This document shows, piece after piece, positions 1-64,000 of a DNA stretch of 64,000 nucleotides. The stretch lies in assembly GCA_030681595.1 (NCBI GenBank), contig JAUXSB010000014.1, forward strand, positions 109,071 through 173,070, in the 5' to 3' direction. This stretch comes from Candidatus Omnitrophota bacterium. GTDB lineage: Bacteria; Omnitrophota; Gorgyraeia; Ghiorseimicrobiales; Ghiorseimicrobiaceae. Position 1 is the stretch's first letter; each line of letters begins with the position of its first letter. The notes below the pieces were generated by a model. The model was not told where the DNA came from and did no database searches. It saw nothing but the letters and a program-made list of their open reading frames with translations. A program made the translations under genes and the position numbers.

Positions 1-1081
<1,081 letters not shown>

Positions 1082-1179
1082 CTATTATCTCCTATTCCGT
1101 ATTGCGTATTGTGTGATGCGTATTGTGTTTTAAAAATTTTTACCCAATACTCAATACGCACGACGCATGACGAAGTTGT
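1082..1179 (-). other. Long imperfect inverted repeat in the metK-ahcY intergenic spacer; an intercistronic stem-loop.
   Basis: GTATTGCGTATTGTG...CAATACTCAATACGCAC arms are visible in the sequence. It lies between the metK stop and the ahcY start on the same strand. Confidence 0.4.
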
Positions 1180-2358
1180 TTACGCTTCCTTTGCCAGCGC
1201 TTTTACCTTATCCGTTTTCTCCCAAGTAAATCCTTCGCCTGACCTTCCAAAGTGTCCATAGGCTGCAGTTTTACGGTATCTGGGTTTTAATAAATCCAGC
1301 GAACTGATTATGCCTCTGGGTGTTAAATCAAAATTTTTACGGACCAGTTTTATGAGTTCCTCTTCGCTAAGATGCGCTGTGCCGGAGGTCTCAATCATTA
1401 TCGAAAGCGGCTCTGCCTTACCGATAACATAAGCCAATTGTATCAGGCACTTCTTGGCTAGTTTTGCCGCAACGATATTCTTGGCAACGTAACGCGCCAT
1501 ATAAGCGGCTGACCTATCAACCTTTGTCGGGTCTTTGCCGGAAAATGCCCCGCCGCCGTGAGAAACTGCCCCGCCGTAGGTATCAACAATAATTTTTCTG
1601 CCGGTCATACCGGTATCGGACTGCGGCCCGCCGATAACAAATTTACCAGTTTGATTAATATAATACTTAGTATCTTTATCAATTAAATCTTTTAACATCG
1701 GCTTTACCACCGCGTCAATTATTTCGTTTCTTGCCTTTTGTGTAATAAACTGCCCTGATTTATCTAAAACCTCTTCGGTATGCTGGCTTGCGATTACCAC
1801 AGAATCAACCCTTTTCGGTTTATCGTTTTCATAAACAACGGTAACCTGGCTTTTGCCGTCAGGGCCGAGATAATCCAGTATCCCTTCTTTACGAACCTGA
1901 GTTAATCTCAAGGAAAGTTTATGCGCCAGATATATCGGCATCGGCATAAGCTCCGGCGTCTCATCGCAGGCATAACCTATCATCATGCCCTGGTCTCCGG
2001 CACCTCCGGTATTAACGCCTTGGGCAATATCCGGCGACTGGGCATTAATCGCGTTCAATATCGCGCATGTTTTATAATCAAAGCCGTATTTGGGATGGGT
2101 ATAGCCGATGTCCTTTAAGACACCCCTGACCAAGTTATGTACATCGACATAAGCTGTAGTGGTTATCTCTCCGCCGACTATAGTTAAACCCATAGTAATA
2201 TAGGTTTCGCAGGCTACCCGGCCTGTCGGATCCTGCCTTAAAACCTCATCTAATACCGCATCGGAAATCTGATCGCAGACCTTATCCGGATGCCCCTCGG
2301 TTACAGATTCAGAACTAAAATAACGCGTATGCACTTTCTTCACCAAACCCTCCTTCAA
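1180..2358 (-). CDS. metK: S-adenosylmethionine synthetase
   Basis: 392 aa with the MetK signature motifs GHPDK, GAGDQG and [19 protein letters not shown]. Confidence 0.97.
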
Positions 2359-3126
2359 TTAACCTTTCCCCTTGTTCAAAAACTGCGTGAATACCGTATC
2401 GGCCGTCTTGTAAGCATCTACGTGGCCGATATCATACCAATGCCCTTTAAATACAAAACCGTACACCGGCTCTTTATCATAGAGCCAGCTTATATAGTTG
2501 CCTGTAGCATCATTCTTGCAAAGATTTTTAATCCCGCGCAGATACTCGCCGGTCAGGCTTAATTTTTCTTTGGGAAAATAATAAAGGCACATCGCCACAA
2601 GCCTGGACTTAGGCAAAGACGGTTTTTCTTCAAAGTTAATGATGCGCCTGCCTCTATTAATGCCGGCTACGCCATATCTTGAAGCCGCCGCCTTATTTTT
2701 CATATCATACAACCCAACAGTCAAAGCAGGCTTCTTATCTAAAGCGTAATCTACAAAATCACCTAACCCCCACGTAAACAGATTATCCCCGCCTAGAATC
2801 AAAAGGTCATCATTTATATGTTCTTTTTTGATTACTAAATTTATATCGCCGATGGCGCCTATCCGCGATTTTTCTGATTTAGTACCATCATTAACTATTG
2901 TTACCTTTATCTTAAAATCTATCTCCTTGGCCCACTTTTTAAAACAGCTGAAAAATTTCGCGTTGGTAACGATAAAGACTTCGTCAACACCGTTAATCTT
3001 TTCTAACTTATCAACGATATAATTAATTATCGGCCGCCCGGCAATTTTCAACAGCGGCTTGGGCATATTTTCAGTCAACGGATAAAGCCGCGTCGCGTAA
3101 CCGGCAGCCAAAATCAAAGCCTTCAT
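2359..3126 (-). CDS. Sugar-1-phosphate nucleotidyltransferase (NTP_transferase domain only; ManC/RmlA-like N-terminal half)
   Basis: LILAAGYATRLYPLT...PKPLL is the signature of the nucleotidyltransferase family. There is no C-terminal cupin or hexapeptide domain. Confidence 0.8.
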   Translation of the reverse strand: MKALILAAGYATRLYPLTENMPKPLLKIAGRPIINYIVDKLEKINGVDEVFIVTNAKFFSCFKKWAKEIDFKIKVTIVNDGTKSEKSRIGAIGDINLVIKKEHINDDLLILGGDNLFTWGLGDFVDYALDKKPALTVGLYDMKNKAAASRYGVAGINRGRRIINFEEKPSLPKSRLVAMCLYYFPKEKLSLTGEYLRGIKNLCKNDATGNYISWLYDKEPVYGFVFKGHWYDIGHVDAYKTADTVFTQFLNKGKG

Positions 3127-3141
3127 CTCACCCTTCTCTCT

Positions 3142-3969
3142 TTATACAACAGCACAAAGCAATGTTTTATCCGCGACAAAACAATTATTATAATCGTATT
3201 TATCCGGATATTTAAGAAAATCTAATTTCTCAACACACTCATCCAGGATGCTGTATATGGGCTTATCGAAAAATAAACCAAACTGCTTAAGCGGCAAAAC
3301 CGGGCGCGCTGTCCTTGCTTCGGGTAGCTCTTTAAAAAAATCGTTCTTGATAAGGTTTATTTCTCCGTCGTTATTTACAATAAAATAAGCCGCGCCTTTT
3401 GCCTTTCTGTATAAAGTATAATCCGAACTGGATTCGCTTGAAACCCAATTAGCAACCACCAATGGGGCTTCGCTTAAAGGGTTTATTAAAATATGCCCGT
3501 AATAAGGCGGTATAACTATTTTCTCTTTAGCTTTTACCTTAACAAGCATTACATCTTCTATCTTTGTGAAATCATCCTTATCCGGCCGCTGAAGGAGGCA
3601 AAACGCCTCGCCCCATAAAACCTCATAGAGTTCGGGATAAGAATTCAGATGATAATGCCCGGCGGTTTTTACGAACTCCTTGCCTACGAGGGCCGGCCTG
3701 ATAATTGTAATATCGTAGCTTAAATGATGTTTGGCTATTTTAGCACTGTCCGGCTGATATCCCACCCCTCTATACATATAATAAAGCTCTCCCGGGCCGC
3801 TTGCTTTTTTATCCAGCAAGACTTCCTGCATTTGCGAAAGAGCGCGTATATCCGGCTTAACCGGAATCATATCCCTGCCGAAAACTAATTCCGGTTTTTC
3901 AAGGTTTAGCCTTATATCTAAACTTGAATTCTTCTCTAAATTAATTAATTCCTGCTTAAAACGAATCAT
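3142..3969 (-). CDS. Cupin-type phosphoglucose/phosphomannose isomerase (archaeal cPGI-like)
   Basis: Both cPGI signature motifs are present: TAGHYHLNSYPELYE (T-x-GHxH...ExY) and PPYYGHILINP (PPx3Hx3N). Confidence 0.65.
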   Translation of the reverse strand: MIRFKQELINLEKNSSLDIRLNLEKPELVFGRDMIPVKPDIRALSQMQEVLLDKKASGPGELYYMYRGVGYQPDSAKIAKHHLSYDITIIRPALVGKEFVKTAGHYHLNSYPELYEVLWGEAFCLLQRPDKDDFTKIEDVMLVKVKAKEKIVIPPYYGHILINPLSEAPLVVANWVSSESSSDYTLYRKAKGAAYFIVNNDGEINLIKNDFFKELPEARTARPVLPLKQFGLFFDKPIYSILDECVEKLDFLKYPDKYDYNNCFVADKTLLCAVV

Positions 3970-5707
3970 AAACTTGCGGGAATAATTCTTTAAGCTTTCT
4001 CTTGCTGAATTTTTCTACTTCGCGGGCAGTGGCAAAACTCAGCGCCTCGGCAGCTATTTCCTGCGCCTGCTTGATCGTGACCGAACGCACTAACTGTTTT
4101 ATCTGCAGGACCATCCTAGAAGGCATACTAAATTCATCTAAGCCCATGCCTAAAAGAATAATGGCAAACATGGGATCTCCCGACATTTCACCACACATCC
4201 CCACCCGGATTTTATTCTTATGGGCATCATCGATTATTTTCTTTATCAACCTCAAGACGGCGGGATGCGCCGGCTCGTACAAATAAGCGACTTTTTCATT
4301 AGTCCTGTCTACGGCTAGGGCATATTGGATTAAATCATTGGTCCCGATACTGAAGAAATCCGCCTCTTTAGCGATTAAATCCGCGGTAATTGCCGCGGAA
4401 GGAACCTCAATCATTGCTCCGATTTCCATGTTCTTCTCAAACGGAAGGCCTTCTACGCGCAACTCTTCCTTTACGTCCTCCAGCACCCGGTTTGCCTGCC
4501 GCATTTCTTCAACTCCGGAAATCATCGGGTACATTAGTTTAAGCTTACCATGCACTGAAGCGCGTAAAATCGCGCGTAACTGTACCTTAAATATATCCGG
4601 GCGCGCCAGGCAAAACCTGATTGCCCGCCAGCCTAAGAAAGGAAGCATATCCTTAGGTACCTGCAATTGCGAAATGAACTTATCTCCGCCTAAATCCAGC
4701 GTGCGTATAACCACCGGGTAAGGGGCCATCTTCTCGGCGACTAACTTATAAGCCTCAAATTGCTCCTCTTCAGTAGGCAAATCCTTCCGGTTCATATAAA
4801 AATATTCTGTCCTGTAAAGCCCTATCCCTTCTGCCCCGTGCTCAAGCAAAAAAGGTATCTCTTCCGGAAGCTCTATGTTTGCCACTAGCTCAACGCGCCT
4901 TCCGTCCCGCGTCTCTGCCGGCAGCTCTTTCAAAGAAATAAATGTTTTATCTTTGGCTAATATTTTTTCTTCGGCTTCTTTATATTTTGCGATTGTCCTC
5001 TCGTCGGGATTAATCACTATTATCCCGGCCGTACCATCGATAATAATAGTATCGCCTTGCGATATTTTAGAGGTCGCGACCTCAACTCCCACTACCGCGG
5101 GAATTTCAAAAGATTTTGCCATAATGGCCGTATGCGAAGTTTTCCCGCCGATATCGGTGATAAAACCGAGGACATTTTTGCGATGCATAGCCGCGGTATC
5201 AGAAGGAGATAAATCATGCGCTACGACGATAACTTTTTGCTCAAAGTCAGCAAGGCTTTTTTTCTTCCTGCCGCATAAAGCACGCAATACCCTTTTACCG
5301 ACGTCATTGATATCGGCGATTCTTTCCCTTAAGTATTCATCTTCCATGCGGGAAAAAACACTGACATATTTTTTCAGCACTTCCTGAAACACGTAATCTA
5401 CGCTGCATTTTTCTTTTTTAACGCGTGAGATAACTTCTTCAATGAGCATCCTGTCTTCAAGGACCAGTAAATGAGCGTCAAAAATCTGCGCCTGCTCCTG
5501 ATTAAACTCGTGAGCTATTTTTCTTTGAAGTACTATCAGCTCCTGGCGCGTCTGGATAAGGGATTCCTCAAAACGCACAATTTCTCCGGCCACTTCTGAC
5601 TCAACAATAAGCCTCTTTGACACCTCAAAATCATCCCGGCCTATAATATAGACTTGCCCGATAGCAATACCGCTGGAAGCGGCTATACCTTTTAATATCT
5701 CATTCAT
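3956..5707 (-). CDS. ptsI: Phosphoenolpyruvate-protein phosphotransferase (PTS enzyme I)
   Basis: 583 aa. GGKTSHTAIMAKSFEIPAVVG is the phospho-histidine region. A PEP-utilizing C-terminal TIM barrel is present. Confidence 0.95.
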   Translation of the reverse strand: MNEILKGIAASSGIAIGQVYIIGRDDFEVSKRLIVESEVAGEIVRFEESLIQTRQELIVLQRKIAHEFNQEQAQIFDAHLLVLEDRMLIEEVISRVKKEKCSVDYVFQEVLKKYVSVFSRMEDEYLRERIADINDVGKRVLRALCGRKKKSLADFEQKVIVVAHDLSPSDTAAMHRKNVLGFITDIGGKTSHTAIMAKSFEIPAVVGVEVATSKISQGDTIIIDGTAGIIVINPDERTIAKYKEAEEKILAKDKTFISLKELPAETRDGRRVELVANIELPEEIPFLLEHGAEGIGLYRTEYFYMNRKDLPTEEEQFEAYKLVAEKMAPYPVVIRTLDLGGDKFISQLQVPKDMLPFLGWRAIRFCLARPDIFKVQLRAILRASVHGKLKLMYPMISGVEEMRQANRVLEDVKEELRVEGLPFEKNMEIGAMIEVPSAAITADLIAKEADFFSIGTNDLIQYALAVDRTNEKVAYLYEPAHPAVLRLIKKIIDDAHKNKIRVGMCGEMSGDPMFAIILLGMGLDEFSMPSRMVLQIKQLVRSVTIKQAQEIAAEALSFATAREVEKFSKRKLKELFPQVYDSF

Positions 5708-5963
5708 CTTGAACTAAAAGCTTTTCTAATTCCAAAAGCGCTTCCTCCGCGTCATCGCCAATAGCCTCAATAACAACTTCGCTTCCCTTGGCAGCACCAA
5801 GCATAAGAATCCCCATAATTGATTTTCCGTTTACCACTTCACCGTCTTTAGTTACAGTAATACGGCAATCAAACCGTGAGGCAACCTGCACAAAAAGCGC
5901 CGCCGGCCGCGCATGCAGCCCCTGCTTATTACATACGACTATTTTCTTATTTACTGATTTCAC
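5700..5963 (-). CDS. ptsH: Phosphocarrier protein HPr
   Basis: 87 aa, with NKQGLHARPAA (the His15 region). Confidence 0.92.
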   Translation of the reverse strand: MKSVNKKIVVCNKQGLHARPAALFVQVASRFDCRITVTKDGEVVNGKSIMGILMLGAAKGSEVVIEAIGDDAEEALLELEKLLVQDE

Positions 5964-6086
5964 CCCGTTAGACCTCTCTAAAATTAAGTGTCTTCTTGTA
6001 ACTGCCGGTTTCGAATCTCACAAATACCTCTATTTCAAAATCCCGCTAACCTCGTCATGAGGTTCTAACAGGGTTCATTGGTTAAA

Positions 6087-7409
6087 TTATGCCTTAAAAA
6101 AAAGAGAAAAAATTATCTGTGCCAGCTTATACGAATCGTGCCTGATTACTTCGCCAACTTCAACAATCCTGTCTTCTATAACTTTAAACCCGGCTTTCCT
6201 GATCTTCTCAGCATCATTCCTAATAAGGAATGCTTTCTCCTCTTTGTACTTCATTATCAGGTTTTCCGGTATATCGGCGGTATTGACAATCACGTAATCA
6301 ACTATACGTTTCTTAGAATGGTTGATTACCGTATTTAAGTGGTCATACGCGGAATAACCATCGGTCTCGCCGTATTGGGTCATAATATTACATACATATA
6401 TCTTCGGCGCGCTAGATGCGGCCATGGCTTCTGTTATTTCCTTTATTAAAAGATTCGGCAATATGCTGGTATACAAACTGCCCGGGCCAAGCACGATTAC
6501 TTCTGCCTCGGATATCGCCCGTATTGCTTCGGGAGTCGCCGTTGCGTCCGCGGGTTTTAAATATACATTCTTTATCGGGCATCCCTTCTCTGGAATTTTA
6601 GCTTCTCCTTCGGTAGAAGTCCCGTCTTTGTATTCGGCGACTAAGGTAACTTTATTGAGAGTTGAAGGAATGACCTGGCCGCGGATAGCCAAGACCTTGC
6701 TTGATTCTTTAACCGCTTTTTCAAAGTCTCCGGTCAGCTTTGTCATTGCTGTAATAAAAAGGTTCCCGAAGCTATGCCCCTCTAATTCCGAACCTTCGCC
6801 AAACCTAAACTGGAATAAGTCGCGCATCATCGGCTCGGCTTCAGCTAAGGCTACTAAACAGTTACGGATATCCCCCGGAGGCAAAATTCCGAATTGCTCC
6901 CGAATCCTCCCGGAACTGCCGCCGTCATCGGCAACTGTCACGATAGCGGTGATATTACTCGTATATTCTTTTAGGCCGTGCAAAAGCGTAGATAACCCTG
7001 TCCCGCCGCCAATAGCCACAATCTTAGGGCCGCGCTCTAAATATTGCTTTTCATAAAGGATATCCACTAAACCTTTGCCTGCCCTCATTTCTTTTGGGGG
7101 CAAAAATAATTTAATAATAAACACTAACAACTCTTTGAAACCTATAAAAATAAAATATATACCCAGCGCAACAGTTAAGATATCGCCGACTTTAGTAAAA
7201 GTTAATTTATGCGTAAAAAAACTTGCTTCCCCTAAACGTGATGCTCCGAATATGGTTAAAATAACACCGATAATAGATACAACCAGCCAGCGCTTTATGC
7301 CTATGCCCGGATAAAGCCACTTTAAAAGAGTATTCCTTAGGCCCTGCTTTACCGGCAGAAAAGCCGCGCCAAGGTAACTACGAAATAATATATCAAATCT
7401 TTTTTTCAT
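6087..7409 (-). CDS. YvcK/UPF0052 (CofD-like) gluconeogenesis-factor family protein with an N-terminal roughly 100-aa membrane anchor
   Basis: IVAIGGGTGLSTLL and TAIVTVADDGGSSGRIR are the family motifs. Two predicted TM helices precede the domain. Confidence 0.8.
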   Translation of the reverse strand: MKKRFDILFRSYLGAAFLPVKQGLRNTLLKWLYPGIGIKRWLVVSIIGVILTIFGASRLGEASFFTHKLTFTKVGDILTVALGIYFIFIGFKELLVFIIKLFLPPKEMRAGKGLVDILYEKQYLERGPKIVAIGGGTGLSTLLHGLKEYTSNITAIVTVADDGGSSGRIREQFGILPPGDIRNCLVALAEAEPMMRDLFQFRFGEGSELEGHSFGNLFITAMTKLTGDFEKAVKESSKVLAIRGQVIPSTLNKVTLVAEYKDGTSTEGEAKIPEKGCPIKNVYLKPADATATPEAIRAISEAEVIVLGPGSLYTSILPNLLIKEITEAMAASSAPKIYVCNIMTQYGETDGYSAYDHLNTVINHSKKRIVDYVIVNTADIPENLIMKYKEEKAFLIRNDAEKIRKAGFKVIEDRIVEVGEVIRHDSYKLAQIIFSLFFKA

Positions 7410-7863
7410 CTTCCTGTTGGATTATTTTTAAAATTGTTTTTTCATCCGGCGCAGACTTTAAGCCCTCGCGGAAGTATTTATCTTTTAAGAGGCGCGAAAT
7501 GCGCGCCAGCGCCTTAAGGTGAGGGCCTGCCGAATCTTGGGGTGCCAAAATTAAAAAGAAAATATATACTGGTTCTCCGTCCAAAGAATCAAAATCAACG
7601 CCGTTTTTGGAGATGCCGAATGCCGCGATAAGCTTAGTTACGCAGTCGCTTTTGGCATGCGGAATACCCACGCCCTGGCCTATAGCTGTCGAACCCAATG
7701 CTTCACGGTTTTTCAAAAGCTCAATAAGCTTATTCCTGTTTTTCTTGTCTATGTTTTCTGCGGCCAGCAATAAATCTACCAGTTCTTTTATTACGCCATC
7801 TTTGTCGGTAGATTTAATGTTCACCGTTACAGCATCCTTAGAAAGAAAATCCATTATCTTCAT
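7393..7863 (-). CDS. ptsN: PTS IIA-like nitrogen-regulatory protein (EIIA-Ntr)
   Basis: 156 aa. GQGVGIPHAKSD is the conserved His region of fructose-type EIIA. It overlaps yvcK by 17 nt. Confidence 0.85.
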   Translation of the reverse strand: MKIMDFLSKDAVTVNIKSTDKDGVIKELVDLLLAAENIDKKNRNKLIELLKNREALGSTAIGQGVGIPHAKSDCVTKLIAAFGISKNGVDFDSLDGEPVYIFFLILAPQDSAGPHLKALARISRLLKDKYFREGLKSAPDEKTILKIIQQEDEKKI

Positions 7864-7974
7864 AATCCGTGTTCCTCCTAAAATAACCAGTGATTTTCCT
7901 GCCTAAAAAACGGCAGTAAGACTTTCTGATTTAACTTATGGTATTAACCTAACACCATATTGTGTTGATATAAC

Positions 7975-7995
7975 TGGAGCGGGAGACGGGGTTCT
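7975..7995 (-). repeat. 21-nt exact copy of the 3' end of tRNA-Gly (T-stem 3' half, acceptor stem and CCA). Not a functional tRNA.
   Basis: TGGAGCGGGAGACGGGGTTC is identical to 8097-8117. The upstream flank cannot fold into a cloverleaf: the T-arm and 5' acceptor strand are missing. Confidence 0.6.
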
Positions 7996-8096
7996 TGCTC
8001 CCCCGAGCCGACATTCGTCGGCTCTCCTCCACAACCGGCCGCCCTCGCTCGAAGCAGTGCCGCTCGGGTCGGCTTCGAACCCCTCTGTTAATAATT

Positions 8097-8172
<76 letters not shown>

Positions 8173-8219
8173 ATATCTTAAATACTTAGCCCTTAACCGT
8201 CGGCTCTTTAATCTGTTTT

Positions 8220-8301
8220 TGGGCGGAAGAGGATTTGAACCTCCAAGGGTTACCCCAACAGCTCCTAAGGCTGCCGCGTATGCCAATTCCGCCATCCGCC
8301 C
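8220..8301 (-). tRNA. tRNA-Leu (TAG), class II with a long variable arm
   Basis: Reverse complement: GGGCGGATGGCGGAATTGGCATACGCGGCAGCCTTAGGAGCTGTTGGGGTAACCCTTGGAGGTTCAAATCCTCTTCCGCCCA. Confidence 0.85.
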
Positions 8302-8399
8302 CCTCTTTTTAATAGCGTATAGCGGATAGGGGATAGCGTTTAGTTATGTTTTTTAGAAATTCGATAACTATACGCTAAACGCTATCCGCTAAAATTAAA

Positions 8400-8472
8400 T
8401 GAGCCGCCCGTGACTCGAACACGGCACACTCGGCTTAAAAAGCCGATGCTCTACCAGATGAGCTAGCGGCCC
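8400..8472 (-). tRNA. tRNA-Lys (TTT)
   Basis: Reverse complement: GGGCCGCTAGCTCATCTGGTAGAGCATCGGCTTTTTAAGCCGAGTGTGCCGTGTTCGAGTCACGGGCGGCTCA. Anticodon loop TTTTTAA. Confidence 0.88.
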
Positions 8473-8477
8473 TAAAA

Positions 8478-9038
8478 TTAAGACCCCAGGAGTTCTTTTT
8501 CTTTTTCTGAAAGCAGCTTATCTGTATCTGCGATATATTTGTCGGTTAATTTCTGAATCTGCTCCTGAGATTTAAACCTTTCGTCTTCAGAAATAATCTT
8601 ATCGGTTTCTAGTTTCTTTATCTCTTCATTAGCGTCGCGCCGGATGGTGCGCAAAGATATCCTTCCATCTTCGGCCATTTTTTTAACTACCTTGTCTAAC
8701 TCCTGTCGCCTTTCTTTCGATAATTGCGGAAAAGACAAACGCACCACCTTACCGTCATTAGAAGGAGTAACGCCTAAATTGGACTTAAGCACTTCTTTTT
8801 CTATCTCGACTATTACGGAAGGGTCCCACGGCTGTATCGTTAATAAATGCGCGTCCGGGGTAGTAATAGAAGCAAGTTGTTTTAATACGGTAGGTGTCCC
8901 ATAATAATCAATCCGCATGCCTTCTACCAAAGCGGCAGTTGCGCGTCCGGTCCGCACTTCATTAAAATACCTCTGCGTGGACTCTACTGCCTTTTTCATT
9001 TTATCTTCTGTCTGGTGTATTATCTCTTTAACTATCAT
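8478..9038 (-). CDS. frr: Ribosome recycling factor
   Basis: 186 aa, with the typical RRF sequence and length. Confidence 0.93.
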   Translation of the reverse strand: MIVKEIIHQTEDKMKKAVESTQRYFNEVRTGRATAALVEGMRIDYYGTPTVLKQLASITTPDAHLLTIQPWDPSVIVEIEKEVLKSNLGVTPSNDGKVVRLSFPQLSKERRQELDKVVKKMAEDGRISLRTIRRDANEEIKKLETDKIISEDERFKSQEQIQKLTDKYIADTDKLLSEKEKELLGS

Positions 9039-9046
9039 ATTCTACC

Positions 9047-9760
9047 TCACTTGACTACTGTTCCCACTTTTTCACCTAACACCACTCGTTTTATATTTCC
9101 GGTCTTGGTCAAATCAAAAACGATAATCGGAAGCTTATTGTCCATACAAAGGCTGATCGAAGTCGCGTCCATTACCTTTAAACCTTTTCTTAAGAAATCA
9201 ATATATTTTAGGGAAGTGTAACGTTTTGCGAATTTATCTTTGAAAGGGTCTGCCGAGTATATACCGTCTACTTTTGTTGCCTTAAGCACGGCATCGGCAT
9301 TTATCTCCATCGCGCGTAAAGCCGCCGCGGTATCGGTAGTGAAATAAGGGTTCCCTGTACCCGCGGCAAAAATCACCACCCGGCCTTTTTCTAAATGGCG
9401 GATGGCTTTTCTGCGGATATACGGCTCAGCAATCCGCTGCATTTCTATCGCTGTCTGCACTCTCGTCGGCAGGCCGATTTTTTCTAAAGTATCCTGCAGG
9501 GCTAATCCGTTTATTACGGTCGCAAGCATTCCCATATAATCGGCAACCGACCTGTCCATATTAAAAACTCTGGAATGCGCCTCTCCCCGGAAAATATTGC
9601 CGCCCCCGACCACCAACGCAACCTGTACCCCTAAATCAACCACTTCTTTTACCTGGCGGGAAAAAGAAAGGCAAACCTCAGGGTCTATGCCATGCTGTTT
9701 TTCACCCTGCAGCGCTTCGCCGCTTAATTTTAAAACGATACGCTTATAGACAGGCTTCAT
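9047..9760 (-). CDS. pyrH: UMP kinase
   Basis: 237 aa. KLSGEAL...GGGN match the amino-acid kinase fold motifs. Confidence 0.93.
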
Positions 9761-9853
9761 AATGAAGTTATAAGTTAGAAGTTATAAGTGCTAAGTGAAA
9801 AATAACAAAGAAAAATTTATAATTTGTCACTCATAACTTCTAACTTCCTAAAA

Positions 9854-10378
9854 CTATTCTCCCAGCTGATACCTGGAAAACCTTCTGACGACAATATTCT
9901 CGCCGGTCTTGGCAATAACCGACGTCAGATAATCGCTGATAGTCAGGCTTGCGTCCTTAATAAAAGCCTGCTCTAACAAACAGGCGTGCTTATAAAAATC
10001 ATTGCCTTCCTTACCTTCCTTGGCAATAACCTCCTGCGGCACTTCCTCTTTTTTAATATATTTGGGATTCATTGCCGCAATCTGCATCGCTACATCCTTG
10101 ACAAATCTCTGGAATTCCTCGTTTCTGGCGACAAAGTCTGTCTCACAATTTATCTCAACCAATACTCCGATTTTACCGCCGGAATGAACATAAGATTCAA
10201 CTTTACCCTGGCGCGCTGCCCGGTCAGCCTTCTTTGCCGCAAGCTGCATGCCTCTTTTTTTTAATATCTCAATCGCCGCCTTCATGTCTCCCTTGGCTTC
10301 TTCCAGCGCTTTTTTGCACTCGATTACGCCACAGGAAGTAAGCTGGCGCAGTTCTTTTACAGATTCATTGAAATTCAT
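9854..10378 (-). CDS. tsf: Elongation factor Ts (short form)
   Basis: 174 aa. LRQLTSCGVIECKKALEEA...TDFVARNEEF. Confidence 0.88.
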   Translation of the reverse strand: MNFNESVKELRQLTSCGVIECKKALEEAKGDMKAAIEILKKRGMQLAAKKADRAARQGKVESYVHSGGKIGVLVEINCETDFVARNEEFQRFVKDVAMQIAAMNPKYIKKEEVPQEVIAKEGKEGNDFYKHACLLEQAFIKDASLTISDYLTSVIAKTGENIVVRRFSRYQLGE

Positions 10379-11280
10379 TTCTTGACTCTCCTTTTTGTTT
10401 CTACTCCTTTTACTTCCTCTTTCGGGCGGAGTTTAGGCCTCTGCGGGCGGCTCTCATCACCGTCAGCCTTAATCAACTCCTCCAGCTCTTCTGCTTTTTC
10501 CTTGATAATGTCGCTACCCGGCTCTGCTGGGCCGAACGCGTCTGAGGCTTCGGCAAGCTTATCTTCCTTGACCAGCTCTTTACCCAGGTACTCCAGAAAA
10601 CGCTTCCTGCCCTCAATAATGCTGTCGGCGATCATAGTGGTAACCAGCCTGATTGATTTTACGGCGTCATCATTACCCGGTATAGGATAAGTAATCTTGT
10701 CGGGATCACAATTAGTATCGATAAGCGCGCATATCGGAATAGCCAGTTTGCTTGCTTCCTGCACCGATATCTCTTCTGACTTAGAATCAATGACAAACAA
10801 AGCCTGCGGCAAGCGCTCCATATCCATAATGCCTTCAAAAGTCCTCTTTAATTTATCCATTTCCTTGGTAAGGCGGGAAACTTCCTTCTTGGCAAGCTTG
10901 TCAAAAGTACCGTCAGTCCTCATTTTTTCCAAGTCTTTATACCTTTTTATGCTCTTTTTTACGGTAGCAAAATTAGTTAAAAGCCCTCCCAGCCAACGGT
11001 GGCTTATATAAAACATGCCGCACCGCCTAGCCTCTTCCTTAATTACATCCTGTGCCTGTTTTTTGGTGCCGACAAAGAGGACGGTTGAGCCTTGCGCGGT
11101 TAAATCCGCTAAAAAATCCTGCGCGGCCCTTAGTGCCTCTTGGGTTTTTTCCAGGTCAATAATGTATATCGAATTTTTTTTACCGAAGACGTATTTTTTC
11201 ATCTTCGGGTTCCAGCGTTTGGTTTGATGGCCGAAATGCACCCCAGCCTCCAATAATTCTCTAAGTAATTCTATTGCCAA
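10375..11280 (-). CDS. rpsB: 30S ribosomal protein S2 with a charged C-terminal extension
   Basis: MLEAGVHFGHQTKRWNPKM is a conserved S2 N-terminus. It overlaps tsf by 4 nt. Confidence 0.95.
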   Translation of the reverse strand: MAIELLRELLEAGVHFGHQTKRWNPKMKKYVFGKKNSIYIIDLEKTQEALRAAQDFLADLTAQGSTVLFVGTKKQAQDVIKEEARRCGMFYISHRWLGGLLTNFATVKKSIKRYKDLEKMRTDGTFDKLAKKEVSRLTKEMDKLKRTFEGIMDMERLPQALFVIDSKSEEISVQEASKLAIPICALIDTNCDPDKITYPIPGNDDAVKSIRLVTTMIADSIIEGRKRFLEYLGKELVKEDKLAEASDAFGPAEPGSDIIKEKAEELEELIKADGDESRPQRPKLRPKEEVKGVETKRRVKK

Positions 11281-11456
11281 TTCTTCCTCCCTCTTTCAAA
11301 AATACAATTGTTATTTTGTTATTTAAGCGGTTTAACCTTATAAACCGCTACGCCTGAAGGCAATGGTTTGGCTTTCAATATAGCCAAAGCCATACAGAGA
11401 TTAACAGTTTAACATATAATTTATATATTGCAAGAAATTTTGTTTTATCGGATATT

Positions 11457-13253
11457 TTACTCCGGAACGTTTTGAAGGTTGTATAAATTACGATAGAGGC
11501 CGTTTTGGGCGAGCAATTCTTCGTGGCGTCCGCATTCGGCTATCCTGCCTTCACTTAAAACAATAATCTTAGAGGCATCTTTAATCGTAGACATTCTATG
11601 GGCAACCATAAAGACAGCGCGCCCGCGCATTAAAATATCCAAAGCTTCCTGCACAATCTTTTCCGCGCGGGAGTCTAACTGCGAAGTCGCCTCATCCAAA
11701 AGCAGGATCGGCGGATTTTTTAAGATAGCGCGGGCTATGGCAAGGCGCTGCTTTTCCCCTCCGGAAAGCTTAAAGCCGCGGTCTCCGATAACGGTATCAT
11801 AACCTTGGGGCATCTCAAGGATAAAATCGTGGGCAAAAGCCTTCTTTGCCGCCGCCTCAATTTCCTCCTGCGTCACATTAAGATTGCCATAGGCAATGTT
11901 TGCCTTTACCGTATCATTAAACAAGATAGTTTCCTGGGTAACTATAGCGATATTTTTTCTTAGCGAGGACAGCGAGGCCGTCTTTATGTCTATGCCGTCA
12001 ATGAGGATTCGCCCCTCTTGTGGGTCGTAAAAACGCAAGGTTAAATCCAAAAGCGTGCTTTTACCCGAACCTGAAGGGCCGACTATCGCCAAAACCTCAC
12101 CGGCCTTCACTTTCAGGTTAATATTTTTTAAAATAATATTATCCTCGTATTTAAAAGAAATATTTTCAAACTCTATGCCTTTTTTTACCGCCGCTAGCTC
12201 TACGGCGCGCGGGATTTCTCTTACTGACGGCACCGTATCTAAAACTTCATAAATGCGCGTGTTGGCGGCCAATGCCTGCTGCTGAAGGCTATTTACCTGG
12301 CTGAGTTTCTTAAACGGCCGAATTGTAGATAGAATCGCGCCCATAAGCAAAGCGAATACGCCGAAAGAAAGGCTCCCCTTAATTACCTCCTGGCCCACCC
12401 AGTAAAAAATAAACAACCCGGCAAACGCACCGATAAGCTCGGTGCCGGGCCCTAAAACCAGCGTTCGCTTAGCAGATTTCATCGTAAGTTTATAATAATC
12501 CCTGTTTTGGCGGTTAAACCTGCCTATTTCATAATCTTCCATAGAAAACGCCTTGACAATGCGCACGCCGGTAATGGTCTCAATCAAAAGCGAGTTGATA
12601 TCCGCCACTTTTTCCTGGGTACGGGTGGAGATTTTGCGCAGTTTCTTGCCGACTTTGACAATCGGGAAAACAATCAACGGCACAGCTATGAAAGAGATAA
12701 AGGCAAACTTCCAATAGACAAAAAAAGCTAAAACCACATAGACTACCACCTGCATTGACTGATATAACAAGTCATATAAACCGTAAGAAAGGGCGTTTTC
12801 CACCACTTTTACGTCGTTGGTAATCCGCGAGATAAGCTCGCCGCTGCGTTTTCCGCTATAATAATCCAAAGATAAAGCCTGCATCTTGGCATAAAGTTTT
12901 TTGCGGATATCCATAATGATTTTCTGCCCGACATCGGTCATTAAATACGACTGCAGAAAGCTAAAGCCCGCCTTTAAGATAAGCATAACCAAGACTACCG
13001 GCAACATTAACTTAAGCAAAGAAGCCGGAGGTAAACTATTAATAGAAGCGATAAAATTTTCCAGGAAAAGCGGGAGCTTCCCCGGCAGGATTATCTGCTT
13101 ATTTGTCATAACCTTATCTGCCAGAGGCACAAGCATTCCTAACGAAACTCCGTCAAAGACCGCGGAAACCGCCATCGCCACTACCGCAAGGCCAAATAAC
13201 CCTGCATGCGGCTTAAGAAAAACCAATAATCTCTTATATTCTTTACTAAGCAT
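11457..13253 (-). CDS. ABC transporter, fused permease and ATPase (MsbA-like lipid/multidrug exporter)
   Basis: 598 aa with six TM helices, Walker A GPSGSGKST, and signature LSGGEKQRLAIARA. Confidence 0.9.
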   Translation of the reverse strand: MLSKEYKRLLVFLKPHAGLFGLAVVAMAVSAVFDGVSLGMLVPLADKVMTNKQIILPGKLPLFLENFIASINSLPPASLLKLMLPVVLVMLILKAGFSFLQSYLMTDVGQKIIMDIRKKLYAKMQALSLDYYSGKRSGELISRITNDVKVVENALSYGLYDLLYQSMQVVVYVVLAFFVYWKFAFISFIAVPLIVFPIVKVGKKLRKISTRTQEKVADINSLLIETITGVRIVKAFSMEDYEIGRFNRQNRDYYKLTMKSAKRTLVLGPGTELIGAFAGLFIFYWVGQEVIKGSLSFGVFALLMGAILSTIRPFKKLSQVNSLQQQALAANTRIYEVLDTVPSVREIPRAVELAAVKKGIEFENISFKYEDNIILKNINLKVKAGEVLAIVGPSGSGKSTLLDLTLRFYDPQEGRILIDGIDIKTASLSSLRKNIAIVTQETILFNDTVKANIAYGNLNVTQEEIEAAAKKAFAHDFILEMPQGYDTVIGDRGFKLSGGEKQRLAIARAILKNPPILLLDEATSQLDSRAEKIVQEALDILMRGRAVFMVAHRMSTIKDASKIIVLSEGRIAECGRHEELLAQNGLYRNLYNLQNVPE

Positions 13254-13408
13254 AGTGTTTTAATATAACATCTTACCTTTATAGCGTCAAGGCATTTTTC
13301 GATTTAAACTGGTTAAAATCAATGGAGTTAGGGTATAAACACGTTAAAGGCGGGAATTTTATATTATAACTGCGGCATTATATTTAGGAAGGCCCCCCGT
13401 TGCCTAAC

Positions 13409-13540
13409 TTAAAATGCCCGGGGATGCTTCAGGCCGCTCTTTTCGGCTTTTTCTCTAGGTTCATGCGGCTGCTTTTTCTTAAGGCATTTCTTAAAATCAG
13501 ACGCTTTCTTCTTTGACGGCCCAAATGCTTTTCTGCCCAT
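13409..13540 (-). CDS. Possible 43-aa lysine-rich small protein (hypothetical)
   Basis: Own translation: MGRKAFGPSKKKASDFKKCLKKKQPHEPREKAEKSGLKHPRAF. GGAGG lies 7 nt upstream of the ATG. It is below the ORF-track size cutoff. Confidence 0.25.
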   Translation of the reverse strand: MGRKAFGPSKKKASDFKKCLKKKQPHEPREKAEKSGLKHPRAF

Positions 13541-13589
13541 GGATCTGCCTCCTGCATTTTACAAAAATATTTTTGATTTGAATACTAAA

Positions 13590-13625
13590 AAGGGCTGGAC
13601 ATCCAAGCCCGGCCCTTTTCGAAAA
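13590..13625. terminator. Bidirectional stem-loop with T-runs on both strands, downstream of the Met-rich protein gene
   Basis: AAAAGGGCTGGACATCCAAGCCCGGCCCTTTT. Confidence 0.5.
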
Positions 13626-13643
13626 TAACTTGATAAACTGCTA

Positions 13644-13904
13644 TTATTTTTCCGCTTCAGGCGCTTGCGGGGCAGTAACCGGACATACAGATAAACCCGA
13701 CTTACCCATCATACCTTTTCCACCCATCATCATGCCTTTTTGGCCCATCATAGCTTTACCGGGATCCATGCACGGATACCCTTTAGACATACACATGTGT
13801 TTGCAAATCGCTCCGCCAATCAACATAATTACTATAACAGTCAGTAAAATGTTTGTGTATAAAGGTGACGAAAAAAACTCGCAGCATTTCTTTTCATTAG
13901 CCAT
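13644..13904 (-). CDS. Small (86 aa) Cys- and Met/Gly-rich membrane protein of unknown function
   Basis: Strong ribosome-binding site AAGGAGGTG before the ATG. One TM helix, then CKHMCMSKGYPCMDPGKAMMGQKGMMMGGKGMMGKSG. Confidence 0.6.
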   Translation of the reverse strand: MANEKKCCEFFSSPLYTNILLTVIVIMLIGGAICKHMCMSKGYPCMDPGKAMMGQKGMMMGGKGMMGKSGLSVCPVTAPQAPEAEK

Positions 13905-14019
13905 AAAACACCTCCTTTAATTGCGTGTATTATAGCACTCTTATTTAAACAAGTAAAGGATAGTTAAATAACTATAGAGCGGGATTACTTAATAAGCATA
14001 CTTTAATGCAATTTGGCTT

Positions 14020-14688
14020 TTATATAGGCTTTACAACGCAGGCAAATTCTGGATATTTTGAATCGCTTAGCTGGCCAAACGTAATTAAATTTAAAAGTTT
14101 AAGTTCCCAGCTATTATTAATTGCCGGGCCGATACCTTCTATTGTTACTATTTCATAACCCAATGCCTTAAACATACCTTCTATGCTTTTCTGAGTAAAG
14201 AATCGCAAGTGTGATTTGTCTAAAATTCCGGAATCCTGGTATTTCCATTGTTTTTTTATAAGTAGTTCTTTTAATATTTTAAAATATCTCATATTCGGAA
14301 TAGCGCAAACAATTATCCCTTCTTTAGTAAGTTTGGCTTTAATTTTATTAAGCACAGTAAACGGATCTGCCAGATGCTCTAACGAATCATTGAAAACAAC
14401 ACAATCAAAATAAGTATCCGGGAGCTCGCCCAACAAATTATAAATATCCCCGACAAACAACTTATCTATTTTATTTCTCGCCAAAGACGCGGCTTTTTCG
14501 TCTATTTCAATGCCCCAGACTTCCGCGTTTAATTTTTGTTTTATCTCTTCGCCGAATAACCCCGCGCCGCAACCCGCGTCCAATATCTTTCTTGCGGTTT
14601 TCGGAATATAGCCGAGCATTTCTGGACGTTTTCTTAAGTAATAATCATCGGGCTTAGCGGATAAATCGAAAATTTTTTCGCTATGCAT
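14020..14688 (-). CDS. Class I SAM-dependent methyltransferase (Methyltransf_11/12-like)
   Basis: ILDAGCGAGLFG is motif I. 222 aa. Confidence 0.8.
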   Translation of the reverse strand: MHSEKIFDLSAKPDDYYLRKRPEMLGYIPKTARKILDAGCGAGLFGEEIKQKLNAEVWGIEIDEKAASLARNKIDKLFVGDIYNLLGELPDTYFDCVVFNDSLEHLADPFTVLNKIKAKLTKEGIIVCAIPNMRYFKILKELLIKKQWKYQDSGILDKSHLRFFTQKSIEGMFKALGYEIVTIEGIGPAINNSWELKLLNLITFGQLSDSKYPEFACVVKPI

Positions 14689-14720
14689 AATTAATCCTTA
14701 CGCTGGCACAAGCTCTAAAC
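14678..14720. repeat. 43-bp direct repeat, copy A (38/43 identical to 17161-17203). It overlaps the first codons of the 14020-14688 gene.
   Basis: TTCGCTATGCATAATTAATCCTTACGCTGGCACAAGCTCTAAA aligned against TTCGCTATACATAATTAATCATTGCGCTGGCACAAACCCTAAA. Confidence 0.85.
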
Positions 14721-14786
14721 GATAACCCATGCTGCCTGCGAAATTTTTCCATTTTTTTGTTTCTGTTTCTTGACTTTTTAACGCGA

Positions 14787-15461
14787 TCATTTCTTTAATC
14801 TACTCCGAATAAAATAGAAAGCCGATGGTTTCGTATATTTTTTGATATTTTTTACATTTAAAACGCACTGCCAAAAAGTAAGGGGGTCCGCTTTAAAAAC
14901 TTCCATAATCTCTAATCCATTGTCTTCAATCATAGGCTGAAAATCCTTGGTGGTTGTGGCTGGTTCACATTCCTGGAATAAAACCGAACCATCGGGTTTA
15001 AGAAATTTTTTAATATCTCTATAAAATTTCTTATGGACCGTAAGATAAGGATCGAAATTCCTAATATTCTCCCGATATTTTTTTTCATCCGAAGGCCAAT
15101 GCGGAGGATTACTGACAACTAAATCCCACTGCCCAGTTATCGGGATAGAGTCAAGACAATCAGATAAATAAACGGCTGCTTTATCTTCTATCTTATTATC
15201 TTTGATGGTTTTTTTACAACATTCTACGGCATCAGGATTAACATCAGCTACGGTCAAACGATTACAAAGGCCGTGCGCTAACATAGAAAAGCCTATAAAA
15301 CCGGGCCCAGCGCAATATTCAAAAACATGGTCGACTTTTCCGAATCTATCCCTAACCATACGAATAAACTCTTGGCCAAAATTTCTGCCGCCGCCTTCCA
15401 GATAAGGCAAAAAACTTACAGTGATATTTTTATAACGCACTTTTTTAAAAATTTTACCCAT
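14787..15461 (-). CDS. Small amino-methyltransferase with an NPPH motif (RsmC/HemK-like 'MTase small' fold). Substrate unknown.
   Basis: Motif I is EYCAGPGFIG; motif IV is VVSNPPHW. 224 aa. Confidence 0.7.
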   Translation of the reverse strand: MGKIFKKVRYKNITVSFLPYLEGGGRNFGQEFIRMVRDRFGKVDHVFEYCAGPGFIGFSMLAHGLCNRLTVADVNPDAVECCKKTIKDNKIEDKAAVYLSDCLDSIPITGQWDLVVSNPPHWPSDEKKYRENIRNFDPYLTVHKKFYRDIKKFLKPDGSVLFQECEPATTTKDFQPMIEDNGLEIMEVFKADPLTFWQCVLNVKNIKKYTKPSAFYFIRSRLKK

Positions 15462-15709
15462 TTATCTTTCCACCGTAAAATACCGCATATTCAAAAGGTT
15501 AGTTAAAATCTATGGCTTCATAATACTTATATTATAAAACAATTAACCATTTCCCAACGGGTGATTGACGACATGAGGAGATTATATCAATAGCTTAAAA
15601 ACTTTCAATATTTATTTTGTAATTTATGTATCCGGTGTTACGTAAACCGTCTACTTTACTTTGTATCCCCTGATTTTGCTATTAACATTTGGGCCGAATA
15701 TTTTTTTAT

Positions 15710-16219
15710 CTATATATCTGTATCAATTTTTCTAATCTTTAATATCTTGCACAGGCGCAGAAGGGTCTCTAAAGTCACGTTCTTTTTCCCTTCTTCTATC
15801 TTAGAAATATCCGGCTGTTTCATGCCCGTATTAAACGCTAATTCTTTTTGGCTTAGGCCCATTTTAATCCTTGCTTCCTTTATCAAGGCGCCTATCTTTA
15901 TAAACGAAGCGGGAGGCTCGCCTTTTAGGCTTTTATTTTTAATATTAGACCCCTCTAAAAGCTGCTCATAAATAGTTTCCCACCAATCCCTAAAATCGGA
16001 TTCACGCGAAAGTTTTACCCAATAAGATTTAATCCCGGGCCAAGCCTTAATAAATTCTTCCTTAGAGATTAAAGAAAATACCTCTTTAGGCTGGTCACAG
16101 CGGGAAAGCAAAGTTACCATGCGTTCACTAAATTTAGGGTGCTGCGGGCTCTTTAAGATATGCTTAGCTTCTTTTAACGCCCTATCGTTCAAATTCCAGA
16201 AATACTTCGCGATATTCAT
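15710..16219 (-). CDS. Protein with an unknown N-terminal domain and a C-terminal XRE-type helix-turn-helix. Candidate antitoxin or regulator.
   Basis: MGLSQKELAFNTGMKQPDISKIEEGKKNVTLETLLRLCKIL sits at the C-terminus. The start overlaps the upstream gene by 4 nt (ATGA). Confidence 0.65.
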   Translation of the reverse strand: MNIAKYFWNLNDRALKEAKHILKSPQHPKFSERMVTLLSRCDQPKEVFSLISKEEFIKAWPGIKSYWVKLSRESDFRDWWETIYEQLLEGSNIKNKSLKGEPPASFIKIGALIKEARIKMGLSQKELAFNTGMKQPDISKIEEGKKNVTLETLLRLCKILKIRKIDTDI

Positions 16220-16929
16220 GCTATGGCCCCTTTTGCGAATTCCTTTATTTCATTCTCCAAATAATTAATCATCTCTTTAGAGTTAAATTTTTTATCATAT
16301 ATATCCAAGTCCAAGAGGCCGAGTTTCATTTCTTGGCGGGAAAAACTGCGGTACCAATGAATCATCCCCCGCTGTAAATGCCTCGGCACGGACTTTAAAA
16401 ACAAATGCAACGGCTTTATTTTTTTTGAAAGCATATAAATATCAAACGCGTCGCGCGCCTCTCGCCGGCCTCCCTCAATTGTTTCCCGGCCTATCTCATC
16501 TGTCGTTGGCTTTACTCCCGCGACAGCAGTAATTTTTTGCAGATATATGCCTTCTGCGCTGTAAACCCGCACTCCTTTAATCCGTTTAATACCGGGTTTG
16601 GTAAAAATAACATCTTCCACAAAGTCAATTTTTAACGGCGCGCGCGAACCCTTTACCGGCACGATATAAAAATGCACGCGCGCCCTGCCCCTAATTGTAA
16701 ACTCAGATTGCAATTTTATTTTATTTTTAATCCGTTTCTCAAATGCCGCGATTAGCCTCTCTATTTCTTTTACGTCATATTTAGGAGAAAAAAAGTCTAA
16801 ATCCCTGGAAAAGCGGTGATGCAGATAATACAGCTCAAGGGCAGTGCCTCCGGCAAGAGCAAAATCCTCCGCCTCTTTTGCAAAAACATCAAGAATTACG
16901 CCTTGCGCTTTTCTGATTTTCAAGTCCAT
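16216..16929 (-). CDS. DUF1814 / AbiEii-MenT family nucleotidyltransferase (type IV toxin-like)
   Basis: GGTALELYYLHHRFSRDLDFF carries the family hallmarks GGTAL and RxSxDLDF. 237 aa. Confidence 0.8.
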   Translation of the reverse strand: MDLKIRKAQGVILDVFAKEAEDFALAGGTALELYYLHHRFSRDLDFFSPKYDVKEIERLIAAFEKRIKNKIKLQSEFTIRGRARVHFYIVPVKGSRAPLKIDFVEDVIFTKPGIKRIKGVRVYSAEGIYLQKITAVAGVKPTTDEIGRETIEGGRREARDAFDIYMLSKKIKPLHLFLKSVPRHLQRGMIHWYRSFSRQEMKLGLLDLDIYDKKFNSKEMINYLENEIKEFAKGAIA

Positions 16930-16945
16930 TTTATCTCCAGAAAAA

Positions 16946-17001
16946 ATAGGTTATAACCTATATCCAATATAGATTATAACCTATAGAAACCGTTTTGTCA
17001 A
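16946..17001 (-). promoter_or_regulatory. Sigma70-consensus promoter (TTGACA-N17-TATAAT on the minus strand) with two 16-bp palindromic operators.
   Basis: Minus strand reads TTGACAaaacggtttctataggtTATAATctat...ATAGGTTATAACCTATtttttctGGAGataaaATG. Operators: ATAGATTATAACCTAT, overlapping the -10, and ATAGGTTATAACCTAT, between +1 and the ribosome-binding site. Confidence 0.6.
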
Positions 17002-17160
17002 ATAAAATCTGCCAACCGGCGCTTTGATTTTATTTGATGCCCCGCCATAAAGCGTTGGCGGACAGACGTAAATACTTTTACGGCGCAAATAATATTTAAT
17101 TTTTCCGCATAACAAATAACACAAAACTATAAATATGTTACGACACTGATTATTTGATTA

Positions 17161-17203
17161 TTCGCTATACATAATTAATCATTGCGCTGGCACAAACCCT
17201 AAA
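17161..17203. repeat. 43-bp direct repeat, copy B (partner of 14678-14720)
   Basis: See copy A. It includes a pseudo-start, ATGTATAGCGAATAA, mirroring the MHSEK start of the 14020-14688 gene. Confidence 0.85.
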
Positions 17204-17234
17204 AAATTACACAGGTTATTCTATGTGTAAGAAA

Positions 17235-17696
17235 TTAATTTGTACCACCTGTTTCTTGACCAGACTTAATCTTCGTAACCTTATCGTCTTTATCAAAATC
17301 AATCGTTATCTGCAGTTGTGAACTACTAAAACCCTCAACAGGTGTTCCGATTATCTCCCATCCACCGAAAGTTAACACATCCATTACCCCGTGTCCTATT
17401 GCTCTGCCCGCACTTGGTGAGTTACCTCTTTGAATTTCAAAAATTTCTTTTCTACCTGTATCAGTAGTTAATGTTTGCGCTGGTTGACCTAATAATAATA
17501 TAACTTCATCTCTTGGTTGCCCTACATGTAACGACCCTAAATCTACTTCTCTTTTTCCGTGTAATGCCATCATTACTGAACAGCCGGAAAATACAAATAT
17601 TAAACAACACACCAATACGAAAAAACCAATTCCTTCCTTCCTAAACATGCTCCCTCCTTTTTTGTTAATTATAGCGATGAAATCCTGTATAATCAA
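17235..17696 (-). CDS. Putative lipoprotein (probable start at the internal Met, about 17648)
   Basis: MFRKEGIGFFVLVCCLIFVFSGC is a signal peptide with a lipobox-like FSGC. Confidence 0.55.
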   Translation of the reverse strand: MIIQDFIAIINKKGGSMFRKEGIGFFVLVCCLIFVFSGCSVMMALHGKREVDLGSLHVGQPRDEVILLLGQPAQTLTTDTGRKEIFEIQRGNSPSAGRAIGHGVMDVLTFGGWEIIGTPVEGFSSSQLQITIDFDKDDKVTKIKSGQETGGTN

Positions 17697-17768
17697 TAAG
17701 AAGTATTGTGTTCATAGAATCCGCTGCAGGCGCATAGATTGTATCAGGTTTATTTATCCCTTCCATTT

Positions 17769-18503
17769 TTATTTTTTCCTACTGATAACTACTAAATGCC
17801 TTCCATAAAGTAATTCATCGGACAATAAAATTTTTGCGATTCTATCATATGATATATTGCCTTTTTTCCTTGCTCTTTTACATTTCGACAATAATTGTAA
17901 ATATATAATGATTTTTAAGGGAAATGTCCATAATTTTAATCCCGGATAATAAGAAGTTGTGGCAACTTTCTCAATCTCAAAGCCATTATTTTTCAAAAAA
18001 TATTCCAATTCATGCATTCGCAAAGGACAAATATGTAAATACGCGGCCGCGTCACCACCTACGCTTTGAGCTTGTTCTAATAACGGCTCACGAAAATATT
18101 CCCATGCTCCTTCGAAAAGAAAACGCATCCGCGACTTGATGTTAAGGATATTAGGAGTTGTCAAAATAAAAACTCCTCCCGGCTTAAGCACTCTGTAGGC
18201 TTTTCTAATTATTGATTGCGGATTTTCTAAATGCTCGATAAGCTCAAGGCAGGACACATAATCAAAATAGTCATCATCATACGGCAGCGCTTCTTTATTA
18301 AAATCAATTTCCTTGAAATTAACTGTCCGGGGAAATGCAAAATATTTCCCCAAAACATCGCAAGCATAAGATTGAAAACCTTCCCTTGCCAACATGTTTG
18401 GCAGATCGCCCTTTCCTGTGCCAATATCTAAAAATTTACCTCTCTTCTCCGTTCTTAATAGCTCAAATACTCTCTCTATCGGGTTAGCTAATTTTTTCTT
18501 CAT
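17769..18503 (-). CDS. Class I SAM-dependent methyltransferase
   Basis: FLDIGTGKGDL is motif I. 244 aa. Confidence 0.8.
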   Translation of the reverse strand: MKKKLANPIERVFELLRTEKRGKFLDIGTGKGDLPNMLAREGFQSYACDVLGKYFAFPRTVNFKEIDFNKEALPYDDDYFDYVSCLELIEHLENPQSIIRKAYRVLKPGGVFILTTPNILNIKSRMRFLFEGAWEYFREPLLEQAQSVGGDAAAYLHICPLRMHELEYFLKNNGFEIEKVATTSYYPGLKLWTFPLKIIIYLQLLSKCKRARKKGNISYDRIAKILLSDELLYGRHLVVISRKK

Positions 18504-18628
18504 TTTTAATTTCCTTTTTTGTTCCGTTAAGTGTATAATCGCCCATTTATTTTGTAATTTGTTTATGCATATAGAGCTACGTAAACCGTCTACTCTACCT
18601 AGCTACTCTACTGCTCTATTTAACACCT

Positions 18629-19432
18629 TCAAACCAAAACCTTATCTCTATACCTCAACACACTCGCCAAAGTCAATGGATTAGGATCCTCTATATCCAC
18701 CGAGCTCCAGGCGTCCATCATATAGCGTTCAATGTAGGCGTAGGGCAAGAAGCCATAGCCAGCCCTTCCCCATTTATTAGACCATGAATTTTTGAATTTA
18801 ACGAGTTTTTCTTTATCATCGTAGCCGACCGGACAGATGGCGTGGCCGCCTAAGGAAGATTCGCTTTTCTTTGGCATTGGAACAATGCCGGTTTTAGTCT
18901 TCATCATACCGCCAAAGACTTCCACGCCGATAACGCAGGGGCCTTTGGTGGAAAGTGACAGACATAATTCATTTAGGTCTAGGATACGCGCGTAGGTGAT
19001 AATGCGGAATTTTTTGGCGTTCACAACAGCGCCCTTTTCGGGCTTGGATTTTTTACGCGGAATATATGGCCAGAATTTTTCAAGACAGACGCCTTTTTTC
19101 GTAAGCACTTTCATCGCCGCGCGGATTGTTGTGCCTTCTGCCTTAGGCATGCCGTCAATCAATTTGGCTTCGCTATAAAGAAAACGTGGGGAAAGCTCTA
19201 CCGGCTTTTGGTAATCAAGGAGCTCCTGATATTCTTTCATGCCGACTGTCGCAGCAAAACCAACACAAACCCCCTCATCCCCTTGATCCCGAACCGGAGA
19301 CATATTTTTCGTCCAGTCAATTCTTTTGGGAAGCTTAACTACCGGCAGATAAGCGCGCATTAGATAATCGCGCGCGTCTAATTTATCTTTTATACAACCT
19401 AAACCTCGAAAAATCACTCTGATCCCTTTCAC
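18629..19432 (-). CDS. Papain-family (C1) cysteine peptidase, cytoplasmic (no signal peptide)
   Basis: QGDEGVCVGFAA is the catalytic Cys region; GGHAICPVGY is the His region; NSWSNKWGRAGYGF is the Asn/Trp region. Confidence 0.8.
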   Translation of the reverse strand: MKGIRVIFRGLGCIKDKLDARDYLMRAYLPVVKLPKRIDWTKNMSPVRDQGDEGVCVGFAATVGMKEYQELLDYQKPVELSPRFLYSEAKLIDGMPKAEGTTIRAAMKVLTKKGVCLEKFWPYIPRKKSKPEKGAVVNAKKFRIITYARILDLNELCLSLSTKGPCVIGVEVFGGMMKTKTGIVPMPKKSESSLGGHAICPVGYDDKEKLVKFKNSWSNKWGRAGYGFLPYAYIERYMMDAWSSVDIEDPNPLTLASVLRYRDKVLV

Positions 19433-19436
19433 TACT

Positions 19437-20429
19437 TCACCACCTAAATCCTACCCCGGCAACGATAGATACTTCTTTACGTGAACTTAAGGTCCGGATA
19501 AACGCCTCACCTTGGCCTTGAAGAATTTTTCTTGAAAGTTTGACATCTACGCCTAAATCTTCACCTCTTTTATTTTCCAGCCTAATTTCAAGATTGTAGT
19601 TTTTGTCAAGCTTGCCCCATGCTCCCAAGACAATGCTGTTAATTTTCCCATCTGCAGAGGGCATCTCAAATAACAACCCTATTTTTGGGCTTAGTTTCCA
19701 GCTACCAAATAGCGTAATTGCTTTTTTCGCAGGTACTGCCCCTATGCCTATCTCATACTCCAAACCCCTATCAGCGGATTTACCAACGCTTACTTTAAAA
19801 TCAAATTCTGATTTTAGTTCTTTATTCAAGACATATATGATTCTGTGCTTTCCGCCTATATCCCAGTACCCCTTTAAGGTAATGGTGTTAGCGCGCGAAG
19901 GTTTCTCGTAGGTATAGATAATCTCGTTTTGCTTATTTATTTCCCATGAGCCCCGGAAGGTTATTCTGTCGGTTGGGCCTTTTTCTTTTTCTACGTCAAA
20001 TGAAAGCCGGTTATATTTATCGGCCTGCCATCTGCCGCTAAGTTTTATGATATAGATATGTTCTTTTCTGTCGCTATCCTTTGAAGTTACCATAAAAGAT
20101 AACATATCGGCATCGGCACCCATAAGCTCGCCTTCAATGGTAAGTTTATTGCCGGCAATCTGGTTACCCCATTTGTCTAAGGTAAACACGAGATTATGCT
20201 CTTTATCCAAAGACCATGTGCCTTTAAGTTTAAGTTGCTGCGGGATATTATCAGAGATTTGGGATTTTTTTACGTGGTAGGTAAGGTAGTTGTTCTTATC
20301 TATTTCGAAGGTTCCATCAAGGACCGCCCTAAAACCGGGCACTTCCGACTCCCTGCCGGTTTTTTTATAGATGAGCCGGTTGTGAGGATCTATTTCGTAT
20401 CGCACTATATCTCTTTTTTTCACACACAT
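19437..20429 (-). CDS. Repeat protein with about 7 degenerate repeats of roughly 45 aa (G-x-W-x-h-D/N-K-x-N-x-L-x-F), unknown function. Co-transcribed with the C1 peptidase.
   Basis: Repeat examples: KGTWSLDKEHNLVF, SGRWQADKYNRLSF, RGSWEINKQNEIIY, KGYWDIGGKHRIIY, FGSWKLSPKIGLLF and LGAWGKLDKNYNLE. Confidence 0.6.
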   Translation of the reverse strand: MCVKKRDIVRYEIDPHNRLIYKKTGRESEVPGFRAVLDGTFEIDKNNYLTYHVKKSQISDNIPQQLKLKGTWSLDKEHNLVFTLDKWGNQIAGNKLTIEGELMGADADMLSFMVTSKDSDRKEHIYIIKLSGRWQADKYNRLSFDVEKEKGPTDRITFRGSWEINKQNEIIYTYEKPSRANTITLKGYWDIGGKHRIIYVLNKELKSEFDFKVSVGKSADRGLEYEIGIGAVPAKKAITLFGSWKLSPKIGLLFEMPSADGKINSIVLGAWGKLDKNYNLEIRLENKRGEDLGVDVKLSRKILQGQGEAFIRTLSSRKEVSIVAGVGFRW

Positions 20430-20510
20430 TCTCCTTTTCGCAATATTATATCACTTTTAAAGCCTCTTTTCTATTCTCTTAGTCAGGTAGATTGACTTTT
20501 ACTGCGCCAT

Positions 20511-21446
20511 TTGCTATCATTTGACCATATGGAAAAAATAAGGTTAGCAGTTATTGGCGCAGGCAGGCTTGGCTCAATCCACTGCCGCATTTATAAAGAA
20601 CTTGAAAATGTGGAATTGGCTGCGGTCTGCGACATTGACAAGGCGCGCGCAGAAGTTGCCGCCAAAACTTATGATACTGCCGCCTCTTTTGACTACCGTT
20701 ACCTCTTAAACCAAGTTGACGCGGTAAGTATCGCCGCCCCCACCCAGCTGCATTATGAAATCGGCCGTTACTTCTTATCACACGGAATTCATTCCCTAAT
20801 TGAAAAACCCTTTACCACAGATTTAAAACAGGCAGACGCCTTAATTAAACTTGCGCGCAAAAATAAGCTCATTCTGCAGGTAGGCCACGTTGAAAGGTTT
20901 AACTCGGCATTTGCCGCGGCAAAAAAAATTATCCAAAACCCCCAGTTTATTGAATGCCACCGCTTAAGCCCATTCCCTAACCGTTCATTGGATATCGGAG
21001 CGGTCTTAGACATCATGATCCACGACATAGACATTGTCTTAGGACTGGTAAATTCCCCGCTTAAAAAAGTAGAGTCCGTAGGTATTCCGGTTTTAACCCA
21101 GTTTGAGGATATTGCCAATGCGCGGTTTACATTTAAAAACGGCTGTGTCGCCAATTTGACCGCAAGCCGCGTATCGGATGAAGTAATGCGTAAAATCCGC
21201 ATTTTCCAAAAGAATACCTATATATCGCTGGATTACAAAGAAGCACAGGCCTCGGTTTACCGCAAAGACGGGCTGAAAATCACTCAAGAAAACCTGCCGA
21301 TTGAAAAAGAAGAACCCCTCAAAAAAGAACTCGCCTCATTTGTGGATTGCGTCATCAATCGTAAAGAGCCGCTCGTTTCCGGCGAAGTTGCCCGCGAGGC
21401 GCTTGCCGTTGCTTTAAAAATCCAGAAACAAATATGGAACAAGTAA
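20511..21446 (+). CDS. Gfo/Idh/MocA-family NAD(P)-dependent oxidoreductase, possibly a GnnA-like UDP-GlcNAc 3-dehydrogenase. The true start may be at M7.
   Basis: KIRLAVIGAGRLGSIH is an N-terminal Rossmann motif. It overlaps lpxB by 13 nt. Confidence 0.75.
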   Translation: MLSFDHMEKIRLAVIGAGRLGSIHCRIYKELENVELAAVCDIDKARAEVAAKTYDTAASFDYRYLLNQVDAVSIAAPTQLHYEIGRYFLSHGIHSLIEKPFTTDLKQADALIKLARKNKLILQVGHVERFNSAFAAAKKIIQNPQFIECHRLSPFPNRSLDIGAVLDIMIHDIDIVLGLVNSPLKKVESVGIPVLTQFEDIANARFTFKNGCVANLTASRVSDEVMRKIRIFQKNTYISLDYKEAQASVYRKDGLKITQENLPIEKEEPLKKELASFVDCVINRKEPLVSGEVAREALAVALKIQKQIWNK

Positions 21447-22597
21447 GCTCAAAAATAAAAACTCAAAAGTCAAAACATGTCTTTATTGTCTGCGGCGAAC
21501 CTTCCGGCGACCTAAACGCCGGGCTTTTAGCCGAAGCGTTAAAGAAACTTAACCCTGACATCAAAATCAGCGGTGTGGGCGGCGCATTATTACAAAAGAG
21601 CGGCGCTGAAATATTCTACGATATCGCCGGGCTTTCGGTAATGGGCTTATTTGACGTCCTAAAAAAACTCCCTAAATTCTTTGCCCTTAAAAAACTCATC
21701 TTAGAAAAAATAAGTTCTGAAAAACCCGATGCTATAATTTTGGTAGATTTCTCCGGCTTTAACCTGCGCCTTGCCAAAACAATTAACAAAAAAATCCCGG
21801 TAATCTATTATGTTAGCCCACAGGTCTGGGCATCCAGAAAAGGCCGCGTTGAGACAATAAAAAAATATATCTCCAAAATGATTGTCATTTTTAAATTTGA
21901 AGAGGAATTTTATAAAAAATATGGCATAGACGCAGAATTTGTCGGCCATCCCCTATTGGATATCGTAAAACCGGCTCAAGAAAAAAATGAATTCTTAAAA
22001 CAATGCGGGTTCTCTGAAAATAAAACCACTATTGCCCTTCTGCCCGGCTCACGAGCCGCCGAGATAAAAAACATTCTTCCTGTAATGGCAAAAACCGCCG
22101 AATTAATCAGCGAAAAACTTAAAAATGCGCAATTCGTCATTGCCCGCTCGCCAAACGTTGAGCTAAATATTTATAAAGAAATCATTGATGGGTTTAAAAT
22201 AAATATTACTATTATTGAAGGCAGGACTTACGACTGCTTAAATATCGCAGATTTCGCGCTTGTCTGCTCTGGAACAGCCACGCTTGAAACAGCAATTATG
22301 CAGAAACCATTTGTGATAATTTACAAAATGAACCTCTTAAACTACCTGCTCTATCGCCCGCAGGTAAAACTCCCCTATATCGGAATGGTAAACATTGTAG
22401 CGGGTAAAAAAATCATCCCCGAATTTATCCAGTTTGGCGCAAAACCGGAAATCATTGCCGAAGCCGTCTTAGGCATTTTACGTGATGAAACAAAACTCTC
22501 CCAAATGAAAAAGAACCTAAGCGAAATTTCTTCTCTCCTGGGCCCCTCCAACGCCGCAACATCCGCGGCGAAGATAATTTTGAATATTATTTCATAA
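21434..22597 (+). CDS. lpxB: Lipid-A-disaccharide synthase
   Basis: 387 aa. The N-terminus FIVCGEPSGDLNAGLL and the length are typical. Confidence 0.9.
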   Translation: MEQVSSKIKTQKSKHVFIVCGEPSGDLNAGLLAEALKKLNPDIKISGVGGALLQKSGAEIFYDIAGLSVMGLFDVLKKLPKFFALKKLILEKISSEKPDAIILVDFSGFNLRLAKTINKKIPVIYYVSPQVWASRKGRVETIKKYISKMIVIFKFEEEFYKKYGIDAEFVGHPLLDIVKPAQEKNEFLKQCGFSENKTTIALLPGSRAAEIKNILPVMAKTAELISEKLKNAQFVIARSPNVELNIYKEIIDGFKINITIIEGRTYDCLNIADFALVCSGTATLETAIMQKPFVIIYKMNLLNYLLYRPQVKLPYIGMVNIVAGKKIIPEFIQFGAKPEIIAEAVLGILRDETKLSQMKKNLSEISSLLGPSNAATSAAKIILNIIS

Positions 22598-22650
22598 CCA
22601 TGTACACTCCCGCCAGACTAAAGTCGGGCTGGTCCGCGATGCACATAAGG

Positions 22651-24696
22651 TTAGAATGACCTTAGGCGGCGATAAAGGGAAGATTTGGTATGGTAGGGTT
22701 TATTAATATCGTAACTATCCTCATCCGAATCACTCTGCCAATCGTTCTCCGGAACAAGGCGCGAAAAATCAGAATCTATTTTAGCCAAGACGTTCTTAGT
22801 GTTTAAGAAGCGGGAGACTTTATTAAAGCTAGATATACCTGAATTAAATCCTTCGTTATGCATAGAAAGATATAAATTATTTTTAGCACGGGTAACCGCC
22901 ACATAAAGCAGGCGGCATTCCTCTTCTATCGCCTCATCATCATCTAAGGCATAAGTTACGGGGAGGCAGCCGTCAGAAAGAGCGATGACAAAAACCGTAT
23001 CCCATTCTAAGCCCTTTGCCGAATGAATGGTGGATAAGACTAAAGGCAATTCATCATGCTTTGCATGCGGATTAATCTCCGAAACCGAGCGTTGCGGCGG
23101 CTCAAGTGCCACAAAATCCGCCAAAAATTCGGATAAATTACTGTATTCCGCAGAAACTTCAAGCAACGCCTTTAAATCATCGGCTCTTTTTTGGTAATCA
23201 TCAAACTTATCCTTCATTAAAGGATAATAAAAATCGAGCGCTTTATCCAGCATTTCAGACACATCTTTACCTTCGCCTCCCAATAACCGGATTAAATTCA
23301 GGAGGCGGGTTAATTCACCAAAGAATTTTTTCTGTTTAAAATCAGCCATTTCAAAGATAACCCCTTGCCCTTTAGCCAGTTCGTTAACAATCTTGCCGGC
23401 AGTTTTAGGGCCAACACCCTCTAGGAGCGATAAAATCCTATGCCAAGACAGTTCATCACGGAAGTTATGTGTAATACGTAAAAAAGCCAAAACATCTTTT
23501 ACGTGCGCTGTCTCAATGAAGCGTATTCCGCCATATACTACAAAAGGAATATTTAATTTTGCAAGCTCCATTTGCAAGGGGAGCGAAAGATGGTTGGAGC
23601 GGTATAAAACGCTAATTTTATTTAAAGCCGCTCCCTCATTATAAAGCTCTCTAATCTTACGCGCTACCCAGCCTGCTTCATCGTGCGCGTCTTTAAAGAA
23701 CGAGAGCTTGGGTTTTTCGCCGCCCTCTCTTACCGCGTGTAAAACCTTAGTGTATTTATGCGCTTCCTCTTCGATAACAGCATTAGCTAAGTCTAATATC
23801 GGCTGATACGAACGATAATTTTCTTCCAGTTTTATAATTTTTGTCCTTGGAAAACGCTTAGGAAAATCAAACATATTTTTATAATACGCTCCGCGGAAAC
23901 TATATATACTCTGCGTATCATCTCCCACCGCCAGAATATTCCCGTGTGATTTACCCAAAAGATACACTATCTCACCCTGCAGTTTATTAGTGTCCTGAAA
24001 CTCATCTACCATTATATACTGGTATTTCCTGGATAAATCCTCCCGTATAAACTCATCCTCAAGGAGAATTTTCAAATATAAAAGCATATCATCATAATCA
24101 ATAAGCCTGCGTTCCAATTTATATTTTATATACGCGTCTTTTAGCTCTTCAATATCGTGATAGACTTCTAAAAACTGCGGATATTCCTTCTGTATTATAT
24201 CTACGATTTTTTCCGAGCGGTTAAAAGACATGCTTAAAATTGACCGAAGAGTATCCTTTTTGGGAAAGCGCTCCTTCCTGCCCCCGCCAGGGGGTGAATC
24301 ACGAAACCCCAATTGTGTCGAAAGTAGCCCCAGCGCCTCTTCGGCATCCGCTTCATCAATAAAGGAAAAAACCTCTGAAAACCCTAATTTTTTATGGTAT
24401 TTTTGGATTAGACGATAGGCAAAAGAATGAAATGTCCCGCCGTCAACTTTTTGGCAGTTGATATTGTGGCGTGAGGCACGATCAATCATTTGGCGGGCGG
24501 CCTTTCTGGTAAAAGTCAAAAGAAGTATCCTCTCCGGCTCAACATTATGCTGGATGAGGTTTAAAACCCGGTATTCAATAACACGGGTTTTTCCGGTGCC
24601 GGCGCCCGCGACCACCAAAACCGGCCCTTCTAAGCTATTCACCGCTTCTAATTGAGCTTTATTTAAGGGAAATTCTTTAGCGTGAGAAGAATGCAT
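22651..24696 (-). CDS. UvrD/PcrA/Rep-family ATP-dependent DNA helicase
   Basis: 681 aa, with Walker A AGAGTGKT and the UvrD helicase motifs. Confidence 0.92.
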   Translation of the reverse strand: MHSSHAKEFPLNKAQLEAVNSLEGPVLVVAGAGTGKTRVIEYRVLNLIQHNVEPERILLLTFTRKAARQMIDRASRHNINCQKVDGGTFHSFAYRLIQKYHKKLGFSEVFSFIDEADAEEALGLLSTQLGFRDSPPGGGRKERFPKKDTLRSILSMSFNRSEKIVDIIQKEYPQFLEVYHDIEELKDAYIKYKLERRLIDYDDMLLYLKILLEDEFIREDLSRKYQYIMVDEFQDTNKLQGEIVYLLGKSHGNILAVGDDTQSIYSFRGAYYKNMFDFPKRFPRTKIIKLEENYRSYQPILDLANAVIEEEAHKYTKVLHAVREGGEKPKLSFFKDAHDEAGWVARKIRELYNEGAALNKISVLYRSNHLSLPLQMELAKLNIPFVVYGGIRFIETAHVKDVLAFLRITHNFRDELSWHRILSLLEGVGPKTAGKIVNELAKGQGVIFEMADFKQKKFFGELTRLLNLIRLLGGEGKDVSEMLDKALDFYYPLMKDKFDDYQKRADDLKALLEVSAEYSNLSEFLADFVALEPPQRSVSEINPHAKHDELPLVLSTIHSAKGLEWDTVFVIALSDGCLPVTYALDDDEAIEEECRLLYVAVTRAKNNLYLSMHNEGFNSGISSFNKVSRFLNTKNVLAKIDSDFSRLVPENDWQSDSDEDSYDINKPYHTKSSLYRRLRSF

Positions 24697-25271
24697 TATT
24701 TTAAGATATATTTCGCTAGCATATCCACCTCTATATTTACAGATGAGCCGGCATTTTTGTATTTAAAGGTAGTGTTTTTTAAGGTATGCGGGATGATATA
24801 GACTGAAAAGGTTGTAGCAGTTAGGGCAGCGACAGTTAAACTTATACCATCAACAGCAACAGAACCCTTAAGCGCGATATATTTACCAAGCCCCTTAGGG
24901 GTGGCAATCTCAAAACAAAGGTTCTGCCCGATAAATGATTTCTTGCGAATTAAACCCTTGGCGTCAATATGGCCCGCAACAAAATGCCCGGACAATCTAT
25001 CCCCTGCCTTTAAAGCACGCTCTAAATTTACTAGATCATTTGGGTGCAATTCGCATAAATTAGTAAGTCTTAGAGTCTCTTCCATTACTTCAAAAGAAAG
25101 GTAGTCTTTTTCTTCTTTAACTACTGTAAGACAGGCGCCGTTTACAGCGATACTATCGCCGATTTTAACATCATCCATGATTTTATCCGCCCGAATTTCT
25201 AAAACGGTATAATTGCCTTTTTTGCTAAGGCTTCTGACTATGCCTAATTCTTCGATTATTCCGGTAAACAT
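24696..25271 (-). CDS. ribE: Riboflavin synthase alpha chain
   Basis: MFTGIIEELG is the N-terminus, followed by duplicated lumazine-binding halves. Confidence 0.92.
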   Translation of the reverse strand: MFTGIIEELGIVRSLSKKGNYTVLEIRADKIMDDVKIGDSIAVNGACLTVVKEEKDYLSFEVMEETLRLTNLCELHPNDLVNLERALKAGDRLSGHFVAGHIDAKGLIRKKSFIGQNLCFEIATPKGLGKYIALKGSVAVDGISLTVAALTATTFSVYIIPHTLKNTTFKYKNAGSSVNIEVDMLAKYILK

Positions 25272-25493
25272 CTTTTATAAACAATATTGGCAGTTTTATA
25301 TTTCTTCGCTCCGGTTGCAATTTTTAACGTCAGCTTCTCGGTATTTTAAGGCACCTGCGGAACTCGTTCTTCGGCACATCCGTGCCAGGAATGAACTCAA
25401 ACAGTCCTCGGCGTCCCGCTCTGCGAGCGGGCAACCTTAAAATACCTACGACTCCTGACTAAATTGCAAAGTCGCTCAGTAAATACAAAACTG

Positions 25494-26573
25494 TCAATAT
25501 GTTATGTCCCCCTCTATTAACAAATCTTCCCCAATTTTAGTTACCTTAATATCTTTCAGTTTTGCCGCTTTATCTATCCGGCCAAACCCCTTACCCGCAA
25601 CCGAGCTAACCGCGCATCTGCCGCCGATAATCTTAGGAGCGATAAAAAACTTGGCCTCATCTACCAGTTTTTCATCAAATAAGGAACCGATTAATTCCCC
25701 TCCGCCTTCGACTAATATTTTAGAAATTTCTAAAGCGGCAAGCTCTCTCATCATCTGCCGCAAATTAACCTGACGATTTTTAACGCCGACGTTTATTATT
25801 TGCGCGCCTTTCTTAATTAACTTTGCTACTTTATTATCGGTTATTTTTTTTGTAGTGACAATAATTATTTTTCCGTCATCAAATATTTTTGAATCGAGGG
25901 GGGTTTTTAAGTTTGTATCCGCGACTATCTTTATATTCTTACTTGTCCCGGACAACCGGGGATTATCTCGAATTGCCGTATTTACTCCTACCATAATCGC
26001 ATCAAAATCTCTTCTTAATTTATGCGCAAAATTACGCGCAGCACCAGATGTAACCCACTTTGAATCAAAACTCCGCGTTGCGATTTTACCATCCAAGCTC
26101 TGGCCAACTTTCACGCAAATATAGGGGATTTTTTTAGTAATATACTTTATGAATACCTTATTTATCTTTTTAGCTTCGTTTTCTAATATGCCCGCTCTTA
26201 CTTTAATCCCTGCTTTGCGCAATATTTTGATACTTGCGCCGTTATTTACCGGGTTTGGGTCAATCATTCCCACAATGACTTCCGCGACTCCGCTTTTTAT
26301 AATTTTATCTACGCAGGGAGGAGTGCGGCCGAAATGACGACATGGCTCTAAAGTTACATACAAAGAAGCGCCGCGAGCTTCTGAACCAGCTTTATTGAGG
26401 GCAAGAACTTCTGCGTGCGGTGCGCCTACTTTTTTATGGAATCCGGTGGCAATAATTTTATTATTTTTTACGAGGACGGCCCCGACGTAAGGATTTGGGC
26501 GGGGATCTTTGGCCTTAGCAGAAAGGAGAAGCGCCTGCTGCATGAAATATTCATCCCAATTTCTTTTTTGCAT
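25494..26573 (-). CDS. ribD: Bifunctional diaminohydroxyphosphoribosylaminopyrimidine deaminase / 5-amino-6-(5-phosphoribosylamino)uracil reductase
   Basis: HAEVLAL and LEPCRHFGRTPPC form the zinc deaminase site; a reductase domain follows. Confidence 0.92.
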   Translation of the reverse strand: MQKRNWDEYFMQQALLLSAKAKDPRPNPYVGAVLVKNNKIIATGFHKKVGAPHAEVLALNKAGSEARGASLYVTLEPCRHFGRTPPCVDKIIKSGVAEVIVGMIDPNPVNNGASIKILRKAGIKVRAGILENEAKKINKVFIKYITKKIPYICVKVGQSLDGKIATRSFDSKWVTSGAARNFAHKLRRDFDAIMVGVNTAIRDNPRLSGTSKNIKIVADTNLKTPLDSKIFDDGKIIIVTTKKITDNKVAKLIKKGAQIINVGVKNRQVNLRQMMRELAALEISKILVEGGGELIGSLFDEKLVDEAKFFIAPKIIGGRCAVSSVAGKGFGRIDKAAKLKDIKVTKIGEDLLIEGDITY

Positions 26574-27375
26574 CTTTTAATTCTTCAACCACGGAATAAG
26601 GAACCTTAACTCTTCCAAGTGGATTTTGCGGTTTGATTGCCCCGTGAAAATCCGAGCCGCCGGTTTTAATCAGGTTTAATCTATCTGCGACTTCCTCATA
26701 ATGTTTAGTCACGGAAGGTAAATGTTCGGGATAATAGGCTTCAATTCCGCGTAAGCCGTATCCGGAAAACTCTTCTATCACTTTATCATTATTCAATATG
26801 TATGGATGCGCTAAAACCGGAATACCTTTCGCGGAGAGCACTAACTCAATAGCTTCTTTGGGTGTTAACTTAAAACGCGATACATAAGCCGGGCGATGCT
26901 CGCCTATATATTTATTGAATGCGCCTTGAAGGGTAGAAACAAAACCTTCTACGTGTAAAATACGCGCAAGATGCATCCTACCTACGGTAGCTGCGCCGGC
27001 AAGCCTAAAGACTTTATCGACATTTATGGATATACCTTGCGACTTAAGCTTCTCGACCATTTCATGCATACGGCTTACCCTGTCTTGGCGCATTTTCTTT
27101 AACCTAGACAATAGGTTAGCATCTTCGTAATCTATTAAGAAGCCTAAAATATGCACCTCAGCGTTATTATGTTCGGCGCTTAATTCCAAAGCCGGAATAA
27201 TCTCTATCCCTGTTTCACCTGCCGCTTCTTTCGCGGGGAAAATTCCGTCTATAGTATCATGGTCACAGATAGCTACAGCTGATAATCCGTTATCTTTGGC
27301 TAATTTTATCAGCTCGTAAGGGGTAGATGTTCCGTCGGAAAATGTAGTGTGGGTATGCAGGTCGGCGAATTTCAT
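26551..27375 (-). CDS. PHP-domain phosphoesterase (histidinol-phosphatase family)
   Basis: [11 protein letters not shown]...AICDHD are PHP motifs. Confidence 0.85.
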
Positions 27376-27818
27376 TTACTATCAACCTTTTCTTTTTTAA
27401 TTTTGTCCAATACGGCATTGACAAACTTACCGGAATCTTTGTCGCCGTATTTTTTGGCAAGCTCTATAGCTTCGTTTATGGAAACCTTGGGAGGAATATC
27501 GGATAAATATAAAAGTTCGAAAGCGGCAAGGCGCAAGATATTTCTATCAATTACCGGCATCCGGTGTAGCTGCCAGTTAAGAGCAAAATGCGAAATGTTT
27601 TCATCGAGGATATTTAAATTTTTAATTGTACCGCAGACTAAAGTGTTTACAAAGTTTTTCAGCTCGACATCAAGAGACTCTTCAGAATAAGCCCAGAAAT
27701 TACGCAAGGCATCATCTGCTAGCGCGTCGGTAACATCAATTTGATAAAGTATTTTTAAAGCGCATTCGCGCGCATGGGTACGTTTTCGCATATAATGAGC
27801 ACACCAGTTACGGAGCAT
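27372..27818 (-). CDS. nusB: Transcription antitermination factor NusB
   Basis: 148 aa. [14 protein letters not shown]. Confidence 0.9.
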
Positions 27819-27842
27819 AAATGCGACGTAACTGATAAGTAC

Positions 27843-27909
27843 GAATTGAACCCCACACCCAGTTACTACGAAGAAACGCTACGAAGTATCTGGGTGTGGG
27901 GTAAATTCA
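27843..27909. repeat. Palindromic intergenic repeat element (REP/MITE-like family 1), copy 1
   Basis: GAATTGAACCCCACACCCAG...CTGGGTGTGGGGTAAATTCA. It is about 85% identical to 28487-28553. Confidence 0.8.
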
Positions 27910-27955
27910 GACAGATAACTTACATTCGCTTCCACTCTGTAAGTTATGTCTTTAT

Positions 27956-28420
27956 TTACAGTTGTTCCATCACATTTACCATCTCAATAGCATTCATAGC
28001 CGCGTCAACGCCTTTATTCCCGTCTTTTGTACCGGCACGCTCAATTGCCTGCTCAATAGTATCGGCGGTAATAATGCCAAAGATTGCCGGAACACCGCTG
28101 TTAAGCGAAACACTGGCAATTCCCTTTGCCGCTTCTGATGCCACGTATTCGAAATGCGGAGTCGCCCCCCGAATAATCACTCCTAAACATATGACCGCGT
28201 CAAAACCCTTAGACTTAGCCAGCTTTGCCGCTACAGTCGGAATTTCAAAACACCCCGGCACCCAAACTACTTCAATTTGGGCTTCTTTTGCGCCGTGCCG
28301 CAGGAGCGTATCCACGCACCCATTTAATAATTCCTTGCTGACAAAATCATTAAAGCGCGAGATTACTATAGCAAATTTTTTGTCCTTTGCCAATAGTTGA
28401 CCTGTGATTGTCTTAATCAT
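27956..28420 (-). CDS. ribH: 6,7-dimethyl-8-ribityllumazine synthase. The start is corrected to MIKTITGQ; the 55-aa N-terminal extension in the ORF track reads through the repeat element.
   Basis: FAIVISRFN marks the lumazine synthase core. GGGAGG precedes the internal ATG at 28418-28420. Confidence 0.88.
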
Positions 28421-28486
28421 CTGTTTCCTCCCTTCAATGACGACATAATTTACGAAAGGCGTAAGCCAAACGTAAATTATGTGTCG

Positions 28487-28553
28487 GAATTGAACCCCAC
28501 GCCCAGTTACTTCGAAGCGTTTCTGCGACGTATCTGGGTGTGGGGTAAATTCA
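28487..28553. repeat. Palindromic intergenic repeat element (family 1), copy 2
   Basis: GAATTGAACCCCACGCCCAG...CTGGGTGTGGGGTAAATTCA. Confidence 0.8.
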
Positions 28554-28600
28554 TCCAAATAAGTTATCTCGGCTATCGCCTCCATAACTTACGGCTTCAT

Positions 28601-29797
28601 TTATAATAAGTGCCCCAACTTCTCCTTTTTCGTCTCTAAATATTTTTTATTCTCCGAATTAGGCATAATTTCAATAGGCACTCGTTCGGTTATCTTTATG
28701 CCATAGCCCTCTAAGCCAACAATCTTTCTGGGATTGTTAGTAAAAAGCCGCACCTCGTACACACCCAAGTCCACAAGCATCTGAGCGCCTATGCCATATT
28801 CACGCAAATCCGCTCCTAACCCTAAGGCATAATTTGCCTCAACCGTATCCAATCCCTTATCCTGCAAAGAATAAGCACGGATTTTATTTATTAAGCCTAT
28901 ACCCCTGCCTTCCTGATTCATATAAAGGACAACACCACATCCTTCTTTACCTATCATCTGCATTGAATATTTAAGCTGCTGGCCGCAATCACATCTTTTA
29001 GAAGCAAAAATATCACCGGTCAAACACTGCGAATGCACCCTTACTAAAACATTTTTATTTTTTACCTCACCTATCACTAATGCCAGATGATGGCTGTTGT
29101 CAACCAACGACTCATAGACAATTAATTTAAAATTGCCGTAATCGGTGGGCAGATTTGTTTCCACAGCGCGTTTTACCAACTTTTCCGACTTTCGGCGGTA
29201 CTCGATTAAAGAGGCAATGGTGCCTATTTTAAGGCCGAATTTCTTGGCGAATTCTATTAACTGCGGCGTACGCGCCATCGTACCGTCATCGTTCATAATC
29301 TCACATATTACCCCCGCGGGATAGGCCCCGGCAAGCTTTGCCAAATCCAGGCTTGCTTCGGTATGCCCTGCCCGCACCAGCACTCCGCCTTTTCTCGCTC
29401 TTAAAGGGAAGAGATGCCCCGGACGCGCCAAATCCTCAGGCCTTGTTTTAGGGCCGATTAAAATCTGTATCGTCCGGGCACGATCATGAACAGATATCCC
29501 GGTTGTAACTCCCTGCTTAGCATCTACAGAAATCATCCACGCCGTAGAATAGGCATCCGTAGATGATGACTGATGCATCGGATAAAGTTCCAGCTCACTT
29601 AAACGCTCTTCTTCCATAGAGACACAAATAAGGCCACGGCCGTATTTGGTCATAAAATTGATACCCTCAGGTTTGACAAAAGAAGCGGCAATAACTAAAT
29701 CACCTTCATTTTCACGGCCTTCATCGTCAAGGATAACGGCCATCTTCCCCTGCTTTATGTCTTCGATTATTTCTAGGATGGTGTTGAATTGGCTCAT
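28601..29797 (-). CDS. ribBA: Bifunctional 3,4-dihydroxy-2-butanone-4-phosphate synthase / GTP cyclohydrolase II
   Basis: RibB motifs are [14 protein letters not shown]; the RibA motifs are in the C-terminal half. 398 aa. Confidence 0.93.
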
Positions 29798-29809
29798 CTG
29801 TCTAAATTA

Positions 29810-29887
29810 CCCGCCACAAAGCATTGGCGGGTTAATTCCGGCAGACAAGTTATATCGTTTTCACTCTATAACTTGTGCCGTCATTAA
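29810..29887. repeat. MITE/REP-like element (family 2), copy 1: a GC-rich hairpin, then TTAATTCCGGCA ... TGCCGTCATTAA terminal inverted repeats
   Basis: CCCGCCACAAAGCATTGGCGGG TTAATTCCGGCA gacaagttatatcgttttcactctataacttg TGCCGTCATTAA. It is homologous to 53207-53323. Confidence 0.6.
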
Positions 29888-29919
29888 AAATTAAACCCCT
29901 GAATAAAAATCTTCAGGGG
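29882..29919 (-). terminator. Intrinsic terminator forming the expression platform of the FMN riboswitch
   Basis: Minus-strand RNA: CCCCUGAAGAUUUUUAUUCAGGGG followed by UUUAAUUUUUAAU. Confidence 0.7.
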
Positions 29920-29974
29920 CTATGATAAATACCGCTAATGAGTTTTCTTAGCTCTTAACTCTTAGTTCTTAATT

Positions 29975-30112
29975 CTGTATCTATATCTTCTTCCATCTAG
30001 ACTTTAACTATCGGCCCCGGAACCTCACCGGGTCTGTCCGCCACAAAGCATTGGCGGACTCGCGGGCTTTACCGCCGGCCGGGAATTTCACCCTGCCCCG
30101 AAGATGTTAATA
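29975..30112 (-). promoter_or_regulatory. FMN riboswitch (RFN element) aptamer
   Basis: Minus-strand RNA: CUUCGGGGCAGGGUGAAAUUCCCGGCCGGCGGUAAAGCCCGCGAG...GAUAGUUAAAGUCUAGAUGGAAGAAGA. This matches the conserved RFN core. Confidence 0.8.
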
Positions 30113-30159
30113 TTGTAGCAAAAAATACGTTTAAGTCAAGAAGAATTGCCAGCCGATGA

Positions 30160-30681
30160 ATGATTTGCTATAATAATACAATTATGCCCATAGCAAACCG
30201 TACCGCGAGATTATTAGTAAGAAATAAAAAAACGCTTGCCATAGCCGAATCCTGCACCGGCGGGCTTCTCTCTAACCTTTTAACCAATCTCCCCGGGAGC
30301 TCAAAATTTTTCCGCTTAAGCATTATTCCTTATGCCAATCAATTTAAAACTATTCTTTTAAAAGTCTCCGATAAAATACTTAAAACAAAAGGGGCGGTCT
30401 CCAAAGAAACTGTTTTAATTATGGCAAAAAATATCCGCAGTTTAGCCAAAACAGATTTTGGCCTAAGCGTTAGCGGCATAGCCGGACCGGGCGGGGCGAC
30501 TAAAATAAAACCGGTAGGGCTTGTTTATATCGGGCTGTCTAGCGGCAAAAAAACTACCTGTAAAAAATTTATATTTAAGGGCAGCCGCGCGCAAATAAAA
30601 AAACAGGCGGCCAACGCCGCCCTTGAATTACTATTAAAACAACTAAATAATCAGCGTAATCATATTTTAAAATCTGTGTAA
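30160..30681 (+). CDS. pncC: CinA C-terminal-domain protein / NMN amidohydrolase PncC-like (probable start at M9, 30184)
   Basis: LAIAESCTGGLL...GLSVSGIAGPGG. Confidence 0.82.
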   Translation: MICYNNTIMPIANRTARLLVRNKKTLAIAESCTGGLLSNLLTNLPGSSKFFRLSIIPYANQFKTILLKVSDKILKTKGAVSKETVLIMAKNIRSLAKTDFGLSVSGIAGPGGATKIKPVGLVYIGLSSGKKTTCKKFIFKGSRAQIKKQAANAALELLLKQLNNQRNHILKSV

Positions 30682-30693
30682 TCCGTATTTAAT

Positions 30694-31248
30694 ATGCGTA
30701 CCTTTATCGCTATAGAATTAACCAATGGTATACAAGATAAACTCGCCTCTCTACAGGAAAAACTTAAATCCGCATCAGCCGATGTTAAATGGGTTAATCC
30801 TTCCAATATTCATCTCACCCTGAAATTCTTAGGCGACACCGATGAAAAAAAGATAGATCCCATTAAAAACATTATCAATAAATTAGCCATAAAATTTAAA
30901 GCTTTTAACTCGGAGGTATCCGGCTTAGGCGCCTTTCCTAACCTGCAGTCGCCGCGCGTGATTTGGGCGGGGCTTAGCAACGCAGACACCATCTCAGCTA
31001 TATCCGAAACACTGGAAGATGGATTGGAAAAATTAGGCTTTCCTAAAGAAAAACACAGTTTCAAGCCTCATTTAACTTTGGGCAGGGTACGCTGCCCTAA
31101 AAACATAGATATATTGGAAAAAATACTCGCGGAAAATCTTGATTTTAAGGCGGGAATCTTAGAAATCAAAACAGTTTGCCTTATTGAAAGCAAACTAAGC
31201 CCGAAAGGGCCGGCTTATACCACTATTTATTCTAAAACATTAGCTTAA
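30694..31248 (+). CDS. thpR: RNA 2',3'-cyclic phosphodiesterase (2H family, LigT/ThpR)
   Basis: Two H-x-T-x motifs: HLTLKFLG and HLTLGR. Confidence 0.85.
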   Translation: MRTFIAIELTNGIQDKLASLQEKLKSASADVKWVNPSNIHLTLKFLGDTDEKKIDPIKNIINKLAIKFKAFNSEVSGLGAFPNLQSPRVIWAGLSNADTISAISETLEDGLEKLGFPKEKHSFKPHLTLGRVRCPKNIDILEKILAENLDFKAGILEIKTVCLIESKLSPKGPAYTTIYSKTLA

Positions 31249-31261
31249 GCCTTATTGTTAT

Positions 31262-32395
31262 TTATTGTATCTCGTCCAAAGTAAATAATTTATCCGCCTC
31301 TTCTTTGGAAGTCAGGCCCAGCGAAACCATTTTCCCGGCGATGTCCTGAAACGGCAGCATCCCGGCTTCAACAGCAGATTTCTTTAACCCCTCTTGAGAC
31401 GCCCCTTCTAAAATTAAATTCTTAATTTTATCTGTAACTTTCATAATCTCAAATACGCCGATGCGTTTTTTAAAACCTGAATTCGCGCAATGCATACAGC
31501 CTTCGCCCTTACAAATCCTGCAGAGCAGCCTGATTAATCTTACCGAAATAACGCCTGTCAATGCCGCAGAGATAAAATAAGGCTCAACCCCCATCTGAAG
31601 CAGCCTTATTATAGCGTTAACACAGTCTCTGGCATGCAGGGTAGAAAAAATTAACGAACCTGATAATGCCGCCTGAAAAGCCGTGCGCGTGGTTTCGGCA
31701 TCGCGCACCTCTCCTAAAGCAATAATATCGGGATCCTGCCGCATAATCGCCCTAAGGCTCGAGACAAATGTCATACCATAGTCATATTCAACCTGAATCT
31801 GGTTAAAACCGCTGATCATGCACTCAACCGGGTCTTCTATTGTACAGATATTTTTCTGGCGGGAATAAATATGATTAAGTATCGCATACAACGTCGTTGA
31901 TTTTCCCGCGCCTGTCGGCCCGACAATTAACACAAACCCTTCCTTCTTGGAAATTAACGGGACTAACAGTTTCATGCCATCAGGAGTAATGCCCAAATCT
32001 TCCAATTTTTTGCAAAATTGTTCTTTATATATAATACGGACTACTATTTTTTCTCCCGAGACAACCGGCATACAGGAAAAACGTAAATCCAGCTCTATTC
32101 CATCAACATTAAAAGTAGTCCTGCCGTCCTGCTCTCTGCGTTTTTTAGTAGTATCCATACCGCACATTATTTTTAGAGCATTGACTGTAGAGTCAAGATT
32201 AATTTCCCTCCTCTCTAATTTTACGATATCTTTTAAAAGGCCGTCTACCCTAAAACGCACCACTAATAAAAAGTTGTTATTTTCATATAAAGGCTCCCAA
32301 TGAATATCGGTAGCATTGCTTTTTACTGCCTGCTTTATGATATGGTGTATAAATGGCAACGGCTCATGCGGATAATTTTCTGTTTTCTGTATCAT
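31262..32395 (-). CDS. Type II/IV secretion system ATPase (GspE/PilB/PilT superfamily, short form, with a C-terminal tetracysteine)
   Basis: Walker A is LIVGPTGAGKST. Asp and His boxes are present. The C-terminus has CRICKGEGCMHC. Confidence 0.85.
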   Translation of the reverse strand: MIQKTENYPHEPLPFIHHIIKQAVKSNATDIHWEPLYENNNFLLVVRFRVDGLLKDIVKLERREINLDSTVNALKIMCGMDTTKKRREQDGRTTFNVDGIELDLRFSCMPVVSGEKIVVRIIYKEQFCKKLEDLGITPDGMKLLVPLISKKEGFVLIVGPTGAGKSTTLYAILNHIYSRQKNICTIEDPVECMISGFNQIQVEYDYGMTFVSSLRAIMRQDPDIIALGEVRDAETTRTAFQAALSGSLIFSTLHARDCVNAIIRLLQMGVEPYFISAALTGVISVRLIRLLCRICKGEGCMHCANSGFKKRIGVFEIMKVTDKIKNLILEGASQEGLKKSAVEAGMLPFQDIAGKMVSLGLTSKEEADKLFTLDEIQ

Positions 32396-32396
32396 A

Positions 32397-32852
32397 TTAA
32401 AATAACCCTGTTTTAATCAGGGCCCTCAGGATAAGATTAGTATATACCGCAGCACACATATCATCCATGACTATGCCAAATCCGCCTGGTAACTTTTCTA
32501 TTTTTTTTAAAGGATATATTTTAAGTATATCAAAAAACCTGAAAAATATAAAGCCCAATATAACATATTCCCACTTAAAGGGAACAAAGAGAAAACTGAC
32601 AAACATACCTGCCATTTCATCAATGACTACACAGTGCGGGTCTTTTTCCTGAAAAATACGCTCTCCCTGCCAGGATACTGCTAACGCCAAAGGAATAGAT
32701 AAAAGCGCTGATATATTGTAAATTAAGAGGTTATTCTTTAGGATAAAAAATATAAGGACCGCGAAAATACTCGCTATTGTCCCTGAAGCAGGAAGGTATC
32801 CTACATAGAAAAAACTCGCTATGCATTTTATCACTTCTTTTTTTACCAGCAT
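32397..32852 (-). CDS. pgpA: Phosphatidylglycerophosphatase A
   Basis: 151 aa. FFYVGYLP...GTIASIF is typical of the PgpA family. Confidence 0.8.
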   Translation of the reverse strand: MLVKKEVIKCIASFFYVGYLPASGTIASIFAVLIFFILKNNLLIYNISALLSIPLALAVSWQGERIFQEKDPHCVVIDEMAGMFVSFLFVPFKWEYVILGFIFFRFFDILKIYPLKKIEKLPGGFGIVMDDMCAAVYTNLILRALIKTGLF

Positions 32853-33445
32853 TATAATTTTAATAAATGCTTATTCTTTAGAATAAAAGATATGCCTGAA
32901 ATCAAAGTTAAAGCTAAGGTAATGCCCATTAATATCATAATGCCCAAACCGCTATAAAACTCTATTCTTTCGCTCCACAATGATTTTTCTGATAAAACTT
33001 CCTTAAAAATCAAAAGAACCAGAATAATGAATATGGTTACCATCTGGGATACGGTCTTATGTTTACCTGCATCTTCAGCCGCTAAAACCTTCCCCTTCCT
33101 TAAGGCGATCAGCCTGAAACTCGTGATAAAAGACTCTCTTAGAATTATCATGATTACCATCCATGCCGGGATTAAACGCATCTGGATAAAAACCAAAAAT
33201 GCGCCCAGCACAAGGATTTTATCCGCGATGGGATCCATAAGTTTGCCAAAATCCGATACGATGTTATATTTTCTGGCGATTTTTCCGTCATAAATGTCCG
33301 TAAGTGAGGCTAAGCCAAAAAGGCAAAACGCAAAAATCCTTGCCTTAATGCCTGGAAAAAAAATAAAAACCATAAAGATAGCTGTTAAGACTATCCTTAG
33401 TATGGTTAATTCGTTAGGAAGGTATTTTTTCTCCCACAAGGTCAT
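32852..33445 (-). CDS. pgsA: CDP-diacylglycerol--glycerol-3-phosphate 3-phosphatidyltransferase (CDP-alcohol phosphatidyltransferase family)
   Basis: DGKIARKYNIVSDFGKLMDPIADK is the CDP-OH-transferase motif D-G-x2-AR-x8-G-x3-D-x3-D. Confidence 0.85.
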   Translation of the reverse strand: MTLWEKKYLPNELTILRIVLTAIFMVFIFFPGIKARIFAFCLFGLASLTDIYDGKIARKYNIVSDFGKLMDPIADKILVLGAFLVFIQMRLIPAWMVIMIILRESFITSFRLIALRKGKVLAAEDAGKHKTVSQMVTIFIILVLLIFKEVLSEKSLWSERIEFYSGLGIMILMGITLALTLISGISFILKNKHLLKL

Positions 33446-34667
33446 ATTCGTAGGTTTGGGTTATTTTAACTTTAACTATATCGCCCGCAAAAAGCTTTTC
33501 TTTTGATTTGACAAAAACGCATCCGTCCACTTCCGGGGCATCAGCCTGCGATCTGGCCGCGTATACGCCATCATTATATTCCTCAATCATTACTTCCTTG
33601 GTTTTCCCCAATAAAGACGCATTGTAATCTTTTGCGATTTCCTGCTGTTTTTGCATAAGTATGCTAAAACGCTTCCGCTTTACGCTTTCGGGCACTTGAT
33701 TAGGAAAATCATAGGCGGCCGTGCCTTCTTCCCTTGAATAGACGAACGCGCCCAGCCGGTCAAATTTTACTTCAGTGATAAAATCAATTAATTCCTTAAA
33801 TTCGCTCTCAGTCTCAGAAGGAAATCCCGTTATGACGGAAGTGCGTATTGCGACTTCAGGGATTTCCTTTCTTAGGCGCTTTATCAAAGAATGAATTTTA
33901 CTTTTAGTAATCTGCCTATTCATAAGCTTTAAGATTCTGTCGTTAATATGCTGTATCGGCAAATCAATATACTTGCAAATTCTTTCATTTTCCCATATTA
34001 ATTCTATCAAATCATTATCGAGGCGTAAAGGGTTTAGATAAAGTAATCTTACCCACTTTATATTTTCGGCCTCTTCCAGTATTCTGGAAATTAAATAGCT
34101 AAGGCGGCCTTTAGCGGCACTATCTAATCCAAAACAAGTAATATCCTGCCCGATAATATTTAATTCTGAAATGCCTCTCTTATCCAAAAGGCGGGCTTCC
34201 TCTAATACGGAACCTACGCTCCTGCTCTTAAATTTCCCCTTTATTTTAGGAATAACACAAAAACTACACTCATTAAAACACCCCTCGCATATTTTTAAAT
34301 ATGAGTAATGTTTTGGAGTTAAAGATAAGTTATTTACGGAATCAGTCAACTCCTGCCTTCCGACAATCGCGTCTATTTCTTTAAATTCTTTAAGTATTTC
34401 TTCCGGATAGCGCTGCGCGAGGCATCCTGCGAGGATAATCTTTTTTATGCGGCCTTCTTTTTTAAGCTCTACGGCATCGAGGATAAAATCAATAGATTCT
34501 TCCTTGGCTTCTTTAATAAAAGCGCAGGTATTAATAATTATGGTATCTGCTTCCTGGGAGTCTTCGGTGATTTTTGCGCCCTTTAATTTTAACCTTTCGG
34601 CAATCGCTTGAGAATCTGTGAGGTTTCTCGGGCAGCCTAAGCTTACTAAACTTATCTTGGAAGTCAT
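33414..34667 (-). CDS. rimO: Radical-SAM methylthiotransferase, RimO-like (ribosomal protein S12 methylthiotransferase)
   Basis: The N-terminal MTTase domain has SLGCPRN; the radical-SAM motif is CxxxCxxC (CFNECSFC); a C-terminal TRAM domain follows. Confidence 0.8.
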   Translation of the reverse strand: MTSKISLVSLGCPRNLTDSQAIAERLKLKGAKITEDSQEADTIIINTCAFIKEAKEESIDFILDAVELKKEGRIKKIILAGCLAQRYPEEILKEFKEIDAIVGRQELTDSVNNLSLTPKHYSYLKICEGCFNECSFCVIPKIKGKFKSRSVGSVLEEARLLDKRGISELNIIGQDITCFGLDSAAKGRLSYLISRILEEAENIKWVRLLYLNPLRLDNDLIELIWENERICKYIDLPIQHINDRILKLMNRQITKSKIHSLIKRLRKEIPEVAIRTSVITGFPSETESEFKELIDFITEVKFDRLGAFVYSREEGTAAYDFPNQVPESVKRKRFSILMQKQQEIAKDYNASLLGKTKEVMIEEYNDGVYAARSQADAPEVDGCVFVKSKEKLFAGDIVKVKITQTYEYDLVGEKIPS

Positions 34668-35449
34668 TTTATCTGGAAGGAACCGTCGCGGCTGATGAGC
34701 ATATTGTTGATAGGCTGGTTTTTCCTGCCTAAAGAAGAAACGGCCCTGCCGTTTATTTCTAATTCCACGCTTGCAGCGCTTCCGATGGATAGCCCTATTG
34801 TTTCTTTAGCAACCCAATTTTCGGTTTGCCCTTTTTTTAATGTTCCCTGGAATACCGAGTTACCGTCAGTTTTTACGTGAAGGTACGTATTATCCTTCGC
34901 GCGAATGGCTAATTTTACGCTCTCAATTTTTTCTTGCAGAGGTGCAGGCTTTTTTTGATTTTGTTGAGGTACTGGCTCTTTCTTGGCTGGGGCTACTGTC
35001 TTTTTGGCTGCTGCCGGAGGACGAGAGACAGAAAAAACCACTTTTGCCTCTTTTAGCTTTTTTTTACCTACTATATGTTTTATAAAGCTAAACGAAGAAA
35101 ACAATAAGACGAGAACAACGATAATGTTTAAAATTATAAACGGGTTGAATTGCGGAAGAATTGCATTATCTTGCTCCGGCCTTTTTGAGCGCGCCGGAAC
35201 CAAAACCGGATTTCCTTCTTTAGGCAAGATGCCTTTATACGCTTGCGCTATCGTTGCCTGATCCATACCTAAATATTTAGAATAAATTTTAAGGTATCCC
35301 CTTAGATAAACGGGATTTAAGGTACTTATTCTATCCATCTCAATATCGCGTAAAATTTCCTTAGGAATCCTTGTATGCTTATGCACCTCCTCTAATGAGA
35401 GCTTCTTCTTTTCACGCGTACTTTTTAATAATGCGCCTAAATATTCCAT
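34664..35449 (-). CDS. rodZ: RodZ-like cytoskeletal protein (N-terminal helix-turn-helix, TM, Pro/Lys-rich linker, C-terminal DUF4115-like domain)
   Basis: LSLEEVHKHTRIPKEILRDIEMD is the helix-turn-helix. One TM segment is present. Confidence 0.7.
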   Translation of the reverse strand: MEYLGALLKSTREKKKLSLEEVHKHTRIPKEILRDIEMDRISTLNPVYLRGYLKIYSKYLGMDQATIAQAYKGILPKEGNPVLVPARSKRPEQDNAILPQFNPFIILNIIVVLVLLFSSFSFIKHIVGKKKLKEAKVVFSVSRPPAAAKKTVAPAKKEPVPQQNQKKPAPLQEKIESVKLAIRAKDNTYLHVKTDGNSVFQGTLKKGQTENWVAKETIGLSIGSAASVELEINGRAVSSLGRKNQPINNMLISRDGSFQIK

Positions 35450-35484
35450 TTCTCCTCACTTGGATCGTAAGATTATAAAAATCT

Positions 35485-37722
35485 TTAAGTTGTGACCGCG
35501 GAATCTTCTTCTTTCTGCTTCAAATATGTATCCTTATCCACCAGAATCTTGCGCGGCTTCGACCCTTGATATGGGCCGACTATTCCGGCACCTTCCATCG
35601 CGTCAATGATCCGGGCGGCCCGGGTATAACCTAGGCGCATCCTACGCTGCAATATCGACACTGATGCCTGGTTACTTTCTAAGATAACACGTACGGCATC
35701 ATCAAATAGCTCGTCTTTTTCTCCGTCCGCGTAAGCGAAACCTTTTTCTTGTCCCTTAAGGATAGTCTCGTTATAGATTGGTCCGGCCTGCGATTTTATG
35801 AATTCTACAACCCGTTCTATCTCTTTATCCTGCAGGTACCCTCCTTGTAGGCGCAATAACTTTGACTGACCGGGATTTAGAAACAGCATATCCCCCTTAC
35901 CTAATAATTTATCCGCGCCATTGGCATCCAAGACCGTACGAGAATCAACCTTGGAAGCTACCTGAAAAGAAATCCTCGCGGGAAAATTAGCCTTAATCAC
36001 GCCTGTGATTACATCCACGGACGGCCTTTGTGTCGCCAAAATAAGATGTATGCCTACTGCACGGGAAAGCTGTGCCAGCCGTGTAATCGCATTTTCAATC
36101 TGGTCTTGCGCTATCGCCATTAAATCCGCAAGCTCATCTATAACTACCACAATATAAGGAAGCTTCTCTTGCTTTGCATTATAACCCTCGATATTCCTGA
36201 CACCTTCTTTGGCTAAAAGCCTGTAACGGTCTTCCATCTCGGCCACCACCCAGTTTAAGGCACTGGAGACCTTCTTATGGTCTGTAACTACCGGGCATAA
36301 AAGATGCGGCAGGCCGTTATAAACTGCCAATTCCACCATCTTCGGGTCAACCATTAAAAATTTCACTTGATTAGGATTCAGGCGGAATAAAAACGATACA
36401 ATCAGGCAGTTTACGCATACGGTTTTCCCCGAACCGGTAGTCCCGGCAATCAGAAGATGCGGCATATCGCCCAAATCAGCTACTATAGGAACGCCTGCCG
36501 TATCCTTTCCCAAAGCCATGGATAATTTTGCGTTAGACTTTATAAATTCATCGGAACGGATGATCTCTTTAAAATAAACTGAGCCTATCTGTGTATTAGG
36601 TACCTCTATGCCTACACGGCTTTTGCCGGGAATGGGGGCTACGATACGCACTGACTGCGCCTTCATTATAAGTGCAATATCATCAGAAAGACCGACTATC
36701 TTCTGTACTTTTACGCCCGGCGCCGGCTCAAGCTCATAGCGCGTAATAGTCGGGCCACGCTCAATATCGGTAACCCGCACAGTAATCCCAAAATCGCCTA
36801 AAGTCTCTTCTAAAATCCGGGCATTTTCGGTCAGATCTTCTTTTATCTCTTTCTTTGCGCCTACCTGCATAGGCTCATCCAATAAATCTAAAGAAGGAAG
36901 CTGATAATCCCCATCGCTTACTTTTATTACGCTGATTTTTTCTTTTGTTTTATTTTTTTCGTTCTCAGGGTTTAAAATAGACAGGCGGGGCGCTTTCTTG
37001 TCAACACCCCAGGCCGCGGCAGGCCTTAGCGCTTCATCAGCTTCAGAAAAAGAAACATCTTTTACTGCGGCTATTTCTTTGGGTTTCCTTAAGATATCTT
37101 TTTCCTCCTCTTTTATTTTTTCTTTCCGGCTTAGTTTAATTAATACCGGGCCTTTAATTTTTTTTAGAAAAACCCAGAAATTATTTATACCGCGCAAAAA
37201 TGCCAATTTTGACTTAGAAAGTATGGGATACAACAGAAACTCCCCCAGCAAAAGGCAGCTGGAAAGTAAAAGTGTTGATACAATTACATATCCTCCTGTC
37301 CTGCCAAAATAATCAACTGTAAATTTAGAAAATGAAGCGCCGATAAAACCGCCGCCCTTAAACATAAGTTCTTTATTATAAAAAAATACAAGGCTCAATA
37401 AAGAACTCAACGAAAACACTGCCACAGAAAGTGCCGCGCTTTTAACCGGGCTTAAGTAGAAATCTTTATGCCGTATTTTATTCAGGCCAAATATGCCTAA
37501 GATCAACACTAAAAGATAACTCGCCCAGCCAATTAGAAATAATAAAACGAAAGCGAGGTATGCGCCGAAGCCGCGGATAAGGTTTTTAGGTGGGATATTC
37601 GGGTGCGAAGTTAAAAAAGATATGTCTTCTTTGTGGTAGGAAATAAGGCTAAGAAAAATCAGGATGCCTGCCGCGAATAAAATTATCGCGAAAATTTCAT
37701 CCAGTAAATGATTTCTTTTCAC
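35485..37722 (-). CDS. ftsK: DNA translocase FtsK/SpoIIIE
   Basis: 745 aa. N-terminal TM helices, Walker A GTTGSGKT, and a C-terminal gamma domain. Confidence 0.93.
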   Translation of the reverse strand: MKRNHLLDEIFAIILFAAGILIFLSLISYHKEDISFLTSHPNIPPKNLIRGFGAYLAFVLLFLIGWASYLLVLILGIFGLNKIRHKDFYLSPVKSAALSVAVFSLSSLLSLVFFYNKELMFKGGGFIGASFSKFTVDYFGRTGGYVIVSTLLLSSCLLLGEFLLYPILSKSKLAFLRGINNFWVFLKKIKGPVLIKLSRKEKIKEEEKDILRKPKEIAAVKDVSFSEADEALRPAAAWGVDKKAPRLSILNPENEKNKTKEKISVIKVSDGDYQLPSLDLLDEPMQVGAKKEIKEDLTENARILEETLGDFGITVRVTDIERGPTITRYELEPAPGVKVQKIVGLSDDIALIMKAQSVRIVAPIPGKSRVGIEVPNTQIGSVYFKEIIRSDEFIKSNAKLSMALGKDTAGVPIVADLGDMPHLLIAGTTGSGKTVCVNCLIVSFLFRLNPNQVKFLMVDPKMVELAVYNGLPHLLCPVVTDHKKVSSALNWVVAEMEDRYRLLAKEGVRNIEGYNAKQEKLPYIVVVIDELADLMAIAQDQIENAITRLAQLSRAVGIHLILATQRPSVDVITGVIKANFPARISFQVASKVDSRTVLDANGADKLLGKGDMLFLNPGQSKLLRLQGGYLQDKEIERVVEFIKSQAGPIYNETILKGQEKGFAYADGEKDELFDDAVRVILESNQASVSILQRRMRLGYTRAARIIDAMEGAGIVGPYQGSKPRKILVDKDTYLKQKEEDSAVTT

Positions 37723-37796
37723 CTCGTTCTTCCTCGAAATCTATATTCAACAAAGTACCCCGCTCCTCTTATATCTATATCCGGAAAGCGCGAGGC

Positions 37797-39893
37797 TCAT
37801 TGCTCTGCTTGCTTTTTGCTTAAGTTTACCCGTCCTAACTCATCAATACCGATAACTTTTACCTTAAACTCGTCCCCTACTTTTACTGCATCATTCGGGT
37901 CTTTGACAAATTTACTAGAAAGTTCTGATACATGTACCAAGCCTTCTTTATTCGGCAAAATCTCACAGAAAGCCCCAAAGTTAAGTATGCGCTTAACCAC
38001 TCCATTGTAAATTTTACCAACCTCGGGAACTTCGGTCATTCCCTTAATAATCGCAACAGCCTTCTCGGAAGCGGCGGCATCGGTAGAACCTACTAACACA
38101 GTGCCGTCTTCTTCGATATCAATAGTAACCCCTGTCTGCTCAATGATCTTTCTAATATTTTTTCCGCCCGGCCCGATAAGCTCTCCGATTTTATCGGTGT
38201 TAATCTTTAACACTGTAATACGCGGGGCATACTCCGAGAGTTTTGCCCTGGGTTTATCAATAGCCTGGCGCATCTTCTCTAAAATAACGAGGCGTGCCTT
38301 CATTGCCTGATGAAGGCCTTTTTCCAGTATCTCAAAGGATAACTCGCTTATCTTTAAATCCAATTGTACCGCGGTAATGCCTGCCGTTGTGCCGGCTATC
38401 TTAAAATCCATATCGCCGAAGTGGTCTTCTAGCCCGTTTAAATCGGTGAGTACAGCATACTTATTGCCATCTTTGATTAAACCCAGGGCAACTCCGGCTA
38501 CCGCATCTTTTATCGGCACGCCCGCATCCATTAAAGATAATGTCGAAGCGCATACTGTCGCCATACTAGAAGATCCATTAGACTCAAGGATTTCAGAAAC
38601 TACCCGCACCGTGTAAGGAAATACATCCTTTGAAGGCATCAAAAATTTAAGCGCTTTTTCTGCCAATGCTCCATGGCCGATTTCACGCCTGCCCGGGCCC
38701 CTTACAGGCTTTACTTCTCCCACACTAAAAGGAGGAAAACTATAATGCAGCATAAAAGATTTAGAAAGCTCTCCCTCGAGATCCTCAATTCTCTGTTCAT
38801 CGGCACGGGTTCCCAAAGTAGTAATTGCCAAACTCTGGGTTTGCCCCCGGGTAAAAAGCCCTGAGCCATGTGTACGCGGCAGGACCCCGATCTCGCAGCT
38901 TATCGGACGTAAATCATCGTATTTTCTTCCGTCAACGCGTATACCCTTTTCTAAAACAACTTTTCTTACTTCTTCTTTTTCCGCTTCAACCAAGGCAGAT
39001 TTTATATCCTCGGCAGACACTTCACTTCTTGCCAGGGTAAATTTCTCTACCAGAGACTTCCAAAGCAAATCCATTTCCTCTTCCCTTTTCTCCTTATCGG
39101 ATAAAGAGCAAACCTCAACCAGTTTTTCGTAAGATAATTCTTTTACTTTATTAAAAAGGTTTCCGTCAATTTTTTTATAGGTAAATTCCTTAGGGGCAAC
39201 CACACATTGTTTCTTTAACTCCTCCTGCAGGCCAATCACATCCTGAAGATGACTATGCCCAAACCGGATAGCCTCTAAAATTTTTTCTTCCGGGAGCTCC
39301 TTGGCTTTTGCCTCAAGCATAATTACGCCGGTTTTTGAACCCACCACCACCAAATCTAATACGCTTTTTTCCAATTCCGCATAGCTCGGATTAAGGATAA
39401 AGTTTCCTTCAATCATGCCTACGCGCACTGCTCCGATAGTCCCGGCAAAAGGAATGCCGGCCAAGGCTATAGCGCTGGAGGCGCCAATTACCGCGAGTAT
39501 ATCCGGGTCATTTACGCCGTCGCTGGAAAGGACCAAACCCATTATCTGGATCTCATTCACAAAACCCTTGGGAAAAAGCGGGCGAATCGGACGGTCAATT
39601 AAACGCGAGGTTAAAATTTCGCTCTCTGTAGGCCGGCCTTCACGCTTAAAAAACCCTCCTGGAATCCTTCCTGCGGCATAAGTCTTTTCTTGGTATTCTA
39701 CAGTAAGAGGCAAAAAATCCACCCCTTCCCTCGGTTCCCTGGAAACACAAGCAGTAATTAAAACTACAGTGCCGCCATACTGCACAATTACAGCACCGTC
39801 TGCCTGCTTAGCCAGCTTGCCAGTTTCTAAATGAATATTCTCACGCCCAAATTTTGTCTGGACGTGCTTGATTTCGCTATGCATATTCCTCAC
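37797..39893 (-). CDS. pnp: Polyribonucleotide nucleotidyltransferase (PNPase)
   Basis: 698 aa, with two RNase PH domains plus KH and S1 domains. Confidence 0.95.
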   Translation of the reverse strand: MRNMHSEIKHVQTKFGRENIHLETGKLAKQADGAVIVQYGGTVVLITACVSREPREGVDFLPLTVEYQEKTYAAGRIPGGFFKREGRPTESEILTSRLIDRPIRPLFPKGFVNEIQIMGLVLSSDGVNDPDILAVIGASSAIALAGIPFAGTIGAVRVGMIEGNFILNPSYAELEKSVLDLVVVGSKTGVIMLEAKAKELPEEKILEAIRFGHSHLQDVIGLQEELKKQCVVAPKEFTYKKIDGNLFNKVKELSYEKLVEVCSLSDKEKREEEMDLLWKSLVEKFTLARSEVSAEDIKSALVEAEKEEVRKVVLEKGIRVDGRKYDDLRPISCEIGVLPRTHGSGLFTRGQTQSLAITTLGTRADEQRIEDLEGELSKSFMLHYSFPPFSVGEVKPVRGPGRREIGHGALAEKALKFLMPSKDVFPYTVRVVSEILESNGSSSMATVCASTLSLMDAGVPIKDAVAGVALGLIKDGNKYAVLTDLNGLEDHFGDMDFKIAGTTAGITAVQLDLKISELSFEILEKGLHQAMKARLVILEKMRQAIDKPRAKLSEYAPRITVLKINTDKIGELIGPGGKNIRKIIEQTGVTIDIEEDGTVLVGSTDAAASEKAVAIIKGMTEVPEVGKIYNGVVKRILNFGAFCEILPNKEGLVHVSELSSKFVKDPNDAVKVGDEFKVKVIGIDELGRVNLSKKQAEQ

Positions 39894-40168
39894 TTTCTAA
39901 GGTTAAGCTTCTGAAGGAGTCCTTCGTATTTTTTGGTATCGGACTTTTTAAGATAGTCAAGGAGCCTGCGGCGGCTTCCAACCAACACAAGCAGTCCCCG
40001 GCGGGAACCAAAGTCTTTCCCATGTTGTTTAAAATGGTCTGAAAGGCTGTTTATCCTTTCGGTAAGGAGGGCTATCTGTACAGAAGTAGAACCTGTATCT
40101 TTTTCATGCCCCTTGAAATTATTTATCACTTGCTCTTTTTTCTCTTTCACTAAAGCCAAAGCATCCAC
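39890..40168 (-). CDS. rpsO: 30S ribosomal protein S15
   Basis: 92 aa. GSTSVQIALLTERINSLSDHFKQHGKDFGSRRGLL. Confidence 0.92.
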   Translation of the reverse strand: MDALALVKEKKEQVINNFKGHEKDTGSTSVQIALLTERINSLSDHFKQHGKDFGSRRGLLVLVGSRRRLLDYLKKSDTKKYEGLLQKLNLRK

Positions 40169-40268
40169 CTCCTCATATATCTCACAAAAAAATATAATAC
40201 TCCTTTTAGCCTATTAAGTCAAGTAAAATAACCCTTCGTCATTTGAGAATAAACTTAAAACGGATCTC

Positions 40269-41618
40269 TTATTCCTTAGCGGTTATACAATACCTACCTA
40301 AGAGATGCTTTAAGATACCGATAAACCCGGGGAAAGATTTATCTATACAGCCTGTATCATCAAGACAGGTTCTGCCTTGGGCTAACAGGCCGGCGATAAC
40401 CATGCTCATGGCAGTACGGTGGTCTCCGAAACTTTTAACACAGGCACCTTTAAGCCTATCTACACCAATGATTTCGATGCATTCATCAGACCCTTTTTTC
40501 TTGACGCGAATATTTGCCCCCATCTTTTTTAAATTAACCTGCATAGAGTTTATACGGTCGGTTTCTTTTACTCTTAATTCCTGCGCTCCCTCTATAACGG
40601 TTTTTCCTTTGGCTAATGAAGCGGCAACCATAAATATAGGCAGCTCATCAATTATCAAAGGGATTTCCATGCACTTTATTGTTGTGCCGTGTAACGCCGC
40701 GGATTTTACGCGGGCATCCGCCATAGGTTCAAAAAAATCCCTGTTTTCTTTCCTTAGTTCGATTTTCGCGCCCATTTCTTTTAATTTGCTTATGAGGCCT
40801 GCGCGTGTTGGATTAATGCCTAACGATTTTATAATTAAATCCGAACCGGGCAATAAACTTGCCAGCACTATAAAAAAAGCCGCTGATGAGATATCTGCCG
40901 GGATATAAATTATTCCGGGCGAAACAAGGCTATGCTGGGTTAACGTTATTTCTTTTCCTTTTTCTTTGATATTTGCGCCGAATAATTTCAACATCCTCTC
41001 GGTGTGATCGCGTGTTTTTAGCGGCTCAATGACTTTTGTCATGCCCTTAGCGTATAAGCCGGCAAACAATATCGCTGATTTCACCTGCGCGGAAGCAACC
41101 GGTATTTTGTAAGTAATTGCCTTTAAATTACCGCCTTTTATCTTTAGCGGAGGGTATTCTTCAATTTTTGATTTTATATTTTTTATTTTTGATTTTATCT
41201 CGGCACCCATCAACCTCAATGGTTCGGTAATACGGCGCATCGGGCGCTTAGAGAGGGCTTTACCGGCTGTTAAAAAAGAGGTGAATTCCTGCCCGGATAA
41301 GATACCGGCTAAAATGCGGTATGTAGTCCCTGATTCTTCAATGTGAATGGGGGTTTTTGGTTTGGATAAACCGTGCAGCCCTTTACCAAAAATAACGGCG
41401 CGCTTTGAGCTTTTATCAAGTTTAATTTTTACGCCTAACTTGCAAAAAGCATCGATGGTAGCAAGAGAATCTTCAGAAAATAAAAAATTATTTACCCGAG
41501 TTTTACCTTTACTAATTGCAGAGATAAATACCGCGCGGTGAGATACAGACTTATCGCCCGGCAGATACAAGCTGGCATTTAGAAGAGATGCCGGCTGGTT
41601 AATTATAGCGGGGTGCAT
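40269..41618 (-). CDS. aroA: 3-phosphoshikimate 1-carboxyvinyltransferase (EPSP synthase)
   Basis: LPGDKSVSHRAV is the EPSP synthase N-terminal motif. 449 aa. Confidence 0.88.
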   Translation of the reverse strand: MHPAIINQPASLLNASLYLPGDKSVSHRAVFISAISKGKTRVNNFLFSEDSLATIDAFCKLGVKIKLDKSSKRAVIFGKGLHGLSKPKTPIHIEESGTTYRILAGILSGQEFTSFLTAGKALSKRPMRRITEPLRLMGAEIKSKIKNIKSKIEEYPPLKIKGGNLKAITYKIPVASAQVKSAILFAGLYAKGMTKVIEPLKTRDHTERMLKLFGANIKEKGKEITLTQHSLVSPGIIYIPADISSAAFFIVLASLLPGSDLIIKSLGINPTRAGLISKLKEMGAKIELRKENRDFFEPMADARVKSAALHGTTIKCMEIPLIIDELPIFMVAASLAKGKTVIEGAQELRVKETDRINSMQVNLKKMGANIRVKKKGSDECIEIIGVDRLKGACVKSFGDHRTAMSMVIAGLLAQGRTCLDDTGCIDKSFPGFIGILKHLLGRYCITAKE

Positions 41619-41649
41619 ATATAAAAGACAGGCCCAATCAAAAACAAGC

Positions 41650-42435
41650 TTAACGGGATTTTATAGCTACCCGGTCGTTTTCTTTAATAATATCTTTAAG
41701 GCTCGCGTCGGTAAAATTAGCCGAAGACATCGCCTCATCTACGCGCTCTACCAATACATCGCCTATATATTTATCTTTCTGATAAACAGAAAGCGTATCT
41801 CCTACAGATATTCCGTCACGCAAACCTAAATTTATAACCACAAAGGCATATTCTTTATTCACTACCAGAACCTTGCCTTCGCTTGGCTTAGCAGTAGCTG
41901 CGGCATTCAAGCCGGAGGTATCTCCTTTGGCATCCGCCCCTTCTGCTCCGACTATGATTTTACCTAACTGAACATCAGTTTTTAGAGATGTTTCCTTTGT
42001 CTTTTTCTCTAAGGTGTCCTTCTCTTTCTTTATTTCTTCCAGCTGCGCCTTTAGAGAATTAATTTCATCTTGATTTTGGCTTATTTTCTTCTCTAAATCA
42101 GCTTTTGCGTTTTTTGCGTCTTCTAACTCTTTATTAAGCGAAATAACGGCTTGTTCGCTCTTATTTTTTTCAACATCTAAAGAAAGATTCAGCTCTTTAA
42201 TCTTTTTCTCGGACTGCTCCAGTTTTATGCCTGCCTCCGCAAGCTCGGACTTATACCGCTCTAACGTTTTTTCAAAATTAGCCTTCTCTGCTTCAAGAAT
42301 CGAGATTTTTTTTAATAGAGCTGTGCTCTGGCCTTTTTCTTTCTCTAAAGTAAAATAAATTATGCCGGCCACAAAAATAGATGCGGCAGCTAATAATATC
42401 AATAGGATTGTAACAATCTTACCTTTTCTGTTCAT
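41650..42435 (-). CDS. Membrane-anchored coiled-coil protein with a conserved C-terminal beta domain. Paralog of 59055-60224.
   Basis: N-terminal TM helix, then about 150 aa of coiled coil. The C-terminus is VLVVNKEYAFVVINLGLRDGISVGD...VLVERV, similar to ILAVNKENNFVVVDIGESVGAKTG...VEVIQV in the paralog. Confidence 0.6.
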   Translation of the reverse strand: MNRKGKIVTILLILLAAASIFVAGIIYFTLEKEKGQSTALLKKISILEAEKANFEKTLERYKSELAEAGIKLEQSEKKIKELNLSLDVEKNKSEQAVISLNKELEDAKNAKADLEKKISQNQDEINSLKAQLEEIKKEKDTLEKKTKETSLKTDVQLGKIIVGAEGADAKGDTSGLNAAATAKPSEGKVLVVNKEYAFVVINLGLRDGISVGDTLSVYQKDKYIGDVLVERVDEAMSSANFTDASLKDIIKENDRVAIKSR

Positions 42436-42585
42436 GCTTCCTCCTTGTATATTTTATATTTATACTAAGTATATGCTGTGAAATTAGCTAAGTCAAGTAA
42501 AAAATGCCGCGTGAAGGCTAAATTTTACCGTGAAACCAAATTTACCAAACAGCGCATTCGCCAACGCCTTTAATCTATTCTTTTT

Positions 42586-43017
42586 CTACTCTAAAACGGA
42601 ATCTGCTGCGCTTGGAGGCTGCCCGGTATTCGTCCAATAGATGACGCCCGTCTCATCAACAAAAAAACTCCTCCTGCCGCTAAAACCATAATTCCGCGGT
42701 AGGGCCGTTGCGGTAAAAGAATTATTCATCCCGCTCAAAGAAAAATCGTAGCTCTGCCTTAAGCCATTAGCCAGCTCCGAATCAATATAAGGCGGCTGAG
42801 AGGACGCCGGCCCCAAAGAGCTCAAGGTTAAGGGATAGTTGATATTAGCCCCGCGGTAACTTTGGGCGGCGGAACAAACCGTGCGCAAATTAGAAATCGC
42901 GGCAGATTCGTTAGCGTTTAATCTTGAACGCAGAAGATTAGGAATGCCTATCGCGGCTAATATGGTAATAATTAAAACTGTTGTCATGATTTCTATCAAG
43001 GTAAAACCTTTTCGCAT
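42586..43017 (-). CDS. Prepilin-type (type IV pilin / pseudopilin) protein. The start is corrected to MRKGFTLIEIM.
   Basis: GFTLIEIMTTVLIITILAAI is the N-methylation/cleavage motif. GGAGGG precedes the internal ATG at 43015-43017. Confidence 0.8.
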   Translation of the reverse strand: MRKGFTLIEIMTTVLIITILAAIGIPNLLRSRLNANESAAISNLRTVCSAAQSYRGANINYPLTLSSLGPASSQPPYIDSELANGLRQSYDFSLSGMNNSFTATALPRNYGFSGRRSFFVDETGVIYWTNTGQPPSAADSVLE

Positions 43018-43081
43018 AAACCCTCCCAACACAATAATAAAATCATGCCACCCTTGATTCACCGCCGCAAAAGAAAAAGGC

Positions 43082-44209
43082 CTAAGGCCTGACAAATACC
43101 TTTCCCGGAAGCTCTCTTATCAGTTTTTTTAATTCTAACCTGGTTAAAATACCCAAAACCTTAGCGGCATTTAAACCGCTTCTTCCGGCTATTTCGTCAA
43201 TATGTGTATTTTCTCTGCCGACTAAACCATATACTTCCTCTTCTTCTTTATCTAAGCCCGTACCGGGCAAAATACTCTTTTCTTCCGAAGCCTGTATTTT
43301 TTCTTTATTTTTCTCTTTTAACTTGCCGTAAATCACATCCTTTAATTCTTCAATTATATCATCGGCATTTTCCACCAATTTTGCGCCTTCGCGGATTAAC
43401 TGATTTGTCCCTTGTGAATTAAACTTGTTCGCCTCGCCCGGTACGCTAAAAATTTCCCTACCCTGCTCCAGCGCATGCTTAACTGTAATTAGCGCCCCAC
43501 TTTTAATGGGTGCTTCAATTACCACAACACCCAAAGATAATCCGCTGATAATCCGGTTACGCATAGGGAAATTTATCCTATTCGGCTCAGTACCCATCGG
43601 AAATTCTGAAATTACCGCGCCGTTTTTGCTTACTTCATCAAAGAGCTTGCCGTTTTCAAGAGGGTAATTGACATCTACGCCAGAGCCTAATACGGCAATG
43701 GTGCGGCCGAGCGCTCTTAGCGCCGCCCGGTGCGCAGAAGTATCTATGCCGCGCGCGCCTCCTGAAACAACGGTCAATCCTCTTTCCGCTAATTGCGCGC
43801 TGATTTTTTCAGAGATATTACGGCCATATACCGAAGCAAGGCGTGTGCCGACTATAGCAATAGAAAAGTAATCGTCAGGCAAAATTTTACCTTTTACGAA
43901 TAAAACTAACGGCGGGTCAAAAATTGCTTTTAGCTGAGCGGGGTAATTTTGGCTATTTAAAGGGATAACTTCTGCCTTATTTTTATCAATTAATTTAAGC
44001 TGTTTATCTAAATCTATCTTATCCCTATTTTCAACTATTTTTTTTGCAACTTCATTTCCAATATTTTCTACTTCCCTAATTTCGGATAAGCGCGCTTTTA
44101 ATATTGCGCCGGGAGTCTTGAATTTCTCTAAAAGCTTAATCCCGCGCCGGGAGCCGACTTCCGGGATCAAGCTTAACCTCAACCAATCTTTTACTTCTTG
44201 GCCGAACAT
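43082..44209 (-). CDS. dprA: DNA-protecting protein DprA (Smf)
   Basis: The Rossmann-like DprA core has AIVGTRLASVYG; a C-terminal winged helix is present. Confidence 0.88.
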   Translation of the reverse strand: MFGQEVKDWLRLSLIPEVGSRRGIKLLEKFKTPGAILKARLSEIREVENIGNEVAKKIVENRDKIDLDKQLKLIDKNKAEVIPLNSQNYPAQLKAIFDPPLVLFVKGKILPDDYFSIAIVGTRLASVYGRNISEKISAQLAERGLTVVSGGARGIDTSAHRAALRALGRTIAVLGSGVDVNYPLENGKLFDEVSKNGAVISEFPMGTEPNRINFPMRNRIISGLSLGVVVIEAPIKSGALITVKHALEQGREIFSVPGEANKFNSQGTNQLIREGAKLVENADDIIEELKDVIYGKLKEKNKEKIQASEEKSILPGTGLDKEEEEVYGLVGRENTHIDEIAGRSGLNAAKVLGILTRLELKKLIRELPGKVFVRP

Positions 44210-44213
44210 ATAA

Positions 44214-45365
44214 TTACGCTGGTAAAAATTCCTCTATTCTGGCTATAGCTTCTTTTAATTTATCAAGGCCTGTGGCATAAGACATGCGGACATATCCTTC
44301 GCCGCCTGCGCCAAAAGCGGTTCCGGGGACAACTGCGACTTTTTGTTCTTTCAATAACCGTTGGGCAAACTCCAAAGAATCATATCCGGTATTTTTTATA
44401 GAAGGAAAAACATAAAATGCGCCGTCAGGTTTAACACATCCCAAACCTATCTTGTTTAAGGCGCCTACGATAAATTCGCGGCGGCGGCTGTATTCGCGTT
44501 TCATTTCTTCAACCGATTTTCTTCCGCTCTGCAATGCCTCGCAGGCAGCCATTTGAGCCGTAATAGAAACACACATAATCGTATATTGATGGATTTTTGT
44601 CATCGCGGCGATTAAATCTTGAGGGCCGCAGGCAAACCCCACCCGCCAACCGGTCATTGCATAGCTTTTAGAAAAACCGTCCAGATAAATAGTGTTTTTC
44701 TTTGCGCCTGTCAATGTGGCAAAAGGCGTATGCTCAAATCCGTAAGTTAAATCGCCGTATATTTCATCGGATATGCAAATTAAGTTGTGTTTCAAAATAA
44801 CTTTTTTTATCTCTTCCAGTTCTTTTTTACGATAAGATACCCCTGTGGGATTATTCGGATAATTAAAAATTATGGCTTTGGTTTTCGTATCGATTTTTTC
44901 TTCTAATGATTTTGGGCTGAGTTTAAAGTTATTTTTTCTCGTATCGATATATACGGGAACCCCGCCTGCTAATTCCGCAAGCGGCCCATAAGAGACATAG
45001 TTCGGGGTGGGAATTAAAATTTTGTCTTGCGGGTTAATAATAGCACGCAAGGCCAAATCAAAACCTTCGCTAACGCCCACAGTAACCAAAATCTCATTAT
45101 CCGGGTTGTAATCTAATCCGTATTTATTTTTCAGGTGGCGCGAGATACTTAAGCGTAATTTATACAGCCCTTTATTTGAGGTATAGGAAGTAAACCCCTG
45201 CTCCAAAGAATAAATACCGGCTTCTCTTATCTGCCAAGGAGTAACAAAATCCGGCTCCCCTACGCCAAGAGATATCACATCCTTCATACCTAGCACTAAA
45301 TCAAAAAATGCCCGTATCCCTGACGGCTGCATATCTAAAACTTTTTTGGAAATAACGTCTTTCAT
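44214..45365 (-). CDS. Class I/II PLP-dependent aminotransferase (aspartate/aromatic aminotransferase-like)
   Basis: SKSYAMTGWRVGF is the PLP-lysine region. Confidence 0.85.
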   Translation of the reverse strand: MKDVISKKVLDMQPSGIRAFFDLVLGMKDVISLGVGEPDFVTPWQIREAGIYSLEQGFTSYTSNKGLYKLRLSISRHLKNKYGLDYNPDNEILVTVGVSEGFDLALRAIINPQDKILIPTPNYVSYGPLAELAGGVPVYIDTRKNNFKLSPKSLEEKIDTKTKAIIFNYPNNPTGVSYRKKELEEIKKVILKHNLICISDEIYGDLTYGFEHTPFATLTGAKKNTIYLDGFSKSYAMTGWRVGFACGPQDLIAAMTKIHQYTIMCVSITAQMAACEALQSGRKSVEEMKREYSRRREFIVGALNKIGLGCVKPDGAFYVFPSIKNTGYDSLEFAQRLLKEQKVAVVPGTAFGAGGEGYVRMSYATGLDKLKEAIARIEEFLPA

Positions 45366-45389
45366 TTTATTAACTCATCACTTATAACT

Positions 45390-45875
45390 TCAATAAGATA
45401 TATTAATCCTCTTATTCTCTTCTTTATGCTTTAAAATTACCCCGTCTTCTTTGTATTTTTTTAAGAGAAAGTGCGTAACTGTGCCGCGTACATTTTCCAT
45501 CGGCGCAAGCTTTTCCGAAACAAAATTAGATACCGTATGAATGTTCTTGCCTTCAATCACCAGTAACAAATCATAAGTTCCGGAAATTAAATAGCAGCTG
45601 GTTACCTCCGGGAATTGATAAATCCGCTCGGCAACATGGTCAAAGCCTAAATCTTTCTGCGGGACAAGGTTTACCTCAATCAAAGCACGGACATAATTTT
45701 CCTCTTCTCTGACCAATTCCTTATTCAGCACCGTGCGGTATTTTAAAATTACGCCTTCTTTTTCGTATTTCTTAATCGCGCTCTTTACGGACTTTACGTC
45801 TTTTTTAATAAGCTTAGCGATCTCTTCCGGGCTCAACCGGGCATCTTTTTCTAAAATTTCTAATATCTCATCCAT
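45390..45875 (-). CDS. Lrp/AsnC-family transcriptional regulator
   Basis: An N-terminal helix-turn-helix (LDEIDRKILEIL-like: ILEILEKDARLSPEEIAKLI) and a C-terminal RAM domain. Confidence 0.85.
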   Translation of the reverse strand: MDEILEILEKDARLSPEEIAKLIKKDVKSVKSAIKKYEKEGVILKYRTVLNKELVREEENYVRALIEVNLVPQKDLGFDHVAERIYQFPEVTSCYLISGTYDLLLVIEGKNIHTVSNFVSEKLAPMENVRGTVTHFLLKKYKEDGVILKHKEENKRINISY

Positions 45876-46109
45876 ATTAATCCTCTCAATGAGCGCATAA
45901 ATTACGGAGGCAAAGCCGACGTAACTTATAAGCGCGAATTGATCCCGCCGAGTGTATCAAAATTATGGGACAGAATTTTGATACATAGTACGAGGCGGGA
46001 CAAAATTAAATAAATTAACACTAATTACCCTAAATTCGGCTTCCTGCCGTGATTGGCTTTTTTAGAACGCCATCTTAGCTTGCCGCGACGGTTACGTTTC
46101 CCCATTTTG

Positions 46110-46799
46110 TTACCTTCCTTTCTTATCTTTCTCTACAGAACATGCCTTTACGCATATTCCGCAGATATATTGATCGGCGAGCCTTTTTCTTTGGAATTCT
46201 TTTAGCTGCTCAAAACAGCCGATATGATCAAAATCTTTTGGCTCCTTCTTTATAGCGCCGGCAGGACATACTTTAACACAACTGGCGCACCCGGTGCAAG
46301 CCAAATCTTTAGGCTTATCTATCTTTAGCGGCATATCGGTTAAAATCGTAACCAAGCGAAATTGTGCCCCTAATTTTTCATTTACCAAGAGGTTATTCCT
46401 GCCCAACCAGCCTAAACCAGCCAGTTCACCCACTTTTTTATGTGACAAATGCGCGGACTGCCTCTGCCAATCAGTAATCTGCGATGCGGGGATAGGAAGC
46501 GCGCGATACCCCTTCCTGACAATGTAGTTAGAAACCTTCAGCGCCAACTGGTCTAAAAAATGATTCACTGTTTTATAATGATGAAAATACAATTTTGTAG
46601 GATGGGTTTCTATTTCGGATAAAACCGAAGAATTAAGCGCGGCACCCAGGCTTACAGCGCGGTTTAATTTCTCTAGGACTTTTTTACCTATCTCAAATTC
46701 GTCCTTTATTCGGCTGATATCGGCTACGCCAAATAAGTCCGCGCCTTGACCAAGCGTATATTTTTTCAGGCTATTATATAATAGTTCTTGTTTGTTCAT
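46110..46799 (-). CDS. 4Fe-4S dicluster protein, epoxyqueuosine reductase (QueG)-like core
   Basis: CTGCASCVKVCPAGAI is a ferredoxin motif. 229 aa, shorter than canonical QueG. Confidence 0.5.
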   Translation of the reverse strand: MNKQELLYNSLKKYTLGQGADLFGVADISRIKDEFEIGKKVLEKLNRAVSLGAALNSSVLSEIETHPTKLYFHHYKTVNHFLDQLALKVSNYIVRKGYRALPIPASQITDWQRQSAHLSHKKVGELAGLGWLGRNNLLVNEKLGAQFRLVTILTDMPLKIDKPKDLACTGCASCVKVCPAGAIKKEPKDFDHIGCFEQLKEFQRKRLADQYICGICVKACSVEKDKKGR

Positions 46800-46832
46800 A
46801 TTTTAATTGGGAATTGAACAATTGGACATTTA

Positions 46833-48737
46833 TTAGTTATTGCCGGCCCGGCTTCGTTCTGGCGGGGAAATTGGCCATTGGCCATTGATTTTTTTAATCC
46901 AGACCAAGAGCATCGAAATCGCCGCAGGCGTTACCCCGGATATACGGCTGGCTTGACCTAAATTTATCGGCTTAAATTTAAGCAATTTTTCTTTTATCTC
47001 GCGCGAAAGGCCATTGATAGAACCGTAATTTAAATCTTGCGGCAGTTTTATTTTCTCTAAATTCTTAAACTTCTCTACTTCCACAAGCTGCCGCTGAATA
47101 AAACCGGCATATTTAACCTCAATTTCTACTTGGCTTAAGGCAAATTTAGGGATATCTAATTTAATGTGATCTAAATTTTTTATATCCGCCAAGGTTACCT
47201 GCGGCCTTTTTAGAATTTCTTCCAAGGTAAACGCCTTCTCTATAGGCGAAGTACCCAATCGGCTTAGATTATCGTTTATTTGCTTGGTTGGTTTAATCCG
47301 TGTTGATTGCAAAAATTTTATCCCTTCCTTGATTGCCTTTTCTTTCATCTGTGCCAAAAAGTAATCTTTCTTACTGACTAAACCTATTTTATAACCAATC
47401 TTTCTTAAGCGTAAATCCGCGTTATCTTCACGTAAAATCAGCCGGTATTCTACCCGTGAGGTAAACATCCGATAGGGTTCAGGCGTTCCTTTAGTAGTTA
47501 AGTCGTCAATTAGTACGCCAATGTAACTTGTTGAGCGGTCTAAAACCAACGGTTCGCTATCTTTAACTCTTAAGGCGGAATTTATTCCGGCAATTAATCC
47601 TTGTGCCGCCGCTTCCTCATAACCGGTAGTGCCGTTAATCTGTCCGGCAAGGTATAAATTCTTAATCAGTTTGGTTTCCAGCGTCGAAAAAAGTTGCGTG
47701 GGCTCAACTACCGTATGTTCAATACCATAACCAAAACGTACCACCTCTACATTTTCTAATCCCTCTATCGAATGTAATATTTTTAACTGTACGTCTTCGG
47801 GCAGGCTGGTAGATATTCCATTTGGATATACTTCATCGGTTTTTAACCCTTGTGGCTCTAAAAATATCTGATGCCTTTCTTTATCGCTAAACCTAACAAT
47901 TTTATCCTCAATTGACGGGCAATATCTCACTCCTGTTGCCTTAATTACTCCCGCATAAAGCGGCGAGCGATTTAGATTATCCAAAATAATCTTATGCGTA
48001 TTTTTATTGGTATAAGTAATGTAACAAGGAACCTGCTTTTGGGTTAATTTTTTCGTAGAAAATGAAAATGGTTTGGGAGGCTCATCCCCATATTGCACAA
48101 TCAGCCGCGAGAAATCTATCGTGTTCTTGTCTAAGCGCGGGCAGGTGCCGGTTTTAAACCTTAACAGATTAAAACCCAAGCTTTTTAAATCCTCCCCCAA
48201 GCCAATAGATGCCGGCTCATTTATCCTGCCTCCGGAGAAATGCTTCATCCCAACATGAATTACGCCGTCTAAAAAAGTCCCGGGTGTCGCTACCAGGCAA
48301 TCAGCCGCGATCTCTTCGCCTTTCTCTGTAATTATTCCGTAAATTTGGTTATTTTTGACAATTAATTTCTTTACTTCTGCCTCTTTTATGCGCAAGCCGC
48401 CTTGAGATTTAACGATTTTTTGCATATAGCGGCTGTATTTATCCATGTCTATCTGGCAGCGCGATGACTGCACTGCTTCGCCTTTTGAGGCATTTAAAAT
48501 ACGAAACTGTATTCCGCAGGCATCCGCGGCGCGGCCCATTTGGCCGCCTAAGACATCCAGCTCCTTGACTAACTGCCCTTTACCGACGCCGCCGATAGCC
48601 GGGTTACAACTCATCTTCCCGATAGTTTTACTATCAAGCGTAAGCATAAGCGTAGCACAACCCAAGCGCGCACTCGCTAGAGCGGCCTCAATACCAGCAT
48701 GCCCTGCCCCAATAATTATTACATCGTATTTTTCCAT
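46833..48737 (-). CDS. mnmG: tRNA uridine-5-carboxymethylaminomethyl synthesis enzyme MnmG (GidA)
   Basis: YDVIIIGAGHAGIEAA is the FAD motif. 634 aa. Confidence 0.95.
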   Translation of the reverse strand: MEKYDVIIIGAGHAGIEAALASARLGCATLMLTLDSKTIGKMSCNPAIGGVGKGQLVKELDVLGGQMGRAADACGIQFRILNASKGEAVQSSRCQIDMDKYSRYMQKIVKSQGGLRIKEAEVKKLIVKNNQIYGIITEKGEEIAADCLVATPGTFLDGVIHVGMKHFSGGRINEPASIGLGEDLKSLGFNLLRFKTGTCPRLDKNTIDFSRLIVQYGDEPPKPFSFSTKKLTQKQVPCYITYTNKNTHKIILDNLNRSPLYAGVIKATGVRYCPSIEDKIVRFSDKERHQIFLEPQGLKTDEVYPNGISTSLPEDVQLKILHSIEGLENVEVVRFGYGIEHTVVEPTQLFSTLETKLIKNLYLAGQINGTTGYEEAAAQGLIAGINSALRVKDSEPLVLDRSTSYIGVLIDDLTTKGTPEPYRMFTSRVEYRLILREDNADLRLRKIGYKIGLVSKKDYFLAQMKEKAIKEGIKFLQSTRIKPTKQINDNLSRLGTSPIEKAFTLEEILKRPQVTLADIKNLDHIKLDIPKFALSQVEIEVKYAGFIQRQLVEVEKFKNLEKIKLPQDLNYGSINGLSREIKEKLLKFKPINLGQASRISGVTPAAISMLLVWIKKINGQWPISPPERSRAGNN

Positions 48738-48749
48738 ATTTTAATTTAA

Positions 48750-48779
48750 CCCGTTGTACACCCCTGGGGTGTACAACGG
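48750..48779. repeat. REP-like 30-bp perfect palindrome (3' flank of the RAYT gene)
   Basis: CCCGTTGTACACCCCTGGGGTGTACAACGG. Confidence 0.85.
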
Positions 48780-49466
48780 CTAAAGCTCGCTTCCTTCTTC
48801 AAGAATAAGCTTTTTTATGTCGTCCAGATGCCGCTGATAAGAAATCATATCCTCTACAAACTTCTTATACGATACCGGCTCTATATCCAAAACGCCTTTA
48901 TAATTACAGACTCTATTCTCTACGCCGTCATATGAACTATATTCAAGATAAGAAGAATCTCTCCAATCTTGCGGCTTATCAACTATGCGCGCGGTTGCCG
49001 GATTCAAATGAACATATCTCGTCAAATGAAGTAGCTGCTCATCGCTATCAACCAATACCGCCTTAAATTTGCTTTCCCAAAGCGGCCCTTTACGGCCATG
49101 TTTTATATTAAAATAACGGCTGTAGCTATTAAGTAAATTGCTCATAAAAAATGAAATGCCTCTATCTTCTAATTGTTTTAAAATTAAGTGCAGGTGGGTC
49201 GGCATAAAGCAATAGGCAATTATCTCAACAAGCTTTTTACTTTTTCCCGCTACCGATTCAAAATGCTTATCAAACCCCTCTTTCTGCGTACGCTCTATTT
49301 CCAAAAATCTAGAAAATTTATCCGGTTGATTTTCAAGCTGATAATATTTTAACATCCGCTTCATTCTTGAAAAATCGGCGTCACTATTAAATATCTTAAA
49401 TAAAGCAATACTCTTGCTAAAAACATGATAAACTTCTCCTGTTGCCAATATTTCTTTTCTACGCAT
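48780..49466 (-). mobile_element. REP-associated tyrosine transposase (RAYT; IS200/IS605-like Y1 HUH transposase TnpA_REP)
   Basis: The HUH motif is MPTHLHLIL. A Tyr-containing region SYSRYF follows. The gene is flanked on both sides by the same palindrome. Confidence 0.75.
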
Positions 49467-49488
49467 ACCCTACCCCTTTATCATTACC

Positions 49489-49523
49489 AACCCGTTGTAC
49501 ACCCCTGGGGTGTACAACGGGTT
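49489..49523. repeat. REP-like palindrome (5' flank of the RAYT gene)
   Basis: AACCCGTTGTACACCCCTGGGGTGTACAACGGGTT. Confidence 0.85.
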
Positions 49524-49695
49524 ATATTATAATGGAAATAAGAGCGGCAAACAAGCGATATTAATTTGGCTTGTAAAAGCTAAAATACCTTATATAATTG
49601 ATATAAATACTGCTAACACGCTTTGCATAACTGCTCTGCCGCCTTTTGGCTTCGACTATCAACAGGTAAGTTTAAATATTATGGACAAATAAATA

Positions 49696-50385
49696 ATGGA
49701 TAATCCAATATTTATACTATTTGGCACAATAATTTTAGCCCTTACGTTGCTTTGCTTGCTAATATATGCAAGGAAGAATAAAAAATTTTTAAATATTAGC
49801 GATGGTTTCTTCCAAGCTATCACATCATCAATTATTTCTGGCATACTCGTTGGATTAGTCGTAGCATCAGCATCGTCTTATTTTGCATATTCATTATGGC
49901 AGTTTCAAGAAAAGAAAACTGAAGGAAAAGAAAAATATGCTATCGCTAGATTTATGTGTGTCAGCATTAAAAGGGAAATTAAAACATCAAAACAGTTAAT
50001 TGATGCTTTAGATAAAGAAAAAATCAAACCCGGCAAGATGGTTCCACATGGCTTTAAATTCCTACATGATTCTGCATTTTATTCTTCTGCCTGGGAAAAT
50101 ATTGGAATTCTGGATGAAGAAATAATTATTGCTCTAGATGCGTATTATAGGATGATCAAATCATGCCAGGCAATGAGAGATTTTATGTACGAGGAAATAA
50201 AACGTGTTAACGAAGATACAGCTTTAGCTAAAGGTTCTATCGATGCTTATATTTATCAAGTAAACCGTCTAATTGCAACAGGAGAAAAAGTTTTAAAACT
50301 TATAAATGAGAAATATCCACAAAAGGATGTAAAAAACACCTGCGAAGAATTCTTGCCGAAAGTTAGTTTTTTTGAATTAAAGTAA
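49696..50385 (+). CDS. Hypothetical two-TM membrane protein encoded in an AT-rich (about 30% GC) segment
   Basis: Two N-terminal TM helices followed by a roughly 150-aa soluble domain with no recognisable motif. Composition differs markedly from neighbouring genes. Confidence 0.55.
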   Translation: MDNPIFILFGTIILALTLLCLLIYARKNKKFLNISDGFFQAITSSIISGILVGLVVASASSYFAYSLWQFQEKKTEGKEKYAIARFMCVSIKREIKTSKQLIDALDKEKIKPGKMVPHGFKFLHDSAFYSSAWENIGILDEEIIIALDAYYRMIKSCQAMRDFMYEEIKRVNEDTALAKGSIDAYIYQVNRLIATGEKVLKLINEKYPQKDVKNTCEEFLPKVSFFELK

Positions 50386-50479
50386 AATAAATGTTGCCTA
50401 ATAAAATGAACCCTGTAGACCTAAGCCACACCCTGATGGGGCTTGCTCAAAGTCGCTAATTTTTATACCAGGAGGCAAT

Positions 50480-51112
50480 ATGCAACCAGAACAATATATC
50501 CCGCAGCAATTTGCGGCAGTAAAAGACTCTGATGAAAAAATTATTTGGTCCGGCAAGCCTCTTTTTCTCCCATTTATCCTAAGCGGCGTGCCTTTTCTAA
50601 TCATTGGGCTAATCTGGGGCTCTTTTGATCTTTTCTTTATTTTACAGATAGGAAAAGCTAAGGCAGGCGCAAGCGCCCCTCCCCTTTTCTTCATCATCCC
50701 TTTCTTCTTATTGCACTTATTCCCTTTTTGGGCAAGCATCCTGAATATGATCAGGCTATTCCTCGTCCATCAAAATACCTGCTATGCCATAACCAATAAA
50801 AGATTAATGATGCGCAGCGGCTTCTGGGGCATAGATTTTAAAGCGATTGATTATGATAAAATCTCCGACATTGAAGTAACAGTTAACCCAATTGAAAATA
50901 TGCTGGGCGTCGGCACAATCCGCGCTTTCTCCGGAAGGACAACTTCAAAAGGCACGCATCTTTATGACTCTTTTATCGCTATCGAAAAACCATACGAGGT
51001 TTTTAAAAAAATAAAGGAGGTATCGGTAGATATAAAAACCGACTGGAACTACCCTAATGCCATACGCCCCGATATAAACCCCGGATACAAAACAGAATAT
51101 AAAAAAGACTAA
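50480..51112 (+). CDS. Bacterial PH-domain (bPH_2 / YdbS-YdbT-like, DUF304) membrane protein
   Basis: A TM hairpin followed by a PH-like domain; the pattern matches YdbS-like proteins. Confidence 0.6.
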   Translation: MQPEQYIPQQFAAVKDSDEKIIWSGKPLFLPFILSGVPFLIIGLIWGSFDLFFILQIGKAKAGASAPPLFFIIPFFLLHLFPFWASILNMIRLFLVHQNTCYAITNKRLMMRSGFWGIDFKAIDYDKISDIEVTVNPIENMLGVGTIRAFSGRTTSKGTHLYDSFIAIEKPYEVFKKIKEVSVDIKTDWNYPNAIRPDINPGYKTEYKKD

Positions 51113-51119
51113 ACCATAA

Positions 51120-51815
51120 ATGCAAAATGGCGTAAGGGAGATTTTTTCCGAAGTCCCAAAAACATACGATGCGGTTAACGCTATCTCCACCTTTGGCCTA
51201 GATATCGCATGGCGGAAAAAATTGGCGAAACTTGCGGCGGGATTCGGCGGAGAGCGCTTTCTGGATTTATGCACCGGAACGGCAAAAACCGCCATTTATC
51301 TTAAACAAGCGACAAAAAATAAAACGGAAATATGTGCCGCTGATTTTTCGCTGCCGATGCTGAAAATTGCCCTTACAAAACCACAAGCTAAAAGCATTGA
51401 ATTTATTGCCTGTGACGTAAAAAAACTCCCTTTCCCCGATAACAGCTTTGACGTAGCAACTATCTCTTTCGCCACGCGCAATATTAACATTAACCGAGAA
51501 ATACTAATTTCAACTTTTAAAGAATTCAGGCGTGTTTTAAAACCCGGTGGCTGTTTCCTAAACCTTGAAACCAGCCAGCCGTCATTCTGGATAATAAAAA
51601 AACTCTTTCATCTCTACGTAAAATTATTCGTGCGCCCAATAGGCACCCTGATATCTGGTTCAAAAAAAGCCTATACCTATCTATCAAAAACTATCCCTCG
51701 CTTCTATTCTGCTCAAGAATTAAAAACCCTGCTTGAACAAGCAGGGTTTAAAGAAGTTAACTTTCAAAAACTCCCCCTTGGTATCGCCGCAATTCACATA
51801 GGAAAAAAAACTTAA
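51120..51815 (+). CDS. ubiE: UbiE/MenG-family class I SAM-dependent methyltransferase
   Basis: FLDLCTGTAK is motif I. The N-terminus REIFSEVPKTYDAVN matches the UbiE/COQ5 family. Confidence 0.75.
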   Translation: MQNGVREIFSEVPKTYDAVNAISTFGLDIAWRKKLAKLAAGFGGERFLDLCTGTAKTAIYLKQATKNKTEICAADFSLPMLKIALTKPQAKSIEFIACDVKKLPFPDNSFDVATISFATRNININREILISTFKEFRRVLKPGGCFLNLETSQPSFWIIKKLFHLYVKLFVRPIGTLISGSKKAYTYLSKTIPRFYSAQELKTLLEQAGFKEVNFQKLPLGIAAIHIGKKT

Positions 51816-51888
51816 TCTATTAATGCTTGAATTATTAACTTGAAAAAACTTCCAGAATTAAAAAATCAAGGCCCGGCCCGTTTATTTT

Positions 51889-53196
51889 TTAGCTGGCGAA
51901 TTTAATGAGGCGGGATAATAGTTCGCGGCCGAGAATTTCACCTAAAGAGCCGATCTTGGCGGTCCTTTCAGAAAAGCTCATCGTGCCGTCCGGAGTGATT
52001 CCGCCGCCTGAGATTAAAAGCGGCACAGGATCAGCTGAGTGGGATTTCATTTTACAAGGCGTAGAATGATCAGCGGTTACGCAAACAATACTGTTCTTGA
52101 TGTCTATTTTTTCTAATAAGTTCTTAAAAAAATACTTATCTATCTCCTCAATAGATTGTTTCTTCTTAATAAAGTCCCCGTCATGCGCCGGCTCATCCGG
52201 GCCTTTGATGTGAATATAAAGCCCGTCGTAATCCTTTATTTTTTCCAAAGCGAGTTTTGCCCAGACCGCGTAATCCACGTCTAAGTGGCCGGTGCGCGGC
52301 GGCACATCCACAATCTTTATCCCGGTTAAAAGGGCAATGCCTTTTTCCACCGGCATCTCTACAAAGGAACCAAAATTTATTCCGTAATTTTCAGAAACCG
52401 GAGGAAATTTTGGCAGTCTATCGCCGGCATCACGAGATACTATAATATTTGCCGGCATCTTCCCGAGAGAAACGCGTTTTTTATTTATCGCCGCTTCATT
52501 TAAAACCTTGCGCGATTTTTCGGTAAATTCGTTTAAAAGACGGGCGGCATTTATGGCACTTGGATCCTTTTCATATCCATGATATGGCGCAGCCTCCAAG
52601 ATTTCATTGCCGAATTTTTCAAGAGCGATGCCGAATACTCCTTCTTTTCCGTAGGCAGGATCCGTATTGGTAATCCATCCGGAAAGACGACTACGTATCC
52701 CGCGAATAACCAAAATTCCGCGGTGGCCGATAGTATTTTTAAATTCAAAGGTAGCGTCGGATAAAGTAACTTTGGTGTTTATTTCTTTAGACAAAACCGA
52801 TGCTTCTTCAGTAGTTAGGTTTCTGCCCACCCGGCGGTCAATTATCTTCTTCGTATCGGCGAAAGCGGTAGCAAAATTAACCCGTAAAGCTAAATCACCC
52901 TCGTTAATCACCAAACCTTCGGCATAAGACTCAAGCGGGCCGCGTCCTGTATAATATTTATGCGCGTCATAACCTAACAAGCTGATTACGGCAACGTCTG
53001 ATTCAGGAGCAATACCACGCTCAACCGGATGCACTAAGCCCGTTACGCCGGATTGAGCAAGCCGATCCAAATTCGGCGTAAGCGCTGCCTCAAGCGGAGT
53101 CTTATCGCCTAATTCTTTAATCGGTAAATCCCCTAAACCGTCTAAGATTATGTAAAATATTTTTTTCATGTTTAATAAACTCCGAAATTTTACCAA
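51889..53196 (-). CDS. apgM: 2,3-bisphosphoglycerate-independent phosphoglycerate mutase, archaeal type
   Basis: MKKIFYIILDGLGD, with metal-binding residues typical of the ApgM family. 435 aa. Confidence 0.85.
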   Translation of the reverse strand: MVKFRSLLNMKKIFYIILDGLGDLPIKELGDKTPLEAALTPNLDRLAQSGVTGLVHPVERGIAPESDVAVISLLGYDAHKYYTGRGPLESYAEGLVINEGDLALRVNFATAFADTKKIIDRRVGRNLTTEEASVLSKEINTKVTLSDATFEFKNTIGHRGILVIRGIRSRLSGWITNTDPAYGKEGVFGIALEKFGNEILEAAPYHGYEKDPSAINAARLLNEFTEKSRKVLNEAAINKKRVSLGKMPANIIVSRDAGDRLPKFPPVSENYGINFGSFVEMPVEKGIALLTGIKIVDVPPRTGHLDVDYAVWAKLALEKIKDYDGLYIHIKGPDEPAHDGDFIKKKQSIEEIDKYFFKNLLEKIDIKNSIVCVTADHSTPCKMKSHSADPVPLLISGGGITPDGTMSFSERTAKIGSLGEILGRELLSRLIKFAS

Positions 53197-53206
53197 ACCA
53201 TCTTAT

Positions 53207-53323
53207 CCCGCTTCGTAAGATGCGTTAAAATTATATTCTATAATTTTAACGCGCTTCGCGGGATTAATTCCGGCATACGAATTATATCAGCCTACGGCTC
53301 TCATAATTCGTGCCGTCATTAAC
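53207..53323. repeat. MITE/REP-like element (family 2), copy 2, at the 3' end of nrdJ
   Basis: CCCGCTTCGTAAGATGCG...CGCGCTTCGCGGG ATTAATTCCGGCA tacgaattatatcagcctacggctctcataattcg TGCCGTCATTAA. Confidence 0.6.
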
Positions 53324-55571
53324 ACTTAGTAAACCCACACGCCTGGCACTTAATACATCCTTCTTCATGCCTAAGCGCTCCGCCACAGTCAGGGCAAACA
53401 CCGATGATATTCCATTCTTCTTTTTTCTCGGCATAAACTGTATCTGTATGAGGGCTACCGTGTAATGTTTTATCCAACAGCCTCTTTTCAATTACCCGGG
53501 CAATAGCATCAGCACAAGAAAAAATCCTCGCCCCCTTTTCCCATGATGGAGACGGGCACCTTATGCCCTTTAACTGCTCAATCATTGATTTTAAATCTAT
53601 GCCTGAACGAAGCGCAAGCGATACCAGCCTGCTTATCGCCTCAAGTTGGCTAGCCGCACATCCGCCGGCTTTACCCATCTGAGTAAACACCTCAAAAGGA
53701 CGGCCTTCTCCATCGGAATTTATGGTAACATAAAGATTGCCGCAACCCGTAGACACCTTAGTGGTTGTGCCTAAAGTAACCTCCGGCCTTGGGCGCGGGC
53801 CTACCTTAATACCGGCTATTTCTTTTTCCCTACCAGCAGGCCTGGCTTCAATCTTTCCGATATTTAATACCTGCTCCTGACGGGATTTATCCCGGTAAAT
53901 TGTGACCCCCTTACATCCCATCTGGTATGCCAATAAGTAAGCCGTCTTTACATCGTCAATAGTTGCTTCCTGCGGAAAATTTACGGTTTTACTCACCGCA
54001 TTATCGGTATATTTCTGAAATACTGCCTGCATCTTAATATGCCACTCAGGCGCAATATCATGAGCGGTGACGAATATACGCTTTACATCATCGGGGATTT
54101 CCGCGATATCTTTTGCGCTGCCGCTATCGGCAATCTTTTCCATCAACGCGCGTGAATAAAAACCCCGTTTTTTAGCCGCCTCTTCAAATACGCTTTCAAC
54201 TTCTACCAGCTTATCATTATCCATTACATTTCTGTAATACGAAAGGGCAAAAATCGGCTCAATACCAGAAGAACACGGCCCGGCGATAATACTGATGGTG
54301 CCGGTTGGCGCGACAGTAGTAAGCGTAGCATTACGCATTTTGCCGTTTTTCTTAGCGTAAATACTTTGTTTAAACGCGGGAAATTCCCCTTTTTCTTCGG
54401 CTAAAAGCTTCGATTCTGCGCGCGCCTCTTTTACGATTTCAGACATTATTTTTTCGGCAAGTTTCAGCGCCTCGTCAGAATCATAAGGAATCCCGAGGCG
54501 GCAAAGCAGGCTACCCCAGCCCATTACGCCCAAGCCGATCTTACGCGTCCTCTTGGTATTTTCTTCAATTTCTTTTAAAGGGAATTTATTAATATCAATA
54601 ACATTATCCAGAAACCTTACGGCGATACGCGTTAATTTTTTTAGCTTATCACAGTCAATTTCGTATTTGGCTCCTGATTCTCTTGCCAAGAGAGACAGAT
54701 TAATGGAGCCAAGGTTACAAGACTCATAAGGCAGAAGCACCTGTTCTCCGCAAGGGTTGGTCGATTCATATTCTCCTAAAAATGGAGTGGGATTGAATTC
54801 ATTCATCCGGTCAATAAAAATAACTCCAGGTTCGCCGTTTTTATGCGCCTGCTTTACAATCAAATCAAAAACCTCTTTAGTGTTAAGGCGGCCCACCGGC
54901 TTTTTTGTATGGGGGTCGGTTATATCGTAATCCTCAGCCCTCCCTAACTTCTTCATAAAATCGTCGGTTAAGGATACGGAAATATTAAAATTAGTAATAT
55001 CTTTATTGCTTTCTTTACATTGGATAAATTCTAAAATGTCCGGGTGGTCACACCTTAAAATGCCCATGTTTGCACCGCGCCTGGTTCCACCCTGCTTAAC
55101 TGCCTGTGTTGCCGCGTCAAAAACTTTCATAAAAGAAACCGGCCCGGAAGCAATGCCACCGGTAGATTTAACCATGCTGTTTTTAGGGCGCAGGCGCGAA
55201 AAAGAAAATCCTGTGCCGCCACCGGATTTATGAATGAGGCTTGCGCTCTTTAAAGCCTCAAATATCGCTTCCATAGAATCCTCTATAGGAAGCACATAAC
55301 AGGCAGACAGCTGCCCTAATTCACGGCCGGCATTCATTAAGGTCGGCGAATTAGGCATAAATTCCAAATTAGAAATAATGGAATAAAAGTCCTCTTCTAT
55401 TCTCTTTATATCGGCTGGCTTCTTGCCGTATAACTTTTCTGCCTGCGCTATGGTATGCGCGACACGGCGGAACAAATCTTGCGCACTCTCCATAACCTCG
55501 CCTTCTGCGTTTTTCTTAAGATAACGCCTTTCTAAAACCTTAAGTGCATTGTCAGATAATTTTACAGTCAT
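53319..55571 (-). CDS. nrdJ: Adenosylcobalamin-dependent (class II) ribonucleotide reductase
   Basis: 750 aa. The ten-stranded alpha/beta barrel catalytic core has NPCGEQ; a C-terminal Cys-rich tail is present. Confidence 0.92.
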   Translation of the reverse strand: MTVKLSDNALKVLERRYLKKNAEGEVMESAQDLFRRVAHTIAQAEKLYGKKPADIKRIEEDFYSIISNLEFMPNSPTLMNAGRELGQLSACYVLPIEDSMEAIFEALKSASLIHKSGGGTGFSFSRLRPKNSMVKSTGGIASGPVSFMKVFDAATQAVKQGGTRRGANMGILRCDHPDILEFIQCKESNKDITNFNISVSLTDDFMKKLGRAEDYDITDPHTKKPVGRLNTKEVFDLIVKQAHKNGEPGVIFIDRMNEFNPTPFLGEYESTNPCGEQVLLPYESCNLGSINLSLLARESGAKYEIDCDKLKKLTRIAVRFLDNVIDINKFPLKEIEENTKRTRKIGLGVMGWGSLLCRLGIPYDSDEALKLAEKIMSEIVKEARAESKLLAEEKGEFPAFKQSIYAKKNGKMRNATLTTVAPTGTISIIAGPCSSGIEPIFALSYYRNVMDNDKLVEVESVFEEAAKKRGFYSRALMEKIADSGSAKDIAEIPDDVKRIFVTAHDIAPEWHIKMQAVFQKYTDNAVSKTVNFPQEATIDDVKTAYLLAYQMGCKGVTIYRDKSRQEQVLNIGKIEARPAGREKEIAGIKVGPRPRPEVTLGTTTKVSTGCGNLYVTINSDGEGRPFEVFTQMGKAGGCAASQLEAISRLVSLALRSGIDLKSMIEQLKGIRCPSPSWEKGARIFSCADAIARVIEKRLLDKTLHGSPHTDTVYAEKKEEWNIIGVCPDCGGALRHEEGCIKCQACGFTKC

Positions 55572-55745
55572 GCTTTCACCCCAAAATAGGCTTAAAACAC
55601 CAAAATTTTTTTAACTCTGCCCGGACGTCCCGGCTATTTCTTGCTTTTTCTTACCTCCTGATCCTACAAGGATATGCCTTCCTGTTCCGTTGAAGAAAAA
55701 GCGAATTATAGCATAGCAGCCGAAAAGCAGGCCGTCAAGAGAAAT

Positions 55746-55761
55746 ATACAATATATTGTAT
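55746..55761. promoter_or_regulatory. Candidate NrdR box (16-bp palindrome) about 175 bp upstream of nrdJ
   Basis: ATACAATATATTGTAT versus the NrdR consensus acaCwAtATaTwGtgt. Confidence 0.45.
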
Positions 55762-55841
55762 ATTTTTGATTATTATACCCAATAAGTTGTATTAAACATT
55801 AAAAAATTAAGAACCGGGGAAGGAATATATCAAGCTAATAT

Positions 55842-56804
55842 TTAAGCTTTGGCGTAACCTGACAACTGCTTGATACGTTTGAGCATATTCGGATGCGTAC
55901 TCAAGATTTCAAGAAGCCTGTCGCCAAAATTTAGTTTTAACTGCTTACTATTCAACGCAAATAATTCCGCGGAATCTATGCTTCCGCTCTTATCGAGGTC
56001 AAGTTGCCTTAACTCCGATAATTCTTTAATTGCGCTGGATGGATCATTAACAAAAAATGCCTTAAGCCCCTCGACTTGTCGCAGCTCTTCTTTCGGCGTA
56101 CGCGCTGAACCATAGACTAATTTATAAAGAGCTGAGGCAAGTTTATGCGGAGAATTACCCAACTTTACTGAACCTCGGTCGGCAAAATATTCCCGTATGC
56201 GCGATGCATACAAAACAAGCAGGTTACTTATAAAATAAAGGATTAATGCCGCAATGCCTACCAACATTATTGCCCCTGACGAGCGGTCGTCTCTCCTGCG
56301 GTAGAATAAAATACTGGAAGCTATGCGGTAAAGAATAAAAGGGATTACCGATAAAAGTGTAATAGTCAGGACATCCCTGTTCTTTAAATGCGACATCTCA
56401 TGGCCAAGCACGGCGCGCAATTCATCCCTGTCTACGAGGTTTAAAATTCCGCGGGTAACACAGATACGGCCATCTTTCTTCCAACGCCCAAAGGCAAAAG
56501 CATTGGGAAGAGAAATTTCGGAAATACCGATTCTCGGCACAGGTATCTCTGCGGCACGCGCCAAATTCGCGACCATGGTTCTTAGTTCCGGCTGCTCTCC
56601 TTCCTTTATATACTTAACCCCCATTGACCATTCTACAATTTTTGGGCCGATCATATATTGTATAAAAAGCAACAAGACAGAAAAAATAATATAAAAATTA
56701 ATATCGGAAACGCCTACAGCATAAGCGGCCATCGATACTACGCTATAGATAATCCCAAATAACACCAGCGTCAAAAGAAACATCCTTAATTTTAAGAAAA
56801 ACAT
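55842..56804 (-). CDS. htpX: M48-family zinc metalloprotease HtpX
   Basis: HEMSHLKNRD is the HExxH site. Four TM helices are present. Confidence 0.9.
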   Translation of the reverse strand: MFFLKLRMFLLTLVLFGIIYSVVSMAAYAVGVSDINFYIIFSVLLLFIQYMIGPKIVEWSMGVKYIKEGEQPELRTMVANLARAAEIPVPRIGISEISLPNAFAFGRWKKDGRICVTRGILNLVDRDELRAVLGHEMSHLKNRDVLTITLLSVIPFILYRIASSILFYRRRDDRSSGAIMLVGIAALILYFISNLLVLYASRIREYFADRGSVKLGNSPHKLASALYKLVYGSARTPKEELRQVEGLKAFFVNDPSSAIKELSELRQLDLDKSGSIDSAELFALNSKQLKLNFGDRLLEILSTHPNMLKRIKQLSGYAKA

Positions 56805-56859
56805 GCGTTCCCCCTTAATTCGTTATATTATTTTAATTGTATCAGAAAAATGCCATTTG

Positions 56860-58017
56860 TCAATCGCCAAACGCGTGCGCGGTTTCAACAGAAAGTCGGC
56901 TTATTTTTTCAGAAAACCCGATATCTAATGTGCCGCACCCGCAGGAAGAAGTAATCAGAAATCTATCAATTTTAAGCTTATCTTTTGCCTGCCTGACCCG
57001 ATTGGCTAAATCTTCTTTTATTCCTGCTTTTTGCGCTTCTTCATTGTTAGGGACTATTCCAAAACTCAATATTCCGCCGCGCGCCAAATATTTATCCAGG
57101 GCATCCCGATAAAGCAAGAGATTATCTAAATACCCGTAAGCGTCAAAACTTAAAATATCTAAACCTGTGGATAGAATCAGCGACCAATCAGTATTGCCGC
57201 AGCAATGTATGCCGACAGCTGCGCCTTCGGCATGGGCCGCTTCGATTATTTCATTGAGCGCTGCGATAACGTCTTCTCTTTTTAACGTAAAGAAGCTTAA
57301 ACCGGAGCAGGATAAATACGGCTCATCAATAAAAAGTATAATTTTTAATTTTTCATTTATAATTTTTAATTTTCTTATCTGCCATACTGCCTTCATTGTT
57401 AATAACTTAATCAGGCACTCTTTTAATTCCGAATTATATATTACCGGCTGCTTATCGCTATCTAATAAATTCATTCCCAAGGTAATCGGACCGACAATCT
57501 GGCCCTTTACCCCGTTAGAGATAATTTTTGCAACGTCTATATTGTTCAAATTGTTTTTTATGGAAAGTTGATTTTTGTCCTGCGAATTTAGCGTTAATAA
57601 ACGGTCGTCTTTAGACGACCCATCTCTAACGGGGTTAATTATTTTCTGGCTGCCTAAGCCTTGTAGTTCTTTCAACTTATCGCATAATGCATATAGCCCG
57701 CTGGCGTATTCGGGGCTTATGGAAAAATAATCCAAGTTGCCATCAAGATAATTTTGAAAACATTCTTCTACCTCTCGGCTGAATGACTTTTTTTTGATAT
57801 CTACAAAAATATTTTTATTTTTTAGATCAATTACCACTCCGGGGAGTTTTTCCGAAAACTGCACCATCATCTGCTCTAAGAAGCTTTTTTTGGGTAATTG
57901 CGGCCAAAAGGCAATATCGCCCTTAAAACAGGACAGGACAAAATCCAGCGCTTCTTTTGCGTCTAAATAAGGGAGGCTGCCTATGCCGGTGGCAAAGTTT
58001 TTTTCCAGAGAAAACAT
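56860..58017 (-). CDS. MetE/UroD-like TIM-barrel (cobalamin-independent methionine synthase C-terminal-domain-like) protein, putative methyltransferase
   Basis: IGSLPY near the N-terminus and GIHCCGN (a candidate Zn ligand) are compatible with the family, but the assignment is weak. Confidence 0.4.
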   Translation of the reverse strand: MFSLEKNFATGIGSLPYLDAKEALDFVLSCFKGDIAFWPQLPKKSFLEQMMVQFSEKLPGVVIDLKNKNIFVDIKKKSFSREVEECFQNYLDGNLDYFSISPEYASGLYALCDKLKELQGLGSQKIINPVRDGSSKDDRLLTLNSQDKNQLSIKNNLNNIDVAKIISNGVKGQIVGPITLGMNLLDSDKQPVIYNSELKECLIKLLTMKAVWQIRKLKIINEKLKIILFIDEPYLSCSGLSFFTLKREDVIAALNEIIEAAHAEGAAVGIHCCGNTDWSLILSTGLDILSFDAYGYLDNLLLYRDALDKYLARGGILSFGIVPNNEEAQKAGIKEDLANRVRQAKDKLKIDRFLITSSCGCGTLDIGFSEKISRLSVETAHAFGD

Positions 58018-58049
58018 TTTGAAAGAGGAGTTTATGTGCGGTTTTGGCG

Positions 58050-59048
58050 CTACGCGGATAACGCCCTACAGGAATCGCGGATTATGAGTTTAGTAGGCAA
58101 GGAAAATTTCGAAACCTTGGCCTCGCCTTTCATTAATAAGTCTAATTCCCTTACGGCTATCTGCGCCATTTCCATCAAAGGCTGCCTTATTGTAGTAAGC
58201 GGGACAGAGCCGTATATGCTTACAGGATTGTCATCAAAGCCGATTACTGAAATATTGCCTGGTACCCTCAAGCCATTTTCAATGATTACTGAAATTACTT
58301 CCTGCGCCATATCATCGCTTGCCACGAATATCGCCGTAGGCTTATGCTTTAAAGAGAGAATTTTTTCTGCGGCACCCCTTGCGGACCTACGGGAATAATC
58401 TCCATGCAATACAAATTCTTCTTTAACCGGAATTTTCTTCGCCTTAAAAGCTGAAAAAAAGCCTTGCGTGCGGTCCTTAGCTGCCTGTGTTACAAAACCG
58501 CCGCTTATATAAGCGATATCCTTATGCCCTAAATCAAACAGGTAATTAACCGCATCTATAGCGCCCTGTTTATTATCTATGGCTACACAGGTAACCTCTA
58601 GATCCTGGATTAAGTTGTTCATTACTACCGCAGGAATCTCCAGATTTAATGCCTCTTCTAATTGATGCCTCTCTTTAAAAACCTCGGCAAAAATAATCCC
58701 TCCCACACTAGAAAGGTTCAGGATATTCTTCGGCTCAGTTATATGTAAAAGGATATCCATCTTAATGCTGTCACAAATAGTGCCTATGCCGCGGATTATC
58801 TCAAGGCCGTAATAAGAATAAAAAATCCCTTCGTAGCGCGGGATAACTAAGGCAATGATATTAGACTTTCCTTTAGCTAACTGGCGGGCCATCAGGTTAG
58901 GCTTAAACTTAAGCTTTTTAATTACTTCTTCTACCTTAATGCGCTTTTCCGCCTTTACTGTATCCGCTTTATTGATTACTCGGGACACGGTTGCGCAGGA
59001 TACGCCCGCAAGTTTTGCTACATCTTTAATGCTTACGAATTTAGGCAT
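58050..59048 (-). CDS. LacI-family transcriptional regulator
   Basis: VSIKDVAKLAGVSCATVSRVIN is the helix-turn-helix, followed by a periplasmic-binding-fold domain. Confidence 0.9.
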   Translation of the reverse strand: MPKFVSIKDVAKLAGVSCATVSRVINKADTVKAEKRIKVEEVIKKLKFKPNLMARQLAKGKSNIIALVIPRYEGIFYSYYGLEIIRGIGTICDSIKMDILLHITEPKNILNLSSVGGIIFAEVFKERHQLEEALNLEIPAVVMNNLIQDLEVTCVAIDNKQGAIDAVNYLFDLGHKDIAYISGGFVTQAAKDRTQGFFSAFKAKKIPVKEEFVLHGDYSRRSARGAAEKILSLKHKPTAIFVASDDMAQEVISVIIENGLRVPGNISVIGFDDNPVSIYGSVPLTTIRQPLMEMAQIAVRELDLLMKGEAKVSKFSLPTKLIIRDSCRALSA

Positions 59049-59054
59049 AGTTAT

Positions 59055-60224
59055 TTATCGCGACTTCACTAAATCGCCTACTTTTACCTGCTGGCCGGGT
59101 TCGGTAGATTTTATATCGGCAGCTGAAATATCGCGCCTGACTTGGATTACTTCCACGGAAGCGATTTGCAGCTCATTGCGGTATACATAAAAAATCATTC
59201 CGGTTTTTGCACCAACAGATTCCCCTATATCAACAACCACAAAATTATTTTCTTTATTTACGGCGAGTATACTGCCCGATAGCCTGCTCCTATCCGTATA
59301 CCCCCCCGTATCCCCACCTTGCACCACTATCGGCGGAAGCTCTACAACTTTAGAGCCTTCTTTTGAAGGCCTGCTCGTGTCTGAACGCATAGCCGTCAAT
59401 TGATCTTTAATCCCCACTATGTCTGTCATCCTGTCTTCTAAAACTTGATCTAATTCAGCAATCTTTCTTGCTAAAACCTGCTTATCCGCCTTTAAATCCT
59501 GCATCTGTTTTGACAGCTTTATCTTTTCTGCTGTCTCATCCCTTAACTGTTGCTGCAACACAGAATAATCCTGTTTTATTTTATCAAACTGCTCTGTTAA
59601 TACCTTTTTATCGTTCTTTTCCCTTACCAGCTCTTCAGATAAGGCCTTAGATAACTTCTCGCTATAGGCGATTTGGCGCTCTAAATCCGCCCTCATCTGA
59701 TTGATTTTATTGAGCTCTAACGTTAAATCATTATTCTGCTTAGACAGCTCTTCTGTTTTTATATTCATGCTTTCCAATTGCTGCTTTAAGCCACCGACCT
59801 CTATTTCCAGGCCGGTTTTATCCTTCAGCACCGAACCCCAATAAGAATCTTCCGAAGCAACAGACGCTGCTTCTACCTTAGGCTGCGCCTTCCGCTCTGC
59901 TTCTAATTTAGTAATTTTCTCCATCAGCTCTTCTTTTTGTTTCAGCGCCGCTTCATACCTTTCTTTTAAATCATCGCGCTCGCTGGAAACACCGCCTATT
60001 TCTTTTTGCATGGTGTCTAATTTACTCTGCGCGCCTTTTAAATCTGTTTTGGCCTGATTGAGCAAGGCGGTTAAGCTGTCCCTGTCCTGGATGACTTTCT
60101 TTATCTCTGCCTCATATCTATTTTTCTCTGCCTTAGAGGACTGTATAGACTGGAAGGCGATAAAACCCATAGCCGCCAATCCTATTCCCAGGATAATGAC
60201 AATAAGCTTAATTTTTTTATCCAT
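59055..60224 (-). CDS. Membrane-anchored coiled-coil protein, paralog of 41650-42435
   Basis: N-terminal TM, roughly 280 aa of coiled coil, and the same C-terminal beta domain. Confidence 0.6.
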   Translation of the reverse strand: MDKKIKLIVIILGIGLAAMGFIAFQSIQSSKAEKNRYEAEIKKVIQDRDSLTALLNQAKTDLKGAQSKLDTMQKEIGGVSSERDDLKERYEAALKQKEELMEKITKLEAERKAQPKVEAASVASEDSYWGSVLKDKTGLEIEVGGLKQQLESMNIKTEELSKQNNDLTLELNKINQMRADLERQIAYSEKLSKALSEELVREKNDKKVLTEQFDKIKQDYSVLQQQLRDETAEKIKLSKQMQDLKADKQVLARKIAELDQVLEDRMTDIVGIKDQLTAMRSDTSRPSKEGSKVVELPPIVVQGGDTGGYTDRSRLSGSILAVNKENNFVVVDIGESVGAKTGMIFYVYRNELQIASVEVIQVRRDISAADIKSTEPGQQVKVGDLVKSR

Positions 60225-60326
60225 CTTTTTGCCTCCTCGTATATTTCCTTGCCTTCCTGCTCGTTAGCCTTAGCCTGGCAAGCAGAAACTAAAATAAGGA
60301 AATACTGACCTCTTTTAAAAATAAAA

Positions 60327-61541
60327 CTACGTTTGTGAAAAAACCTGCCTTATCACTAAATTAGCCGCGCCCAATGCTACAGCGTTTTCTCCGAGGCTAG
60401 AAGGAATAATTTTAACTTCCCTCGCCATTTCCTCAAAGGCCCACTCCGAAACAGCGCGCCTGACTACATCCAGCAAAATTTCCGAAACCTCTTCCATCCC
60501 TCCGCCGATAATCAAGACCTGCGGATTAAAAATATTTACTAAATATGCCGCCCTGATACCTAAGCGCCTGCCGGCATTCTTTATTATCGATATAGCAACT
60601 TCATCTTTTGCCTTAGCCGCGTCAAATATATCCCTCAAGGTAACATTGTCTAAGCTGCCGGCCTTTTCTAAAATTTTTGAAGATTCCCTTCCGGATTTTA
60701 AAATTCTCCTTGCTTCTTCTATCATGCCCAAGTCGGCTTCCCAGCGCTTCAGAAAACAGGGGTTACCTGAAGCACAGTTAAAATCTTTATCCTCTGCTTG
60801 GCTATAAATAGAAATCTCTCCCGCGCATCCGGTTGAACCGTGATAAATATCGCCGTTAATCATTATACCGCAGCCTACCCCGGAAAAAAGAAACAAGACA
60901 TTCTTTACTTCAGGGCTAAGCGTAAGCCACTGCTCGCCGAAACAGGCGGCGGTCGCATCATTTTCAATCAAACAGGGAAGTCCGAATTCTTTTTCAATGA
61001 TATCTTTTAAAGGCAGAGTGATAGTGGCATAATTATAGCTGTCAGCTAGTTTCTGCGGCCATCTCACGCTGTCTTTTTCTTTATCAATTATGCCCGCGAT
61101 ACCCAGGCCGATGCCTTTAATTTTATCTTTTGGCTCAATACTGTCTAAAGTTTTACGGATAATCTCCAGGATGGAATTAACCACCTCTTTAACATCGTTC
61201 GTTTTCTTGTCTATTTTCATATGGGTAAAGATCTTACCGCTTAAATCCACCGAAACGGCAACCGTGTTGAAGAGATTCGTCCCCACACCGATAGAAAGGC
61301 CTGCTTCAGGATTTAAACCTAATAATACCGGACGCCTTCCTCCTCCGGAAACATCTAAATCTTTTTCTAAAACTAAATTAAGGCGGAGCAATTCGTCTAT
61401 ATAGTTAGAAATAGTAACTACATTTAGGCCGACAGACTTGGATATCTCTGCCTTACTGATAGGGCCAGCCCTTCTTATAGCATCAAGGATAGCCAGATTC
61501 TTGCGTGAGCGCTCGCTCAATAATCCTGCATTTAATTTCAT
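60327..61541 (-). CDS. ROK-family transcriptional regulator (NagC/XylR-like)
   Basis: An N-terminal winged helix-turn-helix (ISKAEISKSVGLNVVTISNYIDEL) and a ROK sugar-kinase-like domain with GIGLGIAGIID. Confidence 0.88.
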   Translation of the reverse strand: MKLNAGLLSERSRKNLAILDAIRRAGPISKAEISKSVGLNVVTISNYIDELLRLNLVLEKDLDVSGGGRRPVLLGLNPEAGLSIGVGTNLFNTVAVSVDLSGKIFTHMKIDKKTNDVKEVVNSILEIIRKTLDSIEPKDKIKGIGLGIAGIIDKEKDSVRWPQKLADSYNYATITLPLKDIIEKEFGLPCLIENDATAACFGEQWLTLSPEVKNVLFLFSGVGCGIMINGDIYHGSTGCAGEISIYSQAEDKDFNCASGNPCFLKRWEADLGMIEEARRILKSGRESSKILEKAGSLDNVTLRDIFDAAKAKDEVAISIIKNAGRRLGIRAAYLVNIFNPQVLIIGGGMEEVSEILLDVVRRAVSEWAFEEMAREVKIIPSSLGENAVALGAANLVIRQVFSQT

Positions 61542-61689
61542 TTTTTTTATGAATGAATACGGGATTTACCCGCGCAAGCAAAGTAAACCCTATTATATGA
61601 ATTTATATATTTAAAGTATCTTAACATAAAAACAATTCTAATTGCAATAGTTTTTTATAACTTTTTAAATAAGACGGGGTTACAGCTTC

Positions 61690-62985
61690 TTACTTTACCG
61701 GGTAATTTTTCCATAATTTTTTTAACATATGATATGCCGCCCTCGGCAACCTCTTGTTTAAATCCCCTTCTTTCTGTTTAAGGATGCTCACAATACCAAA
61801 CCACTCTTCATTCATATTTAAATTATTTTCCGCTTTATTATCCAAATAATAGGCGCCCTGCGACCAGCCAGCCTCGGTATCATGCACTTTCCAGTTCTCC
61901 GGGTTATCAGTATTGTGCTTCCACCATTCATCATTCCATTCAAAGATAAAACCACCCAAGCAATTTCCGGCGCCCTCTTTGCCAAAACCGGAATTCTTAA
62001 AAATTTCCTTCCACTGTGATTCCAGGAAAAAAGACTGCATTCCTTCGTCTTCGGCTTTTTTAAAACTATTATAGCTGTCGGCTCCGAATTCTATCAATAC
62101 CAGCGGTTTATCAAACATTTTCTTAAGCCCGTTGAAAATATTGCCGAATGTTTTCCCCCGGTACATTAACACCCCCACTATGTCCACATCCGGAGAAAAT
62201 TTATCCGCCACATCTAAAAATCCTAATTCGCCGTTTCCTAAGACTACCGGGTGCTCGGGGTCAATCTTATGTATTTCGCGCGCTATTTCATTTACAAAAG
62301 AATAATATATCTTTGCTCTTATATTTGCGCGCTCGGAAACTTCGGCCTTATCCGCCTCGGGACAAGACCAAGGATTAACCCTGCCAGAAAAAGAATAATT
62401 ATTTTCATTGCCTAAGATCCAACACAATATGCCTTTTTCGTCCTTATAGGTTTTTACCATATCAATTACTTCTTTTTTTATTCTGGCCCTAAATTCCACG
62501 CTGCTATAACAAGGCTGGGGGTATTCCCAGAAACCCAACCAATGCCCTAATGCCGTTCTTATGCCGTATTTTTCATAGAGGACGCGGATTGCTTTTTTTA
62601 AACCGGATGGATTAACGCTATCTCTATAAAGGCGGACTGTATTAACACCTATCTCCCGCATTAATTTTCCGTCTAAGTCCCATGGTTCAAACTTATCTAA
62701 CCCCAAGTCATAATCGTAACCTTCGCCTACCGGAGCGGGATTATAGCAGACACCTTTAATAAAATATGGCCTGCCTTCTACAAAAAGCTGAAAACGGCTA
62801 TCTTTTGTTTTTTTTACCTTAACTTCCGGCTCCCGGCATAAAAATATAACCCACCAAGACACGCCGATGATAAGCAAAACGAAAATAGTAAAACGCCAGA
62901 ACCTAAGATTAAATCTTAGGTTCTGGCGCCTTAGCCAATGATGTTTTATTTTATGATACTTATGCTTATTCGTACCTAATCTCAT
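61690..62985 (-). CDS. Membrane-anchored TIM-barrel glycoside hydrolase (GH5-like clan GH-A), putative
   Basis: An N-terminal TM helix. VNTVRLY and ILGNENN (a candidate acid/base NE) and FEWNDEWW fit a clan GH-A barrel. Confidence 0.5.
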   Translation of the reverse strand: MRLGTNKHKYHKIKHHWLRRQNLRFNLRFWRFTIFVLLIIGVSWWVIFLCREPEVKVKKTKDSRFQLFVEGRPYFIKGVCYNPAPVGEGYDYDLGLDKFEPWDLDGKLMREIGVNTVRLYRDSVNPSGLKKAIRVLYEKYGIRTALGHWLGFWEYPQPCYSSVEFRARIKKEVIDMVKTYKDEKGILCWILGNENNYSFSGRVNPWSCPEADKAEVSERANIRAKIYYSFVNEIAREIHKIDPEHPVVLGNGELGFLDVADKFSPDVDIVGVLMYRGKTFGNIFNGLKKMFDKPLVLIEFGADSYNSFKKAEDEGMQSFFLESQWKEIFKNSGFGKEGAGNCLGGFIFEWNDEWWKHNTDNPENWKVHDTEAGWSQGAYYLDNKAENNLNMNEEWFGIVSILKQKEGDLNKRLPRAAYHMLKKLWKNYPVK

Positions 62986-64000
62986 CCAAATAGAAAGTAG
63001 CGCCTTCGGGATTTACATCCACGTTGGTCGCCCAGCAGAAACCGCCGATAATCGAAGAAAAATCTTTACCCTTCAAATCAACAGTATATTGTTTCCAGTC
63101 CTTGGTCAATATTACCGGGCCGACAGCGGCAACATCGGTATCCGAATATTCCCCGAATAGGCCTCCTGCCTTAAACTCCTCAATACGCTCCCCTCCTTTT
63201 GCGCCGCGCGCCCAAAAGGTAAGCCTTGTGGCATTGGAAAGGTCGTATCCGCCTTTTTTATCGCCCCAATTATTAGCCGGATTCTGCCAATAAATCCCCG
63301 CCCAGCGCGCGCCTTGCGCGCCTTTTCCGGAATAGGCAATCTTAATACAACCGTTACCCATATAAGGGTCTTCAACGGACCCGATATCAATCTTGATATC
63401 GCCGTAATCACCCATCCAACCGGAAGGTATATAATGGTTACTTACGGAGCCTTTATCTAAATAGACATAGAAAGGCATTTTTTCCGCACCCTTAACTTCA
63501 GGCTTAATAGCGGGGTCAAATTCATATTTTATATCGTCAAAATAAAACTCAGCTCCTTCGGCATTGCTATCTGCATTCATTACCCAGCCAAATCCGCCCG
63601 AGATATAAGAAAGGTTCTTCTCGGATAAATTTACCGTATATTGCTGCCAGTCGCTTCCCAAAACAATCGGGCCCATCTCTATTTCATCGGAATCGGCGTA
63701 GACGCCTTTAATTCCGCCGATAATCACTTTATCAACAACTTCCCCTCCTTTTGCGCCGCGCGCCCAAAAGGTAAGCTTTGTCATGCCCGTTAGATCAAAT
63801 CCTCCGTTTTTTGAACCCCAATTGTTAGCCGGGTTCTGCCAGTACGTACCCGCCCAACCCTGATTATTTGACTTTTTTGCGGAATAAATAAACTGAATAC
63901 AGCTTGAGCCGGAATGCGGGCTATTAGCGAATTCATCATTAATTTTTATATCTCCGTAATCACCCATCCACCCCGAAGGTATGTAATGGTTATCGGGGGA
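62966..64000 (-). CDS. Tandem-repeat beta-sandwich, putative carbohydrate-binding-module protein. The 5' end lies beyond the window, and a third repeat begins at the edge.
   Basis: Two repeats of about 165 aa: GWMGDYGDIKI...YWQNPANNWG...LTFWARGAKGGE...FY-D-I-YE. The reverse complement of the last 30 nt starts another IPSGWMGD repeat. Confidence 0.5.
   Translation of the reverse strand, partial: SPDNHYIPSGWMGDYGDIKINDEFANSPHSGSSCIQFIYSAKKSNNQGWAGTYWQNPANNWGSKNGGFDLTGMTKLTFWARGAKGGEVVDKVIIGGIKGVYADSDEIEMGPIVLGSDWQQYTVNLSEKNLSYISGGFGWVMNADSNAEGAEFYFDDIKYEFDPAIKPEVKGAEKMPFYVYLDKGSVSNHYIPSGWMGDYGDIKIDIGSVEDPYMGNGCIKIAYSGKGAQGARWAGIYWQNPANNWGDKKGGYDLSNATRLTFWARGAKGGERIEEFKAGGLFGEYSDTDVAAVGPVILTKDWKQYTVDLKGKDFSSIIGGFCWATNVDVNPEGATFYLDEIRYE

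Follow-up and report, generated by a model that had tools for sequence, protein, structure and literature searches.

A MenT-like nucleotidyltransferase and a partner with a C-terminal helix-turn-helix as a candidate toxin-antitoxin cassette in a variable Omnitrophota locus

Given that two direct repeats in the DNA of a Candidatus Omnitrophota bacterium bracket three minus-strand genes, namely a nucleotidyltransferase (NTase), a partner protein with a helix-turn-helix (HTH) and a methyltransferase carrying an NPPH motif, we asked which of these genes belong together and whether the repeats delimit a mobile unit. A preliminary description of the 64-kb stretch analysed here (the window), which rightly counted exactly these three genes between the repeats, had proposed a three-component system placed there by insertion. 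Our analysis instead makes it likely that positions ~17001-15710 of the minus strand form a compact, self-contained two-gene cassette of the toxin-antitoxin type, that the NPPH methyltransferase is unrelated to it and that the repeats arose by recombination. The coordinates of all features are collected in Table 1.

Table 1. Features of the islet and its flanks, in window coordinates
Feature	Position	Strand	Basis or remark
Flanking class I SAM methyltransferase (Methyltransf_23), 222 aa	14020..14688	-	Pfam; synteny with relatives resumes here
R1 copy A, spanning -41 to +15 of the class I methyltransferase gene 14020-14688 (its functional 5' end)	14674..14729		Repeat alignment
NPPH-motif small-domain methyltransferase, 224 aa, independent neighbour	14787..15461	-	Pfam MTS, E 1e-11
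R2 copy b, ~55 nt, ends just upstream of the NPPH methyltransferase promoter	15606..15663		~80% identical to copy a
Partner, putative antitoxin and auto-repressor, 169 aa	15710..16219	-	HTH_3, residues 113-162
Toxin-type NTase, DUF1814/AbiEii-MenT family, 237 aa	16216..16929	-	Pfam AbiEii, motifs, fold
Two 18-nt palindromic operator-like sites	16946..16984	-	Inverted repeat I6, 94% complementary
Pair promoter, TTGACA, 17 nt, TATAAT	16973..17001	-	Sigma-70 consensus 12/12
R1 copy B, decayed duplicate, just downstream of the lipoprotein gene stop	17158..17213		Repeat alignment
Flanking small lipoprotein, 137 aa as called	17235..17648	-	ORF and gene call; VFSGC lipobox read from translation
R2 copy a, upstream of a 244-aa methyltransferase gene, left edge of the variable region	18540..18603		~80% identical to copy b

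The nucleotidyltransferase and its downstream partner

The NTase matches the Pfam AbiEii family (PF08843) at 73.5 bits against a cut-off of 22.5 (E 3e-20), is matched by 20 PADLOC AbiEii models and carries both the LAGGTAL and the RFSRDLDF motifs. In the definitions of Dy 2014, motifs I and II read hGG...DhD, motif III is a Lys among hydrophobic residues and motif IV reads +DxxD (PMC3985639). By motif pattern under these definitions, rather than by residue-level structural superposition, we recognized G27/G28, D43-L-D45, K132 and R159-D160-x-x-D163, each invariant or at least 90% conserved among 40 homologues; motifs I-IV are all kept in this alignment, and the enzyme has the catalytic motifs of its family. 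The enzyme has the bi-lobed MenT-like fold, and in structural comparison it matches JHP933 and three MenT toxins best, along 160-211 residues. Its likeness to MenT is seen by structure and Pfam profile only, since sequence and profile searches of the PDB with the NTase returned JHP933 and no MenT. Pfam, PADLOC, motif alignment and structural matches agree on the DUF1814/AbiEii-MenT assignment first made from the motifs.

The segment S41-x-D43-x-D45 is likewise invariant in the 40 homologues and places a Ser (S41 in RFS41-R-D43) two residues ahead of the first catalytic Asp. We compared it with S78, D80, K189 and D211 of MenT3, in which S78 is the phospho-acceptor (PMC7450476); the phospho-acceptor of AbiEii is T65 (bioRxiv 10.64898/2026.01.19.700257).

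The partner ATG overlaps the NTase TGA by 4 nt (ATGA at 16219-16216), and the pair is conserved across other contexts, both as expected of the translationally coupled HTH partner that had been suspected here. The protein is made up of a Trp-rich helical domain (residues 1-91), a disordered linker (92-100) and an XRE-type HTH (~104-163). Matches were confined to XRE-type HTH families over residues ~104-163, with no AbiEi family detected by Pfam or PADLOC, and the Trp-rich N-domain, which is conserved, had no Pfam match. Among 1.84 billion proteins, the N-domain occurs in only 63 clusters (50% identity). It stands ahead of HTH_3 in eight of nine members scanned, mostly unusually long ones, and the protein lies immediately 3' of an AbiEii-family gene at every locus examined. 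The architecture is indeed unlike that of AbiEi (COG5340), as the preliminary description had it, and we found no account of it in the literature searched; the partner appears to represent a kind of antitoxin architecture not described before.

Cassette boundaries and the independence of the NPPH methyltransferase

The NTase-partner pair recurs in seven other contexts (L002, L003, L004-6, L007, L033-34, L035-36 and L037-40). At all seven, as in the window, the NTase comes first, and the 4-nt overlap is kept in each of them, down to 33%/30% identity. Homology between loci at the DNA level runs from the region of the -35 box, with an onset between 17008 and 16985 that varies by locus, to about the partner stop codon. 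The unit that recurs elsewhere, 17001-15720, is a cassette of ~1.3 kb, far shorter than the stretch that the repeats enclose, and no direct repeats flank it in five loci. Direct repeats near the cassette in L007 and L033 were rejected as a flanking pair because they look like local repetitive elements, and apparent defects in the NTases of L037 and L039 reflect stretches of N in the assemblies and are not mutations.

The promoter of the pair matches the consensus throughout, and one of the two operator-like sites (16967-16984) overlaps its -10 box, the other (16946-16963) covering the predicted transcription start. These palindromes are nearly invariant in five loci where the cassette DNA is 67-78% identical to that of the window; the distant homologous pair of L033 has a different palindrome. 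Distribution of the pair is patchy, in unrelated neighbourhoods and at 63-86% identity. The IMG/VR viral contigs searched held no NTase relative, and a plasmid search gave NTase matches of only 30-33% and none for the partner.

Two genes of this kind could also encode a regulated enzyme that is no toxin, for example an antibiotic or small-molecule nucleotidyltransferase, with the HTH protein merely its transcriptional regulator. We consider this quite improbable, given that the best structural matches, over the lengths stated above, are to JHP933 and the three MenT toxins, that the DUF1814-specific motifs III and IV and the phospho-acceptor Ser are invariant, and that the gene overlap, the palindromic operators over a consensus promoter and the patchy spread at the identities just given are typical of toxin-antitoxin systems.

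The NCBIfam matches of the NPPH methyltransferase all fall far below cut-offs; it matches phrog_35227 (E 7.5e-33) and, in the PDB, the unnamed chain 9l4q_A (E 2e-43), an entry (9L4Q) of which we found no mention in the literature searched. In the window all three genes sit side by side between the repeats and share a strand, which had suggested a three-component system, with the methyltransferase as a modification-based antidote or a tRNA/rRNA-methylating partner of the pair. A gap of 248 nt separates it from the pair, and it has the promoter of its own that had been proposed, an 11/12 sigma-70 match with an extended TG at 15608-15581. It is found at none of the seven other pair contexts (0/7), and the pair at none of the methyltransferase loci L030, L031 and L032 (0/3). 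In L030 and L032, homologues 76-80% identical stand alone in unrelated neighbourhoods, and the DNA homology stays inside the methyltransferase ORF. Since its homologues are solitary elsewhere, the three-component idea fails, and we regard it as scarcely credible. Nor did the trio recur as a unit: at the other loci listed, the pair and the methyltransferase occur apart. The NPPH methyltransferase lies next to the pair by chance and is unrelated to it.

Direct repeats in a hypervariable slot

The 43-bp repeats reported in the preliminary description are real, but their register was one base off (17162-17204 pairs with 14678-14720), they share 37 of 43 positions rather than 38, and their full length is 56 nt. 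This repeat, R1, forms one family of two copies, 46/56 identical (82%) and 2484 nt apart from start to start. A degenerate core of 26 nt within it has exactly two occurrences in the window, against an expectation of 0 (100 shuffles). Copy A holds the ATG of the 14020-14688 ORF and copy B a decayed one, just as had been noticed: copy B reads ATG TAT AGC GAA TAA, stopping after four codons, and the Shine-Dalgarno AAGGA of copy A has become AATGA. Across the aligned repeat, copy A matches its orthologous stretch in L028 and L029 at every position, against 87% identity in the flanks; in these two relatives the sequence stands natively upstream of the methyltransferase gene, beside a different neighbour. 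An nhmmer search of 40 loci placed R1 at two sites in the window and, at positions corresponding to these, in L001 (whose sequence is that of the window itself), L028 and L029, and nowhere else. No remnant of the methyltransferase gene was found in 17002-17157, and the inner edges of the R1 copies (near 14730 and 17157) are not linked by an inverted repeat.

The surroundings vary. GC content is low from 13.6 to 18.7 kb, and the slot is bounded by a peptidase C1 gene and the class I methyltransferase gene, whose orthologues are 72-87% identical. L026, the closest syntenic relative, is syntenic from 14693 down to 9001, and on the other side its synteny ends at 18608; it shares only the 5' end of the lipoprotein region (17699-17566) and fills the slot with ~5 kb of different genes; the islet is missing there, in agreement with its accessory nature. 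We searched the relatives L026-L029, found by protein search and contig look-ups, for an empty site in which the lipoprotein gene is followed directly by the methyltransferase gene, as had been suggested, and found no clean one. In a genome-contig scan with the flanking methyltransferase, matches reached at best 61% and came from other phyla, none being a close relative. The 14 larger ORFs scanned (10.4-24.7 kb) include no integrase or transposase, the tRNA genes of the window lie only at 8.1-8.5 kb, none adjacent to the islet, and Rfam yielded nothing credible over 13-19 kb.

A second repeat, R2, also has two copies in the window, and a near-palindrome, GTTTACGTAAC, lies inside copy b. We entertained the possibility that one slot had existed in two versions in tandem and that R2 is the scar left by them. 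This is weakened by a further copy directly upstream of the pair promoter in L037-L039; since R2 thus also stands upstream of the pair in another genome, it may be an intergenic element of dispersed occurrence and not a scar left by recombination.

How, then, did R1 come to be duplicated? The target duplication by insertion that had been proposed is upheld in part: a duplicated gene 5' end fits insertion or recombination, but no clean empty site was found, the scanned ORFs include no transposase or integrase, an inner-edge inverted repeat is lacking, and the recurring unit is much smaller than the interval. A target-site duplication of the transposon type was rejected, with no transposase among the scanned ORFs, no such inverted repeat and a repeat of 56 nt that is only 82% identical. 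The 2.5-kb interval could alternatively be a discrete integrative element, with R1 as attL/attR, a recombinase acting from elsewhere and a replacement 5' end supplied to the target gene. Direct repeats around cargo that overlap a gene start, as in target-restoring elements, an identity that would suit hybrid att sites and the absence of the cargo from relatives all speak for such an element. We nevertheless judge it unlikely, given that none of the 14 scanned ORFs (0/14) encodes an integrase or transposase, the inner edges of R1 lack a pairing inverted repeat, the cargo combines, as a mosaic, two units found independently elsewhere with much tighter boundaries of their own, R1 was confined to the sites listed above, and the 2.5-kb unit is not known to have inserted a second time. 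More probably, the 56-nt repeats record recombination at a variable locus and do not delimit a new mobile element. R1 was probably duplicated when a foreign segment of ~2.5 kb recombined into the low-GC hypervariable slot, the likely route being one homologous crossover and one illegitimate join, and copy B would be the dead remnant of the resident allele. As a clean empty site was not found, this insertion route is offered as a model only.

A putative mechanism and its place among known systems

By analogy with MenT3, the NTase would block translation by adding nucleotides to tRNA 3' ends. The XRE HTH of the partner most likely binds both palindromes, over the -10 box and the transcription start, and so represses the operon, and its Trp-rich N-domain most likely contacts and neutralises the NTase. 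Toxin auto-phosphorylation induced by the antitoxin has been demonstrated in MenA3/MenT3 and AbiEi/AbiEii. Because the NTase retains the Ser-x-Asp phospho-acceptor, this route to neutralisation is conceivable here too and could run via Ser41; simple sequestration of the NTase by the partner is equally possible.

Comparison with described systems sets the pair apart chiefly through its partner. The MenAT toxins of Mycobacterium tuberculosis (MenT1, MenT3/TglT and MenT4) share ~14-16% sequence identity with the NTase; in contrast to MenAT, the toxin gene comes first here, and the partner joins a new N-domain to an XRE HTH and is not of the MenA type. Like the AbiEii of AbiE (AbiEi-AbiEii; Streptococcus agalactiae, Lactococcus), the NTase matches AbiEii models and has motifs I-IV, and AbiE autoregulation uses two promoter inverted repeats, as the two predicted operators over the window promoter may do. 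AbiEi (COG5340), however, carries a winged HTH at its N-terminus and an antitoxin domain at its C-terminus, and its gene lies upstream, whereas the window partner has a C-terminal HTH of the XRE type and is encoded downstream; the pair thus has neither a COG5340 antitoxin nor the regulator-first order of AbiE. JHP933 of Helicobacter pylori (PDB 4O8S, 4OK0) is 20-23% identical to the NTase, and its suspected partner gene, jhp0932, lies upstream (PMC7450476).

The toxin-first order is less unusual than had been claimed. SanaTA, SdenTA and RlegTA, DUF1814 systems from shotgun cloning, are already published and named toxin-first, with RlegA stated to be encoded downstream of RlegT (bioRxiv 10.64898/2026.01.19.700257). 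Compared by description, their antitoxins are COG5340-like or distantly so, unlike the N-domain and XRE HTH of the window partner. Restriction-modification controller (C) proteins and XRE antitoxins of the HipB/HigA type are single-domain or have an N-terminal HTH, and differ from the window partner in having no Trp-rich N-domain and no pairing with a DUF1814 NTase. In the literature searched, the antitoxins of MenT/AbiEii toxins are of the COG5340, COG4861 or MenA types. We tentatively suggest, as a possibility somewhat short of an even chance, that the Trp-rich N-domain is a novel antitoxin module serving MenT-like NTases specifically, neutralising them in a manner other than the loop-induced auto-phosphorylation of COG5340 antitoxins. 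In that case the pair would form a toxin-antitoxin family of its own, whose promoter logic resembles that of controller proteins and whose members to date come mostly from Omnitrophota and Nitrospirota metagenome-assembled genomes.

The negative results matter too, in that the link to the methyltransferase is coincidental. Both tRNA-end modification and the auto-phosphorylation lately reported to be induced by antitoxins make MenT/AbiEii toxins topical. Since the cassette is small (1.3 kb), with promoter and operators defined, it lends itself to synthesis and direct testing. A MenT-like NTase whose conserved partner is unrelated to the antitoxin types listed above offers a natural test of whether auto-phosphorylation can be triggered by any partner, or whether other modes of neutralisation exist.

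The nucleotidyltransferase and its two-domain partner

The genes of the region all lie on the minus strand, and their layout is collected in the table. The preliminary description had assigned the first islet gene to the AbiEii-type nucleotidyltransferases (NTase) by its GGTAL and RxSxDLDF motifs. Profile, motifs and fold all agree with this assignment, and the protein is a genuine member of the DUF1814/AbiEii-MenT family. An alignment of 40 NTase sequences shows no variation at G27, S41, D43, K100, K132, R159, D160 and D163 and at least 90% conservation of D45 and D102. Judged by motif pattern, the conserved residues fit the four motifs that define AbiEii/DUF1814 (PMC3985639) and the residues D80, K189 and D211 required for MenT3 toxicity (PMC7450476), and the S41-x-D43 pattern is the same as that of the phospho-acceptors of MenT3 (S78-x-D80; PMC7450476) and AbiEii (T65-x-D67; bioRxiv 10.64898/2026.01.19.700257).

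The partner carries its helix-turn-helix at the C-terminal side and its start overlaps the NTase stop codon, both as previously noted. Its N-domain, which has no Pfam or PHROG match and received no fold assignment, is marked by the motifs KYFW, LSRC, WP and SDFRDWWETIYEQ. When 1.84 billion representative proteins were searched exhaustively with phmmer, it turned up in only 63 clusters, most of whose proteins are 160-180 aa long. W8, E17, F30, F56, W60 and W80 are invariant down to 26-36% identity. HTH_3 directly follows the N-domain in eight of the nine members scanned, which were mostly unusually long ones, and the ninth has no Pfam match at all. The partner thus has a fixed two-domain build in which the N-domain is new, and the literature searched yielded no description of an XRE-type partner of this kind.

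Features of the islet and its surroundings, and genomic contexts of the NTase-partner pair (positions in the window unless a locus is named; L numbers are loci fetched for comparison)
Feature	Position	Strand	Description
R1	14674-14729 and 17158-17213		direct repeat, two copies (A and B); 56 nt, 46/56 identical, spacing 2484 (repeat search)
NTase	16216-16929	minus	237 aa; Pfam AbiEii E 3e-20; LAGGTAL and RFSRDLDF
Partner	15710-16219	minus	169 aa; HTH_3 at residues 113-162; start overlaps NTase stop as ATGA
NPPH methyltransferase	14787-15461	minus	224 aa; Pfam MTS; NPPH motif
R2	15606-15663 and 18540-18603		direct repeat, ~55 nt; ~80% identical; near-palindrome GTTTACGTAAC; A/T-rich tail
Class I methyltransferase	14020-14688	minus	flanking gene
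MsbA-like ABC transporter gene	11457-13253	
Peptidase C1 gene	19411-18608	
lpxB	21434-22597	
Hairpin motif	27850-27955	minus	
Hairpin motif, L032	9798-10190	
Pair in L002			after fabF
Pair in L003			between dxs and pyruvate:ferredoxin oxidoreductase genes
Pair in L004-6			between dxs and pyruvate:ferredoxin oxidoreductase genes
Pair in L007			after pyrF
Pair in L033-34			no notable neighbours recorded
Pair in L035-36			within glycosyltransferase and methyltransferase cluster
Pair in L037-40			beside response-regulator, Fic and kinase genes

A recurring cassette under a promoter with operator-like palindromes

Searches returned 570 matches to the NTase family and 367 to the partner family; most top matches are 60-87% identical and come from Omnitrophota and Nitrospirota assemblies and metagenomes. 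Sequenced plasmids and viral contigs did not yield the pair. The NTase gene comes first and overlaps the partner gene by 4 nt in every other genomic context examined (7/7), and this order and overlap are kept even where the two proteins share no more than 33% and 30% identity with those of the window. DNA homology between these loci and the window begins a few bases from the -35 box (17008-16985) and stops at about the partner stop codon. The comparison indicates that the two genes form a conserved cassette of 1.3 kb.

The cassette promoter is perfect (TTGACA, 17 nt, TATAAT), and two 18-nt palindromes, TATAGGTTATAATCTATA and TATAGRTTATAACCTATA, lie over its -10 box and predicted transcription start. 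Both hardly vary among loci in which the cassette DNA has 67-78% identity to that of the window; the palindrome differs in the distant L033 pair. The palindromes (16946-16984) can also base-pair with one another into an 18-bp stem; a T run follows, and a pattern scan flags the site as terminator-like. Read-through from the upstream lipoprotein gene might stop there, insulating the cassette.

Two of the loci have further features. At L033 (2279-5442; GCA_964595465.1) and L034 a second pair lies 285 nt beyond the distant toxin-first pair and has the canonical order, a 275-aa protein without Pfam match preceding a 268-aa AbiEii protein, which places both arrangements side by side in one genome. 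At L007 (6325-8960) the cassette adjoins an unusual restriction-modification-like neighbour, consisting of an EcoRII-C-domain gene and a 621-aa gene whose listed Pfam matches are LexA DNA-binding, Peptidase_S24 and N6_N4 methyltransferase domains.

The NPPH methyltransferase had been proposed as the third component of the system. It is missing from all seven other contexts of the pair, and its homologues lie elsewhere: one (L030, 76%) adjoins glmU and prs, and another (L032, 80%) is flanked by gltB and gltD, with further small genes of toxin-antitoxin-like character alongside. Homology of both loci to the window is limited to the methyltransferase ORF, and neither homologue has an AbiEii gene nearby. 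In the islet the gene follows a 248-nt gap and, as the preliminary description had recognized, has its own promoter (11/12 match). Because the gene is separate in other loci and independently promoted after this gap, the three-component hypothesis is not supported, and the methyltransferase is not part of the cassette. Its family has a solved, unnamed structure (PDB 9l4q_A, E 2e-43); it also matches phrog_35227 (E 7.5e-33), and T4-like cyanophages (for example S-SSM7 and P-SSM2) encode homologues at 28-33% identity that are annotated as hypothetical proteins.

Repeats and origin of the islet

The 43-nt repeats reported earlier are real, but the two segments given were one base out of register and 37/43 identical by count. 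A degenerate 26-nt core of R1 occurs exactly twice in the window, versus none in 100 shuffles. The ORF and Pfam scan places the same three genes between the copies as before. Copy A takes in the start of the class I methyltransferase ORF, with its Shine-Dalgarno (AAGGA), its ATG and codons 1-5; copy B, immediately downstream of the lipoprotein gene, retains a decayed version of this start, as had been noted, with AATGA as Shine-Dalgarno and an early stop in the frame ATG TAT AGC GAA TAA.

The window comes from an Omnitrophota metagenome-assembled genome, and its sequence is matched at 100% identity by a Logan contig (L001). Two relatives, L028 and L029 (87% identical), have the class I methyltransferase gene with its 94-nt upstream region, which holds a copy A-type R1 of the same sequence as window copy A throughout the repeat; their homology begins 5 nt past the NPPH gene stop codon, and the adjacent gene in these loci encodes a methyltransferase and is transcribed divergently. 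Since these loci carry it upstream, copy A is the 5' region native to the class I methyltransferase gene and under constraint there, and copy B is a second, decayed copy. R1 was found nowhere else in the 40 fetched loci.

Bracketing repeats of this kind had been taken as the signature of an insertion, a reading that did not hold up. The 14 larger ORFs scanned (10.4-24.7 kb) include no integrase or transposase, and no inverted repeat pairing the inner edges of the R1 copies was found. No tRNA gene adjoins the islet. We regard a discrete element moved in trans as improbable.

The closest syntenic relative (L026, ~86% nucleotide identity) matches the window from 14693 down, through the class I methyltransferase, MsbA-like ABC transporter, rpsB, tsf, pyrH and frr, and again at the peptidase C1 gene and where the lipoprotein gene begins (its 5' end). 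The ~5 kb that separates these matches in L026 is occupied by wholly different genes; both the NTase-partner pair and the NPPH methyltransferase are absent there. The interval, holding other genes in L026, is thus a hypervariable slot. GC content is 33-38% across most of 13.6-18.7 kb, against 41-48% in the flanks. This low-GC stretch (13600-18700), between lpxB and the MsbA-like ABC transporter gene, spans three methyltransferase genes, the lipoprotein gene and the cassette, and resembles a variable locus devoted to modifying the envelope or glycans.

In the model that we prefer, a foreign segment, comprising 156 nt, the cassette, the NPPH gene and a class I methyltransferase 5' region in that order, was probably joined by homologous crossover within or beyond the class I methyltransferase gene, the other end being a putative illegitimate junction in the resident allele, at its codon 5. 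Such a history would account for R1 copies that are diverged rather than identical, for cargo that is a mosaic of two independently distributed units and for the absence of a recombinase gene.

The copies of R2 lie upstream of the NPPH gene and of a 244-aa methyltransferase gene, and R2 ends just upstream of promoters of unrelated genes. It recurs directly upstream of the cassette promoter in L037 (1411-1466), L038 and L039, and for this reason could represent an intergenic element particular to the lineage, perhaps a regulator-binding site or insulator, rather than a scar. Separately, a conserved hairpin motif, GACATAACTTA..GAG.G.AAGCGAA..TAAGTTATCTGTC, occurs in the window, followed by a GC-rich hairpin, and in L032 as 3-4 tandem repeats (unit ~124 nt) with an ECF sigma-factor gene on one side and a putative anti-sigma gene on the other. 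The motif has no credible Rfam match and might represent a structured RNA or a regulatory repeat not described before.

Probable mode of action and relation to known systems

A toxin-antitoxin-type reading is based on the following: the NTase is intact and keeps every residue that defines the family, the partner gene is tightly coupled to it, conserved palindromes overlie a consensus promoter, and the distribution is patchy, in unrelated neighbourhoods. By analogy with MenT and AbiE, the NTase would stop growth by extending tRNA 3' ends (PMC7450476, PMC10435456), and a dimer of the partner HTH would repress the operon at the two palindromes. The N-domain would neutralize the NTase, either through sequestration or through induced auto-phosphorylation of S41 (PMC11375011; bioRxiv 10.64898/2026.01.19.700257). 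A phage-defence function is possible, although nothing here supports it; a study of AbiE saw no protection in E. coli (bioRxiv 10.64898/2026.01.19.700257).

The two-gene system is not AbiE/COG5340-COG2253, because both its antitoxin type and its gene order depart from that system. Toxin-first order is already known for DUF1814 systems, as in the names SanaTA, SdenTA and RlegTA and in the statement that RlegA is encoded downstream of RlegT (bioRxiv 10.64898/2026.01.19.700257). New toxin/antitoxin pairings are common in the field; the NTase-partner pair offers a neat and testable candidate for a new class of antitoxin in a toxin family of current interest.

Follow-up and report, generated by a model that had tools for sequence, protein, structure and literature searches.

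The closest described relatives of the locus analyzed here belong to TnpA-Y1 subclass 2.1 (Quentin et al. 2018, PMC6006769), which corresponds to the group 1 RAYTs, or REP-associated tyrosine transposases, of Bertels (PMC5581495) and to the TIRYT proteins and TIRtrons of Di Nocera et al. 2013 (PMC3733652). Members of this subclass carry the signature NH[VYF]H, W[EQ] or FQ, Y[IV](E/H)LNP and SS, and Quentin et al. found no REP-like structures beside their genes (PMC6006769). Two further systems invite comparison, namely RayT of E. coli with its REPtron (subclass 2.2; structure 4ER8; PMC3479197, PMC8266576), in a genome of 4.6 Mb that contains about 600 REPs, a density of roughly 1 per 8 kb (PMC8266576), and the insertion sequences of the IS200/IS605 group (IS200, IS608, ISDra2; TnpA subclass 1.1). 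What benefit a RAYT brings to its host and how REPtrons originated from IS200-like elements are still open questions (PMC8266576, PMC5581495).

The present study analyzes a 64-kb stretch of Omnitrophota DNA, hereafter the window, and its locus represents a previously undescribed form of an established type of domesticated transposase, not the keeper of a genome-wide repeat family. The reading we favor, at a probability of about 0.65, is a self-contained cassette of hairpin, Y1 gene and hairpin that is RAYT-like and closest to TnpA-Y1 subclass 2.1 (TIRYT), with hairpins cognate to the enzyme and no dispersed REPs. The parts of the locus are as follows.

46833..48737, minus strand: mnmG (gidA), co-oriented with the Y1 gene and immediately 3' of it
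48746..48784, no strand assigned: gene-downstream hairpin, with a perfect core at 48751-48779
48780..49466, minus strand: RAYT-like Y1 HUH gene, class 2, 228 aa, ATG start, taken from the ORF list
Codons 48999-49016, minus strand: tyrosine motif R-Y151-V-H-L-N-P (YVHLNP) in the RAYT-like ORF
Codons 49188-49196, minus strand: HUH motif M-P-T-H91-L-H93-L-I-L in the RAYT-like ORF
49489..49523, no strand assigned: gene-upstream hairpin, a perfect palindrome AACCCGTTGTACACCCC-N-GGGGTGTACAACGGGTT (17+1+17)
49526..49531, minus strand: TATAAT, a -10-like box read from the sequence, 2 nt upstream of the upstream hairpin

The whole hairpin-gene-hairpin unit measures 774 bp, with 22 nt separating the end of the gene-upstream hairpin from the RAYT-like ATG, while the gene-downstream hairpin sits between the TAG stop of the Y1 gene and the start of mnmG, 13 nt before the mnmG ATG. 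The latter gene, which is probably co-transcribed with the Y1 gene, served as synteny anchor and as evolutionary yardstick. The TATAAT box may act as a promoter element; it went uncalled by a consensus promoter scan because a -35 match is absent, and it is likewise found just upstream of the gene-upstream hairpin in three related genomes (L001-L003), with a similar box, TATAAG, retained at the two empty sites described below. A hypervariable ORFan slot adjoins the cassette.

The preliminary description had reported a 228-aa ORF with an HUH motif and a downstream tyrosine, and both are present as H91-L-H93 and Y151-VHL-NP. Pfam family PF01797 (Y1_Tnp), which it had named for a check of the protein, matches residues 76-153 with E = 1.4e-7 and a score of 32 bits, above the cut-off of 23, and the catalytic residues are retained, H91, H93, Y151 and N155 being invariant across 120 homologs. 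The tyrosine motif is of class 2, Y151-V-H-L-N155-P156 (Y---NP). An hhalign comparison with E. coli RayT (90% probability) aligned the HUH, Y and W..SS(Y/F) positions, H91-L-H93 and Y151 falling on HMH and Y115, and a profile of the family run against the PDB placed 4ER8 (TnpA-REP) best, at E = 6e-5, ahead of ISDra2 TnpA. The structural model agrees: AF2 with an alignment of 106 diverse representatives gave pLDDT 95.2 (a model from a shallow alignment of 30 sequences, at pLDDT 51, was set aside), its top Foldseek match was again 4ER8 (E = 6e-7), and the best 21 PDB matches, all at E <= 8.2e-4, were TnpA-REP, ISDra2 TnpA and IS608 TnpA. As judged from its motifs and predicted fold, the protein is a class-2 Y1 HUH enzyme on the RAYT side of the superfamily; it scored 56 bits with the NCBIfam equivalog NF047646 (REP_Tyr_transpos), below the cut-off of 80.

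Comparison with subclass 2.1 shows likeness in motifs, size and copy number. The window protein reads THLH, LWE, YVHLNP and SSY and the wider-family consensus NHFH, LF, YIHLNP and SSY, the first residue of the HUH motif being T rather than N in the sub-clade of the window, and together these give the subclass 2.1 signature as THLH or NHFH, LWE or LF, Y[IV]HLNP and SS(Y). Both are single-copy genes for proteins of about 225-235 aa, with flanking repeats that are mostly undispersed in the genome, and the window protein is 25-31% identical to two subclass 2.1-like plasmid proteins (L101, L102), compared with 16% for E. coli RayT. There are also differences. A two-helix insertion of some 33 residues (about residues 45-77), placed ahead of the strand that leads into the HUH motif, belongs to the window family, whereas the plasmid 2.1 proteins extend further at the C terminus, by a segment that this family lacks. 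The C-terminal tail of the window protein consists of two helices (197-225), and the HTH-like domain found at this end in subclass 2.1 (Bac_DnaA_C, HTH_23 or HTH_28) was not detected by Pfam at E <= 1. Subclass 2.1 and TIRYT genes have terminal inverted repeats with GGGGWSAS, whereas the flanks here are self-complementary hairpins whose top reads CACCYC/GRGGTG and whose foot reads TAACC/GGTTA; those genes come from Proteobacteria or Acidobacteria rather than from Omnitrophota and CPR bacteria. An apparent further insertion in the genes of L040 and L041 proved to be an artefact of match coordinates, the ORF being normal in both.

With E. coli RayT the protein shares the HUH/Y1 fold, the Y---NP motif and the best PDB match, and the locus shares a single-copy, housekeeping-like gene bordered by co-evolving cognate palindromes. 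However, RayT has 165 aa compared with 228 aa, identity between the two is 16% over the full length and 26% over 91 hhalign columns, and E. coli REPs are spread genome-wide with a 5' GTAG tag, a bulge in the stem and arrangement in BIMEs, whereas here there are two copies with a perfect stem and no GTAG. IS200/IS605 elements resemble the locus in having hairpins of one strand at the borders of the gene and, as far as the model allows, the same catalytic fold and chemistry, and the unit is close to IS200 in length (about 0.7-0.8 kb). They differ in their Y---Q motif and core of ~150 aa, against Y---NP and 228 aa, and the present gene is not multi-copy, is vertically inherited with synteny retained, and where the unit has been lost a hairpin stays in place.

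The claim that the same palindrome lies on both sides of the gene holds. A 30-mer, CCCGTTGTACACCCCTGGGGTGTACAACGG, occurs exactly at 48750-48779 and 49491-49520, within an identical direct repeat of 32 nt (48748-48779 = 49489-49520) where 0 would be expected by chance. A third copy of the 30-mer is absent from the 64-kb window even with up to 3 mismatches allowed, and 100 shuffles likewise gave 0 matches. The central base is identical on the same strand in both copies, which makes them formally direct repeats, and the foot of the gene-downstream copy (48746-48784) contains mismatches because the TAG stop codon overlaps it. The conserved features are a top, CAC(C/T)(C/T)C-N-G(G/A)(G/A)GTG, and a foot, TAACC...GGTTA, with the 3' arm reading GGGGTGTA in the window and GAGGTGNA in relatives. 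Folded as ssDNA, the two hairpins reach -16 to -19 kcal/mol with z = -5.4 to -6.9, and 0 of 200 shuffles folded as well; the gene-upstream hairpin is the more stable (-19 kcal/mol, z = -6.6 to -6.9; gene-downstream, -15.6 to -15.9 kcal/mol). No GT[AG]G tag precedes the palindrome, the 5' context T-A-A-C-C being the foot of the stem itself. A terminator scan found no T-run or terminator-like site at the hairpins, and on that ground a terminator function was dropped; no Rfam family matched them.

Hairpins of this kind are a feature of the family. Among non-redundant family loci, a hairpin of at least 9 pairs was present in 59 of 79 upstream and 59 of 76 downstream flanks, compared with 54 of 600 control segments, which amounts to ~75% of flanks with hairpins and about a quarter without one by a gap-free criterion. 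In 51 of 75 loci the core upstream of the gene matches the one downstream. Across 12 orthologous hairpins pairing is kept in 92% of cells, and at 12 of 16 pairs both sides have changed, a degree of pairing that 0 of 500 shuffles reached and that compares with ~40% in slid controls. The hairpins co-vary, both with one another and with the locus, by compensatory substitutions. Mismatches in the stem show no wobble bias (10 G:T versus 11 A:C), which argues for constraint at the level of DNA and not RNA. The conserved motifs of top and foot are retained even where family members have unrelated neighbors, a pattern that fits recognition by a single ever-present protein, and these sequence patterns suggest that the flanking palindromes are the cognate DNA sites of the Y1 enzyme. 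In many loci the orientation of the loop base differs between the upstream and downstream copies, so that no IS608-like strand rule can be read. REPIN-like inverted doublets flank seven members (L017, L031, L061, L063, L068, L078 and L082).

The Y1 gene is single-copy, vertically inherited and under purifying selection of housekeeping strength. The order Y1-then-mnmG is common to four related Omnitrophota genomes (the window and L001, L002 and L003), and it is found again in a distant one, L014, with an MnmG only 53-54% identical. dN/dS was 0.08-0.13 for Y1 and 0.07-0.12 for mnmG at dS of 0.7-1.3, and the exact window protein is the sole member of its cluster, on one contig, with one gene copy in the 64 kb. 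Close relatives were found on none of 72,556 plasmids or 50,697 phages, the plasmids holding only distant ones, and no relatives were found in 2.9 million viral contigs. The locus had been described as a domesticated RAYT that may maintain REPs, and of this the domestication is supported by synteny, dN/dS near 0.1 and single copy number, and the bracketing by hairpins also holds, while the REP part does not. In a sister lineage the gene has been lost. L096 and L103, sister to L003 by MnmG (90% identity), keep the synteny and lack the Y1 gene, and each has exactly one hairpin, located between the TATAA box and the mnmG ATG. The missing gene and the one hairpin left behind indicate that the hairpins bound a deletable unit; in this sister lineage they mark the limits of a precisely removable segment of which one hairpin stays. 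The deletion may have been made by the enzyme or by plain slippage between the 32-nt direct repeats. In L103 the solo hairpin is still intact although the gene is gone, as it could be if the hairpin served a purpose apart from the enzyme, such as one in the mnmG leader.

We found no dispersed REP or REPIN population kept by the enzyme in the available sequence; the hairpins are confined to the gene and its surroundings, where a third copy now and then occupies a neighboring intergenic region. In the source genome there was no copy of the palindrome beyond the two at the gene in the ~71 kb examined, that is the window and L095, which adds ~7 kb beyond the left end of the window and has 0 copies, a span with which a REP family of under about 1 copy per 20 kb would still fit. 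Over ~70 homologous loci there were 12 extra hairpin copies, all at 0.3-2.5 kb from the gene, and 0 copies farther than 2.5 kb in 314,849 bases. The proposal of genome-wide REP maintenance is accordingly not borne out: in the window there are two copies in 64 kb, both at the gene, and occurrence at this locus only is what the preliminary description had itself set against its claim. It had also suggested that other palindromes of the window might be the REPs of this enzyme. These are unrelated in sequence and lack the family hairpin motif, and so are not its REP population. A palindrome scan of a genome collection, from which the source MAG is absent, gave 10 matches, about the level of chance, among which only one in a Berkelbacteria genome (L007) resembles the element; this hairpin is of the same type but stands alone, the 8 kb of sequence retrieved there containing no Y1 gene, and it indicates that some dispersal exists. 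The idea that a third hairpin brackets cargo was dropped, as the genes inside such brackets, among them ORFans, PheT, a sugar transferase and other housekeeping genes, followed no pattern.

In the favored reading, the palindromes would be extruded as hairpins in single-stranded DNA, and the encoded protein, predicted to be a catalytically intact class-2 Y1 HUH ssDNA endonuclease and ligase, would bind their top, CAC(C/T)(C/T)C-N-G(G/A)(G/A)GTG, and foot, TAACC...GGTTA. It would cleave through a 5'-phosphotyrosine at Y151 with a metal held by H91 and H93, and then rejoin the strands. A more speculative and much less probable possibility is a single-gene element or 'proto-REPtron' in which the Y1 enzyme recombines hairpin with hairpin, the cassette being the gene plus one hairpin, leaving one hairpin on exit and entering sites that carry or are able to form a cognate hairpin. 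The hairpin would then be an attachment site in ssDNA, loosely like the attC of integron cassettes. Such an element would explain why hairpin, gene and hairpin keep one fixed order in many genomic contexts, why the empty site retains a single hairpin, why a third hairpin is now and then present one gene away, and why a hypervariable ORFan slot adjoins the cassette. If true, it would be a living intermediate between insertion sequences of IS200 type and RAYTs that spread REPs, and one that is widespread in Omnitrophota and CPR bacteria.

The three remaining explanations are improbable. A classical RAYT or REPtron, whose enzyme spreads and maintains REP or REPIN copies over the genome and of which the window happens to hold two, has in its favor the class-2 Y---NP motif with TnpA-REP as best structural match, the cognate palindromes at the gene, the REPIN-like doublets of some family members, the third copies near the gene and the solitary Berkelbacteria copy. 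We nevertheless regard it as unlikely, because the window and the ~7 kb of L095 hold 0 extra copies, the family shows 0 copies in the 315 kb that lie beyond 2.5 kb of the gene, compared with ~1 REP per 8 kb in E. coli (PMC8266576), the GT[AG]G tag is absent 5' of the palindrome, the protein falls under the NCBIfam RAYT equivalog cut-off, and its motif signature is that of subclass 2.1, in which no REPs were found (PMC6006769). Slightly less probable again is an active insertion sequence of IS200/IS605 type, in which the 774-bp unit would consist of one tnpA gene between two subterminal hairpins and would transpose by way of a single-stranded circle. The compact, hairpin-bounded form with both window hairpins in the same orientation, a sister lineage whose corresponding site is without the unit, the many different genomic contexts in which family members occur and two paralogs at the L020 locus would all suit an active element. 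Set against these are the single copy and the protein cluster of one member on one contig, synteny and a dS near 1 that match the neighboring housekeeping gene, with dN/dS near 0.1, a Y---NP motif where IS200 has Y---Q (PMC6006769), and a protein of 228 aa with insertion and C-terminal tail instead of a ~150-aa core. Moreover, loss leaves one hairpin, whereas excision of IS608 type takes both ends, and relatives are lacking in phages and viral contigs and only distant on plasmids. We consider it least probable of all that the palindromes act mainly in RNA or transcription, as leader or trailer stem-loops, processing sites or insulators of the Y1-mnmG transcript, and are not enzyme substrates. 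Both do lie in or beside the transcribed region, the downstream one between the Y1 stop and the mnmG start, and L103 retains an intact hairpin in the mnmG leader after gene loss, but there is neither T-run nor terminator call nor Rfam match, and the sense strand shows no bias toward G:U wobbles (10 versus 11). The same sequence serves both sides of the gene, the top and foot motifs are kept next to unrelated genes, and transcription from the -10-like box would probably start inside the 5' arm of the upstream hairpin.

The favored reading, a hairpin-bounded cassette with a selected enzyme, concerns a large clade, which comprises at least 607 clusters at 50% identity and comes from little-studied phyla with small genomes, Omnitrophota and CPR bacteria. 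This clade appears to keep the enzyme and two cognate hairpins under strong selection without a repeat population, and if that holds, the function of this branch cannot be dissemination of REPs; the selected function would instead be action of the enzyme at its own flanks, or in trans on other ssDNA. For in vitro work the natural empty site with one hairpin offers a concrete reaction product, and the short, perfect hairpins, with a conserved top and a freely co-varying middle, are attractive for studies of how Y1 enzymes read hairpins.

Two ideas on the genes around the cassette were also set aside. A role in defense was dropped, as PADLOC gave no match for the enzyme or its variable neighbors, and a conserved operon partner was ruled out, the neighbors of ~50 family members being diverse housekeeping genes with none consistent. 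Those that recurred among these members were UvrA (three times), UvrC (two or three times) and MnmG (twice).

The Y1 gene studied here is set between two hairpins, and the three features are positioned in the window as follows.

Y1 gene and its flanking hairpins in the window
48780-49466, minus strand: Y1 gene, an ORF of 228 aa
49489-49523: hairpin upstream of the gene, a perfect 17+1+17 palindrome
48746-48784: hairpin downstream of the gene, with its outer foot pairs lost

H91, H93, Y151 and N155 are invariant across 120 homologs, and the protein is therefore an intact Y1 HUH nuclease/ligase. The HUH motif and tyrosine region reported for this ORF in the preliminary description are present as M-P-T-H91-L-H93-L-I-L and R-Y151-V-H-L-N-P, and the comparison with Pfam Y1_Tnp that it proposed gave 32 bits, above the gathering score of 23; the score against the NCBIfam RAYT equivalog was 56, below the cut-off of 80. 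By sequence the closest solved structure was E. coli TnpA-REP (4ER8; E = 0.03 from the single sequence and 5.9e-5 from the family profile) followed by ISDra2 TnpA, and hhalign matched E. coli RayT with 90% probability, aligning the HUH, the tyrosine helix and the W..SS(Y/F) segment. The structure predicted from 106 diverse representatives had a pLDDT of 95.2, and Foldseek placed 4ER8 at the top (E = 6e-7), then the ISDra2, IS608 and IS200 transposases. The same palindrome does bracket the ORF on both sides, as had been stated: the 30-mer originally noticed occurs exactly twice in the 64-kb window, at 48750-48779 and 49491-49520, with no other match at up to 3 mismatches and none in 100 shuffles, and the identical repeat is actually 32 nt long. 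At the downstream hairpin the gene's TAG stop codon overlaps the foot, and the outer pairs there are therefore lost. Folded as single-stranded DNA, both reach -16 to -19 kcal/mol (z -5.4 to -6.9).

This arrangement recurs in the family. Among 80 further family loci, hairpins with 9 or more pairs were found in 59/79 upstream and 59/76 downstream flanks, compared with 54/600 control segments from the same loci, and the upstream and downstream cores matched within 2 of 19 positions at 51 of the 75 loci having both flanks. Upstream, the hairpin's end is usually 10-50 nt 5' of the ATG; downstream, its start falls between -6 and +20 relative to the stop codon, which it often includes. The common form has a 5' half of TAACC, 5-9 variable pairs and CAC(C/T)(C/T)C, a loop of formally 1 nt or 3 nt, and a 3' half of G(G/A)(G/A)GTG, the complement of the variable pairs and GGTTA. 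Sequence is conserved at 86-98% in the four top stem pairs, and is free to vary in mid-stem with pairing kept at 88-99%. In 12 orthologous hairpins of the loci linked to mnmG, 92% of cells were paired and both sides had changed in 12/16 pairs; no shuffle out of 500 did as well, and slid controls gave about 40%. These patterns show that the hairpins co-vary and are matched to the Y1 gene. Stem mismatches had no sense-strand wobble bias (G:T 10 vs A:C 11), and neither a terminator-like T-run nor an Rfam match was found at the hairpins, which favours a constraint acting at the DNA level, symmetric between strands. Between the upstream and downstream copies, loop-base orientation varied over loci, being direct at some and inverted at others. 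At seven loci (L017, L031, L061, L063, L068, L078 and L082) the flanks are REPIN- or BIME-like inverted doublets, not single hairpins. One of the related Omnitrophota loci, L002, has a third hairpin at 1893-1925, ACCGTTGTACACCCCTGGGGTGTACAACGGGTT, one small ORF from the Y1 gene, which is of the window's palindrome type and unlike that locus's own flanking hairpins with their CACCTC top.

Three orthologs with 81-87% identity occupy the same place, with mnmG immediately downstream in the same orientation. For the Y1 gene dN/dS was 0.08-0.13 and dS 0.7-1.3, and for mnmG 0.07-0.12 and 0.86-1.39; the two genes have therefore diverged in step under equally strong purifying selection, showing that the Y1 gene is inherited vertically. 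The same adjacency was found at the far more distant locus L014 (MnmG 53-54% and Y1 60% identical). Elsewhere in the family there was no constant partner gene, the neighbours being diverse housekeeping genes. Immediately upstream of the cassette (hairpin, Y1 gene, hairpin) and divergent from it lies an ORF that is different in each of five otherwise syntenic genomes.

Variable upstream ORFs
Window, 49696-50385
L001 (related locus with the Y1 gene), 5329-5826
L002 (likewise), 1926-2261
L003 (likewise), 880-1551
L096 (sister lineage without the Y1 gene), 4150-4803

These ORFs are mutually unrelated and matched no Pfam or PADLOC family, and the place they occupy resembles a hypervariable slot for ORFans, with the upstream hairpin as its boundary.

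Inspection of the contexts of MnmG relatives revealed a natural empty site in L096 and L103, sisters of L003: the MnmG proteins of L096 and L003 share 90% identity, a neighbor-joining tree nests L096 within the Y1-bearing clade, and the upstream intergenic sequences of L096 and L103 are almost identical. Both keep the gene order of phosphomutase, small ORF, mnmG and Fer4 gene, the Y1 gene is absent, and in the interval from a conserved TATAA box to the start codon of mnmG there is exactly one hairpin. In L103 it is intact (TAACCGTTTACCGCCTACGAGGCGGGAAACGGTT, -16.6 kcal/mol); in L096 (TAACTGTTTGCTACTTACGAGGCGGGAAACGGTT, -4.9 kcal/mol) the 3' arm is that of L103 and the 5' arm has decayed. The most parsimonious reading is a precise deletion of the cassette from hairpin to hairpin with one remaining, which shows that the Y1 gene is dispensable and that the hairpins delimit a discrete unit that can be removed. 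The deletion could have been made by Y1-catalysed hairpin-to-hairpin strand transfer or by replication slippage between the 32-nt direct repeats, and either would give the same product. By the chemistry established for Y1 enzymes of this kind (PMC8266576, PMC3479197), the protein would recognise the conserved top and foot of hairpins extruded in single-stranded DNA and bind them there. It would cleave with Y151 forming a 5'-phosphotyrosyl intermediate and H91 and H93 holding the metal, and would then reseal or transfer the strand. That the cassette is a "proto-REPtron", both excising and integrating by hairpin-to-hairpin recombination, we consider unlikely. At L098 and L099, with MnmG 75-76% identical to the window's, the site had neither Y1 gene nor hairpin. 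An intein (Intein_splicing and LAGLIDADG) lies in the ribonucleotide reductase gene of L096 (1-2688) and L099 (67-3591), two genes upstream of mnmG, and is absent in L001 and L098.

It had been suggested that other palindromes in the window may be REPs maintained by this enzyme, but their sequences are unrelated to the Y1-flanking palindrome, and one of them is part of a different repeated element, in the rib operon. Both copies of the latter in the window are at the Y1 gene, and there were none in an extra ~7 kb of the source genome. Using the hairpin core of each family locus as the query for that locus, and allowing up to 3 mismatches, 12 extra copies were found, all 0.3-2.5 kb from the Y1 gene, and none in the 314,849 bases beyond that distance. 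The distribution is thus local only, and a REP population is not supported over the 64-kb window and ~7 kb searched; E. coli has ~600 REPs in 4.6 Mb (PMC8266576). The sole indication of a copy at a distance from a Y1 gene is a solitary perfect intergenic hairpin of the same type, TTAACCGTTGTACACATCGTAGGTGTACAACGGTTG, in Berkelbacteria GW2011_GWA2_35_9 (L007 7170-7205), with no Y1 homolog within the 8 kb fetched around it.

The RAYT organisation originally proposed stands in part. The class-2 Y1 HUH enzyme and its cognate-type flanks are upheld, but the canonical RAYT label should not be applied, because there were no dispersed REPs in the sequence searched, no 5' GT[AG]G tag as carried by canonical REPs (PMC6006769) and no equivalog score above the cut-off. 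An IS200/IS605 element was ruled out by the wrong Y motif, no multi-copy state and conserved synteny. The Y---NP motif puts the protein in class 2 of the scheme by Quentin et al. (PMC6006769), and the nearest known group is their subclass 2.1 (Bertels group 1, the TIRYTs of Di Nocera), which it resembles in signature (THLH, NHFH in the wider family; LWE, Y[IV]HLNP, SSY), protein length and low copy number. Identity was 25-31% to the subclass 2.1-like plasmid proteins L101 and L102 and 16% to E. coli RayT. In architecture the window protein departs from L101 and L102, as ~33 residues forming two helices are inserted ahead of the HUH strands and the C-terminal tail is both different and shorter, giving no HTH match; its family has true hairpins with their own conserved motifs, whereas no REP-like structures were found for subclass 2.1 by Quentin et al. 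(PMC6006769). This cassette of the Y1 superfamily, class 2, would work in the manner of a REPtron or TIRtron.

Among 1.84 billion cluster representatives, searched with a profile, there were 607 proteins at E <= 1e-30 (full-length relatives), 14,490 at E <= 1e-10 and 33,561 at E <= 1e-3 (the whole Y1 superfamily). The exact window protein is annotated in a Candidatus Omnitrophota MAG, and named relatives came from Omnitrophota and from the CPR lineage Berkelbacteria. Mobile replicons essentially lack the family: there were only distant relatives on plasmids (27/72,556 records, core identity no higher than 41%), a single distant match in phages and no homolog in 2.9 million viral contigs. One contig, L020, has two divergent paralogs 7 kb apart, at 10001-10669 (+) and 17221-17880 (-), the second with its own matched hairpin pair, ATCGCACATC-C-G(A/T)(C/T)GTGCGAT.

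There were several other features in the window.

Other features of the window
27826-27922 and 28470-28566: second repeated intergenic element, two ~97-nt copies, 80% identical
29829-29893 and 53261-53328: partial copies of this element, sharing a ~60-nt module
29981-30109, minus strand: FMN riboswitch (Rfam RF00050, 115 bits), upstream of ribBA
8100-8472, minus strand: three tRNA genes

The ~97-nt copies sit in the nusB-ribH and ribH-ribBA spacers of the rib operon, each with a 12-bp stem, CCCCACACCCAG/CTGGGTGTGGGG, around a 27-nt loop, and have no similarity to the Y1-flanking palindrome. Finally, two pairs of 50-55-nt segments at 63180-63992, 87-90% identical and 552 nt apart, suggest an internal or tandem duplication; they lie mostly within the ORF at 62966-63967, with the last extending 25 nt beyond its annotated start.
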